Assembly (NCBI GenBank): GCA_036266835.1
Contig: DATAXD010000011.1
Span: forward strand, 183-64,182
DNA from: Galbitalea sp.
Lineage (GTDB): Bacteria > Actinomycetota > Actinomycetes > Actinomycetales > Microbacteriaceae
Length of the DNA stretch: 64,000 bases
Direction of reading: 5' to 3'
How positions within the stretch are numbered: position 1 is the stretch's first letter; every line of letters starts with the position of its first letter. This document shows, piece by piece, positions 1 through 64,000 of the stretch. The position numbers were made by a program, and so were the translations under genes. The notes under the pieces are model-generated. The model was not told the DNA's origin, ran no database searches, and worked only from the letters and a program-made list of their open reading frames with translations.

Positions 1-1027
1 GGTCTTGGAGCTGCTGGAGTCGAGCCGAGTACAGGCGTTTTCGGGCGAGATCACGGAGACCTCTGATCTAGGGCTCCCGTCTCTTCCGACCGGCGCAACT
101 GCCGAGGGCAGCGGCTCAGACAGCAGCCTGGCATCCGATCTCGCCTTGCTCACCGGCAGCAACAGCCTGCGGGTGTATGTCGATGGTCCGAAAAACCTCC
201 GACTCCAGGACCTCGGTTCGCTGAGTGAGCGCGATGTCATCCGTGACGGCAAAGACCTGTGGACTTACGACTCGCAGTCAAATTCGGTTGAGCACGCGAC
301 GTTGACCGTGAATCCGAACCAGCACTTCTCCCGTCCGGGAGTCGTGCCCTCGACGCCCGGACAGCCCTCGATCGCTGAGCCCCGGATTAGTCAGCCCTCG
401 ATCCCGCAGACGCCCGACGGTCTTGCCAAGGAGCTCGTCGCAAAGCTCGAGTCGACGAGCACACTGAGCGTCGATGACAATCTGCGCGTTGCCGGGCGAG
501 CCGCCTACGACCTGGTGCTCACACCGAACGCCACCGACACGCTCGTGGGTTCGGTAGCGATCGCTGTCGATGCCGACACTGGGATGCCGCTCCAGGTGCA
601 GGTCATGGCCGCTGGTCAAAAGGACCCGGCCGTCAGCATCGGGTTCACCTCGCTCGACCTGTCGAAGCCGGATGCCTCGCTCTTCGACTTCACACCGCCC
701 GCCGGTGCGAAGGTCAAGGAATTGAAGTCGCCGCTCACCCGCCCGGTCGGACCGACTCATGCACCGAACGCGAAGCCGAACACCCAGTCGACCGAGAAAG
801 TCACCGGTCACGGATGGGACGCCGTAGTCACGATCGCGGCGACCAGCAGCGAGGCGGGGCAACTCGGCAAGCTGTCGACGTCGCCCGAGTTCGCCGAATT
901 GACCACGCCGGTCGCGGGCGGGCGGGTGTTGCACACGTCATTGTTCAACATCCTGTTCAGCTCGGATGGTCGAATCATTGCCGGTGCCGTGTCCGTTGAC
1001 CGCCTGCAAGCGGTCGCGGCGCAGTAG
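1..1027 (+). CDS. LolA-like / DUF2092-type secreted protein, 5' end cut by window edge
   Basis: Frame is open from the window edge to TAG 1025-1027. Beta-rich sequence with Pro/Ser/Thr linkers. It sits directly upstream of an ABC ATPase plus ABC-2 permease pair. Family call is from recollection of the lipoprotein-carrier fold only. Confidence 0.55.
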   Translation, partial: VLELLESSRVQAFSGEITETSDLGLPSLPTGATAEGSGSDSSLASDLALLTGSNSLRVYVDGPKNLRLQDLGSLSERDVIRDGKDLWTYDSQSNSVEHATLTVNPNQHFSRPGVVPSTPGQPSIAEPRISQPSIPQTPDGLAKELVAKLESTSTLSVDDNLRVAGRAAYDLVLTPNATDTLVGSVAIAVDADTGMPLQVQVMAAGQKDPAVSIGFTSLDLSKPDASLFDFTPPAGAKVKELKSPLTRPVGPTHAPNAKPNTQSTEKVTGHGWDAVVTIAATSSEAGQLGKLSTSPEFAELTTPVAGGRVLHTSLFNILFSSDGRIIAGAVSVDRLQAVAAQ

Positions 1028-1085
1028 TGACCATCGACAATCCGCGGTCGGCCATTGCCCATCGACCAGACGCAACTCCAGCGCC

Positions 1086-2033
1086 GTGAATTCCGCCGAC
1101 CTTGCAATTGAGACGCGGGGACTGACGAAGAAATTCGGCTCCTACGCGGCCGTGAAGGATATGGATCTGCGCGTCCCGCGCGGCGCCGTCTTCGGATTTC
1201 TCGGGCCGAACGGATCTGGTAAGACGACCACGATTCGTCTGCTGCTAGGGCTCGCCTCACCCACCAGCGGGGAAGCCCGCGTACTCGGTTCGAACATTGC
1301 GACTCACCGCGGGCACATTCTGCCTCGAGTCGGTGCGCTGGTCGAGGGCCCCGGTTTCTACCCGTACCTCTCCGGTGCGGCCAACCTCCGCCGTCTGGAT
1401 TCCGCAGATCGCTACGCCCCGGGTCAGACCCGGCGGGCGCGGGTCGCGGATGCCCTCGAAAGGGTCGGGTTGTCGTCGGCAGCCAACAAGACCGTCAAGG
1501 CCTATTCGCTCGGCATGAAGCAACGACTGGGAATCGCGAACGCGCTGCTGACTCCGCGAGAGCTGCTGATCCTCGACGAACCAACCAACGGTCTGGACCC
1601 GCAGGGAACGCGCGAGGTTCGCAACCTGGTTCGTTCGCTCGCGGCATCCGGAACCACTGTCTTCGTCTCGAGCCACCTGCTGGCCGAGATCGAACAGATC
1701 TGCACCCACGCCGCAGTCATGAGCGCGGGAGACCTGGTCGCGCAGGGCACGCTGGACGAGCTGCGGCAGGTGGGTCGGGCCAGGGCTCGAGTAGCAACCC
1801 CCGACACCGGGCCGGCGAGCGCCGTCCTGAGGAACCTCGGCATGTCGGTACTGGCGACCACCGACCCGCTCGAAGTCGTCGCGACCATGGGAGAAAAGGC
1901 GGTCGAACCGCATGTGATCGTCGCCGCGCTCGTGAAGGCGAAGGTTCGCGTTCGCGGATTCGCCCTCGAGACGCCAAGCCTCGAGGATCGCTTCGTCTCG
2001 CTGACGGGTGAGGGGTTCAACGTTGACCACTGA
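1086..2033 (+). CDS. ABC transporter ATP-binding protein (ABC-2 type exporter)
   Basis: Walker A GFLGPNGSGKTTT, signature-like YSLGMKQRLGIA, Walker B LLILDEPTNGLD. In-frame GTG at 1086 is chosen because the upstream part of the 966 ORF is Arg-rich and non-coding-like. Confidence 0.9.
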   Translation: MNSADLAIETRGLTKKFGSYAAVKDMDLRVPRGAVFGFLGPNGSGKTTTIRLLLGLASPTSGEARVLGSNIATHRGHILPRVGALVEGPGFYPYLSGAANLRRLDSADRYAPGQTRRARVADALERVGLSSAANKTVKAYSLGMKQRLGIANALLTPRELLILDEPTNGLDPQGTREVRNLVRSLAASGTTVFVSSHLLAEIEQICTHAAVMSAGDLVAQGTLDELRQVGRARARVATPDTGPASAVLRNLGMSVLATTDPLEVVATMGEKAVEPHVIVAALVKAKVRVRGFALETPSLEDRFVSLTGEGFNVDH

Positions 2034-2898
2034 GCTGTCGAGTTCGGAGCCGTCCGTTGCCGACGCCGCCCGCGCGCGCCCAGCCAGCGGCTTTGCGCTG
2101 CTGGGATCGGAGCTGTCAGTGCTGTTCCGCCGCCGCCGCACCTGGGCGATGCTCGCTGCGCTTGCGGCGGTACCGATCCTGATCGCGATCGCCGTTCGGG
2201 TGACGCACGCCGGTAGTGCGGGCCAGGGTCCCGCGTTCCTCGACCGCATCGAGAACAACGGACTTTTCACCGTGTTTGTCGCGCTGGGAGTGTGCGTGCC
2301 GCTGTTTCTCCCGCTCACCATCGGAGTGGTCGCGGGCGACACCATCTCGGGCGAAGCCTCGAACGGAACTCTTCGCTACCTGCTGATCGCCCCGGCCGGC
2401 CGCATCCGTCTTCTCGCGGTTAAGTACGTGGGCGCTGCTGTCTTCAGCCTCGCGGCGACTTTCGTCGTGTGCATCGCAGGCGCCGTGATCGGATTCGCGT
2501 TGTTCCCGTCGGGATCGGTGACCCTGCTGTCCGGAGACACGGTGTCGGTGGGCGACGCGCTGTGGCGGTCCGTGCTGATCGCGTTGTACGTCACTGTTTC
2601 GCTGCTTGGCCTGTCTGCGATCGGACTATTCCTGTCGACACTCACCGACGTTCCGGTCGGAGCGATGGCGGCGACCATCATCCTCTCGGTCACCTCAGAG
2701 GTGCTCGACCAGCTCCCGCAGCTGGACTGGCTGCATCCGTGGCTCTTCAGTAACTACTGGCTGGGCTTCGCGGACATGCTGCGCGATCCGATTTCCTGGA
2801 CGTCGTTCGGCACCAATGGGCTCCTGCAGCTCGGGTACATCGTCGTCTTCGGCGCTCTCGCGTACGGACGCTTCAGCACCAAGGACATCCTGTCGTGA
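2008..2898 (+). CDS. ABC-2 family transporter permease
   Basis: Six predicted hydrophobic spans. It overlaps the ATPase stop, suggesting translational coupling. Start is uncertain (GTG 2008 or TTG 2023). Confidence 0.8.
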   Translation: MRGSTLTTELSSSEPSVADAARARPASGFALLGSELSVLFRRRRTWAMLAALAAVPILIAIAVRVTHAGSAGQGPAFLDRIENNGLFTVFVALGVCVPLFLPLTIGVVAGDTISGEASNGTLRYLLIAPAGRIRLLAVKYVGAAVFSLAATFVVCIAGAVIGFALFPSGSVTLLSGDTVSVGDALWRSVLIALYVTVSLLGLSAIGLFLSTLTDVPVGAMAATIILSVTSEVLDQLPQLDWLHPWLFSNYWLGFADMLRDPISWTSFGTNGLLQLGYIVVFGALAYGRFSTKDILS

Positions 2899-2917
2899 GG
2901 CGCGCGCGACGGTAACC

Positions 2918-4603
2918 ATGACGCGACAGTCGACCACGCGTCAGCATCGTCTGACTCGAGTGTTGTTCGGTGCCACTTTTGGACTGCCGAAGCGAACATC
3001 CCGCGACATCGACGGCGAGCTGGACTTCGCGATTCGGATGCCGGACGGCGTCGAACTTCTCGCCGACCGCTGGGCGCCTCTCGGGCCTGCGGATGATGTT
3101 CCGACCGTTCTGGTTCGCACCTGCTACTCGCGCAAGGCCTTCTGGGCGCTGGTCGGTCGATCGCTCGCCGAGCGCGGCTTCCAGACGGTCATCGTCAATT
3201 CGCGGGGCACGTTCGGATCCGGAGGGGGCCCCTTCTATCCGATGCACCACGAGCACGACGACGGGGTCGCGGTTCTGGAGTGGCTGCGTGCACAGCCCTG
3301 GTATCGAGGCTCGCTGATTCTCGCCGGCGCGAGCTACCTCGGATACACCCAGTGGGCGGTTGCTGCGGAGGCGACGGATGATGTCATCGCCATGCATCCG
3401 CACATCACGTCGGCGCGGCTCGCTCAGAACTTCACGGTCACCGGCGCGCTGGAGCTCGACACTGCCGCTCGATGGTCGTACTTCACGGCGCGCCAGGAGC
3501 TGCGCGGAGCCAATGCCCGGCTTGCGCTCGGAGTTGACCGAAAGCAGCTCGACCGCGCACTGAACACGCTTCCCGTGAACGTGATCGACACGGAGATGAT
3601 CGGTCGGGCATGGCCGTTCTATCAGGACACGATTGTTCGGCTCGAGGATGATCCGCGCTGGCATCCATGGAATCGCAGCGTCGATGTGCCCAGGGTTCGC
3701 ATTCCGGCGAGTTTTCTTGCCGGATGGTACGACCCGTTCCTGGTCGACCAGCTCGCCGACTTCGCGGCGATGCAGTCTGCCGGTACCCCGTCGCGACTGA
3801 CTGTCGGGCCGTGGACCCACATGGCGTTCGGAGTTTCGGTCGCATCCGTTCGCGACACGATCGAGTGGAGCGGGATCCAGTCGGGCCGTGCGCCCGCGTC
3901 CGGTCGAGTGCCCGATGGGGTGCCCGTTCGCGCACCCGTTCACGTCTACGTGATGGGGTCACGCCAGTGGCAGGATTTCGACGCCTGGCCGCCGCGGGAA
4001 TCCGTGGCAACACCGTGGTACCTGGCCGGCGATGGACGGCTCGCCGAGCGCCCGGATGCGGCTGCCGAGCCGAGCCGGTATCGCTACGATCCCGCCGACC
4101 CGACGCCATCCGTCGGTGGTCGCCTGCTGCTCACCGGGGCGGGACGCAAGAACAACCGTTCGCTCGAGGCTCGAGCCGACGTGCTGACCTTCACCTCGGC
4201 ACCGCTGACCGACGACCTGCGAATTGTGGGCGAGCTCACCGCAGATGTCTGGATGACCTCGAGCCGGCCGACCTGGGACGTCTTCGTGAGGCTCTGTGAT
4301 GTCGATGCCCGCGGCCGATCCCACAACGTGACCGACGGACTGATTCGGGTCACCCTGCCGGACAGCGAATCAGCGTCGGATGCGCCGCGGCTCATTCGCG
4401 TGCGACTCGCGCCGACGGCCCAACTGTTCGTGCGAGGCCATCGGTTCCGCGTCCAGGTGTCGAGCGGAGCGCATCCGCGATTTGCCCGCAACCTGGGCAG
4501 CGCGGACGAGCAGGTGGAAGGCACCGAGCTGTTCGTCGCCGAACAGGCGGTATTCCACGATGCCGAGCATCCGTCATCGGTGACCCTGCCCGTGTTGGTG
4601 TAG
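2918..4603 (+). CDS. CocE/NonD family hydrolase (X-Pro dipeptidyl-peptidase-like)
   Basis: Starts at ATG 2918 (MTRQSTTRQ...). Has the family-typical GASYLGYTQW nucleophile-elbow region and a C-terminal beta-sandwich domain. The 2606-2917 part of the ORF overlaps the permease gene and is rejected. Confidence 0.8.
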   Translation: MTRQSTTRQHRLTRVLFGATFGLPKRTSRDIDGELDFAIRMPDGVELLADRWAPLGPADDVPTVLVRTCYSRKAFWALVGRSLAERGFQTVIVNSRGTFGSGGGPFYPMHHEHDDGVAVLEWLRAQPWYRGSLILAGASYLGYTQWAVAAEATDDVIAMHPHITSARLAQNFTVTGALELDTAARWSYFTARQELRGANARLALGVDRKQLDRALNTLPVNVIDTEMIGRAWPFYQDTIVRLEDDPRWHPWNRSVDVPRVRIPASFLAGWYDPFLVDQLADFAAMQSAGTPSRLTVGPWTHMAFGVSVASVRDTIEWSGIQSGRAPASGRVPDGVPVRAPVHVYVMGSRQWQDFDAWPPRESVATPWYLAGDGRLAERPDAAAEPSRYRYDPADPTPSVGGRLLLTGAGRKNNRSLEARADVLTFTSAPLTDDLRIVGELTADVWMTSSRPTWDVFVRLCDVDARGRSHNVTDGLIRVTLPDSESASDAPRLIRVRLAPTAQLFVRGHRFRVQVSSGAHPRFARNLGSADEQVEGTELFVAEQAVFHDAEHPSSVTLPVLV

Positions 4604-4617
4604 CAGCCCGAGTGCGG

Positions 4618-5109
4618 CTACCGACGAATCTCGACGAGTAAGACCCATGAGGTCACGACCGAGCCCACGAAGACGGTAATCGACCCGATGACCATCCAGG
4701 TGAGTCCGAGGGTCGATCCGTCGAGGAACAGGATGCCGCTGACGACGAAAGGCCCGACCTGACCGACGCCGAGCGCGACTTTGCTCCAGAGCCGAGAGAA
4801 GCTCTGCGGCGGCCTTATCTGCAGCTGACGCACCATCACGTCCACCTGGATTGCCAGCGGGGCGAGAAGGACGCCGAGAGTCAGCCAGCCCAGTGTGCTC
4901 GCTGTGCCGCCAGGGATGAGCGCCGCGACGTTCAGCACGAGAACGTACACGAGCGAGCCGATCGCTGAACCGGCACGCGGGGGAAGCGACGGGTACTTCA
5001 GGATCGCGTCGATGTTCACCGCCATCGCCGTCAGGATAAGACCGGCGAGGGTTGCTGCCGCGGCCGATGACGCGATCAGAACGTCGTGCCATGCCGCTAG
5101 GTTGATCAC
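4618..5109 (-). CDS. Integral membrane protein, unknown function
   Basis: 163 aa with four to five hydrophobic helices and high GC3. No family recognised. Confidence 0.6.
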   Translation of the reverse strand: MINLAAWHDVLIASSAAAATLAGLILTAMAVNIDAILKYPSLPPRAGSAIGSLVYVLVLNVAALIPGGTASTLGWLTLGVLLAPLAIQVDVMVRQLQIRPPQSFSRLWSKVALGVGQVGPFVVSGILFLDGSTLGLTWMVIGSITVFVGSVVTSWVLLVEIRR

Positions 5110-5186
5110 GCGGTTTCCTTAGTCGTAGGGTTCGACTTCTTGTGCAGAAGAGTACCGCTGCGAAAGTCGTGCTTGCGCGCGTGAAC

Positions 5187-5228
5187 TTCGCGATATATCG
5201 TGAGTGCGAGCATTCGCGATATATCGCG
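5187..5228. promoter_or_regulatory. Two copies of TTCGCGATATATCG(T/C)G, a candidate operator pair
   Basis: Copies at 5187-5202 and 5213-5228. The second contains the perfect 14-bp palindrome CGCGATATATCGCG. They are 26 bp apart, in the divergent region between the 4618..5109 gene and the 5282 ABC operon. Confidence 0.5.
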
Positions 5229-5281
5229 TTTCCTTTCCATCGCCGCCGCCATCATCCACCATCCGACATTTCTGAAGGAGC

Positions 5282-6259
5282 ATGCCCGTGATTCACGCTC
5301 GAGGCCTTGCACGTACGTTCGATACGAAGCGCGGACGCGAACGAGTCGCTGTGAACGCCGTCGGAGGCGTCGACATCGATGTTGAAGAAGGAGAGATCGT
5401 CGGCTTCCTCGGCCCGAACGGCGCCGGTAAGACCACGACCCTTCGGATGCTGACGACGCTGCTGAAGCCCACGAGCGGCACCGCGACGGTAGCGGGCTAC
5501 GACCTCGCGAAGGAGCCGATCAAGGTTCGCAAGTCGATCGGATACGTGTCGCAGAGCGGCTCGACCGCCAGCATCGCCCGTGCCGGCGAAGAAATCATCG
5601 ACCACGCCCTGCTTTACGGCATCAACGCCAGGCAGGCAGAGAAGCGCGGCAAGGAACTATTCGAGCAGCTCGAACTCGACGGGATGTGGGCGCGCCAGCC
5701 GAAGACGATGTCGGGTGGCCAGCGGCGCCGTCTCGACATTGCGATGGGACTCGTGCACGATCCGAAACTGGTGTTCCTCGATGAGCCGAGCACGGGGCTC
5801 GACCCGCAGGCCCGCGCCAACCTGTGGACCCACATTTCCGACCTGCGCACCAAGCTTGGTTCGACGGTCTTCCTGACAACGCACTACCTCGACGAGGCGG
5901 ACGCCCTCTGTGACCGCATCCTCGTCATCGACCACGGCGTGATCGTCGCATCCGACACGCCAGACGCCCTCAAGCGACAGGTTGCGGGCGACCTCGTCGA
6001 GCTGACTCTCGCAAACGAGCAGCAGGTAGCGACCGCGGCGGCGCAGCTGGGCAAGCTGGGTGCGACTTCTTCCGCGACAGCGGATGTCTCCGGACTCGTC
6101 GTGAGCATGCGAATTCCGGATGCCGGCACCGAGTTGCCGGGCCTCCTGCGCTCGCTCGACAGCGCCGGGGTTCCGCTCACCGCGATCGAGGTTCGTCGGC
6201 CGACGCTCGACGATGTTTTTCTCACCATGACCGGGCGCTCGCTGCGCGAGGATGCCTGA
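5282..6259 (+). CDS. ABC transporter ATP-binding protein (DrrA/daunorubicin-resistance-like)
   Basis: Walker A GFLGPNGAGKTTT, signature MSGGQRRRLDIA, Walker B LVFLDEPSTGLD. GAAGGAG Shine-Dalgarno sits before the ATG. Confidence 0.9.
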   Translation: MPVIHARGLARTFDTKRGRERVAVNAVGGVDIDVEEGEIVGFLGPNGAGKTTTLRMLTTLLKPTSGTATVAGYDLAKEPIKVRKSIGYVSQSGSTASIARAGEEIIDHALLYGINARQAEKRGKELFEQLELDGMWARQPKTMSGGQRRRLDIAMGLVHDPKLVFLDEPSTGLDPQARANLWTHISDLRTKLGSTVFLTTHYLDEADALCDRILVIDHGVIVASDTPDALKRQVAGDLVELTLANEQQVATAAAQLGKLGATSSATADVSGLVVSMRIPDAGTELPGLLRSLDSAGVPLTAIEVRRPTLDDVFLTMTGRSLREDA

Positions 6260-6315
6260 GTCCCGCGACAAGTCACCCCGCCATCACTGAGCCCACACGA
6301 CAACTGGAGCACATC

Positions 6316-7080
6316 ATGAACTTTCTCTACGACACCGGCGTGATCTACCGCCGTCAGGTTCGACTCGCGGTACGCAATCCCGCCTGGGTGATCATCGGTC
6401 TCGCCCAGCCAGTGCTGTATCTGGCACTGTTCGGTCCGCTGCTCAAGCCGCTCGCCTCGCACATCGGAGCCCAGAACGCGTACACGTTCTTCGTGCCAGG
6501 GCTGCTCATCCAGCTCGGGTTGTTCGGCGCTCTGTTTGCCGGGTTCGGCCTGGTCTCGGAGTGGCGCGAGGGCGTCATCGAGGCGGAGCGCGTGACACCG
6601 GCAAATCGCGCGGCGCTGCTATTCGGACGGGTGCTGCGCGACCTCACGCTGCTGCTGGTGCAGGGCATCATCCTCATCGGCCTCGGTTTCGTGTTCGGGA
6701 TGAACGGGTCGATCCCCGGCATGATCCTCGGCCTGGTCCTCATCCTGCTGCTCGGCGGTGCGTGCTCGGCGTCCTCGTATGGTCTTGCGCTGACCCTCAA
6801 GAGCGAGGATGCACTTGCCCCGATCCTCAACAGCATTGCGCTTCCCGTGCTGCTGCTGTCGGGAATTCTCCTGCCGATCAGCATCGCGACCGGTGCGCCC
6901 CAGTGGCTCGTAACCGTGAGCGATTTCATGCCGATCAAGTATCTGGTCAACGCGCTGCGGCAGTTGTTCACCGGCGGATTCTGGAACGTCACCACGTTCT
7001 GGGGCGCGGTCTGGGTACTGGTGTTGTTCGGGCTCGGCCTGTGGTTCGGAACTCGCACGTTCCGCAAGGACAACGCCTAG
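6316..7080 (+). CDS. ABC-2 type transporter permease
   Basis: 254 aa with six hydrophobic spans, immediately downstream of the DrrA-like ATPase. Confidence 0.85.
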   Translation: MNFLYDTGVIYRRQVRLAVRNPAWVIIGLAQPVLYLALFGPLLKPLASHIGAQNAYTFFVPGLLIQLGLFGALFAGFGLVSEWREGVIEAERVTPANRAALLFGRVLRDLTLLLVQGIILIGLGFVFGMNGSIPGMILGLVLILLLGGACSASSYGLALTLKSEDALAPILNSIALPVLLLSGILLPISIATGAPQWLVTVSDFMPIKYLVNALRQLFTGGFWNVTTFWGAVWVLVLFGLGLWFGTRTFRKDNA

Positions 7081-7121
7081 GGTCGCTCCGCCCGTATCGA
7101 GACCGTACTCGCGAGAGGCGG

Positions 7122-7499
7122 TTAGCGACGCACGAGGCGCAGGGTCGCCTCGACCGCTGCCGGCTCCGACATCGAGTCGACGTAGTCGAAGCTCGCGTAC
7201 TTGCGGTCGAACTCGGCGTCGATCGCCCGATTCACCGGATCCAGTCGGTCGACATTCTCGAAACGAACCTCGAGGTCGGCACCGTCGAATGAGATCGCCT
7301 GATCGGCCTCCGCTTGCACGCGGCGGAACCACATGCTGCTGACTCCCAGATAGGAGCGTACGTATGCCGCTGCGCCGACCGTCACCATCCAGACGGGAAA
7401 GCGCAGGGTGTCGTGCCCTGCGCGGGCGATCACGAGCACGAGTTCCTCGGCCGTGGTGAGCTCGTCGAACTGTGCAGGCGTCCAGGTTGCGTCAGACAT
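7122..7499 (-). CDS. DUF2255 family protein
   Basis: MSDATWTPAQFDEL...PVWMVTVGAAAYVRSY...TLRLVRR matches the remembered DUF2255 pattern. Internal ATG at 7499 is chosen; the longer ORF would run into the divergent gene. Confidence 0.6.
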   Translation of the reverse strand: MSDATWTPAQFDELTTAEELVLVIARAGHDTLRFPVWMVTVGAAAYVRSYLGVSSMWFRRVQAEADQAISFDGADLEVRFENVDRLDPVNRAIDAEFDRKYASFDYVDSMSEPAAVEATLRLVRR

Positions 7500-7590
7500 T
7501 GACAGTGCCGCCCTTCTGATGTCCACGGGAGCGTTCGGATCCTCGAGTGCAATTATCTCAAGTGCGATGCGGCCGCGCGTCTGGCCAGCG

Positions 7591-8046
7591 ATGATAGGTG
7601 TCGTGGCTATCGCATCCGAAACCGTCACAGTCGATTATCCAATCGGCGACGTCTTCGACTTTCTCGTCGACGGCTCGAACAATTCGCTTTGGCGACCCGA
7701 GGTGGTCAGCGTCATTTTCGCTGCCGGACCCACCGAGCGAGCGGTCTGGGCGCAGACGGTGAAGTCGGCGACCGGCAAGGCGGTCAAGGCCGACTATCGC
7801 ATCTCCCGGTACGACCGTCCCGGCAAACTCGAGCTCACCGTGTTCAACGGGCCGTCGCGTCCCACCAGCACATTCACGCTCAAGTCGCTCACTTCGCAGT
7901 CGACACAGGTGTCCTACGCCGTTGACGTGAAGCCACTGCTCTACCCGTTCGAACGAACGCGCTACGGGACACCGGCCGCGCTGGATGCCGCCGGCAACAT
8001 CCACAATCTGGGTGCGGCGATGGCTGCGCGCGCCCGCAAGCGCTAA
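7591..8046 (+). CDS. SRPBCC family protein (polyketide cyclase/dehydrase-like)
   Basis: VTVDYPIGDVFDFLVDGSNNSLWRPEV... is a typical SRPBCC N-terminus. Start is ATG 7591 or 7567. Confidence 0.7.
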   Translation: MIGVVAIASETVTVDYPIGDVFDFLVDGSNNSLWRPEVVSVIFAAGPTERAVWAQTVKSATGKAVKADYRISRYDRPGKLELTVFNGPSRPTSTFTLKSLTSQSTQVSYAVDVKPLLYPFERTRYGTPAALDAAGNIHNLGAAMAARARKR

Positions 8047-8292
8047 GGCAAGGAGCAGCGCTCGCGACCCCAGGAGCGGTGATTATCGGTGCGGGCACGA
8101 TGGGCGGAACGGTGGTCGGCTCAGTCGCGGGCGCCTTCGGCGCGGTAGGCCTGGGCGGTTTCCGGTCGCTCACGCATGTCTCCTCGGTTCGCGATTCCTC
8201 GGTCGGCGATGGTGCCATGGCAAAAACACCAGTCGTTGCTAGTCCAGCCTGTTGGGAGCTACCGCCGACGGGCGAGGAGTTGGGCCTGCAGC

Positions 8293-8592
8293 CTAGTTGT
8301 TGTCGTTCGTCGCGGCGGCTGCTTCGCCAGCGGCAACATCACTCGCGGCGCTCGATGCAGACGAGTTCGCGGAGTCGAGGTCCGCCTGGATGCTGGCAAG
8401 CGCAGAAGCGGATCCGCTCGAGTCCGCGGTCGAGGTGCTCGTAGGCGCGATCGCCGCGGGAGTGGTAGCAGCGACGGGCTGAGCGTCGCCGCGGAACCGC
8501 GAGCATCCGGCCAGCGAGGCGCCGACCAGGGCGACCGCCGCAGCGGTCACCCCGATCCGCACCGCGCGAGAGCGCAACCCCGAGGAGATCAC
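8293..8592 (-). CDS. Small Ala/Ser/Thr-rich lipoprotein
   Basis: Signal peptide with lipobox SLAGC and high GC3. Its GTG overlaps the stop of the upstream gene (GTGA). Confidence 0.6.
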   Translation of the reverse strand: MISSGLRSRAVRIGVTAAAVALVGASLAGCSRFRGDAQPVAATTPAAIAPTSTSTADSSGSASALASIQADLDSANSSASSAASDVAAGEAAAATNDNN

Positions 8593-9299
8593 TTGATCGC
8601 CGCCAGGATCGTCTTGCCGTCCGAAACTGCCTTCCTGATGTCCGCGAGCGCCGACTTGACGGAGGTGCGCTCCGGCTCAAGCACGGAGTGGTTCGCGTTG
8701 AAGTCGGCGGGTGTCACGGCGAGCGATGCCGCAGCGACACCGTTCAGTCCGCTGGTTGCCGCCGCGATCTGGTTCTGCATGTCGGTGAGGTCGGCCTGCA
8801 GCGCGGGTGTGGACTTGCCGGCATCCGGTCCGGACAGGGCCGCGGCCAGCCTGGTTTGGGCGTCCGTCAGACGCGGGATGGCGGTTCCCGTCATCCGGTC
8901 GGCTGCCGCTGCGAACCGTGCCTGCGGAATCGCGACGGCGTACACGCGGTAGGTCAGGAAGATGGTCCGGTAATCCGCAGCGGCGGTGGCAACGTCGGTG
9001 TCCGCGGCGATCTTTGCTTCGACCGTGTTCATGCCGGCGACATCCGCGTTGAGTGTGGCGAGGATGGTCGCGCGATCCGCTGTGGTGATGTCCTTCGCGG
9101 CGTTGACCCGCGCGATCGCGGTGTTCAGCGAGCCGATGCGCTGCGTGGTCTTGATGCTGGCGGACTTCTGGATGTCAGCCAGCGTTTGACCGTGTGGCGC
9201 CGGTGTGGCGCCATCGGCAAATGCCGGAGCGCAGCTGCCCGCGACCAGGGCGATCGCCGCGGCCGATCCGATCAGCGAGGTGGTGAGAATGCGGTTCAT
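8589..9299 (-). CDS. Secreted alpha-helical protein, unknown function
   Basis: Signal peptide ending APAFA-DG. Ala/Thr-rich helical repeats. 236 aa with high GC3. Confidence 0.65.
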   Translation of the reverse strand: MNRILTTSLIGSAAAIALVAGSCAPAFADGATPAPHGQTLADIQKSASIKTTQRIGSLNTAIARVNAAKDITTADRATILATLNADVAGMNTVEAKIAADTDVATAAADYRTIFLTYRVYAVAIPQARFAAAADRMTGTAIPRLTDAQTRLAAALSGPDAGKSTPALQADLTDMQNQIAAATSGLNGVAAASLAVTPADFNANHSVLEPERTSVKSALADIRKAVSDGKTILAAIK

Positions 9300-9458
9300 G
9301 GTCTTGCTCCCGAGGTGTTGTCACGGGTCGGACCCGAGTGTCCGACCTCCGTAACAGTGCCCGAGCGAGGTTCGGCGTTGATCAGCCAATTGTTTGGATC
9401 AGGTAAGGGTGCGGCACCCCGCGAATCGGTCGGAGCGCCGCACCGTGCCGAGACCGCG

Positions 9459-9830
9459 TCAGCCCCGGGCGGGAAGCTCCTGAAGCGACCACGTGTTGCC
9501 CTCCGGGTCGGAGAAATAGACGAACCGTCCCCACGGCATGTCCTGCACGTCGCTCGCGCCGACTCCGGCCGCGCCGAGCTGGGCGCGGGCGGCATCCGCA
9601 TCGGTAATCACGATCTGCACGCCCTTCTGCGAACCGGGCGCCATTTCGGTGATGCCGGTTCCGAGAACGATCGAGCAGGCCGATCCCGGCGGCGTCAGCT
9701 GCACGAAACGGATGCCGCCGTCGACGGTGTGGTCGTGGTCGAGGTTGAAGCCGACCTGGTCGCGGTAGAAGCCGATCGCGCGGTCGACGTCGCTCACCGG
9801 AATGGCGACCAGTTCGATTTTCCAGTCCAT
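9459..9830 (-). CDS. VOC (glyoxalase/bleomycin-resistance) family protein
   Basis: 123 aa. The VAIPVSDVDRAIGFYRDQVGF start and FSDPEGNTWSLQE end are typical VOC modules. Confidence 0.85.
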   Translation of the reverse strand: MDWKIELVAIPVSDVDRAIGFYRDQVGFNLDHDHTVDGGIRFVQLTPPGSACSIVLGTGITEMAPGSQKGVQIVITDADAARAQLGAAGVGASDVQDMPWGRFVYFSDPEGNTWSLQELPARG

Positions 9831-9967
9831 GGCCGGAACCTTTCTGTTTGTGGGGGTGCTTTCCTTGTCGTGTGGCCTCGAGCGTTGTTGTCGCGGTCAA
9901 CCCGATACACCCAGCCTCTCGCTTATATAGGTCACTTTCTGTCCTGAATAGGGCGAGAATTGCGGAT

Positions 9968-10930
9968 GTGGCAGAAACGACTTCACGCACGCTCCAGCTC
10001 CTCAATCTGCTGCAATCGCATCGGCAGTGGAGTGGTCCGGAACTGGCTGACCGGCTCGGGGTGACCGAGCGCACACTGCGCCGGGATGTCGATCGGGTGC
10101 GTGAGCTGGGCTACCGGGTGGATGCCGTTCGAGGGCCTCTCGGCGGCTACCGGCTCGAAGCCGGCGGCCAGCTCCCGCCGCTGCTGCTCACCGACGACGA
10201 AGCCGTCACGATGGCGATCGGGCTGCGAGTCGCCGCGCAATACGGACTCGTCGATGGGGAGCTGACGACCCAGACGGCCCTCGCGAAGTTCGAACAGGTA
10301 CTGCCGAGTGCGCTGCGCCGGCGGGTCAACGCACTCGCGACCAGCGTGCAGGCGGAGACTCCGCGCAGCCCGACTGTGTCGCAGGATGTGCTCGGATCGC
10401 TCGCGCTCGCCTGCCGCGACCGTGAACGCATCCGGTTCTCTTATGAAGATGGCCGAGGCGAGAAGACCGAGCGGATCGTCGAACCGAACGCGCTGGTCGC
10501 CGCGTCTCGCAACTGGTTTCTCGTCGCCTGGGATCTTCGCCGCGGTGACTGGCGAACCTTCCGGGTCGACCGGATCTCGCGGTTCTTCGGCACTCGCCTC
10601 CGATTCCCGCCGCGTGAATTGCCCGGCGGCGCCGCCGCGTACGTCACGAAGTCCGTTGGGGCGCTCCGCCGTCGCATCAGGCTGGACGTGATCCTCGAGC
10701 TTCCGCTCGCCGAAGCCCGTGCCGCCTTCGGACCATGGGGATCGCAGGCGGATGCGCTCACTGCGACACAGACGCGGTGGCGCGTCGAGGCCGAGTCGCC
10801 TGAGCATGCGTTCGGCGCGCTCGCCTGGGTACCCGCGGGCGTCGCGTACACGCTGGAGGGTCAGGGCGAACTCCTCGACTTCATCCGCACGGCGGCGGAG
10901 CGGGCAGGCGCCGCGTCCGGAAGGAGCTAG
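9968..10930 (+). CDS. YafY-family HTH + WYL domain transcriptional regulator
   Basis: RTLQLLNLLQSHRQWSGPELADRLGVTERTLRRDVDRVRELGY HTH segment, then a WYL-type domain (RNWFLVAWDLRRGDWRTFRVDRI). GTG 9968 is chosen. Divergent from the VOC gene. Confidence 0.85.
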   Translation: MAETTSRTLQLLNLLQSHRQWSGPELADRLGVTERTLRRDVDRVRELGYRVDAVRGPLGGYRLEAGGQLPPLLLTDDEAVTMAIGLRVAAQYGLVDGELTTQTALAKFEQVLPSALRRRVNALATSVQAETPRSPTVSQDVLGSLALACRDRERIRFSYEDGRGEKTERIVEPNALVAASRNWFLVAWDLRRGDWRTFRVDRISRFFGTRLRFPPRELPGGAAAYVTKSVGALRRRIRLDVILELPLAEARAAFGPWGSQADALTATQTRWRVEAESPEHAFGALAWVPAGVAYTLEGQGELLDFIRTAAERAGAASGRS

Positions 10931-11820
10931 GTGGTCGTCGCGCTGAACAGCAGCGAGGCGACGACTACCAGGCCGACCGCCACAAACTGCAGCTTCGTCA
11001 TCCGTTCCTTCAGGACGGTGGCGGCGAGGATCACCGTGAGCACGGGATACAGCGCGACCAGCACCGATACGATCGCGAGGTTTCCGACGTGCAGGTCGAG
11101 GATGATGAGCGCATCCGCCACGGCGACGAGAACGCCCGATCCGGCCGCGGCGATCCAGGCGCGGTGGGCGGACAGCGTCGCGACGGCATCCGATCCCGGC
11201 TGCAGGAAGGCGAGCGCGCGGCGGCGGGGGATAAAGCGGATGGCGAGCCACACGATAGCAAGCACGACGAGGCCGGCCACGATCTCGAGCACCGAGGGGA
11301 CGACGCCGGAATTGTGCGGGGCGAAGTCGAGGGCAACGAGAGAGGACCCGAGCAGCAGGCCGGAGGCGACGGCGAGCGCCGCTCCTCGGCGAGTGATGTG
11401 TGTGCGTCCCGGTTCGCTGCGCGGTGCCAGCAGCAGGAGGGCGACGATTCCCAGCCCGATGGCGACCCACGCGATCGGTGTCAGCGCCTGTCCGGTGATC
11501 ACGGCCGCGGCCACCGGCACAACCGACTGGATGAGGGCGATGAGCGGCGACAGCAGACTCATCGGCCCAATCGCGAGAACACCGTAGAACGCGAGCAGTC
11601 CGAACACGGCGAGCACACCGCAGACCGTGCCGGCTTCGACAGCACCAACGGACCAGGTTCCCCCGACCAGCAGGAGCGCTCCGAAGATGGTGACGGTGGC
11701 AACTACGTAGTTGAACAGGGTTGCGGTGACGAGCGGGATGCGCCGTGCTGCGAACGCGCCCAGGAAGTCGGAAGCCCCATAGAAGATCGCGCCGCTGAGG
11801 CCGAGAACAACGACGATCAT
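10927..11820 (-). CDS. EamA/DMT family transporter
   Basis: 297 aa with ten hydrophobic helices in two repeats. Confidence 0.8.
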   Translation of the reverse strand: MIVVVLGLSGAIFYGASDFLGAFAARRIPLVTATLFNYVVATVTIFGALLLVGGTWSVGAVEAGTVCGVLAVFGLLAFYGVLAIGPMSLLSPLIALIQSVVPVAAAVITGQALTPIAWVAIGLGIVALLLLAPRSEPGRTHITRRGAALAVASGLLLGSSLVALDFAPHNSGVVPSVLEIVAGLVVLAIVWLAIRFIPRRRALAFLQPGSDAVATLSAHRAWIAAAGSGVLVAVADALIILDLHVGNLAIVSVLVALYPVLTVILAATVLKERMTKLQFVAVGLVVVASLLFSATTT

Positions 11821-11859
11821 GCAGCGTGTCCCGCGGCCACGACCGTCATGGAACCAAGT

Positions 11860-12738
11860 CTAGGGAACGGACGACGGGCCGCTCACTTTCGCGACGCGCT
11901 TACGACGCATCCGCAGGAGGACGACGATTCCGATCCAGATGACGGCACCGAGCACGAGCCACGGCAGCAGATAGGTCAGCACCAGGAACGCCCAGGTAAA
12001 GAACACGCCGAAACCGGATAGCCCGCCGAAGAATGCGCTTGCTGGAGATGGCGGCCCAGTCGTCGCGATGACCACCGATGGCGCGATCAGGTGCAGCTTG
12101 ATCGTCGCCATCGCGATCTGGTCGTTGAGGTAGCGCTGCTGCCCTTCGAGCGACTCGAGATCACCCTGGCGGCTCGAGATGTCGCTTTCGAGTTCGATCA
12201 GGTCCGAGGTGTTTGTCGCCTTGGCTTCAAGCGCGAGAAGCCTGGTGATTGAAGTCTGGAGCGCGGTAATCCGGGCAGCGAGGTCTTCACTCTTGGTCGT
12301 GACGTCATCCGTCGACTGGCTGATCGACACCACGCTGCCGACCTTCTTCAGCGCGGCGAGCGTCTGGCTGAGCCTGTTCTCCGGGATGCGCAGCGTCAGG
12401 CGTGCATCCGCGGGAGTCGTCTTCGTGGCGGCCGTCTGGTTGCGGTCATCGACGCGTCCGCCCGCATGGTCGACGATTGTCGCTGCCTTGCCGGCTGCGG
12501 AAATCGGGTGCGCGCTGCGGATGACTACGCTGCCGGTGGTAACCACCTGGCGGGTGACCGCGTCGCCGGCGGTTTTGGAGGCGCCGGTCGAAACGTGCGC
12601 ATCTGTGCCGACGCCCGGCACCGCGGCACCGTTGCCAGCGGTCGAAGCGCCCCCGCCGGAGGCCGAGCATCCGGCGACCGAAATCGCCACCGCGAGCAGA
12701 ATCGCGCCGAGCCCCGCACTTCGTCGCTTGGTGAGCAT
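11860..12738 (-). CDS. DUF4349 domain lipoprotein
   Basis: Start MLTKRRSAGLGAILLAVAISVAGCSA (lipobox), central coiled-coil region, C-terminal double TM segment. The 12739-13230 part of the ORF is antisense shadow of the AKR gene. Confidence 0.7.
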   Translation of the reverse strand: MLTKRRSAGLGAILLAVAISVAGCSASGGGASTAGNGAAVPGVGTDAHVSTGASKTAGDAVTRQVVTTGSVVIRSAHPISAAGKAATIVDHAGGRVDDRNQTAATKTTPADARLTLRIPENRLSQTLAALKKVGSVVSISQSTDDVTTKSEDLAARITALQTSITRLLALEAKATNTSDLIELESDISSRQGDLESLEGQQRYLNDQIAMATIKLHLIAPSVVIATTGPPSPASAFFGGLSGFGVFFTWAFLVLTYLLPWLVLGAVIWIGIVVLLRMRRKRVAKVSGPSSVP

Positions 12739-12813
12739 GTCCCAACTGTGCCAGAAGTTTCGTGGGTAGCGAATCACGATTTGGCGTCTCTTGTGGGGGA
12801 TAGTCTCGAAGCC

Positions 12814-13800
12814 ATGCAGCAGCGGATTCTCGGACGAACGAACCGCGGAGTCTCGGTGATTTCGCTCGGCACCTGGCAGCTGGGTGCCGACTGGGGCACG
12901 GTTTCGGAAGACGATGCGACCGCCGTGCTGGCTGCCGCGGTTGATGCCGGTGTGACCATGTTCGACACCGCGGATGTCTATGGAGACGGTCGCAGCGAAC
13001 AGCTCATCGGCCGATACCGGTCCGATCATCCGGATGCGGACATCTTCGTTGCGACCAAAATGGGCCGCCGCGTGGATCAGGAGCTCGACAACTACACGCT
13101 CGACAACTTCCGCGCCTGGACCCACCGCTCGCGCTCGAACCTGCGAGTCGACACGCTCGATCTCGTGCAGCTGCACTGCCCGCCGACATCCGTCTATTCG
13201 AGCGATCGGGTCTTCGACGCACTCGACCACCTCGTCGCGGAGGGCGCCATCGCGAACTACGGCGTGAGCGTAGAGACCAGCGCACAGGCGCTGACCGCAA
13301 TCGCGCGGCCGAACGTCGCGACCGTGCAGATCATCCTGAACGCGTTCCGGCTCAAGCCCCTCGCCGAGGTGCTGCCGGCAGCCCAGGATGCGGGGGTCGG
13401 CATCATTGCTCGGGTTCCACTAGCGAGTGGGCTGCTCAGCGGCCGGTACTCAGCCGAAACGACGTTTGCCGAAAACGATCACCGCAACTTCAACCGCAAC
13501 GGCGAGGCATTCGACGTTGGCGAGACGTTCTCTGGCGTGAATTTCGAACAGGGCGTCGAGGCCTCGCACGAGTTCGCGGCGCTGGCGAACGAGCACGGGC
13601 TGGAGCCGGCTACCGCGGCTCTGGCGTGGCTTGCCCAGTTGCCCGGGGTGAGCACGGTGATTCCTGGAGCGCGCACGCCGCAGCAGGCTCGCGCAAACGC
13701 GGCCGCCGGGTCGGTGGAGCCGCTCGGGACCGAATTCGACGAGCGCGTGCGAGAGATCTACGATCGCTATTTCGCGAAGGAGCTGGCAGCGAAGTGGTAG
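12814..13800 (+). CDS. Aldo/keto reductase
   Basis: MQQRILGRTNRGVSVISLGTWQLGADWG...FDTADVYGDGRSE are AKR hallmarks. Confidence 0.9.
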   Translation: MQQRILGRTNRGVSVISLGTWQLGADWGTVSEDDATAVLAAAVDAGVTMFDTADVYGDGRSEQLIGRYRSDHPDADIFVATKMGRRVDQELDNYTLDNFRAWTHRSRSNLRVDTLDLVQLHCPPTSVYSSDRVFDALDHLVAEGAIANYGVSVETSAQALTAIARPNVATVQIILNAFRLKPLAEVLPAAQDAGVGIIARVPLASGLLSGRYSAETTFAENDHRNFNRNGEAFDVGETFSGVNFEQGVEASHEFAALANEHGLEPATAALAWLAQLPGVSTVIPGARTPQQARANAAAGSVEPLGTEFDERVREIYDRYFAKELAAKW

Positions 13801-15092
13801 ACAAGGCGACCGCGGCGTCGCCGACCAAACTCGGTCGCCCGTTCCAGAATCTTTTCGTCTCGAACCTCGCCACCAACCTTGGTGACGGAGTCATCCGCAC
13901 CGCCGCACCACTGCTCGCGGTGCGACTCACGACCGACCCGCTGCTGATCTCGCTGATCGCCGCGCTCGCGCTCCTGCCGTGGTTGTTCTTCGCGATTCCG
14001 TCGGGCATCCTGATCGACCGGATCGACCGACGCACCGCCCTGAAGATCGCCAACGGCATCCGGGTGGTGCTGGCGACCGGGCTCGTGCTGCTGTTCGCGA
14101 CGCACTCACTCACGATCTGGTGGCTCTACGCCGTTGTGTTCATCGACGGTTCCTGCGAAACCATCTACGACGGCGCGATCAGGGCGATGATGCCCGGCAT
14201 CGTGCCAAAGGATCGCCTCCCCAGCGCGAACTCGCGGATCGAGGCCGGCGAACTCATCCTGCAGAACTTCCTGGCCGCCCCGCTCACCTCGCTGCTGTTC
14301 GCGGTTGCCGTGCTCATCCCGCTCGGCGCGAACATCGGTTTCTACGCGCTCGCCGTGGTGCTCGCGCTGCTCCTGCCACGCGCCGCCTCCGGCAAACAGT
14401 TCACGGATGTGGGTGACGAGCCGAGGCCTAAGTGGTACCTGCAGTTCGTGGACGGATATCGCTTCATCATGGCCAACAGGATGTTCCGCACCCTCTGGTT
14501 TTTCACAACGTTCATCGGCCTCTGTTTCTCGGCGGCGACATCCGGACTCGTGCTCTTCGTCATCAAGCACGAGGGGCTGCCACCGAGCCTGTTCGGGACG
14601 TTCCTGCTCTCCGGCGCCGTGGGCGGAATTGCGGGCAGCCTCCTTGCCGCGAGCCTCAAGAAGAAGCTGGGCGCCGGCCCGACGATGGCCCTTGCCAACC
14701 TCGTCGCGTGCATTTCGCTGCTCGTGGTCGGAGCAATCCCATCGATCTGGGCGGCAGCGGCCGGATTTCTTGTCTCGTCTCTGGCGATCCTCATCTGGAA
14801 CGTGCTGATCATGTCCCTGCGTCAGAGCATCGTGCCCGGCCGGATGCTCGGTCGGGTCCATGGCACCTGGCGCACGCTCCTGTGGGGAACGATGCCGATC
14901 GGATCCGTGCTCGGCGGCCTGCTCGGTCGCATCAATCTCACCTATCCGTTTCTCTTCGCGGGCGCCGCTGGACTGGTCGCGAGCATCATCTTCTACCGAT
15001 TCCTGTCATCACTCCCGAACCCCGAGGACGTCGACAACGGCGATCGACCGGTCACCGAAATCGGCCCGGCCGGAGTCACGCTCGAAGACTGA
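13794..15092 (+). CDS. MFS transporter
   Basis: About 12 TM helices. GTG 13794 overlaps the AKR stop (GTGGTAG). Start is uncertain. Confidence 0.8.
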   Translation: MVDKATAASPTKLGRPFQNLFVSNLATNLGDGVIRTAAPLLAVRLTTDPLLISLIAALALLPWLFFAIPSGILIDRIDRRTALKIANGIRVVLATGLVLLFATHSLTIWWLYAVVFIDGSCETIYDGAIRAMMPGIVPKDRLPSANSRIEAGELILQNFLAAPLTSLLFAVAVLIPLGANIGFYALAVVLALLLPRAASGKQFTDVGDEPRPKWYLQFVDGYRFIMANRMFRTLWFFTTFIGLCFSAATSGLVLFVIKHEGLPPSLFGTFLLSGAVGGIAGSLLAASLKKKLGAGPTMALANLVACISLLVVGAIPSIWAAAAGFLVSSLAILIWNVLIMSLRQSIVPGRMLGRVHGTWRTLLWGTMPIGSVLGGLLGRINLTYPFLFAGAAGLVASIIFYRFLSSLPNPEDVDNGDRPVTEIGPAGVTLED

Positions 15093-15174
15093 TCGCTGGG
15101 TTACCCGGGTCGGAGCCTCACGGTGCAGGCCAACGCACGGGAATTCTGAGATCGAGTGACCGTTGTAATCAAAC

Positions 15175-15744
15175 GTGACCAAGCTAATGATTATCGTCGG
15201 CAGCATTCGTGAGGGTCGTATCGGCCTCCCGATTGCCGAGTGGGTTCGCGCCGAGGCGGAGAAGACCGGCAACTTCGAGATCGATTTCGTCGACCTCAAG
15301 GAGTTGGGCCTTCCGTTCATGGACGAGCCGAAGCATCCGCGGCTCCAGGAATACACGCACCAGCACACCCGCGACTGGTCCGCCCGAGTGGATGCCGCGG
15401 AGGCATTCCTGTTCGTCACTCCGGAGTACAACTACAGCTTTTCGCCCGCACTGAAGAACGCTCTCGACTACTTGAACAAGGAGTGGTGGCGCAAGCCGCT
15501 CGGGTTCGTCAGCTACGGCGGCGTCTCATCGGGTACGCGGGGCGCGGCGGCCATCCTGCCGGTGATCACTGGCCTCGGACTCGTGCGAGTCGGTGCAAAC
15601 GTGGAACTGAGCTTCGCGGGCACGCAGATTGAGGATGGCGTCTTCCACGCCGGTGAGAAGGAGTCCGCGATCCTGGAGCGCGAGCTGGACGAGCTCCACA
15701 CGCTTGCCGCTATCCTCACTCCCGCCCGAGGCATGCTCACCTAA
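15175..15744 (+). CDS. NADPH-dependent FMN reductase
   Basis: IIVGSIREGRIG...FVTPEYNYSFSPALKNALDYL matches the FMN_red family pattern. Start is 15175 (GTG) or 15187 (ATG). Confidence 0.85.
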   Translation: MTKLMIIVGSIREGRIGLPIAEWVRAEAEKTGNFEIDFVDLKELGLPFMDEPKHPRLQEYTHQHTRDWSARVDAAEAFLFVTPEYNYSFSPALKNALDYLNKEWWRKPLGFVSYGGVSSGTRGAAAILPVITGLGLVRVGANVELSFAGTQIEDGVFHAGEKESAILERELDELHTLAAILTPARGMLT

Positions 15745-15747
15745 CCC

Positions 15748-15802
15748 GAGGGGCGGCAAAAGGTCCTAAAACCGTCCCGGTTAGGACCTTTTGCCGCCCC
15801 TC
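15748..15802. repeat. Palindromic intergenic element, family A copy 1 (probable bidirectional terminator)
   Basis: Perfect 22-bp arms GAGGGGCGGCAAAAGGTCCTAA / TTAGGACCTTTTGCCGCCCCTC around the 11-nt loop AACCGTCCCGG. Fills the 67-bp gap between convergent genes. Confidence 0.8.
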
Positions 15803-15811
15803 ACGGGGGGA

Positions 15812-16255
15812 TTACGCAGACGCGAACAGGTCAGCCATCGCGTCGAAGAACGCGCCCCAGCCCTCGGCCGTGCGCGCGTACTCCTCGGGCGACAGGTTGC
15901 CGCCCGTCTGGCGGAACAGCATCTCGGTGCCTCCGTCGACCGCGGTCAGGGTGACTGTGACGGTCTCGCGGGCATCGCCCGGACGATCGGCGAGAGTCAG
16001 CACCAGCTTCGTCGGTGGGTCGACTGTAAGGAATTCGCCGTACCAGTGGATGTCGGGCACATCGTTGCCGATGATCATGGTTGCTTTCCACGCGCCGCCG
16101 GGGCGAACATCCATCGAGACGCTGTCGTCGGGAACGTGAACTCCGCTGCCGCCGAACCATTTCGCGAAGTGCTGGGGCGTGACCCAGGCGTCGAAGACGA
16201 GCTGGGGTGGCGCGGCGAAAGTGCGGGTGATGGTGGCGCCTTCTGATTCAGTCAT
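15812..16255 (-). CDS. SRPBCC (Aha1/activator-of-Hsp90-ATPase-like) domain protein
   Basis: ITRTFAAPPQLVFDAWVTPQHFAKWFG start. Overlaps the ArsR gene stop by 8 nt. Confidence 0.8.
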   Translation of the reverse strand: MTESEGATITRTFAAPPQLVFDAWVTPQHFAKWFGGSGVHVPDDSVSMDVRPGGAWKATMIIGNDVPDIHWYGEFLTVDPPTKLVLTLADRPGDARETVTVTLTAVDGGTEMLFRQTGGNLSPEEYARTAEGWGAFFDAMADLFASA

Positions 16256-16586
16256 GCGTCGTGCCTTTCTGTAGTGCCGTGAGGTGGTGGTTCAATTCGA
16301 CGAAGCTGTGCTCCCAGAACCGCCGGTAGAGGTCGATGAAATCGGCCGCGGGCCGAAGCGGATCGGCGACGAGCCTCGCGGGTCGCCACTGGGCATCCCG
16401 ACCTCGGGCGATGAGGCCAGCCGACTCAAGAACGCGGAGGTGCTTCGACACCGCCGGCAGGCTCATCGCGAACGGTGCCGCGAGTTCATTGACCGTGGTC
16501 TGGCCCTGTGCCAGCCTGGCGAGGATCGCGCGCCGCGTGGGGTCCGCGAGAGCCGCGAACGTCCGGCTGAGTTGATCTGTGGCCAT
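16248..16586 (-). CDS. ArsR/SmtB family transcriptional regulator (no metal-site cysteines)
   Basis: FAALADPTRRAILARL...ELAAPFAMSLPAVSKHLRVLESAGLI winged HTH. ATG 16586 is chosen. Confidence 0.85.
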   Translation of the reverse strand: MATDQLSRTFAALADPTRRAILARLAQGQTTVNELAAPFAMSLPAVSKHLRVLESAGLIARGRDAQWRPARLVADPLRPAADFIDLYRRFWEHSFVELNHHLTALQKGTTHD

Positions 16587-16598
16587 AAAGCCATAATA

Positions 16599-16626
16599 AA
16601 CCAAATGGATAAATAAACAAGTGGTT
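16599..16626. promoter_or_regulatory. Two AACCAAATGG-type boxes in an AT-rich divergent promoter region
   Basis: AACCAAATGGAT (16599-16610) and AAACAAGTGGTT (16615-16626). They match 11/12 and 10/12 of the AACCAAATGGTT core found upstream of the second ArsR gene. Confidence 0.5.
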
Positions 16627-16746
16627 AATTACCCGGGCGTATGAAAAGTGTTAGCGCCCCCGTTAGGGAGCATCAAATCGCTAGAATTGGGCCGCGATTC
16701 ACAACAGCGCGAATCGCGCGCTCTCGACATTGATCTGGACCCCCGT

Positions 16747-17103
16747 ATGGTCGACACAGAGTTGCCAGCGGACGCGGACGCCGTGTCCCGCGCTGTCGCG
16801 CTGTTCCTGAGACGGATGGTCGACGATCCGCTCCTCGGTTGGACCTTCGAGGGCGTCGACCAGGTCCGCGTTCAGCGGCATGCGCAGACGTTCGTCGTCG
16901 CGGCGCTCGGCGGGCCTGATCTCTACCTCGGACGTGACCTGCGCGAGGCGCACCTGCGGTTCTCGCTACGCAACGAACACTTCGACGCGGCCGTCGAACA
17001 TCTCCTGGAATCGCTTCGCGATGTCGGCATCTCGGACAGCGTGACCGCCGAGCTCGCGATCCGCCTCGAGCCGCTGCGCAGCCAAATCGTCACCGCCGCC
17101 TGA
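16747..17103 (+). CDS. Truncated-hemoglobin-like globin family protein
   Basis: About 118 aa. FLRRMVDDPLLGWTF...LGGPDLYLGRDLREAHLRF...FDAAVEHLLESL fits the 2-on-2 globin pattern. ATG 16747 is chosen. Confidence 0.65.
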   Translation: MVDTELPADADAVSRAVALFLRRMVDDPLLGWTFEGVDQVRVQRHAQTFVVAALGGPDLYLGRDLREAHLRFSLRNEHFDAAVEHLLESLRDVGISDSVTAELAIRLEPLRSQIVTAA

Positions 17104-17113
17104 TACTTCTCGT

Positions 17114-17168
17114 GAGGGGCGGCAAAAGGCTCTAACCGGCGCGGTTTTAGAGCCTTTTGCCGCCCCTC
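17114..17168. repeat. Palindromic intergenic element, family A copy 2 (probable bidirectional terminator)
   Basis: Perfect 22-bp arms GAGGGGCGGCAAAAGGCTCTAA / TTAGAGCCTTTTGCCGCCCCTC around the loop CCGGCGCGGTT. Lies between convergent genes. Differs from copy 1 by a compensated TC-to-CT change in both arms. Confidence 0.8.
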
Positions 17169-17174
17169 GGGGGA

Positions 17175-18401
17175 TTAGCCGCGCGGGACACCGACCGGTT
17201 CTGTATCCGGGATCGGGCTCGAGTCGCGACCGCGCAGGTCGGGATGCCAGCCGTGGAACGCGATCGCGACCAGGGCGGCGAGCACCGCGAGAACGCTCGC
17301 GACGATGAATCCGCCGATCGCGCCGTGCCCGTCGATGAAGAAGCCAGCGACGGCCGACCCGGCAGCCGCGCCGATGAGCTGGCCCGTGCCGACCCATCCG
17401 TAGGCCTCCGCCGTCTCACTGAATCGAACGCTGGATGCGACGATCGCCGACATGACTCCGAGGGCCGGGGCGATCCCGAGGCCGGCGACGAGAAGCGCGC
17501 CGGTCAGGGTCCAGAAGGTGCCGCCGAATTGCAGGGCCACGGCAACCGTCGCGAGCCCGATTCCGATCGCGATCACGACCATCCGCCGTGACAGCGCCCA
17601 TCGATCGAGCTGCTGGCTGCCGAGCGCCAGACCACCGATGAGCGAACCGATGGACCAGACCGCGAGGACGATGCCGGCCTGGGGCCCGCGGTGCCCGAAC
17701 ACGGAAACGACATCCGCCTCGGTGGCTGCGCATGCCCCGATGAGCAGAAGGCCCACGAGCGTTGCGAGGATGACGGGTTTCTTGCGCAAAACGGCGCCCA
17801 GCGACCGGCGGCTACGCGGAATGCGCACCTTGCCTACCTCGGGCGACAGCAGGAACCACAGGCCGCCGCCGAGCAGCAAGACCCCGGGAATCAGAACGCC
17901 GATCACCGTCGACACCTGGATCGATACAAAGGTGATGACGACCGGGCCCGCGATCCAGATGATCTCCTGCGCCGACGCGTCAAGAGCGAAGAGCCTGGTG
18001 AGCTGGGACGACGTGACCATCTTCGGATAGATCGTCCGAACGGCGGGCTGCACCGGTGGAGTACTCAGCCCACCGATAAATCCGATGACCACGTACATGG
18101 GCAGGGTCAGTGTGATGAACGCGATCGAGAAAATCGTCGCGGCGCAGACCAGCGTCGTGAGAATCAGAACAGGACGCATGCCCCAACGACCCATCCATCG
18201 GCTGGTGAGCGGGCCAGCGATGGCCTGGCCCACGCTCGTCGCGGCGAGAACGAGGCCCGCTTCCCCGTACGAGTGCGTGACGTACTGAACGCGCAGCAGG
18301 TACGCGAGCGACAGCATCCCATTCGGGAGCCGTGCAGTGAGCTGCGCCGCGATGATTCGCGCGACCCCGGGGGTTCTCAGGAGACTCCCGTATGTGCTCA
18401 C
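17175..18401 (-). CDS. MFS transporter
   Basis: About 12 TM helices. GTG 18401 (VSTYGSLLRTPGVARII...) is chosen because the upstream ORF extension is non-coding-like. Confidence 0.8.
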   Translation of the reverse strand: MSTYGSLLRTPGVARIIAAQLTARLPNGMLSLAYLLRVQYVTHSYGEAGLVLAATSVGQAIAGPLTSRWMGRWGMRPVLILTTLVCAATIFSIAFITLTLPMYVVIGFIGGLSTPPVQPAVRTIYPKMVTSSQLTRLFALDASAQEIIWIAGPVVITFVSIQVSTVIGVLIPGVLLLGGGLWFLLSPEVGKVRIPRSRRSLGAVLRKKPVILATLVGLLLIGACAATEADVVSVFGHRGPQAGIVLAVWSIGSLIGGLALGSQQLDRWALSRRMVVIAIGIGLATVAVALQFGGTFWTLTGALLVAGLGIAPALGVMSAIVASSVRFSETAEAYGWVGTGQLIGAAAGSAVAGFFIDGHGAIGGFIVASVLAVLAALVAIAFHGWHPDLRGRDSSPIPDTEPVGVPRG

Positions 18402-18565
18402 TGGGGCCTCATTTCGCACCCAGTCTATCGACCACGTGATCCACTGAGCGTGGGCGTCGGTGGCCACTCGTACGGTTGTCCACAGGCACCCCGGAATTGT
18501 GCACAGGAAACACGGGCAAATGTGCAGAAGTAGTGGCAAGTTGTTGAGAAATTGTGGACGACACG

Positions 18566-18613
18566 CCACGATATCTAGTGTCGATCGGGTTGAATAGACC
18601 CAAGATATAGGGA
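18566..18613. promoter_or_regulatory. Tandem NrdR boxes
   Basis: CCACGATATCTAGTGT (18566-18581) and ACCCAAGATATAGGGA (18598-18613), compared with the published 16-bp consensus acaCwAtATaTwGtgt. Centres are 32 bp apart. Located 132 nt upstream of nrdA. Confidence 0.7.
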
Positions 18614-18744
18614 TTGAGCCGCCGGGTCGGGGGCGTTGGAATGGCAATATCCAGGGGCATTTCGTTGTTTAATCAACGGGATGTTCACGGCGCAATCGGC
18701 ATCGAAATTGCCGGGCGCGCCGCAGCATTGATAAGGAGTTTTTC

Positions 18745-21201
18745 GTGACAATTACCGTCGTCAAGCGCAACGGCCAGCGTGAGCCGTACGACGCGAACAA
18801 GATCAACCTCGCGATCGAGAACGCGAGCGCCGGTCTCGACGAGAACATCACGTGGGTGACCCAGATCGCCTCCGAACTGGAGCTCACCCTGTTCGACGGC
18901 ATCACGACCCAGCAACTCGACGAGGCCGTCATCCAGGTCGCGCTGCAGAACGTCAAAGACGACCCCGCATTCGACGTTGTCGCGGCCCGGCTGCTGCTTA
19001 AGACGATCTACAAGCGCGTACTCGGCGACTACGAGACCGCCGACGAGCTCAAGAAACTGCACAAGGAGCACTTCGCCACCAACATCCGTCGCGGAGTCGA
19101 CGAGGGTCTGCTCGACTCGCGCCTGATCGAGATGTTCGATCTCCAGAAGCTGGCCGACTCGCTCGAGCCCGAGAACGATGAGCTGCTCAAGTACATCGGG
19201 CTGGTCACGCTCGCCAACCGCTATGGCATCAAGGGGCGCAACGGCGACGCGCTCGAAGTGCCGCAGTACTTCTGGATGCGGATCGCGATGGGGCTCTCGC
19301 TCAACGAGTCCGACCCGACGACCCACGCGCTCGCGTTCTACAACAAGATGTCCAGGCTCGAGTACATCGCCGCCGGCTCGACTCTCGTCAACGCGGGCAC
19401 CGCGTATCCGCAACTCGCGAACTGCTTCGTCATGGAGATGCAGGACGACATGGAGCACATCGCCAAGACGACGCGCGATGTCATGTGGCTGACCAAGGGC
19501 ACCGGCGGCATCGGGCTGTCGGTGACGAAGCTGCGTGCCCAGGGCTCGCCCATCCGCTCAAACAACACGACCTCCACGGGGCCGATTCCGTTCATGCACA
19601 CGATCGACTCGATTCTTCGGGCCGTCAGCCGCGGCGGCAAGAAGTTCGGCGCCCTGTGCTTCTACATGGAGAATTGGCACCTCGACTTTCCCGAGTTCCT
19701 CGACCTGCGACAGAACTCCGGCGACCCTTACCGCCGCACCCGCACCGCGAACACCGCCGTCTGGATCAGTGACGAGTTCATGAAGCGCGTGCAGAACGAC
19801 GACGACTGGTACCTGTTCGACCCGCTCGAAGTCTCCGACCTCAACGAGCTCTATGGCAGCGCGTTCTCGGTCCGCTACAACGAATACGTGGCCAAGGCCG
19901 AGGCCGGCGAAATGCGGATGTTCAAGAAGCTTGGCGCGCGCGAGCAGTTCAAGTCCATCCTGATTTCCCTCCAGACGACGAGCCATCCGTGGCTGACCTG
20001 GAAGGACACGATCAACAACCGCGCCCTGAACAACAACACCGGCACGATCCACCTGTCGAACCTCTGCACGGAGATCACGCTTCCGCAGGACAAGGACAAC
20101 GTCTCGGTCTGCAACCTGGTATCGATCAACCTGTCGCAGCATTTGCTTCCGACCATGTCCGTCGACTTCGCAAAGGTCGAGGAGAGCGCGCGGCTCGCGA
20201 TCCGTCAGCTCGACAACCTCATCGACATCACTCGCTCCTCCGTCAAGGAGGCCGACTTCTCGAACCACCAGAACCGTGCCGTGGGGCTCGGAGTGATGGG
20301 TTTCACCGACATCATCGAGCGGATGGGTATCTCGTACGAGAGCGAAGCCGCCTACGAGCTGATCGACGAGATCATGGAACACGTCTCCTACGCCGCCATC
20401 GACGAGAGCACCAGCCTCGCCAAGGAACGCGGCGCCTACCCAAACTTCGAAGGCTCGCGCTGGTCGCAGGGAATGGTGCCGTTCGACTCGATCGCACTGA
20501 CCGAAGCCGATCGTGGCACCCCGATTGCCGTTAACCGCACGACTCGCCTCGACTGGGATGCCCTTCGCGCGAAGGTGAAGGGCGGCATGCGCAACGCGAC
20601 GCTGATGGCGATCGCGCCGACCGCGTCCATTGGGCTGGTTGCCGGAACGACTCCGGGCTTCGACCCGCAGTTCGCTCAGATCTTCAGCCGCGCTACCTCC
20701 AACGGTAAGTTCCTCGAGGTCAACCGCAACCTCGTCAACGACCTCCAGAAGCTCGGTATCTGGGAGTCGACCAAGGAGACGATCCTGCGGAGCCAGGGCG
20801 ACATCCAGAACATTGCCGCGATCCCGGATGCGGTGAAGGCGACCTACAAGACGAGTTTCCAGCTCTCGCCGTACTCGTTCCTCGAGGTTGCCGCGCGCGC
20901 CCAGAAGTGGATCGACCAGGCCATCAGCCGCAACATGTACCTGGAAACGCGCGATCTCGGCGACATGATGGACATCTACTTCGGCGCCTGGGAGCGCGGC
21001 GTCAAGACGACCTACTACTTGCACATGAAGCCGCGTCACACCGCCGAACAGTCGACGGTCAAGGTGAACAAGGCAGAAGACCTGACGGGTACTGCCACCG
21101 CATCCGATTCGGCGGGCAGTGCGACCGACTCGGCCATTGCTGCCGTCGCGGGCCCCGCACGTCGCGGTTTCGGCGGGCTCACTCCGAAGTCGGAGGGTTG
21201 A
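18745..21201 (+). CDS. nrdA: Class I ribonucleoside-diphosphate reductase alpha subunit (R1) with N-terminal ATP-cone; lacks C-terminal Cys pair
   Basis: ATP-cone VVKRNGQREPYDANKI, then LANCFV, SNLCTEITLP, SVCNLVS and the TTYYL dyad. AAGGAG Shine-Dalgarno sits before GTG 18745. Confidence 0.95.
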   Translation: MTITVVKRNGQREPYDANKINLAIENASAGLDENITWVTQIASELELTLFDGITTQQLDEAVIQVALQNVKDDPAFDVVAARLLLKTIYKRVLGDYETADELKKLHKEHFATNIRRGVDEGLLDSRLIEMFDLQKLADSLEPENDELLKYIGLVTLANRYGIKGRNGDALEVPQYFWMRIAMGLSLNESDPTTHALAFYNKMSRLEYIAAGSTLVNAGTAYPQLANCFVMEMQDDMEHIAKTTRDVMWLTKGTGGIGLSVTKLRAQGSPIRSNNTTSTGPIPFMHTIDSILRAVSRGGKKFGALCFYMENWHLDFPEFLDLRQNSGDPYRRTRTANTAVWISDEFMKRVQNDDDWYLFDPLEVSDLNELYGSAFSVRYNEYVAKAEAGEMRMFKKLGAREQFKSILISLQTTSHPWLTWKDTINNRALNNNTGTIHLSNLCTEITLPQDKDNVSVCNLVSINLSQHLLPTMSVDFAKVEESARLAIRQLDNLIDITRSSVKEADFSNHQNRAVGLGVMGFTDIIERMGISYESEAAYELIDEIMEHVSYAAIDESTSLAKERGAYPNFEGSRWSQGMVPFDSIALTEADRGTPIAVNRTTRLDWDALRAKVKGGMRNATLMAIAPTASIGLVAGTTPGFDPQFAQIFSRATSNGKFLEVNRNLVNDLQKLGIWESTKETILRSQGDIQNIAAIPDAVKATYKTSFQLSPYSFLEVAARAQKWIDQAISRNMYLETRDLGDMMDIYFGAWERGVKTTYYLHMKPRHTAEQSTVKVNKAEDLTGTATASDSAGSATDSAIAAVAGPARRGFGGLTPKSEG

Positions 21202-21203
21202 GG

Positions 21204-21308
21204 GTGGACCTGTTCAACGAACTGCAGGTTGGCACTTCGCGTGTCGTGGAAGAGTACTTCGTACCGGTCGACCCGATGGACGACCTCCAGTGCGAGAGCT
21301 GCCAGTAG
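21204..21308 (+). CDS. 34-codon ORF encoding an R1-tail-like peptide (VDLFNELQ...DDLQCESCQ)
   Basis: GTG lies 2 nt after the nrdA stop, with GGAGGG 6 nt upstream. Its TAG abuts the nrdB ATG. 28 of 34 codons end in G/C. The CESC terminus resembles R1 redox tails. Confidence 0.5.
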   Translation: MDLFNELQVGTSRVVEEYFVPVDPMDDLQCESCQ

Positions 21309-22301
21309 ATGCCAATCCTAGGAACGGGCTTGCAGGAGGGACTGCTCCTCAAGCCCATCAAGTACCAGTGGGCGATGGACCTTTACGACCAGGCCGTCGC
21401 CAACACCTGGTTCCCCAACGAGATCCAGCTCGGCGAAGACATCGCCGACTTCAAGAAGATGACTGATGAGGAACGCCACGCCGTAACCTTCCTGATGAGT
21501 TACTTCAATCCGAACGAACTCCTGGTCAACAAGGCGCTCGCCTTCGGGGTTTACCCGTACGTCAGTGCCGCGGAATGCAGCCTTTATCTCGCCAAGCAGA
21601 TGTGGGAAGAGGCCAACCACTGCATGAGTTTCGAGTACGTCCTCGAAACCTTCCCGATCGACCGCAACGAGGCCTACAACGCGCACGTCGATATTCCGTC
21701 CATGGCTCGAAAAGAAGAATTCGAGTTGAAGTACATCCGTCGCATGACGGAGCAGACTCTCGACATCACGACAACCGAGGGCAAGAAGGACTTCGTCCGC
21801 AACCTCGTCGCGTACAACGTCATCCTCGAGGGCGTCTGGTTTTATTCGGGCTTCATGGTCGCCCTGTCGTTCCGCCAGCGGAACCTGCTGCGCAACTTCG
21901 GATCGCTAATGGACTGGGTGGTCCGCGACGAATCCCTGCATCTCAAGTTCGGTATCAACCTGATCCTCACCGTGCTCGAAGAGAATCCCGACCTTCAGAC
22001 CGAAGAATTCGCTGCGGAGATCAAGCAGATGATCCTGGATGCCGTGGAGATGGAAGAGGAATACAACCGCGATCTGCTTCCCGGCGGCATCCTCGGCCTC
22101 AACGCCAGCTACATCAACCAATACGTGAAGTACCTGGCCGACCGCAGGCTCGAGGAACTCGGCTTCGAGGCCGAGTACAACGTGTCGAATCCGGCGAAGT
22201 GGATGGCGGCAGCCAACGACACCCTGCAACTGGTGAACTTCTTCGAGTCGACGAACACCTCGTACGAGTCGAACGCCTCGGCTACGGAGTCGAAGAAGTA
22301 G
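21309..22301 (+). CDS. nrdB: Ribonucleotide reductase beta subunit (R2), class Ic-like (Phe at radical position)
   Basis: Ligand set E70, E101-x-x-H104, E174, E208-x-x-H211. F108 sits at the H+4 position where class Ia has Tyr. C-terminal ...NTSYESN Tyr is present. Confidence 0.9.
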   Translation: MPILGTGLQEGLLLKPIKYQWAMDLYDQAVANTWFPNEIQLGEDIADFKKMTDEERHAVTFLMSYFNPNELLVNKALAFGVYPYVSAAECSLYLAKQMWEEANHCMSFEYVLETFPIDRNEAYNAHVDIPSMARKEEFELKYIRRMTEQTLDITTTEGKKDFVRNLVAYNVILEGVWFYSGFMVALSFRQRNLLRNFGSLMDWVVRDESLHLKFGINLILTVLEENPDLQTEEFAAEIKQMILDAVEMEEEYNRDLLPGGILGLNASYINQYVKYLADRRLEELGFEAEYNVSNPAKWMAAANDTLQLVNFFESTNTSYESNASATESKK

Positions 22302-22302
22302 C

Positions 22303-22782
22303 TTGACGATCGAAATTCGGCGGATCGACTACAACGATCCGCGCGCCATAGTCATCCGCGAGGCGATGGATGCGGAGATGGGCGTGCTGTACGCCGGCGT
22401 CGACGAGTCGTTCGACGACGACATGCGCACCGCAATTGGTGCTTCGCTCGCGGTCCATCCCGAGCAGATGATCGCGACCATCGGTGCCCTGGATGGCGAG
22501 AAGCTCGTGGGTCACGCCGCGCTTCGGCCGTTCGAGGATGACCTCGAGGTCAAGCGAGTCATTGTGCTGCCCGAGTACCGCGGGCGCGGCATTTCGAAGC
22601 AACTGATGTCCGAACTCGAGATCATCGGCCGAGAGTCCGGGGCAAAACGACTCATCCTTCAAACCGGCGATCGCCAGGTCGAAGCGATCGCGCTGTACGA
22701 GGCGATCGGGTATCGGCAAATCGAGCGGTTCGGGCTCTACGCGCCCATTCCGTTCTTCCTCTGCTACGGAAAGCAGCTGTAG
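22303..22782 (+). CDS. GNAT family N-acetyltransferase
   Basis: VLPEYRGRGISKQLMSELE acetyl-CoA binding motif (R/Q-x-x-G-x-G/A). TTG start lies 1 nt after the nrdB stop. Confidence 0.8.
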   Translation: MTIEIRRIDYNDPRAIVIREAMDAEMGVLYAGVDESFDDDMRTAIGASLAVHPEQMIATIGALDGEKLVGHAALRPFEDDLEVKRVIVLPEYRGRGISKQLMSELEIIGRESGAKRLILQTGDRQVEAIALYEAIGYRQIERFGLYAPIPFFLCYGKQL

Positions 22783-22818
22783 GCAGCGGCTCTTGCCAAG
22801 GAATTGCGTCGATTCGTA

Positions 22819-24615
22819 ATGTTCTTGCAGACGAGTCATACTGGCAACGTGGCCGTCCAGCGCAGCGCATCGACAATCTCGGTCGACAAGCGCAGGCCGA
22901 TCGGCTCGCTCATTGCGATGTTCCGCCCCTACCGCGCGTCGATGCTTCTGGCCACCGTTGTCTTCGTCATCAAGGACAGCCCGATCTGGATTCTGCCGAT
23001 CCTTACCGCCAACATCATTGACGTAGTCGTCGAGCACAAGCCGGTCGAGCAGCTGTGGCTCAACGCGGGAATCGCCGCAATCATCCTGGTGATGAACTAT
23101 CCGCTCAACGTCCTTTACGTGAGCCGGTTCAGCAACGCCGTGCGCCATGTTGCCGCGGATCTGCGCAACGGGATGTCGAGTCGACTGCAGCTGCTCACGA
23201 TCGGATTTCATTCGCGCACGAGCGCGGCCGTCATCCAGAGCAAGGTCGTGCGCGACGCCGAGAACGTCGAGCTCGCTCTCAACCAGTCGTACGGAGTCGG
23301 TCTCTCGGCGATCTGCGTCCTCGTTGGCGCGCTGGTGTCGACCGCCGTTCGCGTCCCCAGCTTCGTCCCCGTATTCGTCGTGATCGTACCGATCGCGGCG
23401 GTGTTGCTCATCATGCTGAGGCGCCGATCGGGCAGTCTCAATGAGTCCCTGCGGCACGAGGTCGAAACGTTCTCGTCGCGGATCGGCGAGATGGCCGCGC
23501 TGATGCCGATCACGCGCGCGCACGCGCTCGAGGATGTCGCGCTCGAGCGGGTCTCGACGAGCGTCGAAGATGTGCGCTCGGCCGCGGTCGCGCTCGACAA
23601 GTTCAACGGCAGGTTCGGTTCGATTACCTGGATCTCATACCAAAGCCTCGGCGTATTCTGCCTGGTCGCCGCGTCGTTTGCGGCTCTCACCCGTTTCATC
23701 CCGATCACGGCGGGCGAAGTGGTCCTGCTCAGCGGATATTTCACGATCCTCACCGGAGCGATCGTCAATCTCCTCAACCTGCTGCCCGTCATGACGAAGG
23801 CGCGTGAATCGATGCGGTCGATTGCGGAGGTCCTGCAGGAGCCAGACGTCGAGCTCAACGTCGGTAAGCGGGCCGTTGCCAGCGTCGCCGGGAACCTGCG
23901 CTTCGAACGGCTCGGCTATCGATACACGCCGCGGGGGAAGCCGGCGCTCAGTGATATCGAGCTCGAGGTCGCGCCCGGTGAGACGATCGCGTTCGTCGGC
24001 CCTTCGGGTTCGGGCAAGTCGACACTGCTCAATGTCGTGCTCGGTTTCCTGCGTCCGACCAGCGGCCGCCTGCTTCTCGACGGTGTCGACACGCAAACGC
24101 TCGACCTGCGCACGTTCCGTTCCCGGGTGTCGGTGGTGCCGCAGGAATCGGTGCTGTTCGAGGGCACCATCCGTGACAACGTCGCCTACGGATTGAGCGA
24201 CGCCAGCGACGCTGCCGTGCTCGATGCCCTGCGCGGGGCAAACGCGCTCGAGATCGTCGATGCGCTGCCGGATGGTTGGGACACGATCGTCGGAGAACGC
24301 GGTGCGCGTTTGTCGGGCGGGCAGCGTCAGCGGATCGCGATCGCGCGCGCCCTCATCCGGGACCCGCGAGTGCTGCTGCTCGACGAGGCGACTTCTGCGC
24401 TCGACGGCGAGTCGGAGAAGCTGGTGCAGGATGCGGTGGAGCGGCTCATGGGCGGTCGCACGACGCTCATCGTGGCGCACCGCCTGTCGACCATCCGGGC
24501 CGCTGACCGAATCGCGGTGCTGGATGCCGGCCGGCTCGTCGAGATCGGAACACACAAGAACCTGCTTGCGGCGGGTGGCCGATATTCGACGCTGTACTCG
24601 GCGCAGAGTTTCTGA
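22819..24615 (+). CDS. ABC exporter, fused permease/ATPase half-transporter (MsbA-like)
   Basis: Six TM helices then Walker A FVGPSGSGKSTL, signature LSGGQRQRIAIARA, Walker B LLLDEATSALD. Start is uncertain (22804, 22819 or 22846). Confidence 0.9.
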   Translation: MFLQTSHTGNVAVQRSASTISVDKRRPIGSLIAMFRPYRASMLLATVVFVIKDSPIWILPILTANIIDVVVEHKPVEQLWLNAGIAAIILVMNYPLNVLYVSRFSNAVRHVAADLRNGMSSRLQLLTIGFHSRTSAAVIQSKVVRDAENVELALNQSYGVGLSAICVLVGALVSTAVRVPSFVPVFVVIVPIAAVLLIMLRRRSGSLNESLRHEVETFSSRIGEMAALMPITRAHALEDVALERVSTSVEDVRSAAVALDKFNGRFGSITWISYQSLGVFCLVAASFAALTRFIPITAGEVVLLSGYFTILTGAIVNLLNLLPVMTKARESMRSIAEVLQEPDVELNVGKRAVASVAGNLRFERLGYRYTPRGKPALSDIELEVAPGETIAFVGPSGSGKSTLLNVVLGFLRPTSGRLLLDGVDTQTLDLRTFRSRVSVVPQESVLFEGTIRDNVAYGLSDASDAAVLDALRGANALEIVDALPDGWDTIVGERGARLSGGQRQRIAIARALIRDPRVLLLDEATSALDGESEKLVQDAVERLMGGRTTLIVAHRLSTIRAADRIAVLDAGRLVEIGTHKNLLAAGGRYSTLYSAQSF

Positions 24616-25140
24616 CCGCTGCCGTCGCGACGACGCCGCAGCCGCGTGACGACCAGCAGAATCGCACCAATCACGACGATGCCGATCGAGCCAGGAATCA
24701 CGTAGGGCGGAATCGAGACGCCGGTGGTCGCGAGGGCGACGACCGCTGCAGTTGCGATTGCCAGAGGTTTCACGAGACCGCTCCGGGGGAAGACTTGACT
24801 GCTTCGACAGTCCGATGCCCACATGCTAGTACCTGGCGCAGAAGTTCCCGCCCGAGGGCGCCGTGACGGCAACCGGCGTAATAGCGGCGGCGCCGAGACA
24901 ACGATCGAGTATCGAAGCTTCACTCCGTGCAGAAGTTGTAGCCCGGAAGCGCTTTCAGTGGTTAGCTAATCACCACGGCGGATCGCGCATCACACGCAGG
25001 TGGTGACTCGCCAGCAATCCCCAAGTAAGGTCTGAATACATCCCTGAGGCAATGCGGCATGGCTTGACCCATCTCTGCAATGCTGTCCCCCGCTTGGGGA
25101 CGGGGACTGCCCAAGTGAATTACGAAAGGAACCACATTCC

Positions 25141-26457
25141 ATGACTAGATCAAAGAGAGGCGCCATCACTCTGACGATTGTCACCGTGACTGCCCTCGCG
25201 ATCGCTCTGGCGGGCTGTTCGAGCCCGGCACCATCCGGGCCGGCGAAGGGCGCCGTGCTCTCCGCAGCCGGCACTTGTTCCAGTGGCGGGGCGGCGGGTT
25301 CGAGCTTCCGGCTCGGTACCTTCCTGCCGCTTACCGGTAGCCTCGCGTCCCTTGGCCCGGCAGCTGTTGCCGGTGCGGGTGAGGCTCTGTCGGAGATCAA
25401 CGCCAATGGCGGGGTCAACGGCAAGAAGGCCTGCATCATCAACACGGACTCGAGCGACACCACGAACCCGACCATCGGTAACCAGAGCATCCAGAAGCTT
25501 CTGGGCGACAACGTCTCTGCCATTCTTGGTGCTGAGTCGTCGTCGGTGACGGAGAACGTCCTCTCGACCGTTACGGCTTCCGGAACAGTCATGTTCTCGC
25601 CGGCCAACACGGATGATGCCCTCACCGGTATCTCGAAGTGGTACTTCCGTGACGCGCCGCCGAACAGCGTTGAAGGTAACGCCCTGGGAAAGCAGATCGT
25701 CGCGAACGGTGCTTCGAAGGTCGGAATCCTCGTCTTCAACGACTCCTACGGAACGAACCTGCGTGACTCGATCCAGAAGTCGATCGAAGGAGCTGGCGGT
25801 TCGGTTGTCTACGGTGCGACTGGCAAGGGCCAGGAGTTCCCGGCAACGGAGACCACCTTCGGTTCCGAGGTCTCGGCCGTTTTGGCCACGAAGCCCGACG
25901 CGATCGTCGTCGACGCTTTCGACCAGACCAACCAGATCCTGCCCGCGCTTGCGTCGGCCGGATGGAACATGAAGAACACCTACTTCGTTGATGGCAACCT
26001 GAACGACTACACCACAGCGGCCGGCATCCCCGACCTTTCTGGTGCACAGGGTTCGACCCAGGGTGTCAACCCGTCGCCCGCGTTCAAGACGACGCTGACG
26101 AAGTGGTACGCCAAGAACGAAGCCGGCGCGAAGCTTGGTTACTTCGGATATGCGGCTGAGTCCTACGATGCCGTGATGATCATGGCGCTTGCCGCCGATG
26201 AGGCAAAGTCTTCGACTTCGGCGAAGATCCAGCCTCTGATCCTTCCGATCACCGGCTCCAAGGGTGGCACGGTGTGCAAGAGCTACAGCGCTTGCCTCGC
26301 CGACATCAATGCCGGTAAGAAGATCCACTTCGAGGGTCTCTCGGGAATTGGTGCTCTGAACTCGGGTCACGACCCGTCGTCCGGGTACATCTCGATTTAC
26401 CAGTACGTGGGCAAGGCTCCGAGCAAGTTCCTCGAGTCCGTCAAGGGCTCGGTCTAG
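25141..26457 (+). CDS. Branched-chain amino acid-type ABC substrate-binding lipoprotein (LivJ/Peripla_BP_6-like)
   Basis: Lipobox ALAGCSS. Type I periplasmic binding fold pattern. First gene of a livHMGF-like operon. Confidence 0.85.
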   Translation: MTRSKRGAITLTIVTVTALAIALAGCSSPAPSGPAKGAVLSAAGTCSSGGAAGSSFRLGTFLPLTGSLASLGPAAVAGAGEALSEINANGGVNGKKACIINTDSSDTTNPTIGNQSIQKLLGDNVSAILGAESSSVTENVLSTVTASGTVMFSPANTDDALTGISKWYFRDAPPNSVEGNALGKQIVANGASKVGILVFNDSYGTNLRDSIQKSIEGAGGSVVYGATGKGQEFPATETTFGSEVSAVLATKPDAIVVDAFDQTNQILPALASAGWNMKNTYFVDGNLNDYTTAAGIPDLSGAQGSTQGVNPSPAFKTTLTKWYAKNEAGAKLGYFGYAAESYDAVMIMALAADEAKSSTSAKIQPLILPITGSKGGTVCKSYSACLADINAGKKIHFEGLSGIGALNSGHDPSSGYISIYQYVGKAPSKFLESVKGSV

Positions 26458-26464
26458 GAATTAG

Positions 26465-26505
26465 CTGCGGCGGGGGTCGACCGGTTCGGTCGGCCCCCGC
26501 TGCTG
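26465..26505 (+). terminator. Intercistronic GC-rich hairpin between the binding-protein and permease genes
   Basis: CTGCGGCGGGGGTCGACC / GGTTC / GGTCGGCCCCCGCTGCTG. The core is 12 bp including one G-U pair. It begins 8 nt after the SBP stop. No U-tract. Confidence 0.45.
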
Positions 26506-26566
26506 CGGCAGGTGCGACCGCGTTCGCGCTGGCCAAGCAACCGTTCGGACCAATGAAAGGTATCTC

Positions 26567-27901
26567 TTGCGCCCGACCCTGACCCGATGGGCTGCGATTA
26601 TCGCGGCCACCTTCGCGATCGTGATTGTGTCGTTGTTCACTACCACTCCGGCCTTCGCCAGTGGATCTGCGAACAACCCGATCGTCGCCGCGTCAAGTTG
26701 TTCCTCGGACGCCACCACGGGATGCATACAGGGCACCCTGCGGGATGACAATGGCAATGGCGTCGCGAAGGTGAAGGTGACGCTCAGCGATGCGGCAGGG
26801 GACTCCGCCAGCACGAAGAGCAACACCAATGGCACCTACATCTTCAAGGTCCACAAGGCAGGCAGCTACACGCTGACCCTCGCCGCCAAGACGCTCCCGC
26901 GTGGCATCAAGGCCGCGACGACGAGCGTGACCGTCACGGCAACGCTGGGCCAACTCCAGCCGGCGGTCATCCACATCACCGGTGTTTCCAAGGGCACCGT
27001 TGTGACCAACAACGCTCCTCCGCCTTTGTGGCTGCAGGTCTGGGACCAGTTCTCGCAAGGCCTCCTGCTGGGACTCCTGCTGGCGCTCGCGTCGATCGGC
27101 CTCTCGCTGATCTTCGGAACGACCGGCCTCTCCAACTTCGCCCACGCCGAGCAGGTGACTCTCGGTGGTCTGATGGCCTACGTCTTCTCGATCCAGCTCG
27201 GCTTCAACTTCATCGTTGCGACGGTGATCGCGGTCGTCATCTGTGGCGCATCCGGCTACATTCAGGACTGGCTGATCTGGGCGCCGCTGCGAAGACGCGG
27301 TCTCGGCCTGACCCAGCAGATGGTCGTCACGATCGGGCTTTCGCTCGCGCTCGAGTACATCTACCAATACTTCTTCGGCAGCCAGGTGTTGCCGGTCTCA
27401 ACCGTCGTACAGCGAACAACGGGTCCGCTGGATCTCACCCCGGACGCCTACGTCGCCATGGGGATCTCGGTGGTCGTTCTCGTCGCGATCGGACTGGTGC
27501 TCACGAGAACTCGCATTGGACGGGCCACTCGCGCGGTAAGTGACAATCGACCGCTCGCAGCGGCATCCGGAATCGACGTGGACCGGATTATCCGACTGGT
27601 CTGGACCGTTTCGATGGGCCTGGCCGGCCTGTCCGGCGTGCTGTACGCGCTGGTCAACGGTGGCATCCAGTGGTCAACGGGTGTCCAGCTGCTTCTGCTC
27701 ATCTTCTCGGCGGTCACGCTCGGTGGCCTCGGCACGGCGTTCGGCGCGCTCGTCGGCTCGCTCGTCATCGGCGTTGTTGTGCAGATGTCCAGCCTGGTGC
27801 TCTCGCAGAACCTCAAGTACGCGACCGCGCTCGTCATCCTGATTCTCGTTCTGCTCTTCCGGCCGCAGGGGATCCTCGGCCGTCGTGAACGCATTGGTTA
27901 G
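26567..27901 (+). CDS. livH: LivH-type branched-chain amino acid ABC permease with ~150-aa N-terminal secreted domain
   Basis: C-terminal 290 aa are LivH-like (LSLIFGTTGLSNFAHAEQ...). The N-terminus has a signal peptide (...TPAFA-SG) and a CarboxypepD_reg-like beta-sandwich segment. TTG start with GAAAGG Shine-Dalgarno. Confidence 0.85.
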   Translation: MRPTLTRWAAIIAATFAIVIVSLFTTTPAFASGSANNPIVAASSCSSDATTGCIQGTLRDDNGNGVAKVKVTLSDAAGDSASTKSNTNGTYIFKVHKAGSYTLTLAAKTLPRGIKAATTSVTVTATLGQLQPAVIHITGVSKGTVVTNNAPPPLWLQVWDQFSQGLLLGLLLALASIGLSLIFGTTGLSNFAHAEQVTLGGLMAYVFSIQLGFNFIVATVIAVVICGASGYIQDWLIWAPLRRRGLGLTQQMVVTIGLSLALEYIYQYFFGSQVLPVSTVVQRTTGPLDLTPDAYVAMGISVVVLVAIGLVLTRTRIGRATRAVSDNRPLAAASGIDVDRIIRLVWTVSMGLAGLSGVLYALVNGGIQWSTGVQLLLLIFSAVTLGGLGTAFGALVGSLVIGVVVQMSSLVLSQNLKYATALVILILVLLFRPQGILGRRERIG

Positions 27902-27930
27902 CAAGAGATAAGAAAAGCTAGAGGCGAAAC

Positions 27931-28920
27931 ATGGAGTTTCTCGGTTCACTGTTCACTGATCTCGGTGCGCAGATCCTGTCACCCGTGACCGCGGCATTCG
28001 TGCTCGCGGCCATCGGGGTGAACATCCAGTTCGGCTACACCGGGCTGCTGAACATCGGGCAGGCCGGCTTCATGCTGCTCGGTGCCTACGGCGTCGCGAT
28101 CACCATCGAGTTCGGCGGACCGCTGTGGCTCGGCATCCTCCTCGCCATCGTGGCATCGGTGCTGTTCGCCCTCGTCCTCGGCGTTCCGACGCTGCGGCTT
28201 CGAGGCGACTATCTCGCAATCGTCACGATCGCAGCCGCGGAAATCATCCGCATTGTCGGCGGGGACCAGAGCCTGGTGAATGTTACGGGTGCGGTCGCGG
28301 GTATTCCGGGAACGAAGTACCAGGGGGCGTTCACGGCCCTGTCGCCGTTCCCGAAGAGCGGCCTCTTCACGATTGGTCCGTACACCTATCCGCTCAGCGC
28401 CGGCAACAGTTGGTTCCTGATTATCGTGGCGTGGGTGGCGGTCATCGTGATCGCGCTATTGGTGTTCCTGCTGGTGCGCAGCCCGTGGGGCCGCGTGATC
28501 AAGGGCATACGGGAAGACCAGGATGCGGCGCGCAGTCTTGGTAAGAACGTGCAGCTGTACAAGATGCAGAGCCTCATCATCGGTGGTGTTCTCGGAAGTC
28601 TCGGTGGCGCCGTCTACGCACTGTCCGCATCGGTGCAACCGGACTCGTTCGGCCGCACGACGACCTTCCTGCTGTACACCTGCCTGATTCTCGGTGGCAC
28701 AGCAACGATCTTCGGACCGGTTCTCGGAAGCTTCCTGTACTTCATGGTGCTCGTGGGCTTGCGTGATGTGATCACCCAGTTCGTACCGCCATCGATCATG
28801 AACGCGCAGCAGATCCCGCAGTTCACCTGGATCGTGGTCGGTGTCGGGTTGATGCTTCTGGTGATCTTCAGACCCCAGGGAATCCTTGGCAACAAGAAGG
28901 AGCTCGCGTTCGATGCCTGA
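27931..28920 (+). CDS. livM: LivM-type branched-chain amino acid ABC permease
   Basis: QFGYTGLLNIGQAGFMLLGAY... is a typical LivM start, followed by multiple TM helices. Confidence 0.9.
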   Translation: MEFLGSLFTDLGAQILSPVTAAFVLAAIGVNIQFGYTGLLNIGQAGFMLLGAYGVAITIEFGGPLWLGILLAIVASVLFALVLGVPTLRLRGDYLAIVTIAAAEIIRIVGGDQSLVNVTGAVAGIPGTKYQGAFTALSPFPKSGLFTIGPYTYPLSAGNSWFLIIVAWVAVIVIALLVFLLVRSPWGRVIKGIREDQDAARSLGKNVQLYKMQSLIIGGVLGSLGGAVYALSASVQPDSFGRTTTFLLYTCLILGGTATIFGPVLGSFLYFMVLVGLRDVITQFVPPSIMNAQQIPQFTWIVVGVGLMLLVIFRPQGILGNKKELAFDA

Positions 28921-29953
28921 AACCACTGCCGTCCGCACGCAGCCCGCGTACGAGTACGATCGCACGAAGCTGCGCGCGAAGCTGGCAAAGCTCGACGAGG
29001 TTCCGGGTGTCTCGAAGCCGGATCCCATCCTCACGGTCGACAACATCGCCAGGAATTTCGGTGGCATGCAGGCGGTCGACGTGAAGCACCTCGAGGTGCA
29101 GCGAGGCGCGATCACCGCGCTGATCGGCCCCAATGGCGCAGGCAAAACGACGTTCTTCAACCTGATTACCGGATTTGATCGGGCGAGTTCGGCGCGGGGC
29201 CGATTCACCTCCCGGTCGGCCGACCGATACGCCCAGTGGAGCTTCAACGGCAGGTCGCTTGAGTCGACCGGAGCGGCCAAGGTCGCGCAGGTGGGCATGG
29301 TGCGCACCTTCCAGCTGACCAAGGCGCTGTCGAAGATGACTGTTCTCGACAACATGCTGCTCGGCGCGAAGGACCAGGGAGGCGAACGCTTTTTCACGGC
29401 CTTTGTCAAGCCGCTGTGGGCAGCGCGCGAGCGCGAGATTCGTGCGAAGGCCGAGGATCTGCTGGAGCGATTCAAACTGCTCGAGAAGAAGGACGACTAC
29501 GCCGGCAGTCTCTCGGGCGGCCAGCGCAAGCTGCTGGAAATGGCGCGGGCGCTGATGAGCGACCCGGCGATGATCATGCTCGATGAGCCGATGGCGGGGG
29601 TCAACCCGGCGCTCACGCAATCCCTGCTCGGGCACATCCAGTCACTGCGCGACGACGGAACAACGGTGTTGTTCGTCGAGCACGACATGCATGTTGTGAG
29701 CTACATCTCCGACTGGGTGGTGGTGATGGCCGAGGGAGAGATCGTCGCGGAGGGTGGCCCCGCGAACGTCATGAAGAACCCCGCTGTCGTGGATGCCTAT
29801 CTCGGTGCCCACCACGACGTCGACCTCGGCGACGACTCGCTGCTGGCCGAGGAGAGCGCCGGCGATGACGAGAAGAAGCTCGCCAAGATGGAGGCCGCGG
29901 CCGCCGCCACTCCGCGCCGCCCCACCAAACCACGCAACGGGAAGGCGAACTGA
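28913..29953 (+). CDS. livG: LivG-type ABC ATP-binding protein with C-terminal charged extension
   Basis: Walker A LIGPNGAGKTT, signature LSGGQRKLLEMARA, Walker B IMLDEPMAGVNP. ATG overlaps the livM stop (ATGCCTGA). Confidence 0.9.
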   Translation: MPETTAVRTQPAYEYDRTKLRAKLAKLDEVPGVSKPDPILTVDNIARNFGGMQAVDVKHLEVQRGAITALIGPNGAGKTTFFNLITGFDRASSARGRFTSRSADRYAQWSFNGRSLESTGAAKVAQVGMVRTFQLTKALSKMTVLDNMLLGAKDQGGERFFTAFVKPLWAAREREIRAKAEDLLERFKLLEKKDDYAGSLSGGQRKLLEMARALMSDPAMIMLDEPMAGVNPALTQSLLGHIQSLRDDGTTVLFVEHDMHVVSYISDWVVVMAEGEIVAEGGPANVMKNPAVVDAYLGAHHDVDLGDDSLLAEESAGDDEKKLAKMEAAAAATPRRPTKPRNGKAN

Positions 29954-30711
29954 TGGTTGTCTACACAGGCAAAGGCAAACCCGTTCTCGAGGCCAAAGAC
30001 CTCTATGCCGGCTACCTGCCCGGGATCAACATCCTCAACGGCTGCAACATCGTGGCCTACCCGGGCGAACTGATCGGCATCATCGGCCCGAACGGGGCAG
30101 GCAAGTCGACCCTGCTCAAGGCAATCTTCGGGCTCGTGCCGGTGCGCAAGGGCAACGTCACGCTCAAGGGTGAGGACATCACCAACTCCAAGGCGAACAA
30201 GCTCGTGCAGCTGGGTGTCGGATTCGTACCGCAGAACAACAACGTCTTCCAGGCGCTCACCATTGAGGAGAACCTGCAGATGGGGCTGTACCTGCGTCCC
30301 AAACAGCTCACCGAGCGGCTGAAAGCGATGTACGAGCTCTTCCCTGTGCTGGCCGACCGTCGCAGCCAACGAGCCGGCGGACTTTCGGGAGGCGAGCGAC
30401 AGTCCGTTGCGATGGCGCGGGCGCTCATGATGGATCCATCAGTATTGCTGCTGGACGAGCCATCCGCGGGGCTTTCGCCGGTGCGGCAAGACGAGACGTT
30501 CATCCGTACCCGACGGATCAATGCGACCGGGGTCTCGGTGGTCATGGTCGAGCAGAACGCTCGCCGCTGCCTTCAGATCTGCGATCGCGGCTACGTGCTC
30601 GACCAGGGCAAGGACTCACACACCGGTACCGGTCACGAGTTGGCCGACGACCCGAAGGTCATCGAGCTGTACCTCGGCACCCTCGCCGATGACGTCGACG
30701 GTAAGCGCTAG
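29953..30711 (+). CDS. livF: LivF-type ABC ATP-binding protein
   Basis: Walker A IIGPNGAGKST, signature LSGGERQSVAMARAL, Walker B LLLDEPSAGLSP. TGATG overlap with livG. Confidence 0.9.
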   Translation: MVVYTGKGKPVLEAKDLYAGYLPGINILNGCNIVAYPGELIGIIGPNGAGKSTLLKAIFGLVPVRKGNVTLKGEDITNSKANKLVQLGVGFVPQNNNVFQALTIEENLQMGLYLRPKQLTERLKAMYELFPVLADRRSQRAGGLSGGERQSVAMARALMMDPSVLLLDEPSAGLSPVRQDETFIRTRRINATGVSVVMVEQNARRCLQICDRGYVLDQGKDSHTGTGHELADDPKVIELYLGTLADDVDGKR

Positions 30712-31199
30712 TCCAACTCTCGGAACATCACGTGCAGGCCGACGTACCCTTCGGTCGGATGCGCGAAGGCACCGGGGATTGTCGTCATGATCCGAAAGCC
30801 CAGCGACTCCCACAGGTGAACCGCTGCGACGTTCGTCGCGACGACCGCGTTGAACTGCATACCTAAGAATCCGTCCGCGCGCGCATTCTCGATCACGTGA
30901 ACCGCGAGCGCGCGCCCGACGCCGCGCCCGGCTGCCGTCGCGTCGACCATGAATCCGGCGTTCGCGATGTGCGACCCCCCACCCGCCTGGTTCGGATGCA
31001 GCTCGGCGGTACCGAGGATGCGGTCGTCGTCGTCCTCAGCGACGAAGACGCGCCCGCTTGGCCCGTGCATCCACCACGCCCGCGCCTCAGCCTCGGTGCT
31101 GTCGGTCGGCCAGCAGTACGTTTCGCCGGCCGCGACGATGTCGTGCAGAAACGGCCAGATCCCGGGCCAGTCCGATGACTGGAACTCACGAACTATCAC
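30708..31199 (-). CDS. GNAT family N-acetyltransferase
   Basis: GFMVDATAAGRGVGRALAVHV acetyl-CoA motif. 163 aa. Confidence 0.8.
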   Translation of the reverse strand: MIVREFQSSDWPGIWPFLHDIVAAGETYCWPTDSTEAEARAWWMHGPSGRVFVAEDDDDRILGTAELHPNQAGGGSHIANAGFMVDATAAGRGVGRALAVHVIENARADGFLGMQFNAVVATNVAAVHLWESLGFRIMTTIPGAFAHPTEGYVGLHVMFRELD

Positions 31200-31379
31200 G
31201 GCCCAACGCTACCAACTCGGTGAGTACCGCCCGTGAAACCATCCTTGGGCGCGGGTACAAAGGCGGACGGTTGTGTGACGGATTGAGTCGACCCGTGACG
31301 CGCGGTGACGTGCGCAATCGGAGTGTTACGACGTTTCTGGCGCGGACTTGTGCGGCTGCCTAACATCGGTCACGCCGGG

Positions 31380-31394
31380 CACGGGTAACCCGTG
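31380..31394. promoter_or_regulatory. Perfect palindrome CACGGGT-A-ACCCGTG, candidate operator
   Basis: 15-bp perfect inverted repeat about 52 nt upstream of the peptide-ABC SBP start. Confidence 0.35.
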
Positions 31395-31445
31395 TTCGGC
31401 ATCGCCCATACGCTCGCTCGCTCACTCACGAGAAGGAAACGTCCC

Positions 31446-33098
31446 GTGTCTCGAACCTCCGTGGTCATCCGCACCCTGTCCGTCGTCGCTCTCGCGGTCC
31501 TTGTCGGCACGGCCACCGCTGCCTGCTCCGGGGCAGCGAACGCATCCACCGACGGCGACAAGCCGGTGTCCGGCGGCACGCTGACCTACCTGCAGGACCG
31601 ATCCGAGACCTGCCTCGATCCGGAAATCGGCGGCGACATCCCGCAGGCCATGATCGGCCAGCAGCTCACCGACGACCTCGTGTACGAGGGACCGGGCGGC
31701 AGGATCGAGCCATGGCTCGCGAAGTCGTGGACGATCTCACCAAACGGGCTGACCTACACCTTCACGGTTCGCGACGACGTGCGGTTCACCGACGGCACCA
31801 AATTCGACGCTGCCGCGGTGAAGGCCAACCTCGACCGAGTTGTGGACCCGAAGACGGGATCGTCGACGGATGGCGGTTACCTCGCGCCGTTCTACGCGAA
31901 CTCGAAGGTGCTCAGTCCCTACGTTCTGCGGGTCAACCTCAAGCAGGCGGACACGGCGCTCCTCGATGTGCTCGCGCAGGGATACATCGGCATCGAGTCA
32001 CCCGCCGGGCTCGCACGCGGGCAGGAGAAGAACTGCGACGACCCGATCGGAACCGGTCCGTTCAAGGTCGCCAGCTACACCCCCAACCAACAGGTAGTCC
32101 TCGTTCGCAATGCCCACTACAACACGGCGCCTCCCGGATCGGCCCACCAGGGTCCCGCGTACCTCAGCAAACTGATCTGGAAGATCGTGCCGGATGCGAC
32201 CGTGCGGTACGCGGCACTGAACAAGCAGGAGGCCGACGTCATCTACTACCCGCCAGCCCAGGATTGGAAGGCGCTCCTCGCGGGCGGCGAGAAGATCCTC
32301 ACGCACGAGCGTCCGGGCAGCCCGGACGGCATCACCTTCAACGTGACGAAGGCGCCACTGACTGACGTGAGGGTGCGCCAGGCGATCATCTTCGCATCGG
32401 ATGAGGCGACGAACCTGAAGAGCGCGTACTTCGGCACCTATCCGTATGTGGGCAGCCCGCTCGTGAAGGGAACGCCCGCGTACGATGCATCCCTGCAGAA
32501 CGCCTACCCGGCGAGCACCACTCGGGCCAACGCTCTGCTCGATGCGGCGGGCTGGACCACCAGGAACGCTGCCGGCTATCGCACCAAAAACGGCGTCGAA
32601 CTCAAGGTCACGATCCCGTACGGCTCGGATGCGGGCCAGACTCCCGCCGAGGACCTGACGCTGTACGAAGACATCCAGGCGTCCGAGAAGAAGGCCGGCA
32701 TCGACATCGTGCTGCAGCCGATCAGTACGGCGGTGTTGTACGACCTGTACTCGTCGCACGACTACCAGACGCTCGCGGGTGACTACTGGATCACCAACAC
32801 CCCCGACGTCCTGCGAACCCTCTTCTCGACGCAGGCGCTCAAGTATTACGGAACGAACGGCGATGTGTACTCCAACCCGAAGCTGGATGCGGTCCTGAAC
32901 CAGGCGTTGTCCCAGCAGGATGAGTCGAAGCGGGCCGCGCTCTACGCCCAAGCCCAGCAGATCGTTTCGGATGCAGCGCTCGAGCTCAACCTCTACCCGG
33001 CGGAGGAGCGGCTCGCCTACAACGCGGACGTTCACGGAATCACCGCGGACTATGCGGTGGGGCTGCCCGACTTCCACGACGCCTGGATCTCGAAATAG
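31446..33098 (+). CDS. ABC substrate-binding lipoprotein, family 5 (peptide/nickel type)
   Basis: Signal peptide ...GTATAACSG. SBP_bac_5-like length and pattern. GAAGGAA Shine-Dalgarno before GTG 31446 (alternative GTG at 31392). Confidence 0.85.
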   Translation: MSRTSVVIRTLSVVALAVLVGTATAACSGAANASTDGDKPVSGGTLTYLQDRSETCLDPEIGGDIPQAMIGQQLTDDLVYEGPGGRIEPWLAKSWTISPNGLTYTFTVRDDVRFTDGTKFDAAAVKANLDRVVDPKTGSSTDGGYLAPFYANSKVLSPYVLRVNLKQADTALLDVLAQGYIGIESPAGLARGQEKNCDDPIGTGPFKVASYTPNQQVVLVRNAHYNTAPPGSAHQGPAYLSKLIWKIVPDATVRYAALNKQEADVIYYPPAQDWKALLAGGEKILTHERPGSPDGITFNVTKAPLTDVRVRQAIIFASDEATNLKSAYFGTYPYVGSPLVKGTPAYDASLQNAYPASTTRANALLDAAGWTTRNAAGYRTKNGVELKVTIPYGSDAGQTPAEDLTLYEDIQASEKKAGIDIVLQPISTAVLYDLYSSHDYQTLAGDYWITNTPDVLRTLFSTQALKYYGTNGDVYSNPKLDAVLNQALSQQDESKRAALYAQAQQIVSDAALELNLYPAEERLAYNADVHGITADYAVGLPDFHDAWISK

Positions 33099-34111
33099 TG
33101 ACGGCTCTGGCGACGGCGGCCGTGGGGTTCGAGGATGACCTCGACTCGGAGTTCACCGCGCGCGCGGATTCTGGCCCGCGCGCGCGGTGGCGGAGGATTG
33201 GACGGGATCTGGGGAACGGCATCCTCGTGCTGTGGGGAGCGGCGACTCTGACGTTTTTCGCGGTGAATGCGATGCCCGGCAATCCCGCGGTTGCGATGGC
33301 CGGCGGGGCGGGCAGCCACCCGAGCAAGGCCCTGATCGCTGCGGTCACGAGAGAGTACGGCTTCGACAAACCACTGATCGTGCAGTACTTCACCTATCTC
33401 AGCCAGGTCGTACAGGGCCACCTCGGGTTCTCGGCATCCCAGAAGGAGCAGGTCACGACCGTCATCTCGCAGTCGATCTGGCCGACCATCACGCTCACCC
33501 TCACCGCGCTCGCGCTCGCCTGGCTGATCGCGATTGCGTCCTGCCTCATCACTGTTCGGCGCAGGCGCGTGGTGTCCTCGCTCGGATCCGGACTCGAGGT
33601 GTTCGCTGCATCCCTACCGCAATACTGGTTGGGGATCGTACTGCTGGAGGTCTTCGCCTTCACGCTCGGCTGGATTCCCGCGACCGGCGGAACTGGCATT
33701 ATCGGGCTGATCCTTCCCGCGCTCACCCTGGCGATCCCGCTCGGTGGATTCCTGTCGCAGGTAACCCGCGATGAGTTCGAGGCGGCACTGGAACAGCCGT
33801 TCGTGGTTTCGGCGCGAGCTCGCGGCATGAGCGATCGGGCGGTGCGCCTGCGGCACGCGTTGCGCCACGCGATCCTGCCGGGGCTGTCGCTGTCCGGCTG
33901 GGCACTCGGCGCACTGATCAGCGGCGCGGTCATTGTCGAGACGCTGTTTTCGCGCAACGGGCTGGGCGGCATCCTTCTCGTCGGCGTCTCGCAACAGGAC
34001 ATGCCGCTGACCGTCGGTGTGACCCTGATCGTGGCGCTCACCTACGTGATTGCGGGCCTCGTGGTCGACGCGCTCTACCTGCTCGTCGACCCGCGACTTC
34101 GTGCGCGCTGA
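33098..34111 (+). CDS. ABC permease (DppB/OppB-like)
   Basis: BPD_transp_1 pattern including FVVSARARGMSDRAVRLRHALRHA. Six TM helices. Confidence 0.85.
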   Translation: MTALATAAVGFEDDLDSEFTARADSGPRARWRRIGRDLGNGILVLWGAATLTFFAVNAMPGNPAVAMAGGAGSHPSKALIAAVTREYGFDKPLIVQYFTYLSQVVQGHLGFSASQKEQVTTVISQSIWPTITLTLTALALAWLIAIASCLITVRRRRVVSSLGSGLEVFAASLPQYWLGIVLLEVFAFTLGWIPATGGTGIIGLILPALTLAIPLGGFLSQVTRDEFEAALEQPFVVSARARGMSDRAVRLRHALRHAILPGLSLSGWALGALISGAVIVETLFSRNGLGGILLVGVSQQDMPLTVGVTLIVALTYVIAGLVVDALYLLVDPRLRAR

Positions 34112-34159
34112 CGAGAACCACCAGAGGATCAGGAACGAGCCGACGATGAGGAGTAGAGG

Positions 34160-35044
34160 ATGACAGCAATCAACTCTCGGTCGAGCGTCGCCGCGGTCGC
34201 GCGCGCCGCCACTTTCCGCGGCACTTCGCTGCGACTGCCGCGCCCGGGTCCGCTGCTTGCCGTTCTGTTCCTGCTGTTCCTGGTGGTCGCGGTAGTGGAT
34301 CCGTCGCTCCTGACCCGATACCAACCGCTTGCGATCAATCCGGCGCATTCGCTGGAGCCCCCGTCGTTCACGCATTGGTTCGGAACGGATCCGTCGGGTC
34401 GCGACATCTTCGCGCGCGTCGTGTACGGCGCGGCACCGTCGCTTTCCATCGGAGTTGCGGCGACCGCGCTGGCCCTGGTGCTCGCGATCACCCTCGGTCT
34501 GATCGGCGGTCTCGGCGGTCGATTCGTGGATGGGGTCGTCAGTCGAGTGCTCGAGGTGCTGTTCGCCTTCCCGGCTCTGCTGCTCGCGCTGTTGTTCGTC
34601 ACGATCTTCGGGGCCAGCGTGACATCCCTCATAGTCTCGGTCGGTCTCGGCTCCGCTCCCGGGTATGCCCGGATGGTGCGAGGACAGGTCATCGCCGTGA
34701 AGAGTGCGCCGTACATCAAGGCGTCGCGCGTACTCGGCCACTCGCGCGCACGCATCCTGCGTCAGTCGATCCTGCCGAACGCGATGCGTCCGTTGCTGGT
34801 GCTCGGAACACTCGGGATCGGCCAGTCGATTGTCTGGGCATCATCGCTCAGTTTTCTCGGCCTTGGTGCGGCACCTCCGGCGCCGGAGTGGGGAGCGATG
34901 CTCGCCGCGGGTCGCGACTTCATCTCATCCGCGTGGTGGGCCGAGCTGTTCCCGGGAGCGGTGATCGTGCTGGTGACACTCGCGACAACGTCTCTCGGAC
35001 GCTACGTGCAGCGCCGTCTCGAGGGTCGGGACGCGGGCACATGA
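34160..35044 (+). CDS. ABC permease (DppC/OppC-like)
   Basis: HWFGTDPSGRDIFARVVYGA and APYIKASRVLGHSRARILRQSILPN motifs. Confidence 0.85.
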   Translation: MTAINSRSSVAAVARAATFRGTSLRLPRPGPLLAVLFLLFLVVAVVDPSLLTRYQPLAINPAHSLEPPSFTHWFGTDPSGRDIFARVVYGAAPSLSIGVAATALALVLAITLGLIGGLGGRFVDGVVSRVLEVLFAFPALLLALLFVTIFGASVTSLIVSVGLGSAPGYARMVRGQVIAVKSAPYIKASRVLGHSRARILRQSILPNAMRPLLVLGTLGIGQSIVWASSLSFLGLGAAPPAPEWGAMLAAGRDFISSAWWAELFPGAVIVLVTLATTSLGRYVQRRLEGRDAGT

Positions 35045-36687
35045 GCGCAGTCGACGTCCGCGACCTTCGCATCGGGTTCGGACGCGGAGCGGAGCACCGC
35101 GAAGTGGTCAAGGGCATCTCGATCTCCATCGAACCCGGCGAGTGCCTGGCGCTCGTCGGTGAATCGGGATCGGGCAAGAGCCTGACCGCCCGATCGCTTG
35201 TGGGACTGGCCGGCGCCGGATCGACCGTGACGGCATCCGCGCTTGAGCTCCACGGCCGGGACCTGCGTGCAGCGCGCGATCGCGACTGGCGCACGATCCG
35301 CGGCAGGGATGTCGGATTCGTCCTGCAGGATGCGCTGGTCTCCCTCGACCCGCTGCGGCCGGTCGGCAAGGAGATCGCGGAGGCGCTCAAACTCCACGGC
35401 TGGGGCACCGCGAGGTCCCGCCACGCGCGGGTTCTGGAGCTCCTCGAACGAGCCGGAGTGCCCGAGCCGCAGCTGCGTGCGCGCCAACTGCCCGGCGAAT
35501 TGTCGGGCGGACTGCGCCAACGGGCACTGATCGCTTCGGCGATCGCGCTCGATCCGGGGCTTCTCATCGCCGACGAGCCGACCACCGCGCTCGACGTAAC
35601 CGTGCAGGCGCAGATCCTCGACCTGCTCGAGGAGACCAAGGCCAGGGGTAGGGCCCTCCTGGTCATCAGCCACGACCTGGCTGTCGTTTCCCGGATCGCC
35701 GACCGCGTCGCGGTCATGAAGTCCGGCGTGATCGTCGAGCAGGGCCCGACCGCCGAGGTGCTGTTCGAGCCTCGCGACCCGTACACCCGGAAGCTGCTGG
35801 ATGCCGTACCGAACGGACACGATCGGAGGACCCGGCTGTCGCCGTCTTCATCGATTCGGGTGCGAGAGCGCACCATCCCATCGAACCCACCCTCGGCAGA
35901 GTCGACTGCGCCGATCATCCGCGCAGAGAACTTGACGAAGACATACAAGGGACCGGACGGCGTCGCCCGCACGGTCGTGAGCGATGTGAGCTTCGAGCTG
36001 GCTGCCGGTGAGACCCTGGGCGTCGTCGGGGAGTCCGGTTCGGGCAAAACCACCGTTGCCAGGCTCGTGCTCGCCGTGACGCGCCCAGACCGTGGACGCG
36101 TGCTCGTATCCGGTGAGGAATGGTCGTCGCTGTCCGAGACCCAGCGTCGGCCGCGCAGGCGGCTGATCACGAGTGTGTACCAGGACCCGCTGAGCTCGTT
36201 CGATCCGCGCTGGAGCGTCGGCCGCATCCTCACCGATGCCCTGCCCGATGACGGCTACCCCGGCACAGCCGCGCGCGGCGCTCGCGTGCTCGAGCTGCTC
36301 GAACTTGTCGGTCTCGGCGCTGAGCACCTGACCCGGCGACCACTGCTGCTCTCGGGCGGAGAGCGACAGCGTGTGGCGATCGCGAGAGCGCTCGCTCCCG
36401 AGCCGGCAGTGATCGTCTGCGACGAGTCGGTGTCAGCACTGGATGTCTCGATCCAGGCGCAGGTGCTCGACTTGCTGGCAGATCTCCAGGACCAACTCGG
36501 CGTCAGCTACCTGTTCATCTCGCACGACCTGGGCGTGATTCACCACGTGAGTGATCGTGTGCTGGTCATGCGCGGCGGACGGCTCGTCGAACAGGGAACG
36601 TCCGACCAGATTTTCGACTCGCCGCAGAACCCCTACACCCAGCGACTCCTGGGATCGCTGCCGACCATTGAAAGCGCACGCACATGA
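35041..36687 (+). CDS. Duplicated ABC ATP-binding protein (DppD-DppF fused)
   Basis: Two Walker A motifs (LVGESGSGKS, VVGESGSGKTT) and two signatures (LSGGLRQRA, LSGGERQRVAIARAL). ATGA overlap with the upstream permease. The 34375-35040 part of the ORF is rejected. Confidence 0.9.
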   Translation: MSAVDVRDLRIGFGRGAEHREVVKGISISIEPGECLALVGESGSGKSLTARSLVGLAGAGSTVTASALELHGRDLRAARDRDWRTIRGRDVGFVLQDALVSLDPLRPVGKEIAEALKLHGWGTARSRHARVLELLERAGVPEPQLRARQLPGELSGGLRQRALIASAIALDPGLLIADEPTTALDVTVQAQILDLLEETKARGRALLVISHDLAVVSRIADRVAVMKSGVIVEQGPTAEVLFEPRDPYTRKLLDAVPNGHDRRTRLSPSSSIRVRERTIPSNPPSAESTAPIIRAENLTKTYKGPDGVARTVVSDVSFELAAGETLGVVGESGSGKTTVARLVLAVTRPDRGRVLVSGEEWSSLSETQRRPRRRLITSVYQDPLSSFDPRWSVGRILTDALPDDGYPGTAARGARVLELLELVGLGAEHLTRRPLLLSGGERQRVAIARALAPEPAVIVCDESVSALDVSIQAQVLDLLADLQDQLGVSYLFISHDLGVIHHVSDRVLVMRGGRLVEQGTSDQIFDSPQNPYTQRLLGSLPTIESART

Positions 36688-38099
36688 CCAAGCCAATCTC
36701 CTTCAACCTGTTCGAAATGAACTGTGTCGGCCATATCTCGCACGGTCTCTGGGCGCATCCGGAGAACACCAGACACCGCTTCAACGACATCGACTTCTGG
36801 ATCCAGGAGGCGAAACTTCTCGAGGAGGGGTTATTCGACTCGGTGTTCCTCGCGGATGTCATCGGTACCTACGACGGATACCGGGGTGGCGCGGACACCG
36901 CCCTGGCGGAGGCCGTGCAGATCCCGAGCAATGACCCCCTGCTGGTGATCCCCGCAATGGCCGCGGTTACCAAACACCTCGGTTTCGCGGCGACGTTCTC
37001 GACCACCTACGAGCCGCCGTTCGCATTCGCTCGCCGTGCCTCAACACTCGATCACCTCACCCGGGGCCGGTTCGGGTGGAACATCGTCACGTCGTACCTG
37101 CCCAATGCCGCCCGCAACTTCAGCCTCGACGACGAAGTTGCCCACGACGACCGCTACGCGCTCGCTGACGAATTCCTCGATGTGGTGTACAAGCTCTGGG
37201 AGGGTTCATGGGACGACGACGCCGTCGTGGTTGATCGGGCCAACAACGTCTACACCGACCCGTCGCGGGTTCGCTACATCAATCACGTGAGCGAGCACTA
37301 CCGCGTCGCCGGCCCGCATCTGTCGGAACCCTCGCCGCAACGAACCCCGCTGCTCTTCCAGGCGGGCAGCTCGCCGCGAGGCCGCGAATTTGCTGCGAAG
37401 CACGCCGAAGCCGTGTTCGTCGGTGGATCCAGCACCGCCGAGTATCGCGACAACGTTGCCGACGTCAGACGTCGCGCGGAACTGCTCGGACGCCCTGGCG
37501 ACCAGATCAAGGCCTACGCCATGGCGGTGATAATCGTCGGCCGCACCCGCGAAGAAGCGGATCGCAAGGCGGACGAGTATCGCCGCTTCACCCGGGCCGA
37601 GGGTTACCTCGCGCACGCGGGCGGGAGCGGCATCGACCTGGCGGCGTATCCGCGCGAGGCGCTCATCTCCGACATCATCGAGGCGGAGAACCGACCCGGT
37701 CGAGGGAAGTTGGAGGACTCGGCGCGGTACTACGGCAGGACCGTGGGTGAGTCGCTTGATGCCGTGACCCGCTTCGACCGTCCGCCGTTCTTCGCGATCG
37801 GCACGCCGACCGAGGTCGTCGACTCGATTCAGCGGTGGGTCGAGGAAACCGATCTCGACGGTTTCAATTTGCGCCAGTTCCTGACGCCCGGGACGGCGGA
37901 GGACTTCATCGAGCTCGTCGTTCCGGAGTTGCAGAAACGCGGGCTCTACCGCACGAAGTATGAGGACGGAACCCTGCGCGAGCGGCTGTTCGGCCAGGGC
38001 AACGCGCGGGTATTCCCGGAGCATCCGGCTGCGCGGTATCGCGGAGGCCGCAATCTCGACCGCTCGTCCGCGACGGAATTTGTAACGATCGACACGTAA
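36684..38099 (+). CDS. LLM-class flavin-dependent monooxygenase, NtaA/SnaA/DszA family
   Basis: ISFNLFEMNCVGHISHGLWAHPEN... is the family-typical N-terminus. 471 aa. ATGA overlap with the ATPase gene. Confidence 0.85.
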   Translation: MTKPISFNLFEMNCVGHISHGLWAHPENTRHRFNDIDFWIQEAKLLEEGLFDSVFLADVIGTYDGYRGGADTALAEAVQIPSNDPLLVIPAMAAVTKHLGFAATFSTTYEPPFAFARRASTLDHLTRGRFGWNIVTSYLPNAARNFSLDDEVAHDDRYALADEFLDVVYKLWEGSWDDDAVVVDRANNVYTDPSRVRYINHVSEHYRVAGPHLSEPSPQRTPLLFQAGSSPRGREFAAKHAEAVFVGGSSTAEYRDNVADVRRRAELLGRPGDQIKAYAMAVIIVGRTREEADRKADEYRRFTRAEGYLAHAGGSGIDLAAYPREALISDIIEAENRPGRGKLEDSARYYGRTVGESLDAVTRFDRPPFFAIGTPTEVVDSIQRWVEETDLDGFNLRQFLTPGTAEDFIELVVPELQKRGLYRTKYEDGTLRERLFGQGNARVFPEHPAARYRGGRNLDRSSATEFVTIDT

Positions 38100-38184
38100 C
38101 ACGCCAGAAATCCCGGGCGGCAGCCGCAGGTTCATCCAGAATTGACTGATTCGGTCGGACGACTGCGAGCGAGGGCCACCAACA

Positions 38185-39516
38185 ATGAACAGCATCCGAC
38201 GGCGTGCCGCGCTTCGACGGGCAATCCTGCCCGCCGCGACGCTGACCGCGGTCGCGGTTCTGCTCGGCGGCTGCTCCGCGCCCAGCGCCGAGCGAGCTGG
38301 ACCCACGGCCCCGGGGGTGGTCAGCGTCGGGGGCCCGCTCATTGGCACCGACGCCACGCTGCTTCGCAAGTCGTGGGCCGGCTGGGAAAAGGCCAACCAC
38401 ATCAGGATCACCTATGTCGGCAGCTCCAACTTCGAGGAGCAGGTCGGCGCTGAGGCACAGCAGGGCAACGCACCCGACCTCGCAATTTTCTCGCAGCCCA
38501 GCTTCATCCAGGATCTGGCCACACTCGGATACCTTCAGCCCCTGCCGGCCTCGGTGGACACGAATGTGAAGAACAACTTTCCGGCCGCGTGGGCGCAGTA
38601 CACCACGTCGGGCGGGGCGAACTATGCAGCTCCACTCCTGGCGAGCGTGAACGGCTGGGTCTTCTATTCGCCCCACGAGTTCTCCACGCTCGGGCTCGCA
38701 ATACCGTCGACCTGGAGCCAGCTCCTGGCGATCACCAAGACCATCCAGGAGAAAACGGGTGAAGTCCCGTGGTGCGATGGATTCAGCGACGGAGCTGAGA
38801 GTGGGTCGGCGGGCGTCGACTGGATCGATGACCTGGTGCTGCGCTTCGCGGGGCCGTCGGTCTATGACCAGTGGATTGACCACCAGATCCCCTTCACCGA
38901 TCCGCGCATTGAGGCCGCGTTTGACGAACTGGGCCTCATCCTGCAAAACCCGAGCTATGTCAACGGCGGGATCGGCGGGGTCTCGAGTATCGATCAGACG
39001 ACGACCGCGCAGGTCGCCACGGCGCTCGAGAGCGGGAAATGTGCCCTGACCCATCAGCCGTCGTCCTTCGAGAACGACCTGACGAACGCGAAGGGCGATC
39101 CCGCGAACGTGAGTGCGCTCGGTGATTTCTGGGCGTTCCCACTGCCGCCCCCAACGCTGCCGCAGATTCCGGTCACCGGCGGTGGCGAGTTCGTCGCCGC
39201 GTTCTCGCACAGCGCCGACACCGTGAAAGTGCAGAAATATCTCTCGAGCATCCAGTGGGCGACGGATCGCGTGCGTCTCGGCGGTGCCATTAGCCCGGAC
39301 AGCGCAGTGCCGGCCTCGGCGGGTACCAGTCCGCTGCTGCAGGACGCGACCCAGCTGCTGCACAACCCGGCGGCGACGTTCCGTTTCGACGCATCCGATC
39401 TCATGCCGTCCGTCGTCGGCGAGGGAACGTTCCTTACCGGGATGGTCGACTGGGCAAACGGTAAGCCGGTGAAGAAGATTCTGGCGACGATCAATTCGTC
39501 GTGGCCCGGGAATTGA
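38185..39516 (+). CDS. Extracellular solute-binding lipoprotein, family 1 (sugar type); no cognate permease nearby
   Basis: Lipobox LLGGCSA. 443 aa with an SBP_bac_1-like pattern. Confidence 0.75.
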   Translation: MNSIRRRAALRRAILPAATLTAVAVLLGGCSAPSAERAGPTAPGVVSVGGPLIGTDATLLRKSWAGWEKANHIRITYVGSSNFEEQVGAEAQQGNAPDLAIFSQPSFIQDLATLGYLQPLPASVDTNVKNNFPAAWAQYTTSGGANYAAPLLASVNGWVFYSPHEFSTLGLAIPSTWSQLLAITKTIQEKTGEVPWCDGFSDGAESGSAGVDWIDDLVLRFAGPSVYDQWIDHQIPFTDPRIEAAFDELGLILQNPSYVNGGIGGVSSIDQTTTAQVATALESGKCALTHQPSSFENDLTNAKGDPANVSALGDFWAFPLPPPTLPQIPVTGGGEFVAAFSHSADTVKVQKYLSSIQWATDRVRLGGAISPDSAVPASAGTSPLLQDATQLLHNPAATFRFDASDLMPSVVGEGTFLTGMVDWANGKPVKKILATINSSWPGN

Positions 39517-39565
39517 GCTTCCGCGCCTCGGGTCGAGGTAGTTCGAGGGTCGAACAACTGCGCTA

Positions 39566-39590
39566 AACTGGTTTGATGATCGAACCAGTT
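39566..39590. promoter_or_regulatory. Inverted repeat AACTGGTT-N9-AACCAGTT spanning the MarR start codon
   Basis: 8-bp perfect arms. An additional GTTCGA-GGG-TCGAAC palindrome lies at 39541-39555. Confidence 0.45.
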
Positions 39591-40031
39591 GTGACTCCTG
39601 ATCCCGCAGCCGTCGATGCTGTACTGGCACTGTCGCGCTTGTCACGAATTGTCGAGCGAGCGTCTGACGAGTTGAGCTCCGCGGACTACCGCGTGATGTC
39701 GGCGATTGCCGGTGGTGAGGCGCGAGCATCCCGTCTCGCCTCACGCTTGCTCCTGGGGCGGCCGACCATCAGCTCGACCGTCGACTCGCTGAGTAAGCGA
39801 AAGCTCATCGTGAAGGCCACGGTCGACGGAGACAATCGGGCCATCGCGCTGTCTTTGTCGCCTGCCGGGGCCAAGCTGTTCGCTCGCATGGAGGGACGGA
39901 TGGTGCGCCAGCTCGAGCTTCTCGCGGCACGGACCCCGAATCCCTCGCAGGTAATCGAATCGCTCGGGTGGCTCGGTGACGCGATCGAAGCGTCGATGGC
40001 TGCGCACCCTCGAGAGGGCATGGCCGAGTGA
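39576..40031 (+). CDS. MarR family transcriptional regulator
   Basis: LSSADYRVMSAIAGGEARASRLASRLLLGRPTISSTVDSLSKRKLI winged HTH. Confidence 0.85.
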   Translation: MIEPVVTPDPAAVDAVLALSRLSRIVERASDELSSADYRVMSAIAGGEARASRLASRLLLGRPTISSTVDSLSKRKLIVKATVDGDNRAIALSLSPAGAKLFARMEGRMVRQLELLAARTPNPSQVIESLGWLGDAIEASMAAHPREGMAE

Positions 40032-43000
40032 GGGCGACTAGCGCGGTCGGCTGGGTTCGTCGCCTCTGGCACTACATGCTGCGCCATCGCCGCAGCGTGA
40101 TCATCTCACTCTCGGCAGCCCTGCTGGGAAGTGCCTGCCAGGTCGTAGTTCCGCTGATCGCGCGACAGATCGTCGACGGAGTGATCGTTGCGCACTCGTC
40201 TCCGCTGCTCCCGTGGCTGGTGCTGCTCGTGGGGCTCGCGCTCGCGACCTTCGGCTTCACCTATCTGCGCCGCTACCGTGGGGGCCGCGTCGCGCTGGAG
40301 GTGCAGAACGACCTGCGCAATGACATGCACGACCACCTGCAGGCCATGGATTTCGCCAGTCTCGACCAACTCTCGACCGGGCAGATCGTCTCACGCGCGA
40401 ACTCGGATTCGGCACTCGTGCAAGGCCTGCTCAACATGCTGCCGATCATGAGCGGCAACGTCATCCTGATGGTGCTTTCGCTCGTGGTCATGTTCTTCCT
40501 GTCACCTCTCCTGGCGATTGTGAGCCTGGTAATGCTGCCGCTGCTGGTGCTGATCGCGTATCGCATGCGGTCACGGGTGTTTCCCGCCAGCTGGGATGCG
40601 CAGCAGAAAGAGGGCGAGGTCGCGCAGATTGTCGACGAGGACACGAGTGGTGTTCGAGTGGTCAAGGCGTTCGGCCGGGAATCGCGCGAGATACAGCGGA
40701 TCGCGGAGGTCTCGACGGCGCTCTACGGCTCGCAACTTCGGTCGGTGCGCATCCAGTCCCGCTACCAGCCGCTGCTGCAGGCGGTTCCAACCCTGGGCCA
40801 GGTCGCCGTGCTCGCGTTCGGCGGATGGCTGACGCTCGAGCACCAGCTGACCATCGGCACGTTTCTCGCATTCTCGGCCTACATCGCGGCTCTCGTCTCA
40901 CCTGCACGTCAGCTCGCCGGCATCCTCACGATTGGGCAGCTGGCTCGCGTGGGCATCGAGCGGATCTTCCAGCTGCTGGACCAGCCGACCGCGATCGCGG
41001 ATGCGCCCGACGCGATCGACCTGCCGGTTGGCGGAGGCGACATCCGTTTCTCGCACGTGACGTTTGGCTACTCCGGCGCACCGGTGCTGAACGACTTTTC
41101 TCTGGACATCGCCGCGGGGGAGCGCGTTGCCCTGGTAGGTCCGAGCGGAAGCGGCAAGTCCACGGCGGCCATGTTGGTCTCACGGTTCTACGACCCCGCG
41201 GCCGGCGCAGTGTCGGTCAACGGCGTGGATGTTCGCGGGCTGCACCTCAAGTCGCTGCGCGGCGACGTTGGGATGGTCTTTGAGGAGAGTTTCCTATTCT
41301 CGGATTCGGTTCGGGCGAATATCGCCTACGGGCGTCCGTCTGCGACCGAGGACGAAATCGTGGCGGCGGCGCGCATCGCATCCGCAGACGAATTCATCAT
41401 GGCCCTTCCGCGCGGCTACGACACGGTGGTCGGCGAGCGGGGGTTGAGCCTGTCGGGCGGGCAACGGCAACGGATTGCCATTGCGCGCGCGATTCTGGCG
41501 GATCCGGGCATCCTGATCCTGGACGACGCGACGAGCGCGATCGATTCGCGCACCGAGGAATCCATCCATGAGGCTCTGCGCGGAGCGCTCGGCGGCAAGA
41601 CGGTGCTGCTGATCGCCCACCGCGAGTCGACGCTGCGGCTCGCCGATCGAATCGTCGTCCTGGACCACGGCCGAGTGCTCGAGCAGGGCACTCACGACGA
41701 GCTGACAGCGACGAGCGCGACCTATCGCGCGCTTCTGTCGGGACTGGACGCGGATGTCGCTGCCGCGGTATCCGAGGGACGCATCGAGGTGCTCGCCGAG
41801 CTCACCGAGGGTGGCGTGACTGCGGACGCGTGGAAGGGTGGCGCAAACGAGGCGGCGAGAACATCCACGCTGCCCGCTGCCGGCGGTCTCGGAATGGGAC
41901 TCGGAGGGGGTGGCGGGCGCGGTGGACCGGGCCGCGGGATGATGGCGATGCTGGCAGCAACACCCGAGATGCTCGCGCGCGTGGCGGCGCTCGGACCGGT
42001 GAAGGACGTTCCGAAAATCGACTTCGCCCGGGAGACGCTTCAAGACCGGTCGTTCTCGCTGGCGCGGCTCCTTCGCGAGTTCCGTCGGCCGCTGGTTGGC
42101 GGTCTGGTTCTCGTCGTGCTCGACGCGATCGCCGGCCTCATCGGCCCCTACCTGGTGAAGACGGGCATCGACGGCGGTGTTGAGACCGGTTCGACGGCCG
42201 TCCTGTTCCTGGCGTCGGGACTGTTCCTGCTGGTGACGCTAGCCGATCTGTTCGACGAGATCGCGGAAACGCTCGTCACCGGTCGGCTCGCCCAACGCGT
42301 GATGCTGAGTCTGCGCATCCGAATCTTCGCTCAGCTGCAGCGCCTGTCGCTCGATTACTACGAGCGCGAGATGGGCGGGCGCATCATGACCAGGATGACG
42401 ACGGATGTGGACCAGTTCGAGTCGCTCATCCAGACCGGGCTGCTCTCGGCGCTGGTCGCGATGGTGACCTTCGTCGGTGTCGGCGCGGCCCTGCTGGTGG
42501 TGAATCTTCAGTTGGGGCTGTTCACGCTGACGGTGGTGATTCCGCTGGCGGTCGCGACCGTGCTGTTCCGACGTCGCGCCGAGGTTCTCTATGACGAATC
42601 ACGGGAGCGCATCGCGATCGTGAACGCCGACTTCCAGGAGAGCCTGTCTGGCGTCCGTGAATCGCAGGCGTTTGTTCACGAGGCGCTGACGATGAAGCGG
42701 TTCCACGGACTCGGCGATCGCTATCTGGAGTCTCGCGTCGCCGCGCAGCGACTGGTTGCGACCTATTTTCCGTTCGTGCAGTTCCTCGCCGGGATCGCCG
42801 ACGCGATCGTGCTCGGCGCCGGCGCGCTGTTGATCGCGAACGGCCAGATCACGGCGGGCGTTCTGATCGCCTTCATCCTCTACATCGACATGTTCTTCTC
42901 GCCCATCCAGCAGCTGTCACAGGTCTTCGACGCGTGGCAGCAGACGCGGATATCCGTCGCTCGGATCGCGGACCTGATGGCGCTCGAAACGGTCACGCCG

Positions 43001-43903
43001 GAGGCGGAGCATCCGATCGATCCGGGTCGACTCACCGGTGCAGTATCGCTACGCGGTGTTCGGTTCAGCTATCCGTCGGCGCCTCGTCCGGCATCCGCGG
43101 GTCGTCGGCTGGGGCCGGCCGATTCGCGGCTGCTCGAGACGGCCGATGCTGCTTTCGTGAAACCACCCGAGGCGCTTCGGGGGATCGATCTCGACATCGC
43201 GGCGGGCGAAACGGTTGCTCTTGTCGGCGAGACCGGTGCCGGCAAGTCGACGGTCATGAAGCTGGTTGCTCGCTTCTACGACGCCGACGAGGGCAGCGTT
43301 CTGGTAGATGGGCAGGATGTGCGCGGGCTCGATCTTCGCGCGTTCCGGACGCAGCTCGGGTATGTGCCGCAGGAAGCGTTCCTGTTCACGGGGTCTGTTC
43401 GCGACAACATCGCGTTCGGTCGTCCCGGGGCGACGGATGCCGAGGTCGAGGCTGCGGCCCGTGCGGTTGGCGCGCACGAGTTCGTCGTGGAGCTGGATGG
43501 CGGGTACCTTCATGAACTCACCGAGCGCGGGCGGTCGCTTTCTGCGGGTCATCGCCAGCTGATCGCGCTGGCCAGGGCGGAACTCGTGAATCCGGCGATC
43601 CTGCTGCTCGATGAGGCGACATCCAACCTGGATCTGGCGACAGAAGCGCGTGTTGCTGCGGCCATGCAGCGGGTGACGACCGGTCGCACGACCGTCGTGA
43701 TTGCGCATCGCCTCCAGACGGCTCGAACCGCCGATCGCATCGCTGTTCTTCACGCCGGCCAGATCGTGGAGGTTGGGTCTCACGACGAGCTGGTGGCCCT
43801 CGGCGGTCGGTACGCAGCCATGTGGCAGGCGTTCGCGTCGGTCGAAACTCCGCGAGAGGGCGCAATCCGCGCTTCGTTGGGGCCGCCAACTGTCGGATTG
43901 TGA
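40028..43903 (+). CDS. Full-length fused ABC exporter (TMD-NBD-TMD-NBD in one 1291-aa polypeptide)
   Basis: Two TM blocks and two NBDs: LVGPSGSGKST/LSGGQRQRIAIARA and LVGETGAGKST/LSAGHRQLIALARA. They are joined by a Gly-rich linker GGLGMGLGGGGGRGGPGRGMM. GTGA overlap with the MarR gene. Confidence 0.9.
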   Translation: MRATSAVGWVRRLWHYMLRHRRSVIISLSAALLGSACQVVVPLIARQIVDGVIVAHSSPLLPWLVLLVGLALATFGFTYLRRYRGGRVALEVQNDLRNDMHDHLQAMDFASLDQLSTGQIVSRANSDSALVQGLLNMLPIMSGNVILMVLSLVVMFFLSPLLAIVSLVMLPLLVLIAYRMRSRVFPASWDAQQKEGEVAQIVDEDTSGVRVVKAFGRESREIQRIAEVSTALYGSQLRSVRIQSRYQPLLQAVPTLGQVAVLAFGGWLTLEHQLTIGTFLAFSAYIAALVSPARQLAGILTIGQLARVGIERIFQLLDQPTAIADAPDAIDLPVGGGDIRFSHVTFGYSGAPVLNDFSLDIAAGERVALVGPSGSGKSTAAMLVSRFYDPAAGAVSVNGVDVRGLHLKSLRGDVGMVFEESFLFSDSVRANIAYGRPSATEDEIVAAARIASADEFIMALPRGYDTVVGERGLSLSGGQRQRIAIARAILADPGILILDDATSAIDSRTEESIHEALRGALGGKTVLLIAHRESTLRLADRIVVLDHGRVLEQGTHDELTATSATYRALLSGLDADVAAAVSEGRIEVLAELTEGGVTADAWKGGANEAARTSTLPAAGGLGMGLGGGGGRGGPGRGMMAMLAATPEMLARVAALGPVKDVPKIDFARETLQDRSFSLARLLREFRRPLVGGLVLVVLDAIAGLIGPYLVKTGIDGGVETGSTAVLFLASGLFLLVTLADLFDEIAETLVTGRLAQRVMLSLRIRIFAQLQRLSLDYYEREMGGRIMTRMTTDVDQFESLIQTGLLSALVAMVTFVGVGAALLVVNLQLGLFTLTVVIPLAVATVLFRRRAEVLYDESRERIAIVNADFQESLSGVRESQAFVHEALTMKRFHGLGDRYLESRVAAQRLVATYFPFVQFLAGIADAIVLGAGALLIANGQITAGVLIAFILYIDMFFSPIQQLSQVFDAWQQTRISVARIADLMALETVTPEAEHPIDPGRLTGAVSLRGVRFSYPSAPRPASAGRRLGPADSRLLETADAAFVKPPEALRGIDLDIAAGETVALVGETGAGKSTVMKLVARFYDADEGSVLVDGQDVRGLDLRAFRTQLGYVPQEAFLFTGSVRDNIAFGRPGATDAEVEAAARAVGAHEFVVELDGGYLHELTERGRSLSAGHRQLIALARAELVNPAILLLDEATSNLDLATEARVAAAMQRVTTGRTTVVIAHRLQTARTADRIAVLHAGQIVEVGSHDELVALGGRYAAMWQAFASVETPREGAIRASLGPPTVGL

Positions 43904-43919
43904 CTTCCCACCGGGTTTA

Positions 43920-43976
43920 CTCAACCAAATGGTTGAGGTTTCGCGCGCGATGATCTAAGCTCAACCACATGGTTGA
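43920..43976. promoter_or_regulatory. Two TCAACCA-NN-TGGTTGA palindromes, candidate ArsR operator
   Basis: CTCAACCAAATGGTTGAG (43920-43937) and TCAACCACATGGTTGA (43961-43976). The second contains the ArsR ATG (43969). Confidence 0.6.
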
Positions 43977-44340
43977 ACGATCGAGCGTGCTGGATGCATC
44001 GCCCGAGCTCGATGCGGTGTTCCGGTCGCTGGGCGATCCGACGCGCCGCTCGATGCTGCGGATGCTCGCGGACGGCGAACGGAGCGTGGGCGAACTGGCC
44101 CAGCCGTTTGCGATGTCGTTCGCGGGTGCATCCAAGCACGTGAAGGTATTGGAGGACGCGGGACTCGTGCGCAGAACAATTCGTGGTCGCATCCACTCGT
44201 GCAATCTCGTGCCCGCTCGACTTGCCGAAGCGGACAAGTGGTTCGACTTCTACAGCCGGTTCTGGTCCAAGCGACTGGATGACCTCGAGGATGCCCTCAG
44301 AAACGAGAGCACCGACACTACCGAAAGGGAAACGAAATGA
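43969..44340 (+). CDS. ArsR/SmtB family transcriptional regulator
   Basis: FRSLGDPTRRSMLRML...ELAQPFAMSFAGASKHVKVLEDAGLV. Has the same C-terminal Y-x-RFW extension as the 16248 paralog. Confidence 0.85.
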   Translation: MVERSSVLDASPELDAVFRSLGDPTRRSMLRMLADGERSVGELAQPFAMSFAGASKHVKVLEDAGLVRRTIRGRIHSCNLVPARLAEADKWFDFYSRFWSKRLDDLEDALRNESTDTTERETK

Positions 44341-44873
44341 CGATGACCAAGGACGCGACCATGCCGAAGGAAGGCGTGGTTCGCTTCGAGAGGATCCTGA
44401 ATGCGCCCGTCGAGCGCGTCTGGGACTACGTCGTGAACGACGAGCTCCGCAAGACGTGGCTCGGCAACGGCACCGTCGACCTGGTTCTGGGGGGTCACGT
44501 TCACCTGGACTACGACCAGGCCACCCTGAGCAGTGAACCCGTTCCCGAAGGCAGCGAGTTCGATCCGCACGTCGAGGACGGAACGATCGTCGAACTCGAC
44601 CCTCCACATCTGATTGCGTACACCTGGGGTGAGTGGTTCGGCCAGAACTGCGTCGTCAGTTTCGAGCTGACGCCGGAAGGGGACGGCACGAAGCTCGTCC
44701 TCGAGCACCGGAAGATTGCATCCATGCGGCTCACCTACGACGTCGCGACCGGATGGCACGGTCACCTGGACCTTCTCGAGGACCGCATCAACGGCACCGA
44801 GCGGCCATTCCGCACTCACTTCGATTCGGTCACGGCCAAGTACGACAAGCTCTACGCGGAGCAGTCCGCCTGA
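44337..44873 (+). CDS. SRPBCC (Aha1-like) domain protein
   Basis: VRFERILNAPVERVWDYVVNDELRKTWLG. ATGA overlap with the ArsR gene. Confidence 0.8.
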   Translation: MTMTKDATMPKEGVVRFERILNAPVERVWDYVVNDELRKTWLGNGTVDLVLGGHVHLDYDQATLSSEPVPEGSEFDPHVEDGTIVELDPPHLIAYTWGEWFGQNCVVSFELTPEGDGTKLVLEHRKIASMRLTYDVATGWHGHLDLLEDRINGTERPFRTHFDSVTAKYDKLYAEQSA

Positions 44874-44906
44874 GGCTTCCGATCGGGGTTGCTGGTGGAG
44901 GGGGAA

Positions 44907-44948
44907 AGTCGCTCGCGGAGGGTGTGCTACGACCCTCCGCGAGCGACT
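44907..44948. terminator. Perfect 17-bp stem hairpin between convergent genes
   Basis: AGTCGCTCGCGGAGGGT / GTGCTACG / ACCCTCCGCGAGCGACT. Confidence 0.6.
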
Positions 44949-44987
44949 GAGCGCCTCCGCGACGGGTGCTAACAGCCCCCGCGACCG

Positions 44988-46142
44988 CTACAGCCGCTCG
45001 ATCAGGGTCGCGTTCGACATCCCGCCGCCCTCGCACATGACCTGGAGGCCAATTCGCCCATCGGTCTGCTCGAGAGTGTTGACCATTGTGCCGAGCAGAC
45101 GAGTGCCACTCGAGCCGAGAGCATGTCCGAGCGCAATTGCCCCACCACGTGGGTTGACTTTGTCGGGATCGGCGTGCAGCTCCTTCTGCCAGGCCAGCAC
45201 AACCGGTGCGAACGCCTCGTTGACCTCGAAGGTGTCGATGTCGTCGATGTCGAGGTTCGCGCGGGACAGGATGCGCCGGGTCGCCGGAATAACGCCGGTC
45301 AGCATCTCGATCGGATCACTGCCAACGACCGCAAAGTTGGTGAACCGCGCTCGCGGGGTTAGCCCAAGCTCGGCCGCCTTGTGCTCGCTCATGATCAGAA
45401 CGGCGGATGCACCATCCGTGAGCGGCGACGAGTTGCCGGGAGTGATGCGCCAGTCGATTTCGGGGAATCTCTTGCCGAGCTCCTCGTCGTAGAACGCCGG
45501 CTTGAGGCCCGCCAACCCTTCGACGGTCGTGGACGGACGCAGCGTCTCGTCCACCTCGAAGTCGCCGATCGGCAGGATCTCGTTCGAGAAATCGGCAGCA
45601 GCGCCGAGCCGGTGCGAGCGAGCCGCGAACTCGTCGAGCTCCTCACGCGACAGCTTCCAGCGCGACGCGATGAGCTCCGCGGAAATCCCCTGGCCGACGA
45701 GACCGTCGGGGAACCGTTCGTGAACCAGAGTTCCCCACGGATCCTGGCCGAGGGTCGCGTAGTTGATCGGGTACTTGCTCATCTGCTCGACACCGCAGGC
45801 GATCACGATGTCGTAGCTGCCGGCGATGATCCCCTGTGCAGCGAAGGTGGAGGCCTGCTGGCTCGAGCCGCACTGGCGGTCGACCGTCGTGCCCGGAACG
45901 GACACCGGAAATCCCGCGGCGAGCGCCGCGTTGCGTGCAATGTTTACCGACTGCTCGCCAACCTGGGCGAGGCAACCGGCGATCACATCATCGACGAGGG
46001 CCGGGTCGAGATCGTTGCGTGCGACGAGCTCGCGGAGAACCGTCGCGAGCAGGTCGACCGGATGAAAGTAGGAAAGCGCACCACCCGGCTTTCCGCGGCC
46101 GGAGGGAGTGCGGATGGCGTCGACGATTACTGCGGTTGGCAT
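44988..46142 (-). CDS. Acetyl-CoA C-acetyltransferase (thiolase)
   Basis: DRQCGSSQQA active-site Cys region and C-terminal CEGGGMSNATLIERL. Confidence 0.92.
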   Translation of the reverse strand: MPTAVIVDAIRTPSGRGKPGGALSYFHPVDLLATVLRELVARNDLDPALVDDVIAGCLAQVGEQSVNIARNAALAAGFPVSVPGTTVDRQCGSSQQASTFAAQGIIAGSYDIVIACGVEQMSKYPINYATLGQDPWGTLVHERFPDGLVGQGISAELIASRWKLSREELDEFAARSHRLGAAADFSNEILPIGDFEVDETLRPSTTVEGLAGLKPAFYDEELGKRFPEIDWRITPGNSSPLTDGASAVLIMSEHKAAELGLTPRARFTNFAVVGSDPIEMLTGVIPATRRILSRANLDIDDIDTFEVNEAFAPVVLAWQKELHADPDKVNPRGGAIALGHALGSSGTRLLGTMVNTLEQTDGRIGLQVMCEGGGMSNATLIERL

Positions 46143-46169
46143 GATTACAGGTTACGGGGCTTCGGGCAT

Positions 46170-46234
46170 GTGGGCATGGTCGCGAAGTCAAGAACGGGGA
46201 CCCCTACCCCGATTGACTTCACGACCATGCCCAC
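46170..46234. repeat. Palindromic intergenic element, family B copy 1
   Basis: 22-bp arms GTGGGCATGGTCGCGAAGTCAA / TTGACTTCACGACCATGCCCAC (one mismatch) around the 21-nt centre GAACGGGGACCCCTACCCCGA. Located between the hrpA stop and the thiolase start. Confidence 0.8.
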
Positions 46235-46316
46235 ACGCCCGTCGCAGTCACTGCGGGTGCAACCGCGAAATCGATGGTCGAGTAGCGGCGCGGAGCGACG
46301 CGTATCGAGACCATTC

Positions 46317-49300
46317 CTACGAGATGAGCGCCTTGGCGATGCGCTGCGTGGAGACGGTTTCGGAGGTGCCGAGGTGCTGGGCGAACAGCGAAACGCGGAG
46401 TTCCTCGAGCATCCAGCGAACGCGCACGAGCCGCTCGGGGGTGTGCGGGGCGAGCGGGATCCGTCCACCCGCGGCGACATAGCTCGCCGTCGATGACTGC
46501 ACGGTCGCCATCCAGGTGCGATCGCGGGCGAGTTCGGTGGGCAGCTTCTCGATGCGACTGGTGATACCGGCGAGGTAGCGAGGCACGTGCCGGAGCTGCG
46601 CGACACCAGTGCTCGAAATGAAACCGGGGAACACGAGCCCGGCGAGTTGCTCGCGAGCATCCGCCAGCGCCGACACGAGGGCCATGCTCGTTGCAGCACG
46701 GATGGCACGGTCGGCATCCCGCGCCGCCTCGAGCACTCGACTGACCATCGCGACAGTCGAATACAGCGAATCCATCAGACCCGCGGAGACCTCGAGCCTC
46801 GTCGCCTCGAATTCGGCACGGGTCCAGATCAGTCCATCGGATGCTCGTGCCCGAATCGCAGCATCCACGCACGCGACGAGGCAGTCGTCGAACAGTGCCT
46901 GCACGTTCTGGTACGGACTCGTCGCCAGCAGGAGTTTCTCGTTCTGGCTGAGGTGCTCGCGAACATAGCTGAGCGGCGACGGCGTCGCCAGAAGCACGAG
47001 ACGGCGAACGCCTAACGGCAGTTCGCGCGCCTGATCGGCCGCGGTCGACATCAGCGTGATCGAAACGGAGCTGCCGTTGTCCACCAGCGCCGGATAGGCA
47101 CGGATGGTCGTGCCACCCTGTCTCGTGTCGATGACCTTCGGCAACTCATCGAAGTCCCACGCGGTAACGCCCGATCGCTCGATCGCGTGGGGAGTGGACG
47201 CGCTGACTTGTGCCACCGCTTCCCGACCGCGCGTCTTCAGCTTCTGCTGCAGCGATCCCAGATCCTTCGAGCGCGCCACCTCTGTTCCCTTGTCGCCGAT
47301 GACGGCGAACGTCATCCGCAAGTGGGTTGGCAGCCGTTCGGTCTCGAAGTCAGCCGCTTCCATCGGGGTGTAGGTCAGGCGTTGGATCGCGGCCGCCAGG
47401 TATTCGGTGAGCGGGGTCTGCTCGAGCGCATCCGCGTCGGTGGTCGGGAGCTTGGCGATCAGCCGCCGCGCCCAGTCGCCGGCGGGCACAACATTGCGCC
47501 GGATCGCCTTCGGGAGAGTCTTGAGCAGAGCAGTCACGAGTTCTTCGCGCAGCCCCGGCACGAGCCAGTCGAATCCGACCGGTTTCAGCGACGCCAGAAG
47601 AGCCAGCGGCACCCGAACGGTCACGCCGTCATCATCCGCACCGGGCTCGAATCGGTAGTTAAGCTCGAGCGTTTGGTCATCCTGGAGCCATTGCGCGGGG
47701 AACGCCTCCTCATCGATCGTCGTCTCGCCGGCGAGAGTCTCACGCGTCATCGTGAGCAGGTCGGGGCGCGCCAGGCGTTCGGTTCGCCACCAGGATTCGA
47801 ACGCACGAGTGGTCGCGACATCGGCCGGTATTCGCGCGTCGTAAAACTCGAAGATCGCCTCGTCGTCGTAGAGGATGTCGCGGCGGCGCGTTCGTTCCTC
47901 GAGACCCTCGAGTTCGGCGCGGAGCGCGCGATTGTCCCGGTCGAACGCGGTCAGCTTCTTGTCGAGGCGCTCCGAATCCCATTCGCCGTCGACGAGAGCG
48001 TGGCGGATGAAGAGTTCGCGTGCCCAGGCCGCGTCAATGCGAGCGAACTGAACGCGGCGATTGACGACAATCGGAACGCCGTACAGAGTGACCCGCTCGA
48101 TGGCAACAGCGGAGCCCTGCCGCTTCTCCCAGTGCGGCTCGCCGTAAGTGCGTTTCACGAGGTCGCCGGCGATCGGTTCGGCCCAGCCCGGATCGATCGC
48201 CGCATTCATCCGCGCGAATAGTCGTGACGTCTCGACGAGTTCGGCGCTCATCACGGCGGCAGGCTGTTTCTTGAAGAGCGCGGAACCGGGGAAGAGCGAG
48301 AAGCGAACCTGACGGGCGCCCTGATAATCGCGCTTAACCTGGTCGCGGATCCCGAGCTGGCTAAGCAGGCCGGCGAGTAGAGACTTATGGATTCCATCCG
48401 GGTTCACGGATGCCTCGCCAACGGTCAGACGTAGCTGCTTCGCGGCACGGGAAAGTTGGCGATTGAGGTCAGCCCACTCGCGGATGCGAAGGAAGTTGAG
48501 ATATTCCGCCTTGCACAGCCGACGAAACTGGTTGCCGCTGAGCTCCTTTTCCTTATCCTTCAGGTAATTCCAGAGGCTGAGCAAGGTGAGAAAGTCGCTC
48601 GTCGGATCGACGAATCGGGCATGCTGCTGATCCGCCTGCGCTCGCTTGTCGAGCGGCCGCTCGCGCGGGTCCTGAAGGGTTAGGCCGGCGGTGATCGCGA
48701 TGACTTCGCGAGTGACACCGTGCTTTCCGGACTCGATGATCATGCGCGCCAGACGCGGGTCGACCGGGAGCTGGGCGAGCTGGCGACCGATTTTGGTGAT
48801 GCGGGGGATTGGTCTCGATACGCCTCGTGCTCCTTCGTCACCCGCGGCTACTCGACCCTCGGTGCGGACGGATACCTCCAGCGCGCCAAGCTCCCCGAGC
48901 AGGTCCAGACCATCCTTGATGCCCCGAGAATCCGGTGGCTGCAGAAACGGGAAGTCCTCGATGGCGCCGAGTCCGAGTGAGATCATCTGCAGGATGACCG
49001 CCGCGAGATTCGTGCGCAGGATTTCCGGTTCGGTGAAATCCGGACGGCGAAGGAACTCTTCTTCCGAATACAGCCGGATCGCGACGCCATCGCTCGTGCG
49101 TCCGCTTCGACCGGAGCGCTGGTTTGCGGATGCCTGGCTGATCGCCTCGATCGGCAGCCTCTGGATCTTCGCCCGCGTCGAGTAGCGACTAACGCGCGCG
49201 GTCCCGGCATCGATGACGTACCGGATGCCGGGAACGGTCAGGCTGGTCTCGGCGACATTCGTCGCGAGCACGATGCGGCGACGGATCCCCGGACTCGACG

Positions 49301-50213
49301 ACGGTTGGAACACCCGATGCTGGTCGGCCGCGCTCAGCCGTCCGTAGAGGGGCAAAACCTCGGTGTCGCCGCGAATCGAGCCTGCCCGAATGCGTCCCCG
49401 GATCGCATCCTCGGCATCCCGGATTTCCGATTCACCGCTCAGAAAGACCAGCACATCGCCCGGCGCCTCCGCCGCGAGCTCATCGAGCGCGGCGGTGATG
49501 CCCTCCAGGTAGTCGCGATCGACTCTCGCTCCGGCGCGAGAATCGACGTCGTCATCGGCGTCATCCGTTCCGTCGGGATCGGCAACCAGGGGCCGGTACC
49601 GGATCTCGACCGGGTAGGTGCGACCGCTGACCTCGACGATCGGTGCTCCGACACCCCGCGCATCCGAAAAGTGCCGTGAGAAGCTTTCGGGGTCGATCGT
49701 CGCGCTCGTGATGATGACCTTGAGGTCCGGCCGCTGGGGAAGGAGCTGCCTGAGATACCCGAGCAGGAAGTCGATAGTAAGGCTGCGCTCGTGCGCCTCG
49801 TCGATGATGATCGTGTCGTACTTCTTTAGCAGCCGATCACGATGGATCTCATTCAGCAGGATCCCGTCGGTCATCAGCTTGATCCGGGTGCGCGGTCCAA
49901 CCCGATCGGTGAATCGCACCTGGTAGCCCACGAGGCCGCCGAGTTCGCTGCCGAGTTCCTCGGCAATGCGCTCGGCGATTGTTCGTGCGGCGATCCGTCG
50001 AGGTTGAGTGTGGCCAATGCTCGTGCGCCCGAGTTCGAGACAAATCTTTGGCAGCTGTGTCGTTTTGCCCGACCCGGTCGCGCCAGCCACGATGACGACC
50101 TGGTTTTCCGCGATTGCGCGCGCGATGTCCTCGCGGCGCTGGCTTACCGGCAGCTCCGGAGGGTAGTGGATGATCGGGTCGATCATCGGGGTCGCGTCCG
50201 ACATAGCCTTCAA
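46317..50213 (-). CDS. hrpA: ATP-dependent RNA helicase HrpA (DEAH-box)
   Basis: GATGSGKTTQLPK, DEAHERS, HA2/OB region and long C-terminal domain. 1298 aa. Confidence 0.95.
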   Translation of the reverse strand: MKAMSDATPMIDPIIHYPPELPVSQRREDIARAIAENQVVIVAGATGSGKTTQLPKICLELGRTSIGHTQPRRIAARTIAERIAEELGSELGGLVGYQVRFTDRVGPRTRIKLMTDGILLNEIHRDRLLKKYDTIIIDEAHERSLTIDFLLGYLRQLLPQRPDLKVIITSATIDPESFSRHFSDARGVGAPIVEVSGRTYPVEIRYRPLVADPDGTDDADDDVDSRAGARVDRDYLEGITAALDELAAEAPGDVLVFLSGESEIRDAEDAIRGRIRAGSIRGDTEVLPLYGRLSAADQHRVFQPSSSPGIRRRIVLATNVAETSLTVPGIRYVIDAGTARVSRYSTRAKIQRLPIEAISQASANQRSGRSGRTSDGVAIRLYSEEEFLRRPDFTEPEILRTNLAAVILQMISLGLGAIEDFPFLQPPDSRGIKDGLDLLGELGALEVSVRTEGRVAAGDEGARGVSRPIPRITKIGRQLAQLPVDPRLARMIIESGKHGVTREVIAITAGLTLQDPRERPLDKRAQADQQHARFVDPTSDFLTLLSLWNYLKDKEKELSGNQFRRLCKAEYLNFLRIREWADLNRQLSRAAKQLRLTVGEASVNPDGIHKSLLAGLLSQLGIRDQVKRDYQGARQVRFSLFPGSALFKKQPAAVMSAELVETSRLFARMNAAIDPGWAEPIAGDLVKRTYGEPHWEKRQGSAVAIERVTLYGVPIVVNRRVQFARIDAAWARELFIRHALVDGEWDSERLDKKLTAFDRDNRALRAELEGLEERTRRRDILYDDEAIFEFYDARIPADVATTRAFESWWRTERLARPDLLTMTRETLAGETTIDEEAFPAQWLQDDQTLELNYRFEPGADDDGVTVRVPLALLASLKPVGFDWLVPGLREELVTALLKTLPKAIRRNVVPAGDWARRLIAKLPTTDADALEQTPLTEYLAAAIQRLTYTPMEAADFETERLPTHLRMTFAVIGDKGTEVARSKDLGSLQQKLKTRGREAVAQVSASTPHAIERSGVTAWDFDELPKVIDTRQGGTTIRAYPALVDNGSSVSITLMSTAADQARELPLGVRRLVLLATPSPLSYVREHLSQNEKLLLATSPYQNVQALFDDCLVACVDAAIRARASDGLIWTRAEFEATRLEVSAGLMDSLYSTVAMVSRVLEAARDADRAIRAATSMALVSALADAREQLAGLVFPGFISSTGVAQLRHVPRYLAGITSRIEKLPTELARDRTWMATVQSSTASYVAAGGRIPLAPHTPERLVRVRWMLEELRVSLFAQHLGTSETVSTQRIAKALIS

Positions 50214-50352
50214 TCGTATTGCGAGGTGTAGCGGCGTATTGCGAGCTGTCGCGGGCAGCGGTCATTCCTTCCCAGCCCGAGCAGCGAAGCCGGCGTGCAC
50301 GTGGAGACACAACGGGGAGCGCCGGGACGAGCCGCGGGTGCAGCATTGTCAG

Positions 50353-51351
50353 ATGCGCTTCGTACCCCTCTTACTCGTCCTCGGCGCGTCGCTTGCGCTC
50401 GCCGGATGCGCGGTCACGCCGAGCACGCCCGGCGAGTTCTCGCTGGTGCAGTATCCGGCGGCGGGGTTTCACGGTCTCTATGCGCAGACCGCCGCCGCAC
50501 GCACGTCGATCGACATGGAGATGTACGAACTGGACGACCCGCTGGAAATCGCTGCGTTGATCGCTGCCGAGCATCGGGGCGTGTCTGTTCGGGTGCTGCT
50601 GGATTCGGCTTTCGAGGTTCGAGCGAGCAACGAGCCCGCGTTCGCGGCGCTGAAGGCGGGAGGCGTCGCGGTGAAGTTTGCGACCTCGTCCACGATCTTC
50701 CACATCAAGACGACGACGTTCGACGACGAGACCTCCGACATCTCGACCGCGAACCTCACGCCGCAGTACTACTCGACGACGAGGGATGCGACGATCGTCG
50801 ACAGCTACCCGGTGCAGGTCAAGGCGATCGTCGGCACCTTCGACAACGACTGGAACGGCGAGGATCCCGCCAGCGACGAAGCGAACGCTCCAGGTCTCGT
50901 CTGGTCACCCGATGCGGAATCGACCATGGTGCACGAGATCAACTCGGCGCAGTCGAGCGTCGACTTCACCAGCGAAGAGCTCTCCGATCCGTACGTCTAT
51001 GACGCTCTGGCCACAGTCGCGCAGCGAGGCGTGCGCTGCCGGGTCGTCATGATGGATGATCCCGAGTGGGCAAAGGCTTTTGGGGCAGTCACCGGGGCGG
51101 GCTGTGTCGTTCACGTGCTTCCGGACACCAAGACCGGGCTGTACATGCACGAGAAACTGATCGTCGTCGACGCGGGAACGTCCAACGCCACGGCGATGAT
51201 CGGCTCTCAGAATGCGTCGTACTCGAGCCTGAGCTTCGATCGCGAGCTGTCGATCATTCTCACCGGCTCACAAGCTCCATCGGTCGTGGACTCGCTGACC
51301 AGGACGTTCGAGTCGGACTTCGATGTAGCCACTCGCTGGCCAGCGGGCTAG
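50353..51351 (+). CDS. Phospholipase D-like (two HKD motifs) lipoprotein
   Basis: Lipobox SLALAGCAV. HIKTTTFD and HEKLIVVD both fit H-x-K-x4-D. ATG 50353 is chosen. Confidence 0.8.
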   Translation: MRFVPLLLVLGASLALAGCAVTPSTPGEFSLVQYPAAGFHGLYAQTAAARTSIDMEMYELDDPLEIAALIAAEHRGVSVRVLLDSAFEVRASNEPAFAALKAGGVAVKFATSSTIFHIKTTTFDDETSDISTANLTPQYYSTTRDATIVDSYPVQVKAIVGTFDNDWNGEDPASDEANAPGLVWSPDAESTMVHEINSAQSSVDFTSEELSDPYVYDALATVAQRGVRCRVVMMDDPEWAKAFGAVTGAGCVVHVLPDTKTGLYMHEKLIVVDAGTSNATAMIGSQNASYSSLSFDRELSIILTGSQAPSVVDSLTRTFESDFDVATRWPAG

Positions 51352-51434
51352 CGGGCCGACGAACCACGGGGCCAACAAGCTAGCCGACGGAAGCGCTCAG
51401 GGCTCAGGCCTGTCCCCGACATAGGCTTCAGCGT

Positions 51435-53315
51435 ATGGCGAACCGTCTTCGGCGTGCCGTGAGCCCCTACCTCCGGTCGCACGCCGACAACCCCGTCGAC
51501 TGGCAGCCGTGGGGGAGTGAGCCATTTGCCGAGGCGCAGTCGCGGCAGGTTCCGGTGCTCATCTCGATCGGATACTCGACGTGCCACTGGTGCCATGTGA
51601 TGGCGCGCGAGAGCTTCAGTAACCCCGCTCTGGCCGCCTATCTGAATGCGAATTTCGTGAGCATCAAGGTCGACCGAGAAGAACATCCGGATGTCGACTC
51701 GACCTACCTCGCGGCCGCGGGTGCCTTTACCGACCAGCTCGGCTGGCCCCTCACCGTATTCGCGACACCCGAGGGCCGCGCGTTCTATGCGGGCACCTAC
51801 TTCCCGCCGGTGGAGACGCACGGGCTGCCGTCGTTTCGCGCAGTTCTAGAAGCGATGGTCGAAGCGTGGACCGAGCGCCGCGACGACATCGAAGATGTCG
51901 CCGGTCGACTCGCTACGGCAATAACTTCTACGGCAGTCGACTCGGCTGCGCCAGTCGGCTCCGGTGCGCGAGCCGGCTCCGACATCGCGTCCGAATCCGG
52001 TGAAGCACAACTACCGCGGGATCGCGACTTCGACACCCTCGTTGACGACCTACTCGACCACGAGGACAACGAGTTCGGCGGCTTCGGGGGTGCGCCTAAA
52101 TTTCCGGTCGCCCCGGTCATCGGATTTCTTCTGGATCGGGCCGATGCCGGCGACGATCGCGCCGGAAGTCTCGCGGCTCGTACGCTGGCAGCAATGTCCG
52201 CGTCGCCGCTGCGGGATCCGGTCGAGGGCGGCTTCTTCCGGTACGCGACGAAGCGCGACTGGAGCGATCCGCATTACGAGCGGATGCTGTACGACAACGC
52301 ACTGCTGCTCGGTTGCTACGCACGAATCGGCGATCAGGCGACTGCAGAGGGCATCGCATCCTTTCTCCTCACGACTCTCCGACTGCCGTCCGGCGGTTTT
52401 GCTTCCGCCCAGGACAGCGAAAGCACCGTTGACGGAAAACGCGTTGAGGGTGGCTACTACCTGCTGGATGCCGCTGCTCGATCCCGGCAGGAATCTCCCG
52501 CGCTCGACGAAAAAGTGCTCACCGGATGGAACGGCCTGGCGATCGCCGCGCTGGCTTCCGCCGGTGCGCGACTGGCCCATCGCGACTGGATCGACGCCGC
52601 GGCAGCTGCCGCGAAGCTCGTGTCGAGCGGCGACCTGGTGAGAGCCCGAATCGACTCGCGGATCTCGAGCGCCAGGGCAACCCTCGAGGACTTCGGGATG
52701 CTCGCCTGCGGACTCATCGAACTGGCGCTGGCGACGGGCGAGGCTCGATACGCTGTGCGCGCTCGCGAACTCGTCGCCTCGACGATAACGTCACGCGGTT
52801 TCGGCGTTCCCGGCGGCGGGGATCCGGTCCTTAATGCCCATGGCCTTCTTCTCCCGAGCGATCCGAGCGAGGGCGCCTACCCGAGTGGCATCAGTTCGAT
52901 TGCGACGGCCGCTGTCCGGCTGGCTCGTCTCGGCGCGGATGGCGCTCAGTCGTCGGCGTTTGCAACGAGTGCGCGGACGGCGATGGCAGCGATCGCTCCG
53001 CTGGTCCTCGAGCGTCCGATCGCGTTTGGGGGTGCACTCGGGGCGCTTTCGTTACTCGCCTCGACGGATCGCGCGCTGGTGGTCGTGACGGATGCCCCAG
53101 CCGGTCCGCTCGCGAGCAGCGCGCGAAGCTGGCGCCGCGGTCTCGTCGCGATCGTGTCGCTCGAGCAGTCACGAGCGTTTGCCGACGCGGGCTTCGACTT
53201 GTTCGCCGAGCGGAGCCTTCAAGGCGGCCAGCCGACGGCGTACCTGTGCGAAAACTTCGTCTGCCAGCTGCCGGTTACTGATGTCGCCGCGCTGGATGCT
53301 CTACTCGCCGGTTAG
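51435..53315 (+). CDS. Thioredoxin-domain (DUF255/YyaL-like) protein
   Basis: [16 protein letters not shown]...[18 protein letters not shown], then an alpha/alpha-barrel-like C-terminus. Confidence 0.85.
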
Positions 53316-54187
53316 CCGGCCAGGTTCACGACCGGAAGCAGCTCATCCGCGGTCCACTCGATGAGCGAGCCATCGTAGATCGCCACGTTCTCGTGGCCGA
53401 GAAGAGTAAGGGCGAAGGCATCCGCGGAGGCCGCAATTCCCGCCGCGCAGTACGTCACGATCCGCTCCTCGTTCACGACGGGTTCGAAAGCGACACGAAG
53501 CGCTGCCTCCGAAATGACCGCGTTGTTCTCGCGGTCGACCAGTCGACCCGCGGGTACGTTGATGCTTCCTGGGATGTGGCCTCGGCGAGCCCGCGCACCC
53601 TGTTCGCCGCTGAATTCGGCGGGCGGAAGACCGCAGACGAGTGCTCCCTTCTCGCTGCCGTTCACAATCGCCTCGATGTCGGCCCGAGTCGCCCAGAGCT
53701 CCGGCCGTTCGGTTGCCACGAACGTCGCGGGTGTTGGTTCGCGGTGTCCGACATCCGTTGGTCTGCGCTCGGCCAGCCACTTGGTGTAGCCGCCATCCAG
53801 AACGGCCACCCGGTCGTAGCCGAACGCGCGGAACAGCCACCACAGTCGAGAAGCCCACTGTCCAACCGATTCGTCGTAGATGACAATCGTTGTTTCGTTG
53901 TCGATTCCGAGTGACCCAGCCGCAACCGCAAAGGCGTCCGCGTTCGGGTGGGTGAACGGCAGTTTGGCGGATGGGTCGGAGAACTCGTCGATCAGATCCG
54001 CGAAGAGGGCGCCGGGGATGTGCCCTTCGACGAGGTACTTCTCGTGGCCGCTCAGAAATCCCGGCCGTCCGTTCGGGGCGGCATACGGAATGACCGTTGC
54101 GTCAAGCACGACGAGATTGTCGCTCCCCAGGTAGTCGGCGAGCCACTGGGTCGAAACGAGCTGCGAACTGAGGACGTGTGCGGTCAT
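53312..54187 (-). CDS. sseA: Rhodanese-domain sulfurtransferase (thiosulfate/3-mercaptopyruvate type)
   Basis: Two rhodanese repeats with active-site loop [11 protein letters not shown]. Confidence 0.85.
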
Positions 54188-54285
54188 GGGGCCAAGGCTA
54201 ATTAGACGTTTCGTCCCGCGTGCGAACCAACGAAACCTGCCGTAATCAAATGCCTCGGTGGAGCACCCTCGTACACTTGGCGTTC

Positions 54286-54816
54286 ATGAATCGACTCCCG
54301 CTCGCGGTCGCGCTTGTCACGGCCATTGTCGCGGCACCGCTGTTGCTTGGCGGCTGTTCGCTGGTCGACGAGGCGCTGCGCGGCTCGCAGTCGGCGAGTC
54401 ATCCGCCGGCCAACGCAGGAATAGCCCCCGATCGTGTCGGATGCGTCGAGGGAACCGCGATCTACACCCAAACGAGCTCACGCAACGTGCTGACCACGAC
54501 CTGCGCCACCGTCACGGTTTCCGGCAACGGCATTTCGCTCACCGCTGCCAACGTCACGCATCTGACGCTCTCCGGGAACAACATCACCGCCGGAGTAGCC
54601 GTCGTCGGCGACCTGGTCATCTCGGGTTCGAACGACACCCTGAAGCTGACCGGAGTTGGCCCCGTCACGATCAGCGGGAGCGACGATACGCTCACGGCCA
54701 TCGGATCAATCGGTGATGTGACCGTCGTCGGATCCAACAACACAGTGTCCACCCCGGGCAAGATCGGCACGATCGTGCAGACCGGTCAGGGCAACCACAT
54801 CGGTTCAACGGGTTAG
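54286..54816 (+). CDS. DUF3060 domain lipoprotein
   Basis: Lipobox LLLGGCSL. Repeated V-x-G-S/N-N-x-L/V units typical of DUF3060. Confidence 0.7.
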   Translation: MNRLPLAVALVTAIVAAPLLLGGCSLVDEALRGSQSASHPPANAGIAPDRVGCVEGTAIYTQTSSRNVLTTTCATVTVSGNGISLTAANVTHLTLSGNNITAGVAVVGDLVISGSNDTLKLTGVGPVTISGSDDTLTAIGSIGDVTVVGSNNTVSTPGKIGTIVQTGQGNHIGSTG

Positions 54817-54845
54817 AGCCGAACTACGGCGAAGCTGCAGCGAAA

Positions 54846-54865
54846 CCGCGGCGAAACCGCCGCGG
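54846..54865. terminator. Short GC hairpin between convergent genes
   Basis: CCGCGGCG / AAAC / CGCCGCGG. Confidence 0.35.
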
Positions 54866-54892
54866 ACCGCCAGCCGACCGGAGGTTCGCTGG

Positions 54893-55495
54893 TTAGCGGA
54901 TCGTCTTGCGACTGGTGATCTGGCCGGTATCGAATCCGAGCAGGTGCAGACCACCGTGGAAGCGCGCGTGCTCGATCTTGATGCACCGGTCCATCACGAC
55001 GGTGAGCCCTTTGCTCTCGCCGTAGAGGGCGGCGTCCTGGTTCCAGATTCCCAGCTGCACCCACACGACCGGCTTCTTGCCGTCAGTTTCGCCAAGAGCC
55101 TCGACGTCATCGATGACGGACGGAATGTCGCTGCCCTTTCGGAACACATCCACGATGTCGGGGATCTCAGGAAGTGACGCAAGATCGGGATAGGCCCTCT
55201 GCCCCAGGATCTCGTCGGCCATCGGATTGACGAAGTAAACCCGGTAGTCGCTCGACTGCAGCAGATAGGTGCCGACGAAATAGCTGGCGCGTGCTGAGTT
55301 GGGCGAGGCACCAACGATCGCGATCGACTTCGCGTCGCGCAGGATTCTCAGTCGCTGCTTCGCGTTCGGGCCAATCCAGGTCCGCTGCGATTTGAGCAGC
55401 TTTCCGAGCGGGGAGTCGGCGGGAACCTCGCAGGTGAGTCCGTTCGCGAGCGACACGGTCTCGTTCATCTCCCGGGTCGAGCTTGTCGAAACCAT
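54893..55495 (-). CDS. CoA-binding domain protein (YccU-like) with ~50-aa N-terminal extension
   Basis: SIAIVGASPNSARASYFVGTYL...VDVFRK... fits the CoA_binding_2 pattern. ATG overlaps the metY stop (TGATG). Confidence 0.75.
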   Translation of the reverse strand: MVSTSSTREMNETVSLANGLTCEVPADSPLGKLLKSQRTWIGPNAKQRLRILRDAKSIAIVGASPNSARASYFVGTYLLQSSDYRVYFVNPMADEILGQRAYPDLASLPEIPDIVDVFRKGSDIPSVIDDVEALGETDGKKPVVWVQLGIWNQDAALYGESKGLTVVMDRCIKIEHARFHGGLHLLGFDTGQITSRKTIR

Positions 55496-56832
55496 CAGTT
55501 CCCCTTCAGAGCAGCGGTCAACGCCTGGTCGAGGTCGTAAACAATGTCGTCGGGGTCCTCTATTCCGACACTCAGTCGAACCAGACCGGGGAGCACACCC
55601 GCTTCGGCGAGCTGTTGCTCGGTCAGCTGGGCATGAGTAGTGGATGCCGGATGAATGACGAGGGTCTTTGCGTCACCGATATTCGCGAGGTGACTCGCGA
55701 GGTCAACCGATTCGATGAACCGCTGACCCGCTCCGCGCTCGCTCACCGACGAGGTTGCCTTGATGCCGAACGAGAACACCGAGCCCGGGCCCTTCGGCAG
55801 GTACTTCTTTGCCCGCTCGTGGTGCGGATGCGCCGCAAGTCCGGCCCAGTTCACGAATTCGATGCGCGGGTCGGCATCCAGCCACTCCGCCACGATTCGA
55901 GCGTTGTCGACGTGCGCCTGGATGCGGAACGGCAAGGTTTCGACCCCCTGGGCGAGAAGCCAGGCCGAGTGCGGGGAAAGCGTCGGTCCGATGTCGCGAA
56001 GCTGTTCGGCGCGCAGCCGGGTGAGAAACGCGTACTCGCCGAAGATTCCGTGCCAGTTGAGTCCGCCGTACGCGGGGGTCGGCTCGTCGAACTTGGGGAA
56101 GTGTTCGTTCGCCCAGTGGAATCGACCTCCCTCGACGACGACCCCACCGAGAGTCGTTCCGTGACCGCCCAGAAACTTCGTCGCCGAATGGATGACGACA
56201 TCCGCTCCCCACTCGAGAGGGCGATTGAGGTACGGAGTCGCAATCGTCGAATCGATGATGAGCGGCAGATGATGCGCGTGCGCGACTTCCGCCAACCCTT
56301 CGAGGTCGGCAATTTCTCCGGAAGGATTCGCGATCGTCTCGGCGAAAATCAGTTTCGTCTTGTCGGTAATGGCCGCGGCATAGTCCGCGGGATCGGAGCT
56401 GCGAACAAAGGTTGTATCGACTCCGAATCTGCGCAGTGTCACATCGAGCTGGGTGATCGAACCTCCGTAGAGGTTCGCCGAGGCAACGATGTGGTCGCCG
56501 GCCCCCGCAAGGGACGCGAAAGTGACGAACTGAGCACTGAGACCGCTCGCGGTCGCGACTGCACCGATTCCCCCCTCGAGACTCGCAACGCGCTCCTCGA
56601 AAGCGGCGACGGTCGGATTTGCCAGCCGCGAGTAGATGTTGCCGTACTTCTGGAGTGCGAACCGAGCTGCGGCATCCGCGGTGTCGTCGAAAACGAACGC
56701 ACTCGTCTGGTAGATCGGTAGCGCTCGCGAACCGGTGACCTGATCGGGGATGTTTCCCGCGTGGATCGCGCGGGTTCGAAAACCCCACTCGCGGTCTGTG
56801 CTCGCCGGAGCCGTACTGCCTTGATCTGCCAT
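55495..56832 (-). CDS. metY: O-acetylhomoserine aminocarboxypropyltransferase / sulfhydrylase
   Basis: Cys/Met-metabolism PLP enzyme with VIHSATKFLGGHGTTLGG PLP-lysine motif. ATG 56832 is preferred over GTG 56841. Confidence 0.9.
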   Translation of the reverse strand: MADQGSTAPASTDREWGFRTRAIHAGNIPDQVTGSRALPIYQTSAFVFDDTADAAARFALQKYGNIYSRLANPTVAAFEERVASLEGGIGAVATASGLSAQFVTFASLAGAGDHIVASANLYGGSITQLDVTLRRFGVDTTFVRSSDPADYAAAITDKTKLIFAETIANPSGEIADLEGLAEVAHAHHLPLIIDSTIATPYLNRPLEWGADVVIHSATKFLGGHGTTLGGVVVEGGRFHWANEHFPKFDEPTPAYGGLNWHGIFGEYAFLTRLRAEQLRDIGPTLSPHSAWLLAQGVETLPFRIQAHVDNARIVAEWLDADPRIEFVNWAGLAAHPHHERAKKYLPKGPGSVFSFGIKATSSVSERGAGQRFIESVDLASHLANIGDAKTLVIHPASTTHAQLTEQQLAEAGVLPGLVRLSVGIEDPDDIVYDLDQALTAALKGN

Positions 56833-56923
56833 GCAGATCACGCTACCGCCAGTGCATCACGGCCTCGGCCGGGCCGGTAATAGAGCGTTACCTGACGACT
56901 TCGTAACGCGACGACCGCCGCAG

Positions 56924-58573
56924 CTACTCCCAGCTTGGCAGCCAGTAGTGCAGCTGCATGTACTTGAAGTCGATCTGCATCCCCGTCCACAGCGGCCAGA
57001 AGAACACGCTGATGGCTACCGCGGCAACCAGGAAGACGGCAATCCACCGCATCCCCGCATCTCGTCGCGGCCCCGGATCGGCTCGGGTACCGATGAGTTG
57101 CGAGGCGACGAATGCGATCGCGAGAAGCAAATACGGCTCGAACGCGATCGTGTAGAACTGGAAAACCGTCCGGTTCAGATAAAACATCCACGGAAGATAG
57201 CCCGCCGCGAGACCAGTGAGAATGAGACCCACTCGCCACTCCCGGTATCGGATCAGGCGGTAAACGAGGTAGAGCGCGGCCGCGACTCCCGCGTACCAGA
57301 TCAGCGGATTAGCGATGCCGGTGATAGACGAACCGCAGTAGTCGGCGGTGCATCCGTGCTGGCCATAGTTTGCTCCGACGAAATACATGCTGGTCGGACG
57401 AATCATGAGCAGCCAGGTCAGCGGGTTTGCGGCATACGGGTGCGGTGAGTGCTCGTTGATGTTGTAGAACCACACCTGCGTCTCGAACTGCCAGAAGCTC
57501 TGGAGAGTTCGTGGTACCCAGGCGAATGTTCCCGTCCAGGCATTGCCCGGCAGGTTTGCGAAGTTCCGGTCGTAGCCGCCCTTCGTGACGAACCATCCGG
57601 TCCAGCTGACGAGGTATCCGGCGAGCGCGATCGGAACCATCAGCAGAAATGTCGTCGGAGCCTGCTTGAAGATCGTTCCGGATGCCCAGAGTGGAATTCC
57701 CGCGTGCTTGCGAGCGACCAGGTCGACGACCACCGTGTAGACGGCGAAGACTGCGAGGAAGTAGACACCGTTCCATTTGACAGCTGATTCCAGACCAAAC
57801 GACAGACCGGCCAGGATCAGCCACGGTCGCCACCAGAGCGCTGGTCCCCAATCAGCAGTCCGACCTTCGGCTCCGCGTTTGGCGATCCACAGCGCCAGTC
57901 GGTCGGAACTCCACCGACGGTCCAGCAGAACTGCTCCGAAGCCAAGCAGCGCAAAGAACATGACGAAGTTGTCGAGAAGTCCTACGCGGCTCATGACGAT
58001 CGCGTTGCCGTCGATCGCCATCAGGAACCCGGCGATCGTTGCCACCAGAGTCGACTTGAACAGGTACTTCGCAATCATCATGAGCAGAACGACCGCAAGG
58101 ATTCCGCAGATCGCGGTCATGATTCGCCAACTCGCAGGGTCGGTAATACCGAGCCAGTCGTAGCCGACGGTCATGATCCATTTGCCGAGGGGCGGATGCA
58201 CCACAAAGGACGGGTTGGAGTTGAAGGTATTGACGATGCCTTTCGCGAATCCCGTGTCGGAGTTCGCGGGCCAGGTTCCCTCGTAGCCGAGTTTTGAGAG
58301 TGTGTAGGCATCCTTCACATAGAAGGTTTCGTCGAAGACAAGCGCTCGTGGGCTACCCAGATTCCAGAGCCGGGTTCCGGCGGCAAGAAGGGTTACCGCA
58401 ATCGGACCGACCGCGCGAACAGCCGCTGTTCGCAGCGGAGTTGTTGCGAGAGCATCCCAGAGCCGATCCGTCGTTGCCCGGTGCTCGAGCGCGTGCAGTT
58501 CGCGAGTCGTGCGATCAGATCTCCCGGGGGCCGAAAGCAGACGATTGAAGTCCTCGTCGCCGGCCTCGCCCAT
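56924..58573 (-). CDS. pmt: Protein O-mannosyltransferase (PMT family), paralog 1
   Basis: RLWNLGSPRALVFDETFYVKDAY loop-1 DE motif. About 11 TM helices. Confidence 0.85.
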   Translation of the reverse strand: MGEAGDEDFNRLLSAPGRSDRTTRELHALEHRATTDRLWDALATTPLRTAAVRAVGPIAVTLLAAGTRLWNLGSPRALVFDETFYVKDAYTLSKLGYEGTWPANSDTGFAKGIVNTFNSNPSFVVHPPLGKWIMTVGYDWLGITDPASWRIMTAICGILAVVLLMMIAKYLFKSTLVATIAGFLMAIDGNAIVMSRVGLLDNFVMFFALLGFGAVLLDRRWSSDRLALWIAKRGAEGRTADWGPALWWRPWLILAGLSFGLESAVKWNGVYFLAVFAVYTVVVDLVARKHAGIPLWASGTIFKQAPTTFLLMVPIALAGYLVSWTGWFVTKGGYDRNFANLPGNAWTGTFAWVPRTLQSFWQFETQVWFYNINEHSPHPYAANPLTWLLMIRPTSMYFVGANYGQHGCTADYCGSSITGIANPLIWYAGVAAALYLVYRLIRYREWRVGLILTGLAAGYLPWMFYLNRTVFQFYTIAFEPYLLLAIAFVASQLIGTRADPGPRRDAGMRWIAVFLVAAVAISVFFWPLWTGMQIDFKYMQLHYWLPSWE

Positions 58574-58604
58574 CCCGCAATGCTAACCGGCGCGCGGCGT
58601 GCGG

Positions 58605-60182
58605 TTAGTTCCAGCCCGGGAACCAGGCGTGGAGTTGTTCGAGCCAGATCGGTTCGGGGAGATCGATCCACACCGGAAGAAAGAAGATCGACACGAGCAC
58701 GCACAGGCAGAGGAAAACGATGGTGATCCGCCATCCGACCAGGCTTCGGTGAAGCGTGAGTGCCAGCGGGTAGACCTTTGCGGCCGCGCCGCCGGCAGAT
58801 CGTTCGTGAGGTGGTGTGCCAGTCAGCAGCCAGATCGCGTAGACCAGAGCCAGAATCATGTACGGCTCGAAGGCAATCGTGTAGAACTGGAAGACCGCCT
58901 CGCGAGGAATCACCAGCCACGGAACGTAGCCGCCCACAATTCCGATCAGGATCGCGGCAATCCGCCAGTCTCGGCGGAAGATGAACCGATACACGAGTAG
59001 CAGGACGCAGAGTCCGGACATCCACCAGATGAGCGGATTCGCGAGGTCGGTGACAACCGACGCGCAGTTTCCGGGTGACGTGCAGCCGGGCTGTCCGTCG
59101 GAAGTGAACCCGATGAAAAACTGCGTTGGCCGGGTGAGAAGAAACCACCCCGATGCCGGAGTCTCATACTGCTGTGCCTTGTTCAGGGACACCCCGAACT
59201 CATAGATGTACTGCTGGAAATGCCAGAAGCTCTGAACGGTTCTGGGGATCCACGCGAATGCGCCGGTCAGCGCGTGTCCCGGTTGATTCGCCCAGTTTCG
59301 ATACAGACCACCGGATGTCACGAACCATCCGGTCCAGGTCGCCAGGTATGCCGCAATGGCAGTTGGCACCATGAGAACTACGTCAACCAGCCCCTGCCGA
59401 ACCAGCGTTCCGCCGAACCAGTTGGCGACTCCGGCCCTCCGCCGGGCGAGAACGTCGACACCGATCACGTAGACCACGAAGGCCGCGAGAAAGAAGAACC
59501 CGCTCCACTTGACTCCGGCATCCAGTCCGATCGCGAGTCCCGCGACCAGCAGCCATGGGCGTCGCCAGCTGGTTGGAATACGAGGCCCGGAGCCGACATC
59601 CGAAGTTTCGTGGGTTCGTTCGAGCAGTATTCCGACCCTTGCCTGCCACCACTGTCTGTCCAGCAGGATCGCTCCGAAGGCTACGAGCGCAAGGAACATG
59701 ACCGCGTTATCGAGAATCCCGATTCGACTCATCACAATCGCATTGCCGTCTATTGCGAGCAGACCGCCGGCAATCGTCGCGAGAGCGAAGCTGCGGAACA
59801 GCAGGAACGCGACTCCCATCAGCAGTACAACGGCGAGGATTCCGATGATCGCCATGCTGATTCGCCATCCGGCCGAGTTCCCGGCGCCGAATGCGTTGAG
59901 ACCCAGAGCGATGATCCACTTTCCGAGTGGCGGATGCTGCACCAGTTCCGCGTGCGTCGTCAGGCCGTGGAAGTTGCCGACCGCAAAATCGGGATCGGAC
60001 AGTTTCGCCCAGCGACCCTCATATCCAAGTCGGAGCAGGCTGTAGGCATCCTTGACGTAGAAGTGCTCGTCGAAAATCAGGATGTGTGGTGCGCCGAGAT
60101 TCCACAGCCGCGTTGTGGCCGCCACCGCCACTACCGCGATCGGAGCGAGCCAGCGGGCACGACGGGTTCGCGGGGTTTGCAC
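58605..60182 (-). CDS. pmt: Protein O-mannosyltransferase (PMT family), paralog 2
   Basis: RLWNLGAPHILIFDEHFYVKDAY. Collinear with paralog 1. Divergent from rsmI, as in other actinobacteria. Confidence 0.85.
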   Translation of the reverse strand: MQTPRTRRARWLAPIAVVAVAATTRLWNLGAPHILIFDEHFYVKDAYSLLRLGYEGRWAKLSDPDFAVGNFHGLTTHAELVQHPPLGKWIIALGLNAFGAGNSAGWRISMAIIGILAVVLLMGVAFLLFRSFALATIAGGLLAIDGNAIVMSRIGILDNAVMFLALVAFGAILLDRQWWQARVGILLERTHETSDVGSGPRIPTSWRRPWLLVAGLAIGLDAGVKWSGFFFLAAFVVYVIGVDVLARRRAGVANWFGGTLVRQGLVDVVLMVPTAIAAYLATWTGWFVTSGGLYRNWANQPGHALTGAFAWIPRTVQSFWHFQQYIYEFGVSLNKAQQYETPASGWFLLTRPTQFFIGFTSDGQPGCTSPGNCASVVTDLANPLIWWMSGLCVLLLVYRFIFRRDWRIAAILIGIVGGYVPWLVIPREAVFQFYTIAFEPYMILALVYAIWLLTGTPPHERSAGGAAAKVYPLALTLHRSLVGWRITIVFLCLCVLVSIFFLPVWIDLPEPIWLEQLHAWFPGWN

Positions 60183-60233
60183 GGCGCAATGCTAACGCGC
60201 ATGCCGCGGCGAACCCGGATGCCACAATGAAGC

Positions 60234-61043
60234 GTGATCATCCTGGCGGCGACTCCGATTGGCAATCTGGGAGACGCATCCCGACGGCTCATCGAAGCGC
60301 TCGCTTCGGTTCAGGTGATTGCCGCAGAGGACACCAGGACCACGATTCGGTTGCTCAGTGCTCTGGGTGTCGAGAATCGACCGCGTTTGATTGCTCTCCA
60401 CGAGCACAACGAGGATGAGCGCGCCGCAGAGGTAGTTGAGCTAGCACGCGAGACCGATGTTCTCGTTCTTTCGGATGCGGGTATGCCAGCGATCAACGAC
60501 CCCGGTTTCCCGCTCGTCGTTGCGGCTGCCAATGCGGGAGTTCCGGTAACCGTTCTTCCCGGTCCCAGCGCAGTTCTCACGGCGCTTGCGGTCAGCGGCC
60601 TCCCCACCGATCGATTCTGTTTCGAAGGTTTTCTGCCGCGTAAGGGTCGAGTCGCCTACTTCAGCGCTCTCGCTCGCGAGCCGCGAACGATGGTCTTTTT
60701 CGAGTCACCGAATCGGCTCGCTGCTTCCCTGGCCGACCTGGTCACCGCTCTTGGACCGGATCGACGCATTGTGGTGTGTCGCGAGCTGACCAAACTGCAC
60801 GAGGAAGTCTTGCGCGGGACGGCCGGCGAGCTCGCCGAGCATTTTCGGGCCGGAGCTCGCGGCGAGATCGTTCTGGTTGTCGCCGGTGCGGAACCGGCAT
60901 CCGCAAGCCTCGGCGACGGAATAGCGCAGGTCGTCGCGCTGGTCGCAAATGGTGTTCGACTCAAGGATGCCGCCACTGAGGTCGCCGACTCAACGGGCCT
61001 GAGTCGGCGCGACCTGTACGAGGGCGCACTCGCAGCGCGATAA
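60234..61043 (+). CDS. rsmI: 16S rRNA (cytidine1402-2'-O)-methyltransferase
   Basis: ILAATPIGNLGDAS... tetrapyrrole-methylase fold typical of RsmI. Conserved pmt-rsmI divergent synteny. Confidence 0.88.
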   Translation: MIILAATPIGNLGDASRRLIEALASVQVIAAEDTRTTIRLLSALGVENRPRLIALHEHNEDERAAEVVELARETDVLVLSDAGMPAINDPGFPLVVAAANAGVPVTVLPGPSAVLTALAVSGLPTDRFCFEGFLPRKGRVAYFSALAREPRTMVFFESPNRLAASLADLVTALGPDRRIVVCRELTKLHEEVLRGTAGELAEHFRAGARGEIVLVVAGAEPASASLGDGIAQVVALVANGVRLKDAATEVADSTGLSRRDLYEGALAAR

Positions 61044-61290
61044 CGAACTCGCGGTCGACGACCCCGCCGGTGAATGTACTCGCGGTCAACGAACTCGCGC
61101 GCATCGGTGAACGGGCCCTCGTTAGCCGGCCATCCGCTTCGGACAACCTGGTCCACTCGGTGAACACGCCCCTAATACAGGCTTGAAGAATGTCGGCCAT
61201 CGCTGCACCATAGAACGCCGGACACAATCCGGCGCAATCAGTGTCGGCCAATCCACTGCCGTCCCTTTTGAGAGTTGGTTTGCCGTGACA

Positions 61291-62694
61291 ATGACGCAGG
61301 CGCCCGCGAAGGCAACGATCAGTGTTTTCGACCTATTCACGATCGGCATTGGGCCATCCTCATCACACACGGTGGGCCCGATGCGGGCTGCCGCCGACTT
61401 CGCTGCTCGGATCAAGCCCGTTCTCGACCGTGTCGCCGCGCTCCGCGTTGATCTCTACGGATCGCTCGCAGCGACCGGCCGCGGTCACGGCACATTTACC
61501 GCTGTACTTCTTGGACTCGAAGGGCATCAGCCCGACCGCATCCTTCCCGCCGAAGTTGACGCCGAAATCCACCGCATTTCGGATGGTGGCGAGCTCATGC
61601 TTGCGGGAAGCCGACCGGTCACGTTTTCCATCGGGGACATCACTCTTCATCCGTTGACAGTTCTGCCGCGGCATCCGAATGGCATGAAGTTCGAACTGCT
61701 CGATGCGGATGGCGCTTCCCTCGCGAACGACACCTACTTCTCGCTCGGTGGCGGATTCATTGCTCGCGAGGGCGGGACAGAGGACGATCGGATACCTCAG
61801 AATCCGATTCCGCTACCGTTCGAGACAGCCGCTGAGCTGCTGGCTCACTGTGATGCTGAAGGTCTGAACTTTAGTACCGTGATGCTGAGGAACGAACTCG
61901 CAAGCCGCTCACAATCGGACATCGTCGCCGAACTTCTTCGCATTCGTGACGTCATGGACGAGTGCGTTGCATCCAGCCTGACTCGAGTTGGCGTTCTTCC
62001 CGGTGGTCTTCAAGTTCGACGACGTGCCCCCGAATGGCATCAGCGTCTTCAGGCCGAGGATCCGACCGGACACGATCCGATGTACTGGCAGGAGTGGGTC
62101 AATCTCATTGCGCTCGCCGTCAATGAGGAAAACGCCTCAGGTGGTCGAGTGGTCACGGCCCCCACCAATGGTGCAGCAGGCATTGTTCCTGCTGCCCTGT
62201 ACTACTCGACCCACTACGCACCGGGAATGCAGAACGCCGATGCCGCCACTCGGGATGCCGCTGCCGTCACTTTCCTTCTTGCCGCTGCCGCTGTCGGTGT
62301 TCTGTACAAGGAGCGGGCATCCATTTCCGGTGCCGAAATGGGGTGCCAGGGCGAAGTCGGTTCTGCTTCATCGATGGCTGCGGCCGGTCTCGCCGAAGTG
62401 ATGGGCGGAACTCCTCGGCAAGTGGAGAATGCCGCAGAAATTGCCATGGAACACAACCTCGGACTCACCTGCGATCCCGTTGGCGGACTAGTTCAGATTC
62501 CCTGCATCGAACGAAATGCGATTGCTGCCGCCCAGGCGATCAACGCAGCTCGGATGGCGCTGTGGGGCGATGGGGTTCACCGGGTGTCACTCGACGAAGT
62601 CATCGAGACGATGCGCCAAACGGGTGACGACATGAGCTCCAAGTACAAGGAGACGGCCATGGGCGGGCTCGCGGTGAACGTCGTGGAGTGCTAG
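61291..62694 (+). CDS. sdaA: L-serine ammonia-lyase, iron-sulfur dependent, single chain
   Basis: [24 protein letters not shown] start plus beta and alpha domains. ATG 61291 (or GTG 61285). Confidence 0.9.
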
Positions 62695-62711
62695 GTATCT
62701 CGTTGACGGTT

Positions 62712-62786
62712 GGGGTCGCCGGGGCTTGGTGAAGTGAAGAACGGGGACCCCTACCCCGATTCACTTCACCAAGCCCCCGCGACCCC
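62712..62786. repeat. Palindromic intergenic element, family B copy 2
   Basis: 27-bp arms GGGGTCGCCGGGGCTTGGTGAAGTGAA / TTCACTTCACCAAGCCCCCGCGACCCC (one mismatch) around the identical 21-nt centre GAACGGGGACCCCTACCCCGA. Starts 18 nt after the sdaA stop. Confidence 0.8.
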
Positions 62787-62847
62787 GCCCTCACCTGCCG
62801 GGCGCGAGAGACGACGTTCTTCGCTCGGTGGGGGTAGAGACTTGAGG

Positions 62848-63567
62848 GTGCTGTTGCCACCTGTCGCCGTGTGTATTGATCTGGATGGAACGGTCTCCGA
62901 CACAGACTCGAGCTTGGACGCCGGAATTCGGGGTGCCGCACTGGAGGCTCAGCGGCTGACCGGCACGCCCATTGATGCCTGGCTGACGGCCAACCGGCAA
63001 GCTGCGGCGGAAGTGTGGTCCGCGATCAGCGAAGGCTGGATTCTTGGCGGTGTCGGATCCGCGGATCCGTCGACGCGAATCTACGAACGTACTCTCGAAC
63101 TCGTCGGTGGGCGGACAGATCTGGCGCCCGAGCTGGTTCGAGCGCACGGCGTTGCCGCGCGGGTTGCCTTACGTTGCTACGACGACGTCGGACCGTTCCT
63201 TGAGGCCGTTGCGGCACACGGTTCGAAGATCGTGTTGATCACGAACGGCGCTTCCGACACGCAGCGTGACACGATTTCCGCGATTGGATTGGACGATGCG
63301 TTCGATGCCGCAGTCGTTTCCGCCGAGGTCGGGGTAAAGAAGCCCGATCCGCGAATCTTCGAGGCTGCTCTCGCCGAGATCGGAGCGAGCTCAGTCGACG
63401 CGTGGCACATCGGCGACAGCCTCGAAAGCGATGTGGCGGGTGCAATCGCTGCAGGCCTTCAACCGGTTTGGTTGAATCGGCTCGGAGTCCCATCACCGGA
63501 GAACCTCTCCGAAAGCGTCACCACTGTGCGATCCCTGATCGACCTGATCCCGTTCCTCACGGGTTGA
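62848..63567 (+). CDS. HAD family hydrolase
   Basis: Motif I CIDLDGTVSD. Later ITNGASDTQ and GDSLESDVAGA motifs. Start is uncertain (TTG 62842 or GTG 62848). Confidence 0.75.
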   Translation: MLLPPVAVCIDLDGTVSDTDSSLDAGIRGAALEAQRLTGTPIDAWLTANRQAAAEVWSAISEGWILGGVGSADPSTRIYERTLELVGGRTDLAPELVRAHGVAARVALRCYDDVGPFLEAVAAHGSKIVLITNGASDTQRDTISAIGLDDAFDAAVVSAEVGVKKPDPRIFEAALAEIGASSVDAWHIGDSLESDVAGAIAAGLQPVWLNRLGVPSPENLSESVTTVRSLIDLIPFLTG

Positions 63568-63658
63568 GCATGGCTCGCCGCGAAGTGGGCGTGTTGCAAT
63601 TCCGTTCGGCCCCTTGCGATGCCGATTGGGCGCGCTGATATGTAGTTTGGGCGCACCG

Positions 63659-64000
63659 CTATGCCGTTTCGGCGTGTTTCATTGCGGCGACTAGGGGGTT
63701 GTTGCTGGGCATTTGGATGGATCGTTGGTGGGGGTCGAGGGTTTTGGGTGGTTTGAGCCAGTAGGTTCCCCCGCCGGGGTCACCAGGGCCGCCGGGGTCC
63801 CCAGAGCCGCCGGGGTCACCAGGGCCACTTGGGTTGCGGGGTTGTCGGTTGATTTCCCATCCTTTGGTGTGGATGAGCATGTGGTGGTAGCGGCAGAGGA
63901 GGATTCCGTTTTCGATGTCGGTTTTGCCGTGGTCGCGGAGCCAGTGGTCCACGTGGTGGGCTTCACACCAGCTGGGGGGTTTGGTGCAGCCGGGGAAGCG
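63659..64000 (-). CDS. HNH endonuclease domain protein (DUF222/13E12-repeat-like), C-terminal part; 5' end beyond window
   Basis: ...CTKPPSWCEAHHVDHWLRDHGKTDIENGILLCRYHHMLIH HNH motif. Frame is open to the window edge. AAA/GAA-rich codon choice is unlike neighbouring genes. Confidence 0.8.
   Translation of the reverse strand, partial: RFPGCTKPPSWCEAHHVDHWLRDHGKTDIENGILLCRYHHMLIHTKGWEINRQPRNPSGPGDPGGSGDPGGPGDPGGGTYWLKPPKTLDPHQRSIQMPSNNPLVAAMKHAETA
63771..63824. repeat. 3 x 18-bp in-frame tandem repeat inside the HNH gene
   Basis: CCGCCGGGGTCACCAGGG / CCGCCGGGGTCCCCAGAG / CCGCCGGGGTCACCAGGG. Encodes PGDPGG-type repeats on the minus strand. Confidence 0.85.

Follow-up and report, generated by a model that had tools for sequence, protein, structure and literature searches.

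How does a class I ribonucleotide reductase (RNR) regain its reduced active site if its catalytic subunit ends before the redox-active tail? All class I RNRs have been stated to carry a cysteine pair on NrdA (PMC6187632). The normal tail of this catalytic subunit (R1) is a flexible segment that enters and leaves the active site (PMC11903788), and its presumed role is that of a dithiol shuttle from a redoxin to the active site (PMC6187632, PMC11903788). The question is raised by the nrdA–nrdB locus of a Galbitalea sp. contig (Microbacteriaceae; DATAXD010000011.1), of which a stretch of 64,000 nucleotides, hereafter the window, was analyzed.

The nrdA gene (18745..21201, + strand; GTG at 18745, TGA at 21199–21201) encodes an 818-aa class I catalytic subunit of the NrdAz type with one ATP-cone. 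Its ATP-cone, all-alpha and barrel domains correspond to Pfam PF03477, PF00317 and PF02867, the protein matches NCBIfam NF005101 at 1615 bits and also TIGR02506, which places it in class I, and its closest solved structure is Pseudomonas aeruginosa NrdA (5im3). An earlier note on this DNA had described class I landmarks followed by a cysteine-free C-terminal end, and both were found: LANCFV, SNLCTEI, SVCNLVS and TTYYL are all present, and the 64 residues from TTYYL to the end of the protein include no cysteine. The same absence after TTYYL was seen in the NrdA of all 79 relatives. The active-site cysteine motifs that need reduction are intact in the window NrdA, which counts in favor of a tail supplied in trans. 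About six residues before the stop lies the linker motif A-R-R-G-F-G-G-L (NrdA residues 805–812; 21157..21180, + strand), which is kept in nearly all 80 loci. This motif is also present in P0212 and P0272, fused relatives whose chain runs on into the cysteine tail; judged by this alignment, the point of fission is just downstream of it.

A small ORF of 34 codons, the candidate detached tail, opens two nucleotides past the nrdA stop (21204..21308, + strand; GTG at 21204, TAG at 21306–21308). It encodes VDLFNELQVGTSRVVEEYFVPVDPMDDLQCESCQ, with the C-terminal end DDLQCESCQ, and the ATG of nrdB (21309) adjoins its TAG directly (TAGATG). The final nrdA codons (S-E-G) contain a Shine-Dalgarno sequence, GGAGGG (21192..21197, + strand), with a spacer of 6 nt to the GTG. 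G or C occupies the third position in 28 of the 34 codons, and the reading frame, −1 relative to nrdA, is open back to 20907. These features had been listed in the earlier note, and re-reading the DNA returned each of them as described. A TTG at 21198–21200, overlapping the nrdA stop (TTGA), is an alternative start but is poorly spaced from the Shine-Dalgarno sequence. The record of the window carries no annotation of the small ORF; GenBank annotates many of its orthologs, under the wrong name "subunit beta". Scans of the peptide against Pfam and NCBIfam returned no family, and its profile had no match among PDB sequences at E values up to 10, so that it offers no structural handle.

What the peptide resembles is the end of other NrdA proteins. 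The window NrdA end followed by the peptide is collinear with fused P0212/P0272 (71% identity), ending ...ACPIDPQERLQCESCQ, with fused P0121 (60% identity), ending ...VCPIDPAERAQCDSCQ, and with fused P0122 (53% identity), ending ...ACPTDPAERALCESCQ. Its 18-residue core, E-Y-F-V-P-V-D-P-M-D-D-L-Q-C-E-S-C-Q (21252..21305, + strand; CxxC pair at 21291–21302), is collinear with fused tails ...CPIDPQERLQCESCQ. Against 150 NrdA representatives, the peptide profile matched at the extreme C-terminus only, and three of the four top matches were the nearest fused relatives (16.7, 12.1 and 7.3 bits); the similarity is short, covering 14–15 residues and reaching 16.7 bits at most. As counted from a listing of tails, a C-[DE]-[AS]-C-Q ending occurs in 64 of the 150 representatives. 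Because the peptide lines up with the fused tails of the nearest tail-bearing NrdA proteins, an R1 redox tail appears to have been split off by gene fission within a disordered linker. By alignment, then, the peptide is a homolog of the fused redox tails of class I R1 (NrdAz type), and its earlier identification as an R1-tail equivalent is borne out by both the collinearity and the restriction of profile matches to C-termini. Compared with the usual three-cysteine NrdAz tail (C-x-I-D-x-P-x-C-E-x-C-Q), the first cysteine is replaced by valine in the peptide, and its chemistry may therefore differ from that of fused tails.

Is the split a property of this contig or of a lineage? The earlier note had proposed a comparison with related nrdA–nrdB loci, and 79 informative loci from Microbacteriaceae, with NrdA C-terminal halves 75–89% identical, were available. 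A separate ORF ending in [ED]Y.VP.DPMD[DE]LQC[DE]SCQ was found in 77 of them, with the nrdA stop codon intervening in all 77. This disposes of the idea that a normal nrdA was split by an assembly error of one nucleotide or by a recent frameshift, as the earlier note had considered, or by a recent nonsense mutation. The window does come from a metagenome-assembled genome, and the split adjoins a GGG run; yet the same split recurs in 77 independent assemblies, including the complete isolate genomes of Clavibacter nebraskensis (CP168429) and Leifsonia poae (CP192580), and the junction sequences, stop codons and frames differ among the split loci. We regard the chance of an artefact or of recent decay as negligible. 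In two loci (L056 and L069), nrdB follows directly on the gene for a cysteine-free NrdA and the available DNA contains no tail ORF, so that the peptide is either dispensable there or encoded elsewhere.

The orthologous small ORFs are 21–52 codons long. Across the 77 sequences, the core residues P, D, P, M, L, C, C and Q are invariant, and the share of sequences departing from the commonest base in the core is 0.06, 0.05 and 0.28 at codon positions 1, 2 and 3. The core serine is encoded by AGC in some sequences and by TCC in others, and codon differences comprised 14566 synonymous versus 8859 non-synonymous changes. The last 18 codons are thus under clear constraint at the protein level. The N-terminal part, beginning at the start codon, is free to vary in length and sequence. 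In a protein-database profile search with the peptide (first row, 41 aa), 1394 distinct 90%-identity protein clusters matched and kept the motif. Given the recurrence in 77 of 79 loci and the constraint on the core, the arrangement is far beyond chance, and on this comparative evidence the small gene is real, conserved, under purifying selection and separate from nrdA.

Amino-acid-level conservation with free third positions, together with the retention of the motif in those clusters, also bears on the idea that the ORF is a non-functional remnant of an old tail, kept merely through its overlap with the translation signals of nrdB. In the window, this idea draws on an ORF that ends exactly at the nrdB start and spans the place where the nrdB ribosome-binding site must lie. 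Among the relatives, however, the small ORF and nrdB are spaced by anything from about −19 to +163 nt. The position of the core is therefore independent of the nrdB start, and we hold a mere remnant to be highly improbable.

The position of the start codons speaks to how the peptide would be made. In 74 of the 77 loci, the small ORF has its first start codon at −1 to +8 nt relative to the nrdA stop, and in 55 that codon overlaps the stop as ATGA or TGATG; an SD-like AAGG, GGAG or GAGG precedes the small-ORF start by 5–12 nt in most relatives. The earlier note had also considered that the tail might be joined to NrdA by a programmed −1 slip at GGT-TGA; with stop read-through at in-frame loci added, the product would be a normal full-length R1. 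The open −1 frame of the window and the SD-like GGAGGG at the junction are compatible with such recoding, as are the −1 relation common to 65 of the 77 loci and the 10 loci that are in frame with the nrdA stop alone between the ORFs. The −1 relation is nonetheless explained by the ATGA and TGATG stop–start overlaps, the usual signature of coupling. The frame relation, moreover, is not conserved (−1 in 65 loci, 0 in 10, +1 in 2, that is, 12 loci in other frames); 10 of the 65 −1 loci are blocked by a peptide-frame stop at most 7 nt upstream of the nrdA stop; and no X-XXY-YYZ slippery heptamer occurs in the last 60 nt of nrdA in 74 of the 77 loci. A start codon and Shine-Dalgarno sequence are kept at nearly every locus, and the free variation of the N-terminal part sets in at that start codon. 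A slip is accordingly disfavored, and we rate recoding as very unlikely in general, although low-level read-through may yield some fused protein at the 10 in-frame loci. The remaining reading in the earlier note, a tail made as a free peptide, fits the comparative evidence, namely a separate conserved gene with its own start and Shine-Dalgarno sequence and homology to fused tails. The detached tail thus probably works as a free peptide.

The gene that follows, nrdB (21309..22301, + strand; Pfam PF00268), encodes the radical-generating subunit. Its closest solved structures are those of Chlamydia trachomatis R2c (1syy and 4d8f, E = 5e-73). In the alignment to 1syy, EEANHCMSF of the query faces EEAVHTHTF and NPNELLV faces STAESLV; in the window NrdB, Phe takes the place of the radical Tyr, and Glu that of Asp as first metal ligand. 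Phe occupies the radical-Tyr position in 74 of 76 relatives. By these residues, the window RNR is more exactly assigned to class Ic (Mn/Fe R2c, Chlamydia type). A link between the split and the class Ic cofactor was considered and ruled out, as the fused relative L081 also has a Phe-type, class Ic-type NrdB.

Upstream of nrdA lie two NrdR-box-like 16-mers (18566..18614, + strand), at 18566–18581 (CCACGATATCTAGTGT) and 18599–18614 (CCCAAGATATAGGGAT), under the NrdR box definition of PMC13584703. Comparable paired boxes, 32–33 nt apart, precede nrdA in most relatives, and the pair is likely the repressor site of the nrd operon, as a prediction. A promoter and terminator scan of 18300–22700 found no internal promoter and no + strand terminator between nrdA, the small ORF and nrdB, which fits a single operon. 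An Rfam scan of the whole window returned nothing, and hence no known RNA element at the junction of nrdA and the small ORF.

From these data, we consider it likely that the small ORF encodes an independently translated, translationally coupled micro-protein, through which a thioredoxin-type reductant would supply reducing equivalents in trans to the active site of NrdA. An ancestral NrdAz-type R1 would have been cut in its disordered C-terminal linker, a few residues past RRGFGGL, leaving the last roughly 20–50 residues with the CxxC-Gln end as a separate micro-protein. Its translation would be coupled to that of nrdA through a start that overlaps or directly follows the nrdA stop and a Shine-Dalgarno sequence inside the last nrdA codons, so that the peptide level is probably tied to the NrdA level. 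Following every turnover, the Cys30/Cys33 dithiol of the free peptide would reduce the active-site disulfide of NrdA (the cysteines of LANCFV and SVCNLVS), and the oxidized peptide would then be re-reduced by a thioredoxin- or glutaredoxin-type reductant. A covalent tail does this job in other class I RNRs; the proposal here is that it is done in trans. Counting against a trans tail, two relatives have no tail ORF beside nrdA, the similarity to fused tails is short, the first tail cysteine has become Val, and a free peptide would be without the high local concentration that comes with tethering; the invariant acidic and aromatic E-Y-x-V-P-V-D-P-M-D-D segment upstream of the CxxC probably provides affinity for NrdA or for the redoxin in place of tethering. 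The translation, redox activity and trans service of the peptide to NrdA are what we infer from sequence.

An unlikely, though not far-fetched, alternative gives the peptide another role, either as a CxxC-bearing, acidic metal-binding helper in Mn/Fe assembly of the class Ic NrdB or as a regulator competing for a site on NrdA, with NrdA being reduced directly by a redoxin or a small thiol. The class Ic operon, the acidic, CxxC-containing peptide, the loss of the first tail cysteine alongside a new invariant Tyr, the two relatives that manage without an adjacent copy and the diversity of reductants used by RNRs (PMC11903788) would all suit such a role. The invariant part of the peptide, however, is exactly that common to fused redox tails (D-P...Q-C-[DE]-S-C-Q at the very C-terminus), and the class Ic-type NrdB of the fused L081 means that the split does not track the cofactor type. 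A further argument against it comes from a tail-less nrdA (L084) followed by a 97-aa glutaredoxin that ends in ...YEVCENCQ, a fusion that ties such tails to redoxin chemistry.

An identical copy of the L084 arrangement is found in L149. At a third locus, L083, the nrdA is tail-less and intein-bearing, and a 42-aa ORF ending in ACSIDNPDCEACQ begins 33 nt past it. As in the window, the tail-less nrdA at these loci is directly followed by a gene for a protein with the R1 tail motif at its end, and they support the idea of a tail supplied in trans; they differ in belonging to other NrdA lineages and in being rare, independent events, whereas the Microbacteriaceae split is fixed family-wide. An L083-type detached tail common in phages was ruled out, since, of the 61 IMG/VR relatives of the L083 NrdA, nearly every one carries a fused tail. 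Searches for the L084 glutaredoxin–tail fusion found no viral relatives and, in metagenome contigs, just one identical copy, ruling out a large family.

Taken together, there is fairly good reason to think that the whole family runs a class Ic RNR with its redox tail as a free, diffusible micro-protein of 21–52 residues, a minimal, disordered dithiol carrier docking via E-Y-x-V-P-V-D-P-M-D-D, and that the same solution arose independently elsewhere, as a phage-like 42-aa tail ORF and as a tail-bearing glutaredoxin. If so, the R1 tail would function as a transferable module, at odds with the published view that NrdA bears the cysteine pair in every class I RNR, and a natural class I tail split that functions in trans, as proposed, would mean that covalent tethering is not required. 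It would also offer, in two natural pieces, a system for studying the half-cycle of re-reduction, so far poorly resolved, in which peptide concentration, affinity and redox state could be varied apart from the enzyme. The putatively functional, conserved micro-protein is one that gene callers often miss, and surveys scoring "NrdA without C-terminal cysteines" may misjudge how such enzymes are reduced. In plant pathogens such as Clavibacter and Leifsonia, the small tail peptide could be a selective target. Full-text literature searches found no description of the motif, of a split class I tail or of a small ORF between nrdA and nrdB.

Finally, we compared the arrangement with known systems. The canonical NrdAz tail, as in P. 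aeruginosa NrdA and C. trachomatis class Ic R1 (consensus ...C-x-[IL]-[DE]-x-P-x-C-E-[AS]-C-Q), shares with the window peptide its position after TTYYL and a disordered linker in gene order, the extreme C-terminal C-[DE]-S-C-Q, a D-P segment collinear with the nearest fused relatives and, putatively, the dithiol-shuttle role. The window peptide differs in being a polypeptide apart from NrdA, with a start codon and Shine-Dalgarno sequence to itself, in three frame relations among the 77 loci, and in having Val for the first of three cysteines plus an added invariant Tyr/Phe.

RNR-dedicated redoxins, namely NrdH and the glutaredoxin fused to NrdB in Facklamia ignava (PMC6187632), are likewise small CxxC redox components of nrd operons for re-reducing NrdA, a role that the peptide would share. 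They differ in having a thioredoxin fold and in reducing the NrdA tail, whereas the peptide would replace the tail itself, so that a separate redoxin is still needed. Thioredoxin-fold redoxins span about 75–110 residues and carry their CxxC at the N-terminus of helix 1. The window peptide is no such redoxin: at 34 aa it is too short, it matches nothing in Pfam, NCBIfam or PDB, and its CxxC is at the extreme C-terminus.

The nearest analog of the split class I tail, and a precedent for a tail in trans, though not homologous as a family, is the class II pair NrdJa/NrdJb of P. aeruginosa, in which a second polypeptide mediates reductive dithiol exchange and which has been described as unique, as a split RNR, among free-living organisms (PMC4520616). 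In both systems, the barrel and the C-terminal cysteine-bearing part reside on two adjacent genes (PMC4520616, PMC9669993). NrdJa/NrdJb is B12-dependent, with a folded NrdJb, whereas the window enzyme is class Ic with an NrdB partner, and its detached part is a probably disordered peptide of 21–52 residues without a domain match.

Within the window, nrdA runs on the forward strand from a GTG at 18745 to a TGA at 21199–21201 and encodes an 818-aa protein with an ATP-cone, an all-alpha domain and an RNR barrel. It retains LANCFV, SNLCTEI, SVCNLVS and TTYYL as catalytic landmarks, and the 64-residue stretch that begins at TTYYL and closes NrdA is free of Cys. Two bases 3′ of the nrdA stop, a GTG at 21204 opens a 34-codon ORF on the same strand, VDLFNELQVGTSRVVEEYFVPVDPMDDLQCESCQ, whose TAG (21306–21308) abuts the nrdB ATG at 21309. 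GGAGGG (21192–21197, + strand) lies 6 bases upstream of this GTG, 28 of the 34 codons have G or C at the third position, and the ORF occupies the −1 frame relative to nrdA, which is open back to 20907. Coordinates and counts agree with what the earlier note had described for nrdA, its Cys-less end, the small ORF, GGAGGG and the frame. The window is a contig from a Galbitalea sp. metagenome-assembled genome. Because the accessions of NrdA and NrdB (HEX4057062.1 and HEX4057063.1) follow one another without a gap and no identical peptide is present in the protein collection, we infer that the small ORF is unannotated in the source record.

NrdB most closely matches the Mn/Fe R2c of Chlamydia trachomatis (1syy and 4d8f, E 5e-73), and its alignment to R2c places Phe at the radical-tyrosine position and Glu at the first metal ligand; the operon thus encodes a class Ic RNR. 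The solved structure nearest to NrdA is that of P. aeruginosa NrdA (5im3), which places the window NrdA in the NrdAz clade, a name taken from PMC9669993.

We compared the peptide with NrdA relatives, using 150 representatives (50% clusters) drawn from 1.8 billion proteins. Most of these have a C-terminal CxxC, commonly within C-x-[IL]-[DE]-x-P-x-C-E-[AS]-C-Q, and 64 of the 150 end in C-[DE]-[AS]-C-Q. The nearest tail-bearing relatives are P0212 and P0272 (71% identity to the window NrdA, ending ...ARRGFGAATAAPTPAPAPVAVVPEEIQELDVVDGSACPIDPQERLQCESCQ), P0121 (60%, ending ...VCPIDPAERAQCDSCQ) and P0122 (53%, ending ...ACPTDPAERALCESCQ), with which the window NrdA end plus the peptide, ...ARRGFGGLTPKSEG / VDLFNE...EEYFVPVDPMDDLQCESCQ, aligns collinearly. 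Matches of a peptide profile to the 150 representatives were confined to extreme C-termini, and three of the top four were the nearest fused relatives, at 16.7, 12.1 and 7.3 bits. The collinear alignment and the C-terminal matches show that the small ORF is the old R1 tail, which a fission a few residues past RRGFGGL, within the disordered linker, separated from NrdA. A conserved R-[RK]-G-F-G(-F-G)-G-L motif is found once or twice in the linkers of the Cys-less NrdAs (window 21157–21180 and loci L001–L080); GFG-type repeats are present too in the linkers of the fused relatives P0121, P0122 and P0212. A link between fission and the class Ic cofactor was rejected, since the relative L081, with a fused tail, also has a Phe-type NrdB.

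Scanning one genome per species identified 552 related loci, of which the best 80 were analyzed. All 80 belong to Microbacteriaceae, with NrdA C-terminal halves 75–89% identical, and none of the 79 readable NrdA tails contains Cys. Alignment of these nrdA–nrdB loci, as the earlier note had proposed, revealed a Cys-less NrdA and a separate tail ORF in 76 relatives; together with the window (n = 77), these ORFs lie 3′ of the nrdA stop and end in [ED]-Y-x-V-P-V-D-P-M-D-[DE]-L-Q-C-[DE]-S-C-Q. nrdB adjoins in 78 of 78 loci of sufficient extent. Two of the four loci without the small ORF (L041 and L060) stop at a contig edge. In the other two, L056 (Homoserinimonas sp. MAG) and L069 (Diaminobutyricimonas MAG), Cys-less nrdA is followed directly by nrdB and no tail ORF was seen in the locus DNA examined, the peptide having been either relocated or lost. 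An assembly error or recent mutation, one of three readings in the earlier note, is refuted by the 77 sequences sharing the split, and the probability that the split is an artefact is practically nil.

Over the last 18 codons, the fraction of sequences departing from the commonest base was 0.06 at first, 0.05 at second and 0.28 at third codon positions. Within the conserved core, Ser is encoded by AGC as well as TCC codons, and no variation is seen in the two Cys, Pro, Asp-Pro-Met, Leu or the final Gln. These patterns reflect selection on the protein rather than on DNA or RNA; that the small ORF is a non-functional remnant is extremely unlikely. Searching a 5.8-billion-protein collection with the peptide profile yielded 1394 clusters (90% identity), and the best 120 of these were all 24–40 residues long. 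Several GenBank/RefSeq genomes annotate the peptide as “ribonucleotide-diphosphate reductase subunit beta”, and 24–30-aa tail peptides (P0006, P0007, P0010, P0017, P0077 and others) bear the “subunit beta” name. We regard this name as a misleading error that has spread from genome to genome; no similarity between the peptide and NrdB family models was found.

Relative to nrdA, the small ORF lies in the −1 frame in 65 of the 77 loci, in frame 0 in 10 and in +1 in 2. In 74 of the 77, its first start codon is found between −1 and +8 nt of the nrdA stop, counted from the first base of that stop; in 55 of these it overlaps the stop as ATGA or TGATG. The last nrdA codons of the relatives contain SD-like AAGG, GGAG or GAGG. 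Translationally coupled genes typically show such start/stop overlap with an embedded SD. Recoding to a fused NrdA–tail protein, which the earlier note had envisaged as a −1 slip at GGT-TGA, found no support and is very unlikely: 10 of the −1-frame loci have a peptide-frame stop no more than 7 nt upstream of the nrdA stop, 12 loci are not in the −1 frame, and in 74 of the 77 the last 60 nt of nrdA lack a slippery heptamer. As the general mechanism, a conserved −1 slip is thereby ruled out. At L075:4188–4263, a tail ORF lies in frame with nrdA behind the TGA, with no ATG, GTG or TTG start, and could reflect an assembly indel error or read-through. Scanning 18300–22700 revealed no internal promoter or + strand terminator among nrdA, the small ORF and nrdB, and two NrdR-box-like palindromic 16-mers (18566–18581 and 18599–18614) lie about 130–180 nt upstream of nrdA. 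Most related loci likewise have paired NrdR-box-like sites, 32–33 nt apart, ahead of nrdA. From these features, the three genes look like one NrdR-controlled operon.

In yeast, the R1 tail of one protomer reportedly serves the other protomer. A free peptide acting in trans was the remaining reading of the earlier note, and it is supported by the existence of a conserved gene that is separate from nrdA, has its own start codon, and has a coding signature and homology to fused tails. On the reading with the best support, the Microbacteriaceae peptide probably does the job of the R1 tail untethered. We infer its translation, redox activity and docking on NrdA: its level would be coupled to NrdA synthesis, its conserved acidic/aromatic segment would dock on NrdA, Cys30/Cys33 would reduce the NrdA disulfide, and a redoxin would recycle it. 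The Cys pair of R1 tails is reduced by thioredoxin, glutaredoxin or NrdH (PMC6187632; PMC11903788). Compared with fused tails, the peptide has Val in place of the first of three Cys and a new invariant Tyr/Phe two residues upstream of that position; a new role, for example in regulation or in handling metal for the Mn/Fe NrdB, is unlikely.

Five full-length NrdAs from other lineages among the 150 representatives also lack tail Cys, and we inspected their contigs. The intein-bearing NrdA P0199, in a phage-like context (L083), is followed 33 nt 3′ by a 42-aa ORF, MSQVDSSSSVDMNDDDDFLSGITPQDVPKACSIDNPDCEACQ (L083:6095–6223, ending ...ACSIDNPDCEACQ), an independent detached tail. Directly downstream of the tail-less nrdA encoding P0276 lies a gene for a 97-aa glutaredoxin (L084:3533–3826) with a CGAC active site and the R1-tail-like C-terminus ...LDDDFLAGAQTSDKYEVCENCQ; an identical copy occurs in another metagenome (L149:2708–2998), and the sequence is found in two or three independent metagenome samples. 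This protein resembles a reductant joined to the very tail that would normally be its substrate. The 42-aa ORF and the glutaredoxin tail have in common a DDDFL-x-G motif, which may be a docking element. No adjacent tail was found for P0157 (L082), P0210 (L085) or P0265 (L086). L085:2501–6403, in a phage-like context, encodes a 1300-aa protein combining DNA polymerase III beta-clamp domains, an ATP-cone and a class I NrdA without tail Cys. Among IMG/VR relatives of the L083 NrdA, fused tails are nearly universal, and splits of the L083 and L084 types are sporadic. These cases support the idea that a neighbouring gene can supply an R1 tail, in one instance as an extension of the reductant.

All class I RNRs have been described as having the Cys pair on NrdA (PMC6187632), and no account of a split class I tail turned up in the full-text literature searched, which takes in few subscription-journal papers. 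Our results support a class I RNR whose redox tail, with a putative function, is a separate micro-protein conserved family-wide. Among known families, the canonical NrdAz tail comes nearest: the peptide corresponds to it in motif and homology but not in the defining feature of belonging to the NrdA chain. Domain-family and PDB sequence searches indicate that it is not a member of the thioredoxin-fold redoxins. In design, the nearest analogue is the split class II RNR NrdJa/NrdJb, described as a unique split RNR of a free-living organism, whose NrdJb part mediates the exchange of dithiols (PMC4520616); it differs in RNR class and in having domains predicted to be folded in its second part. The split class I tail builds on a principle already known and adds no new one, in a form that would surprise an RNR specialist.
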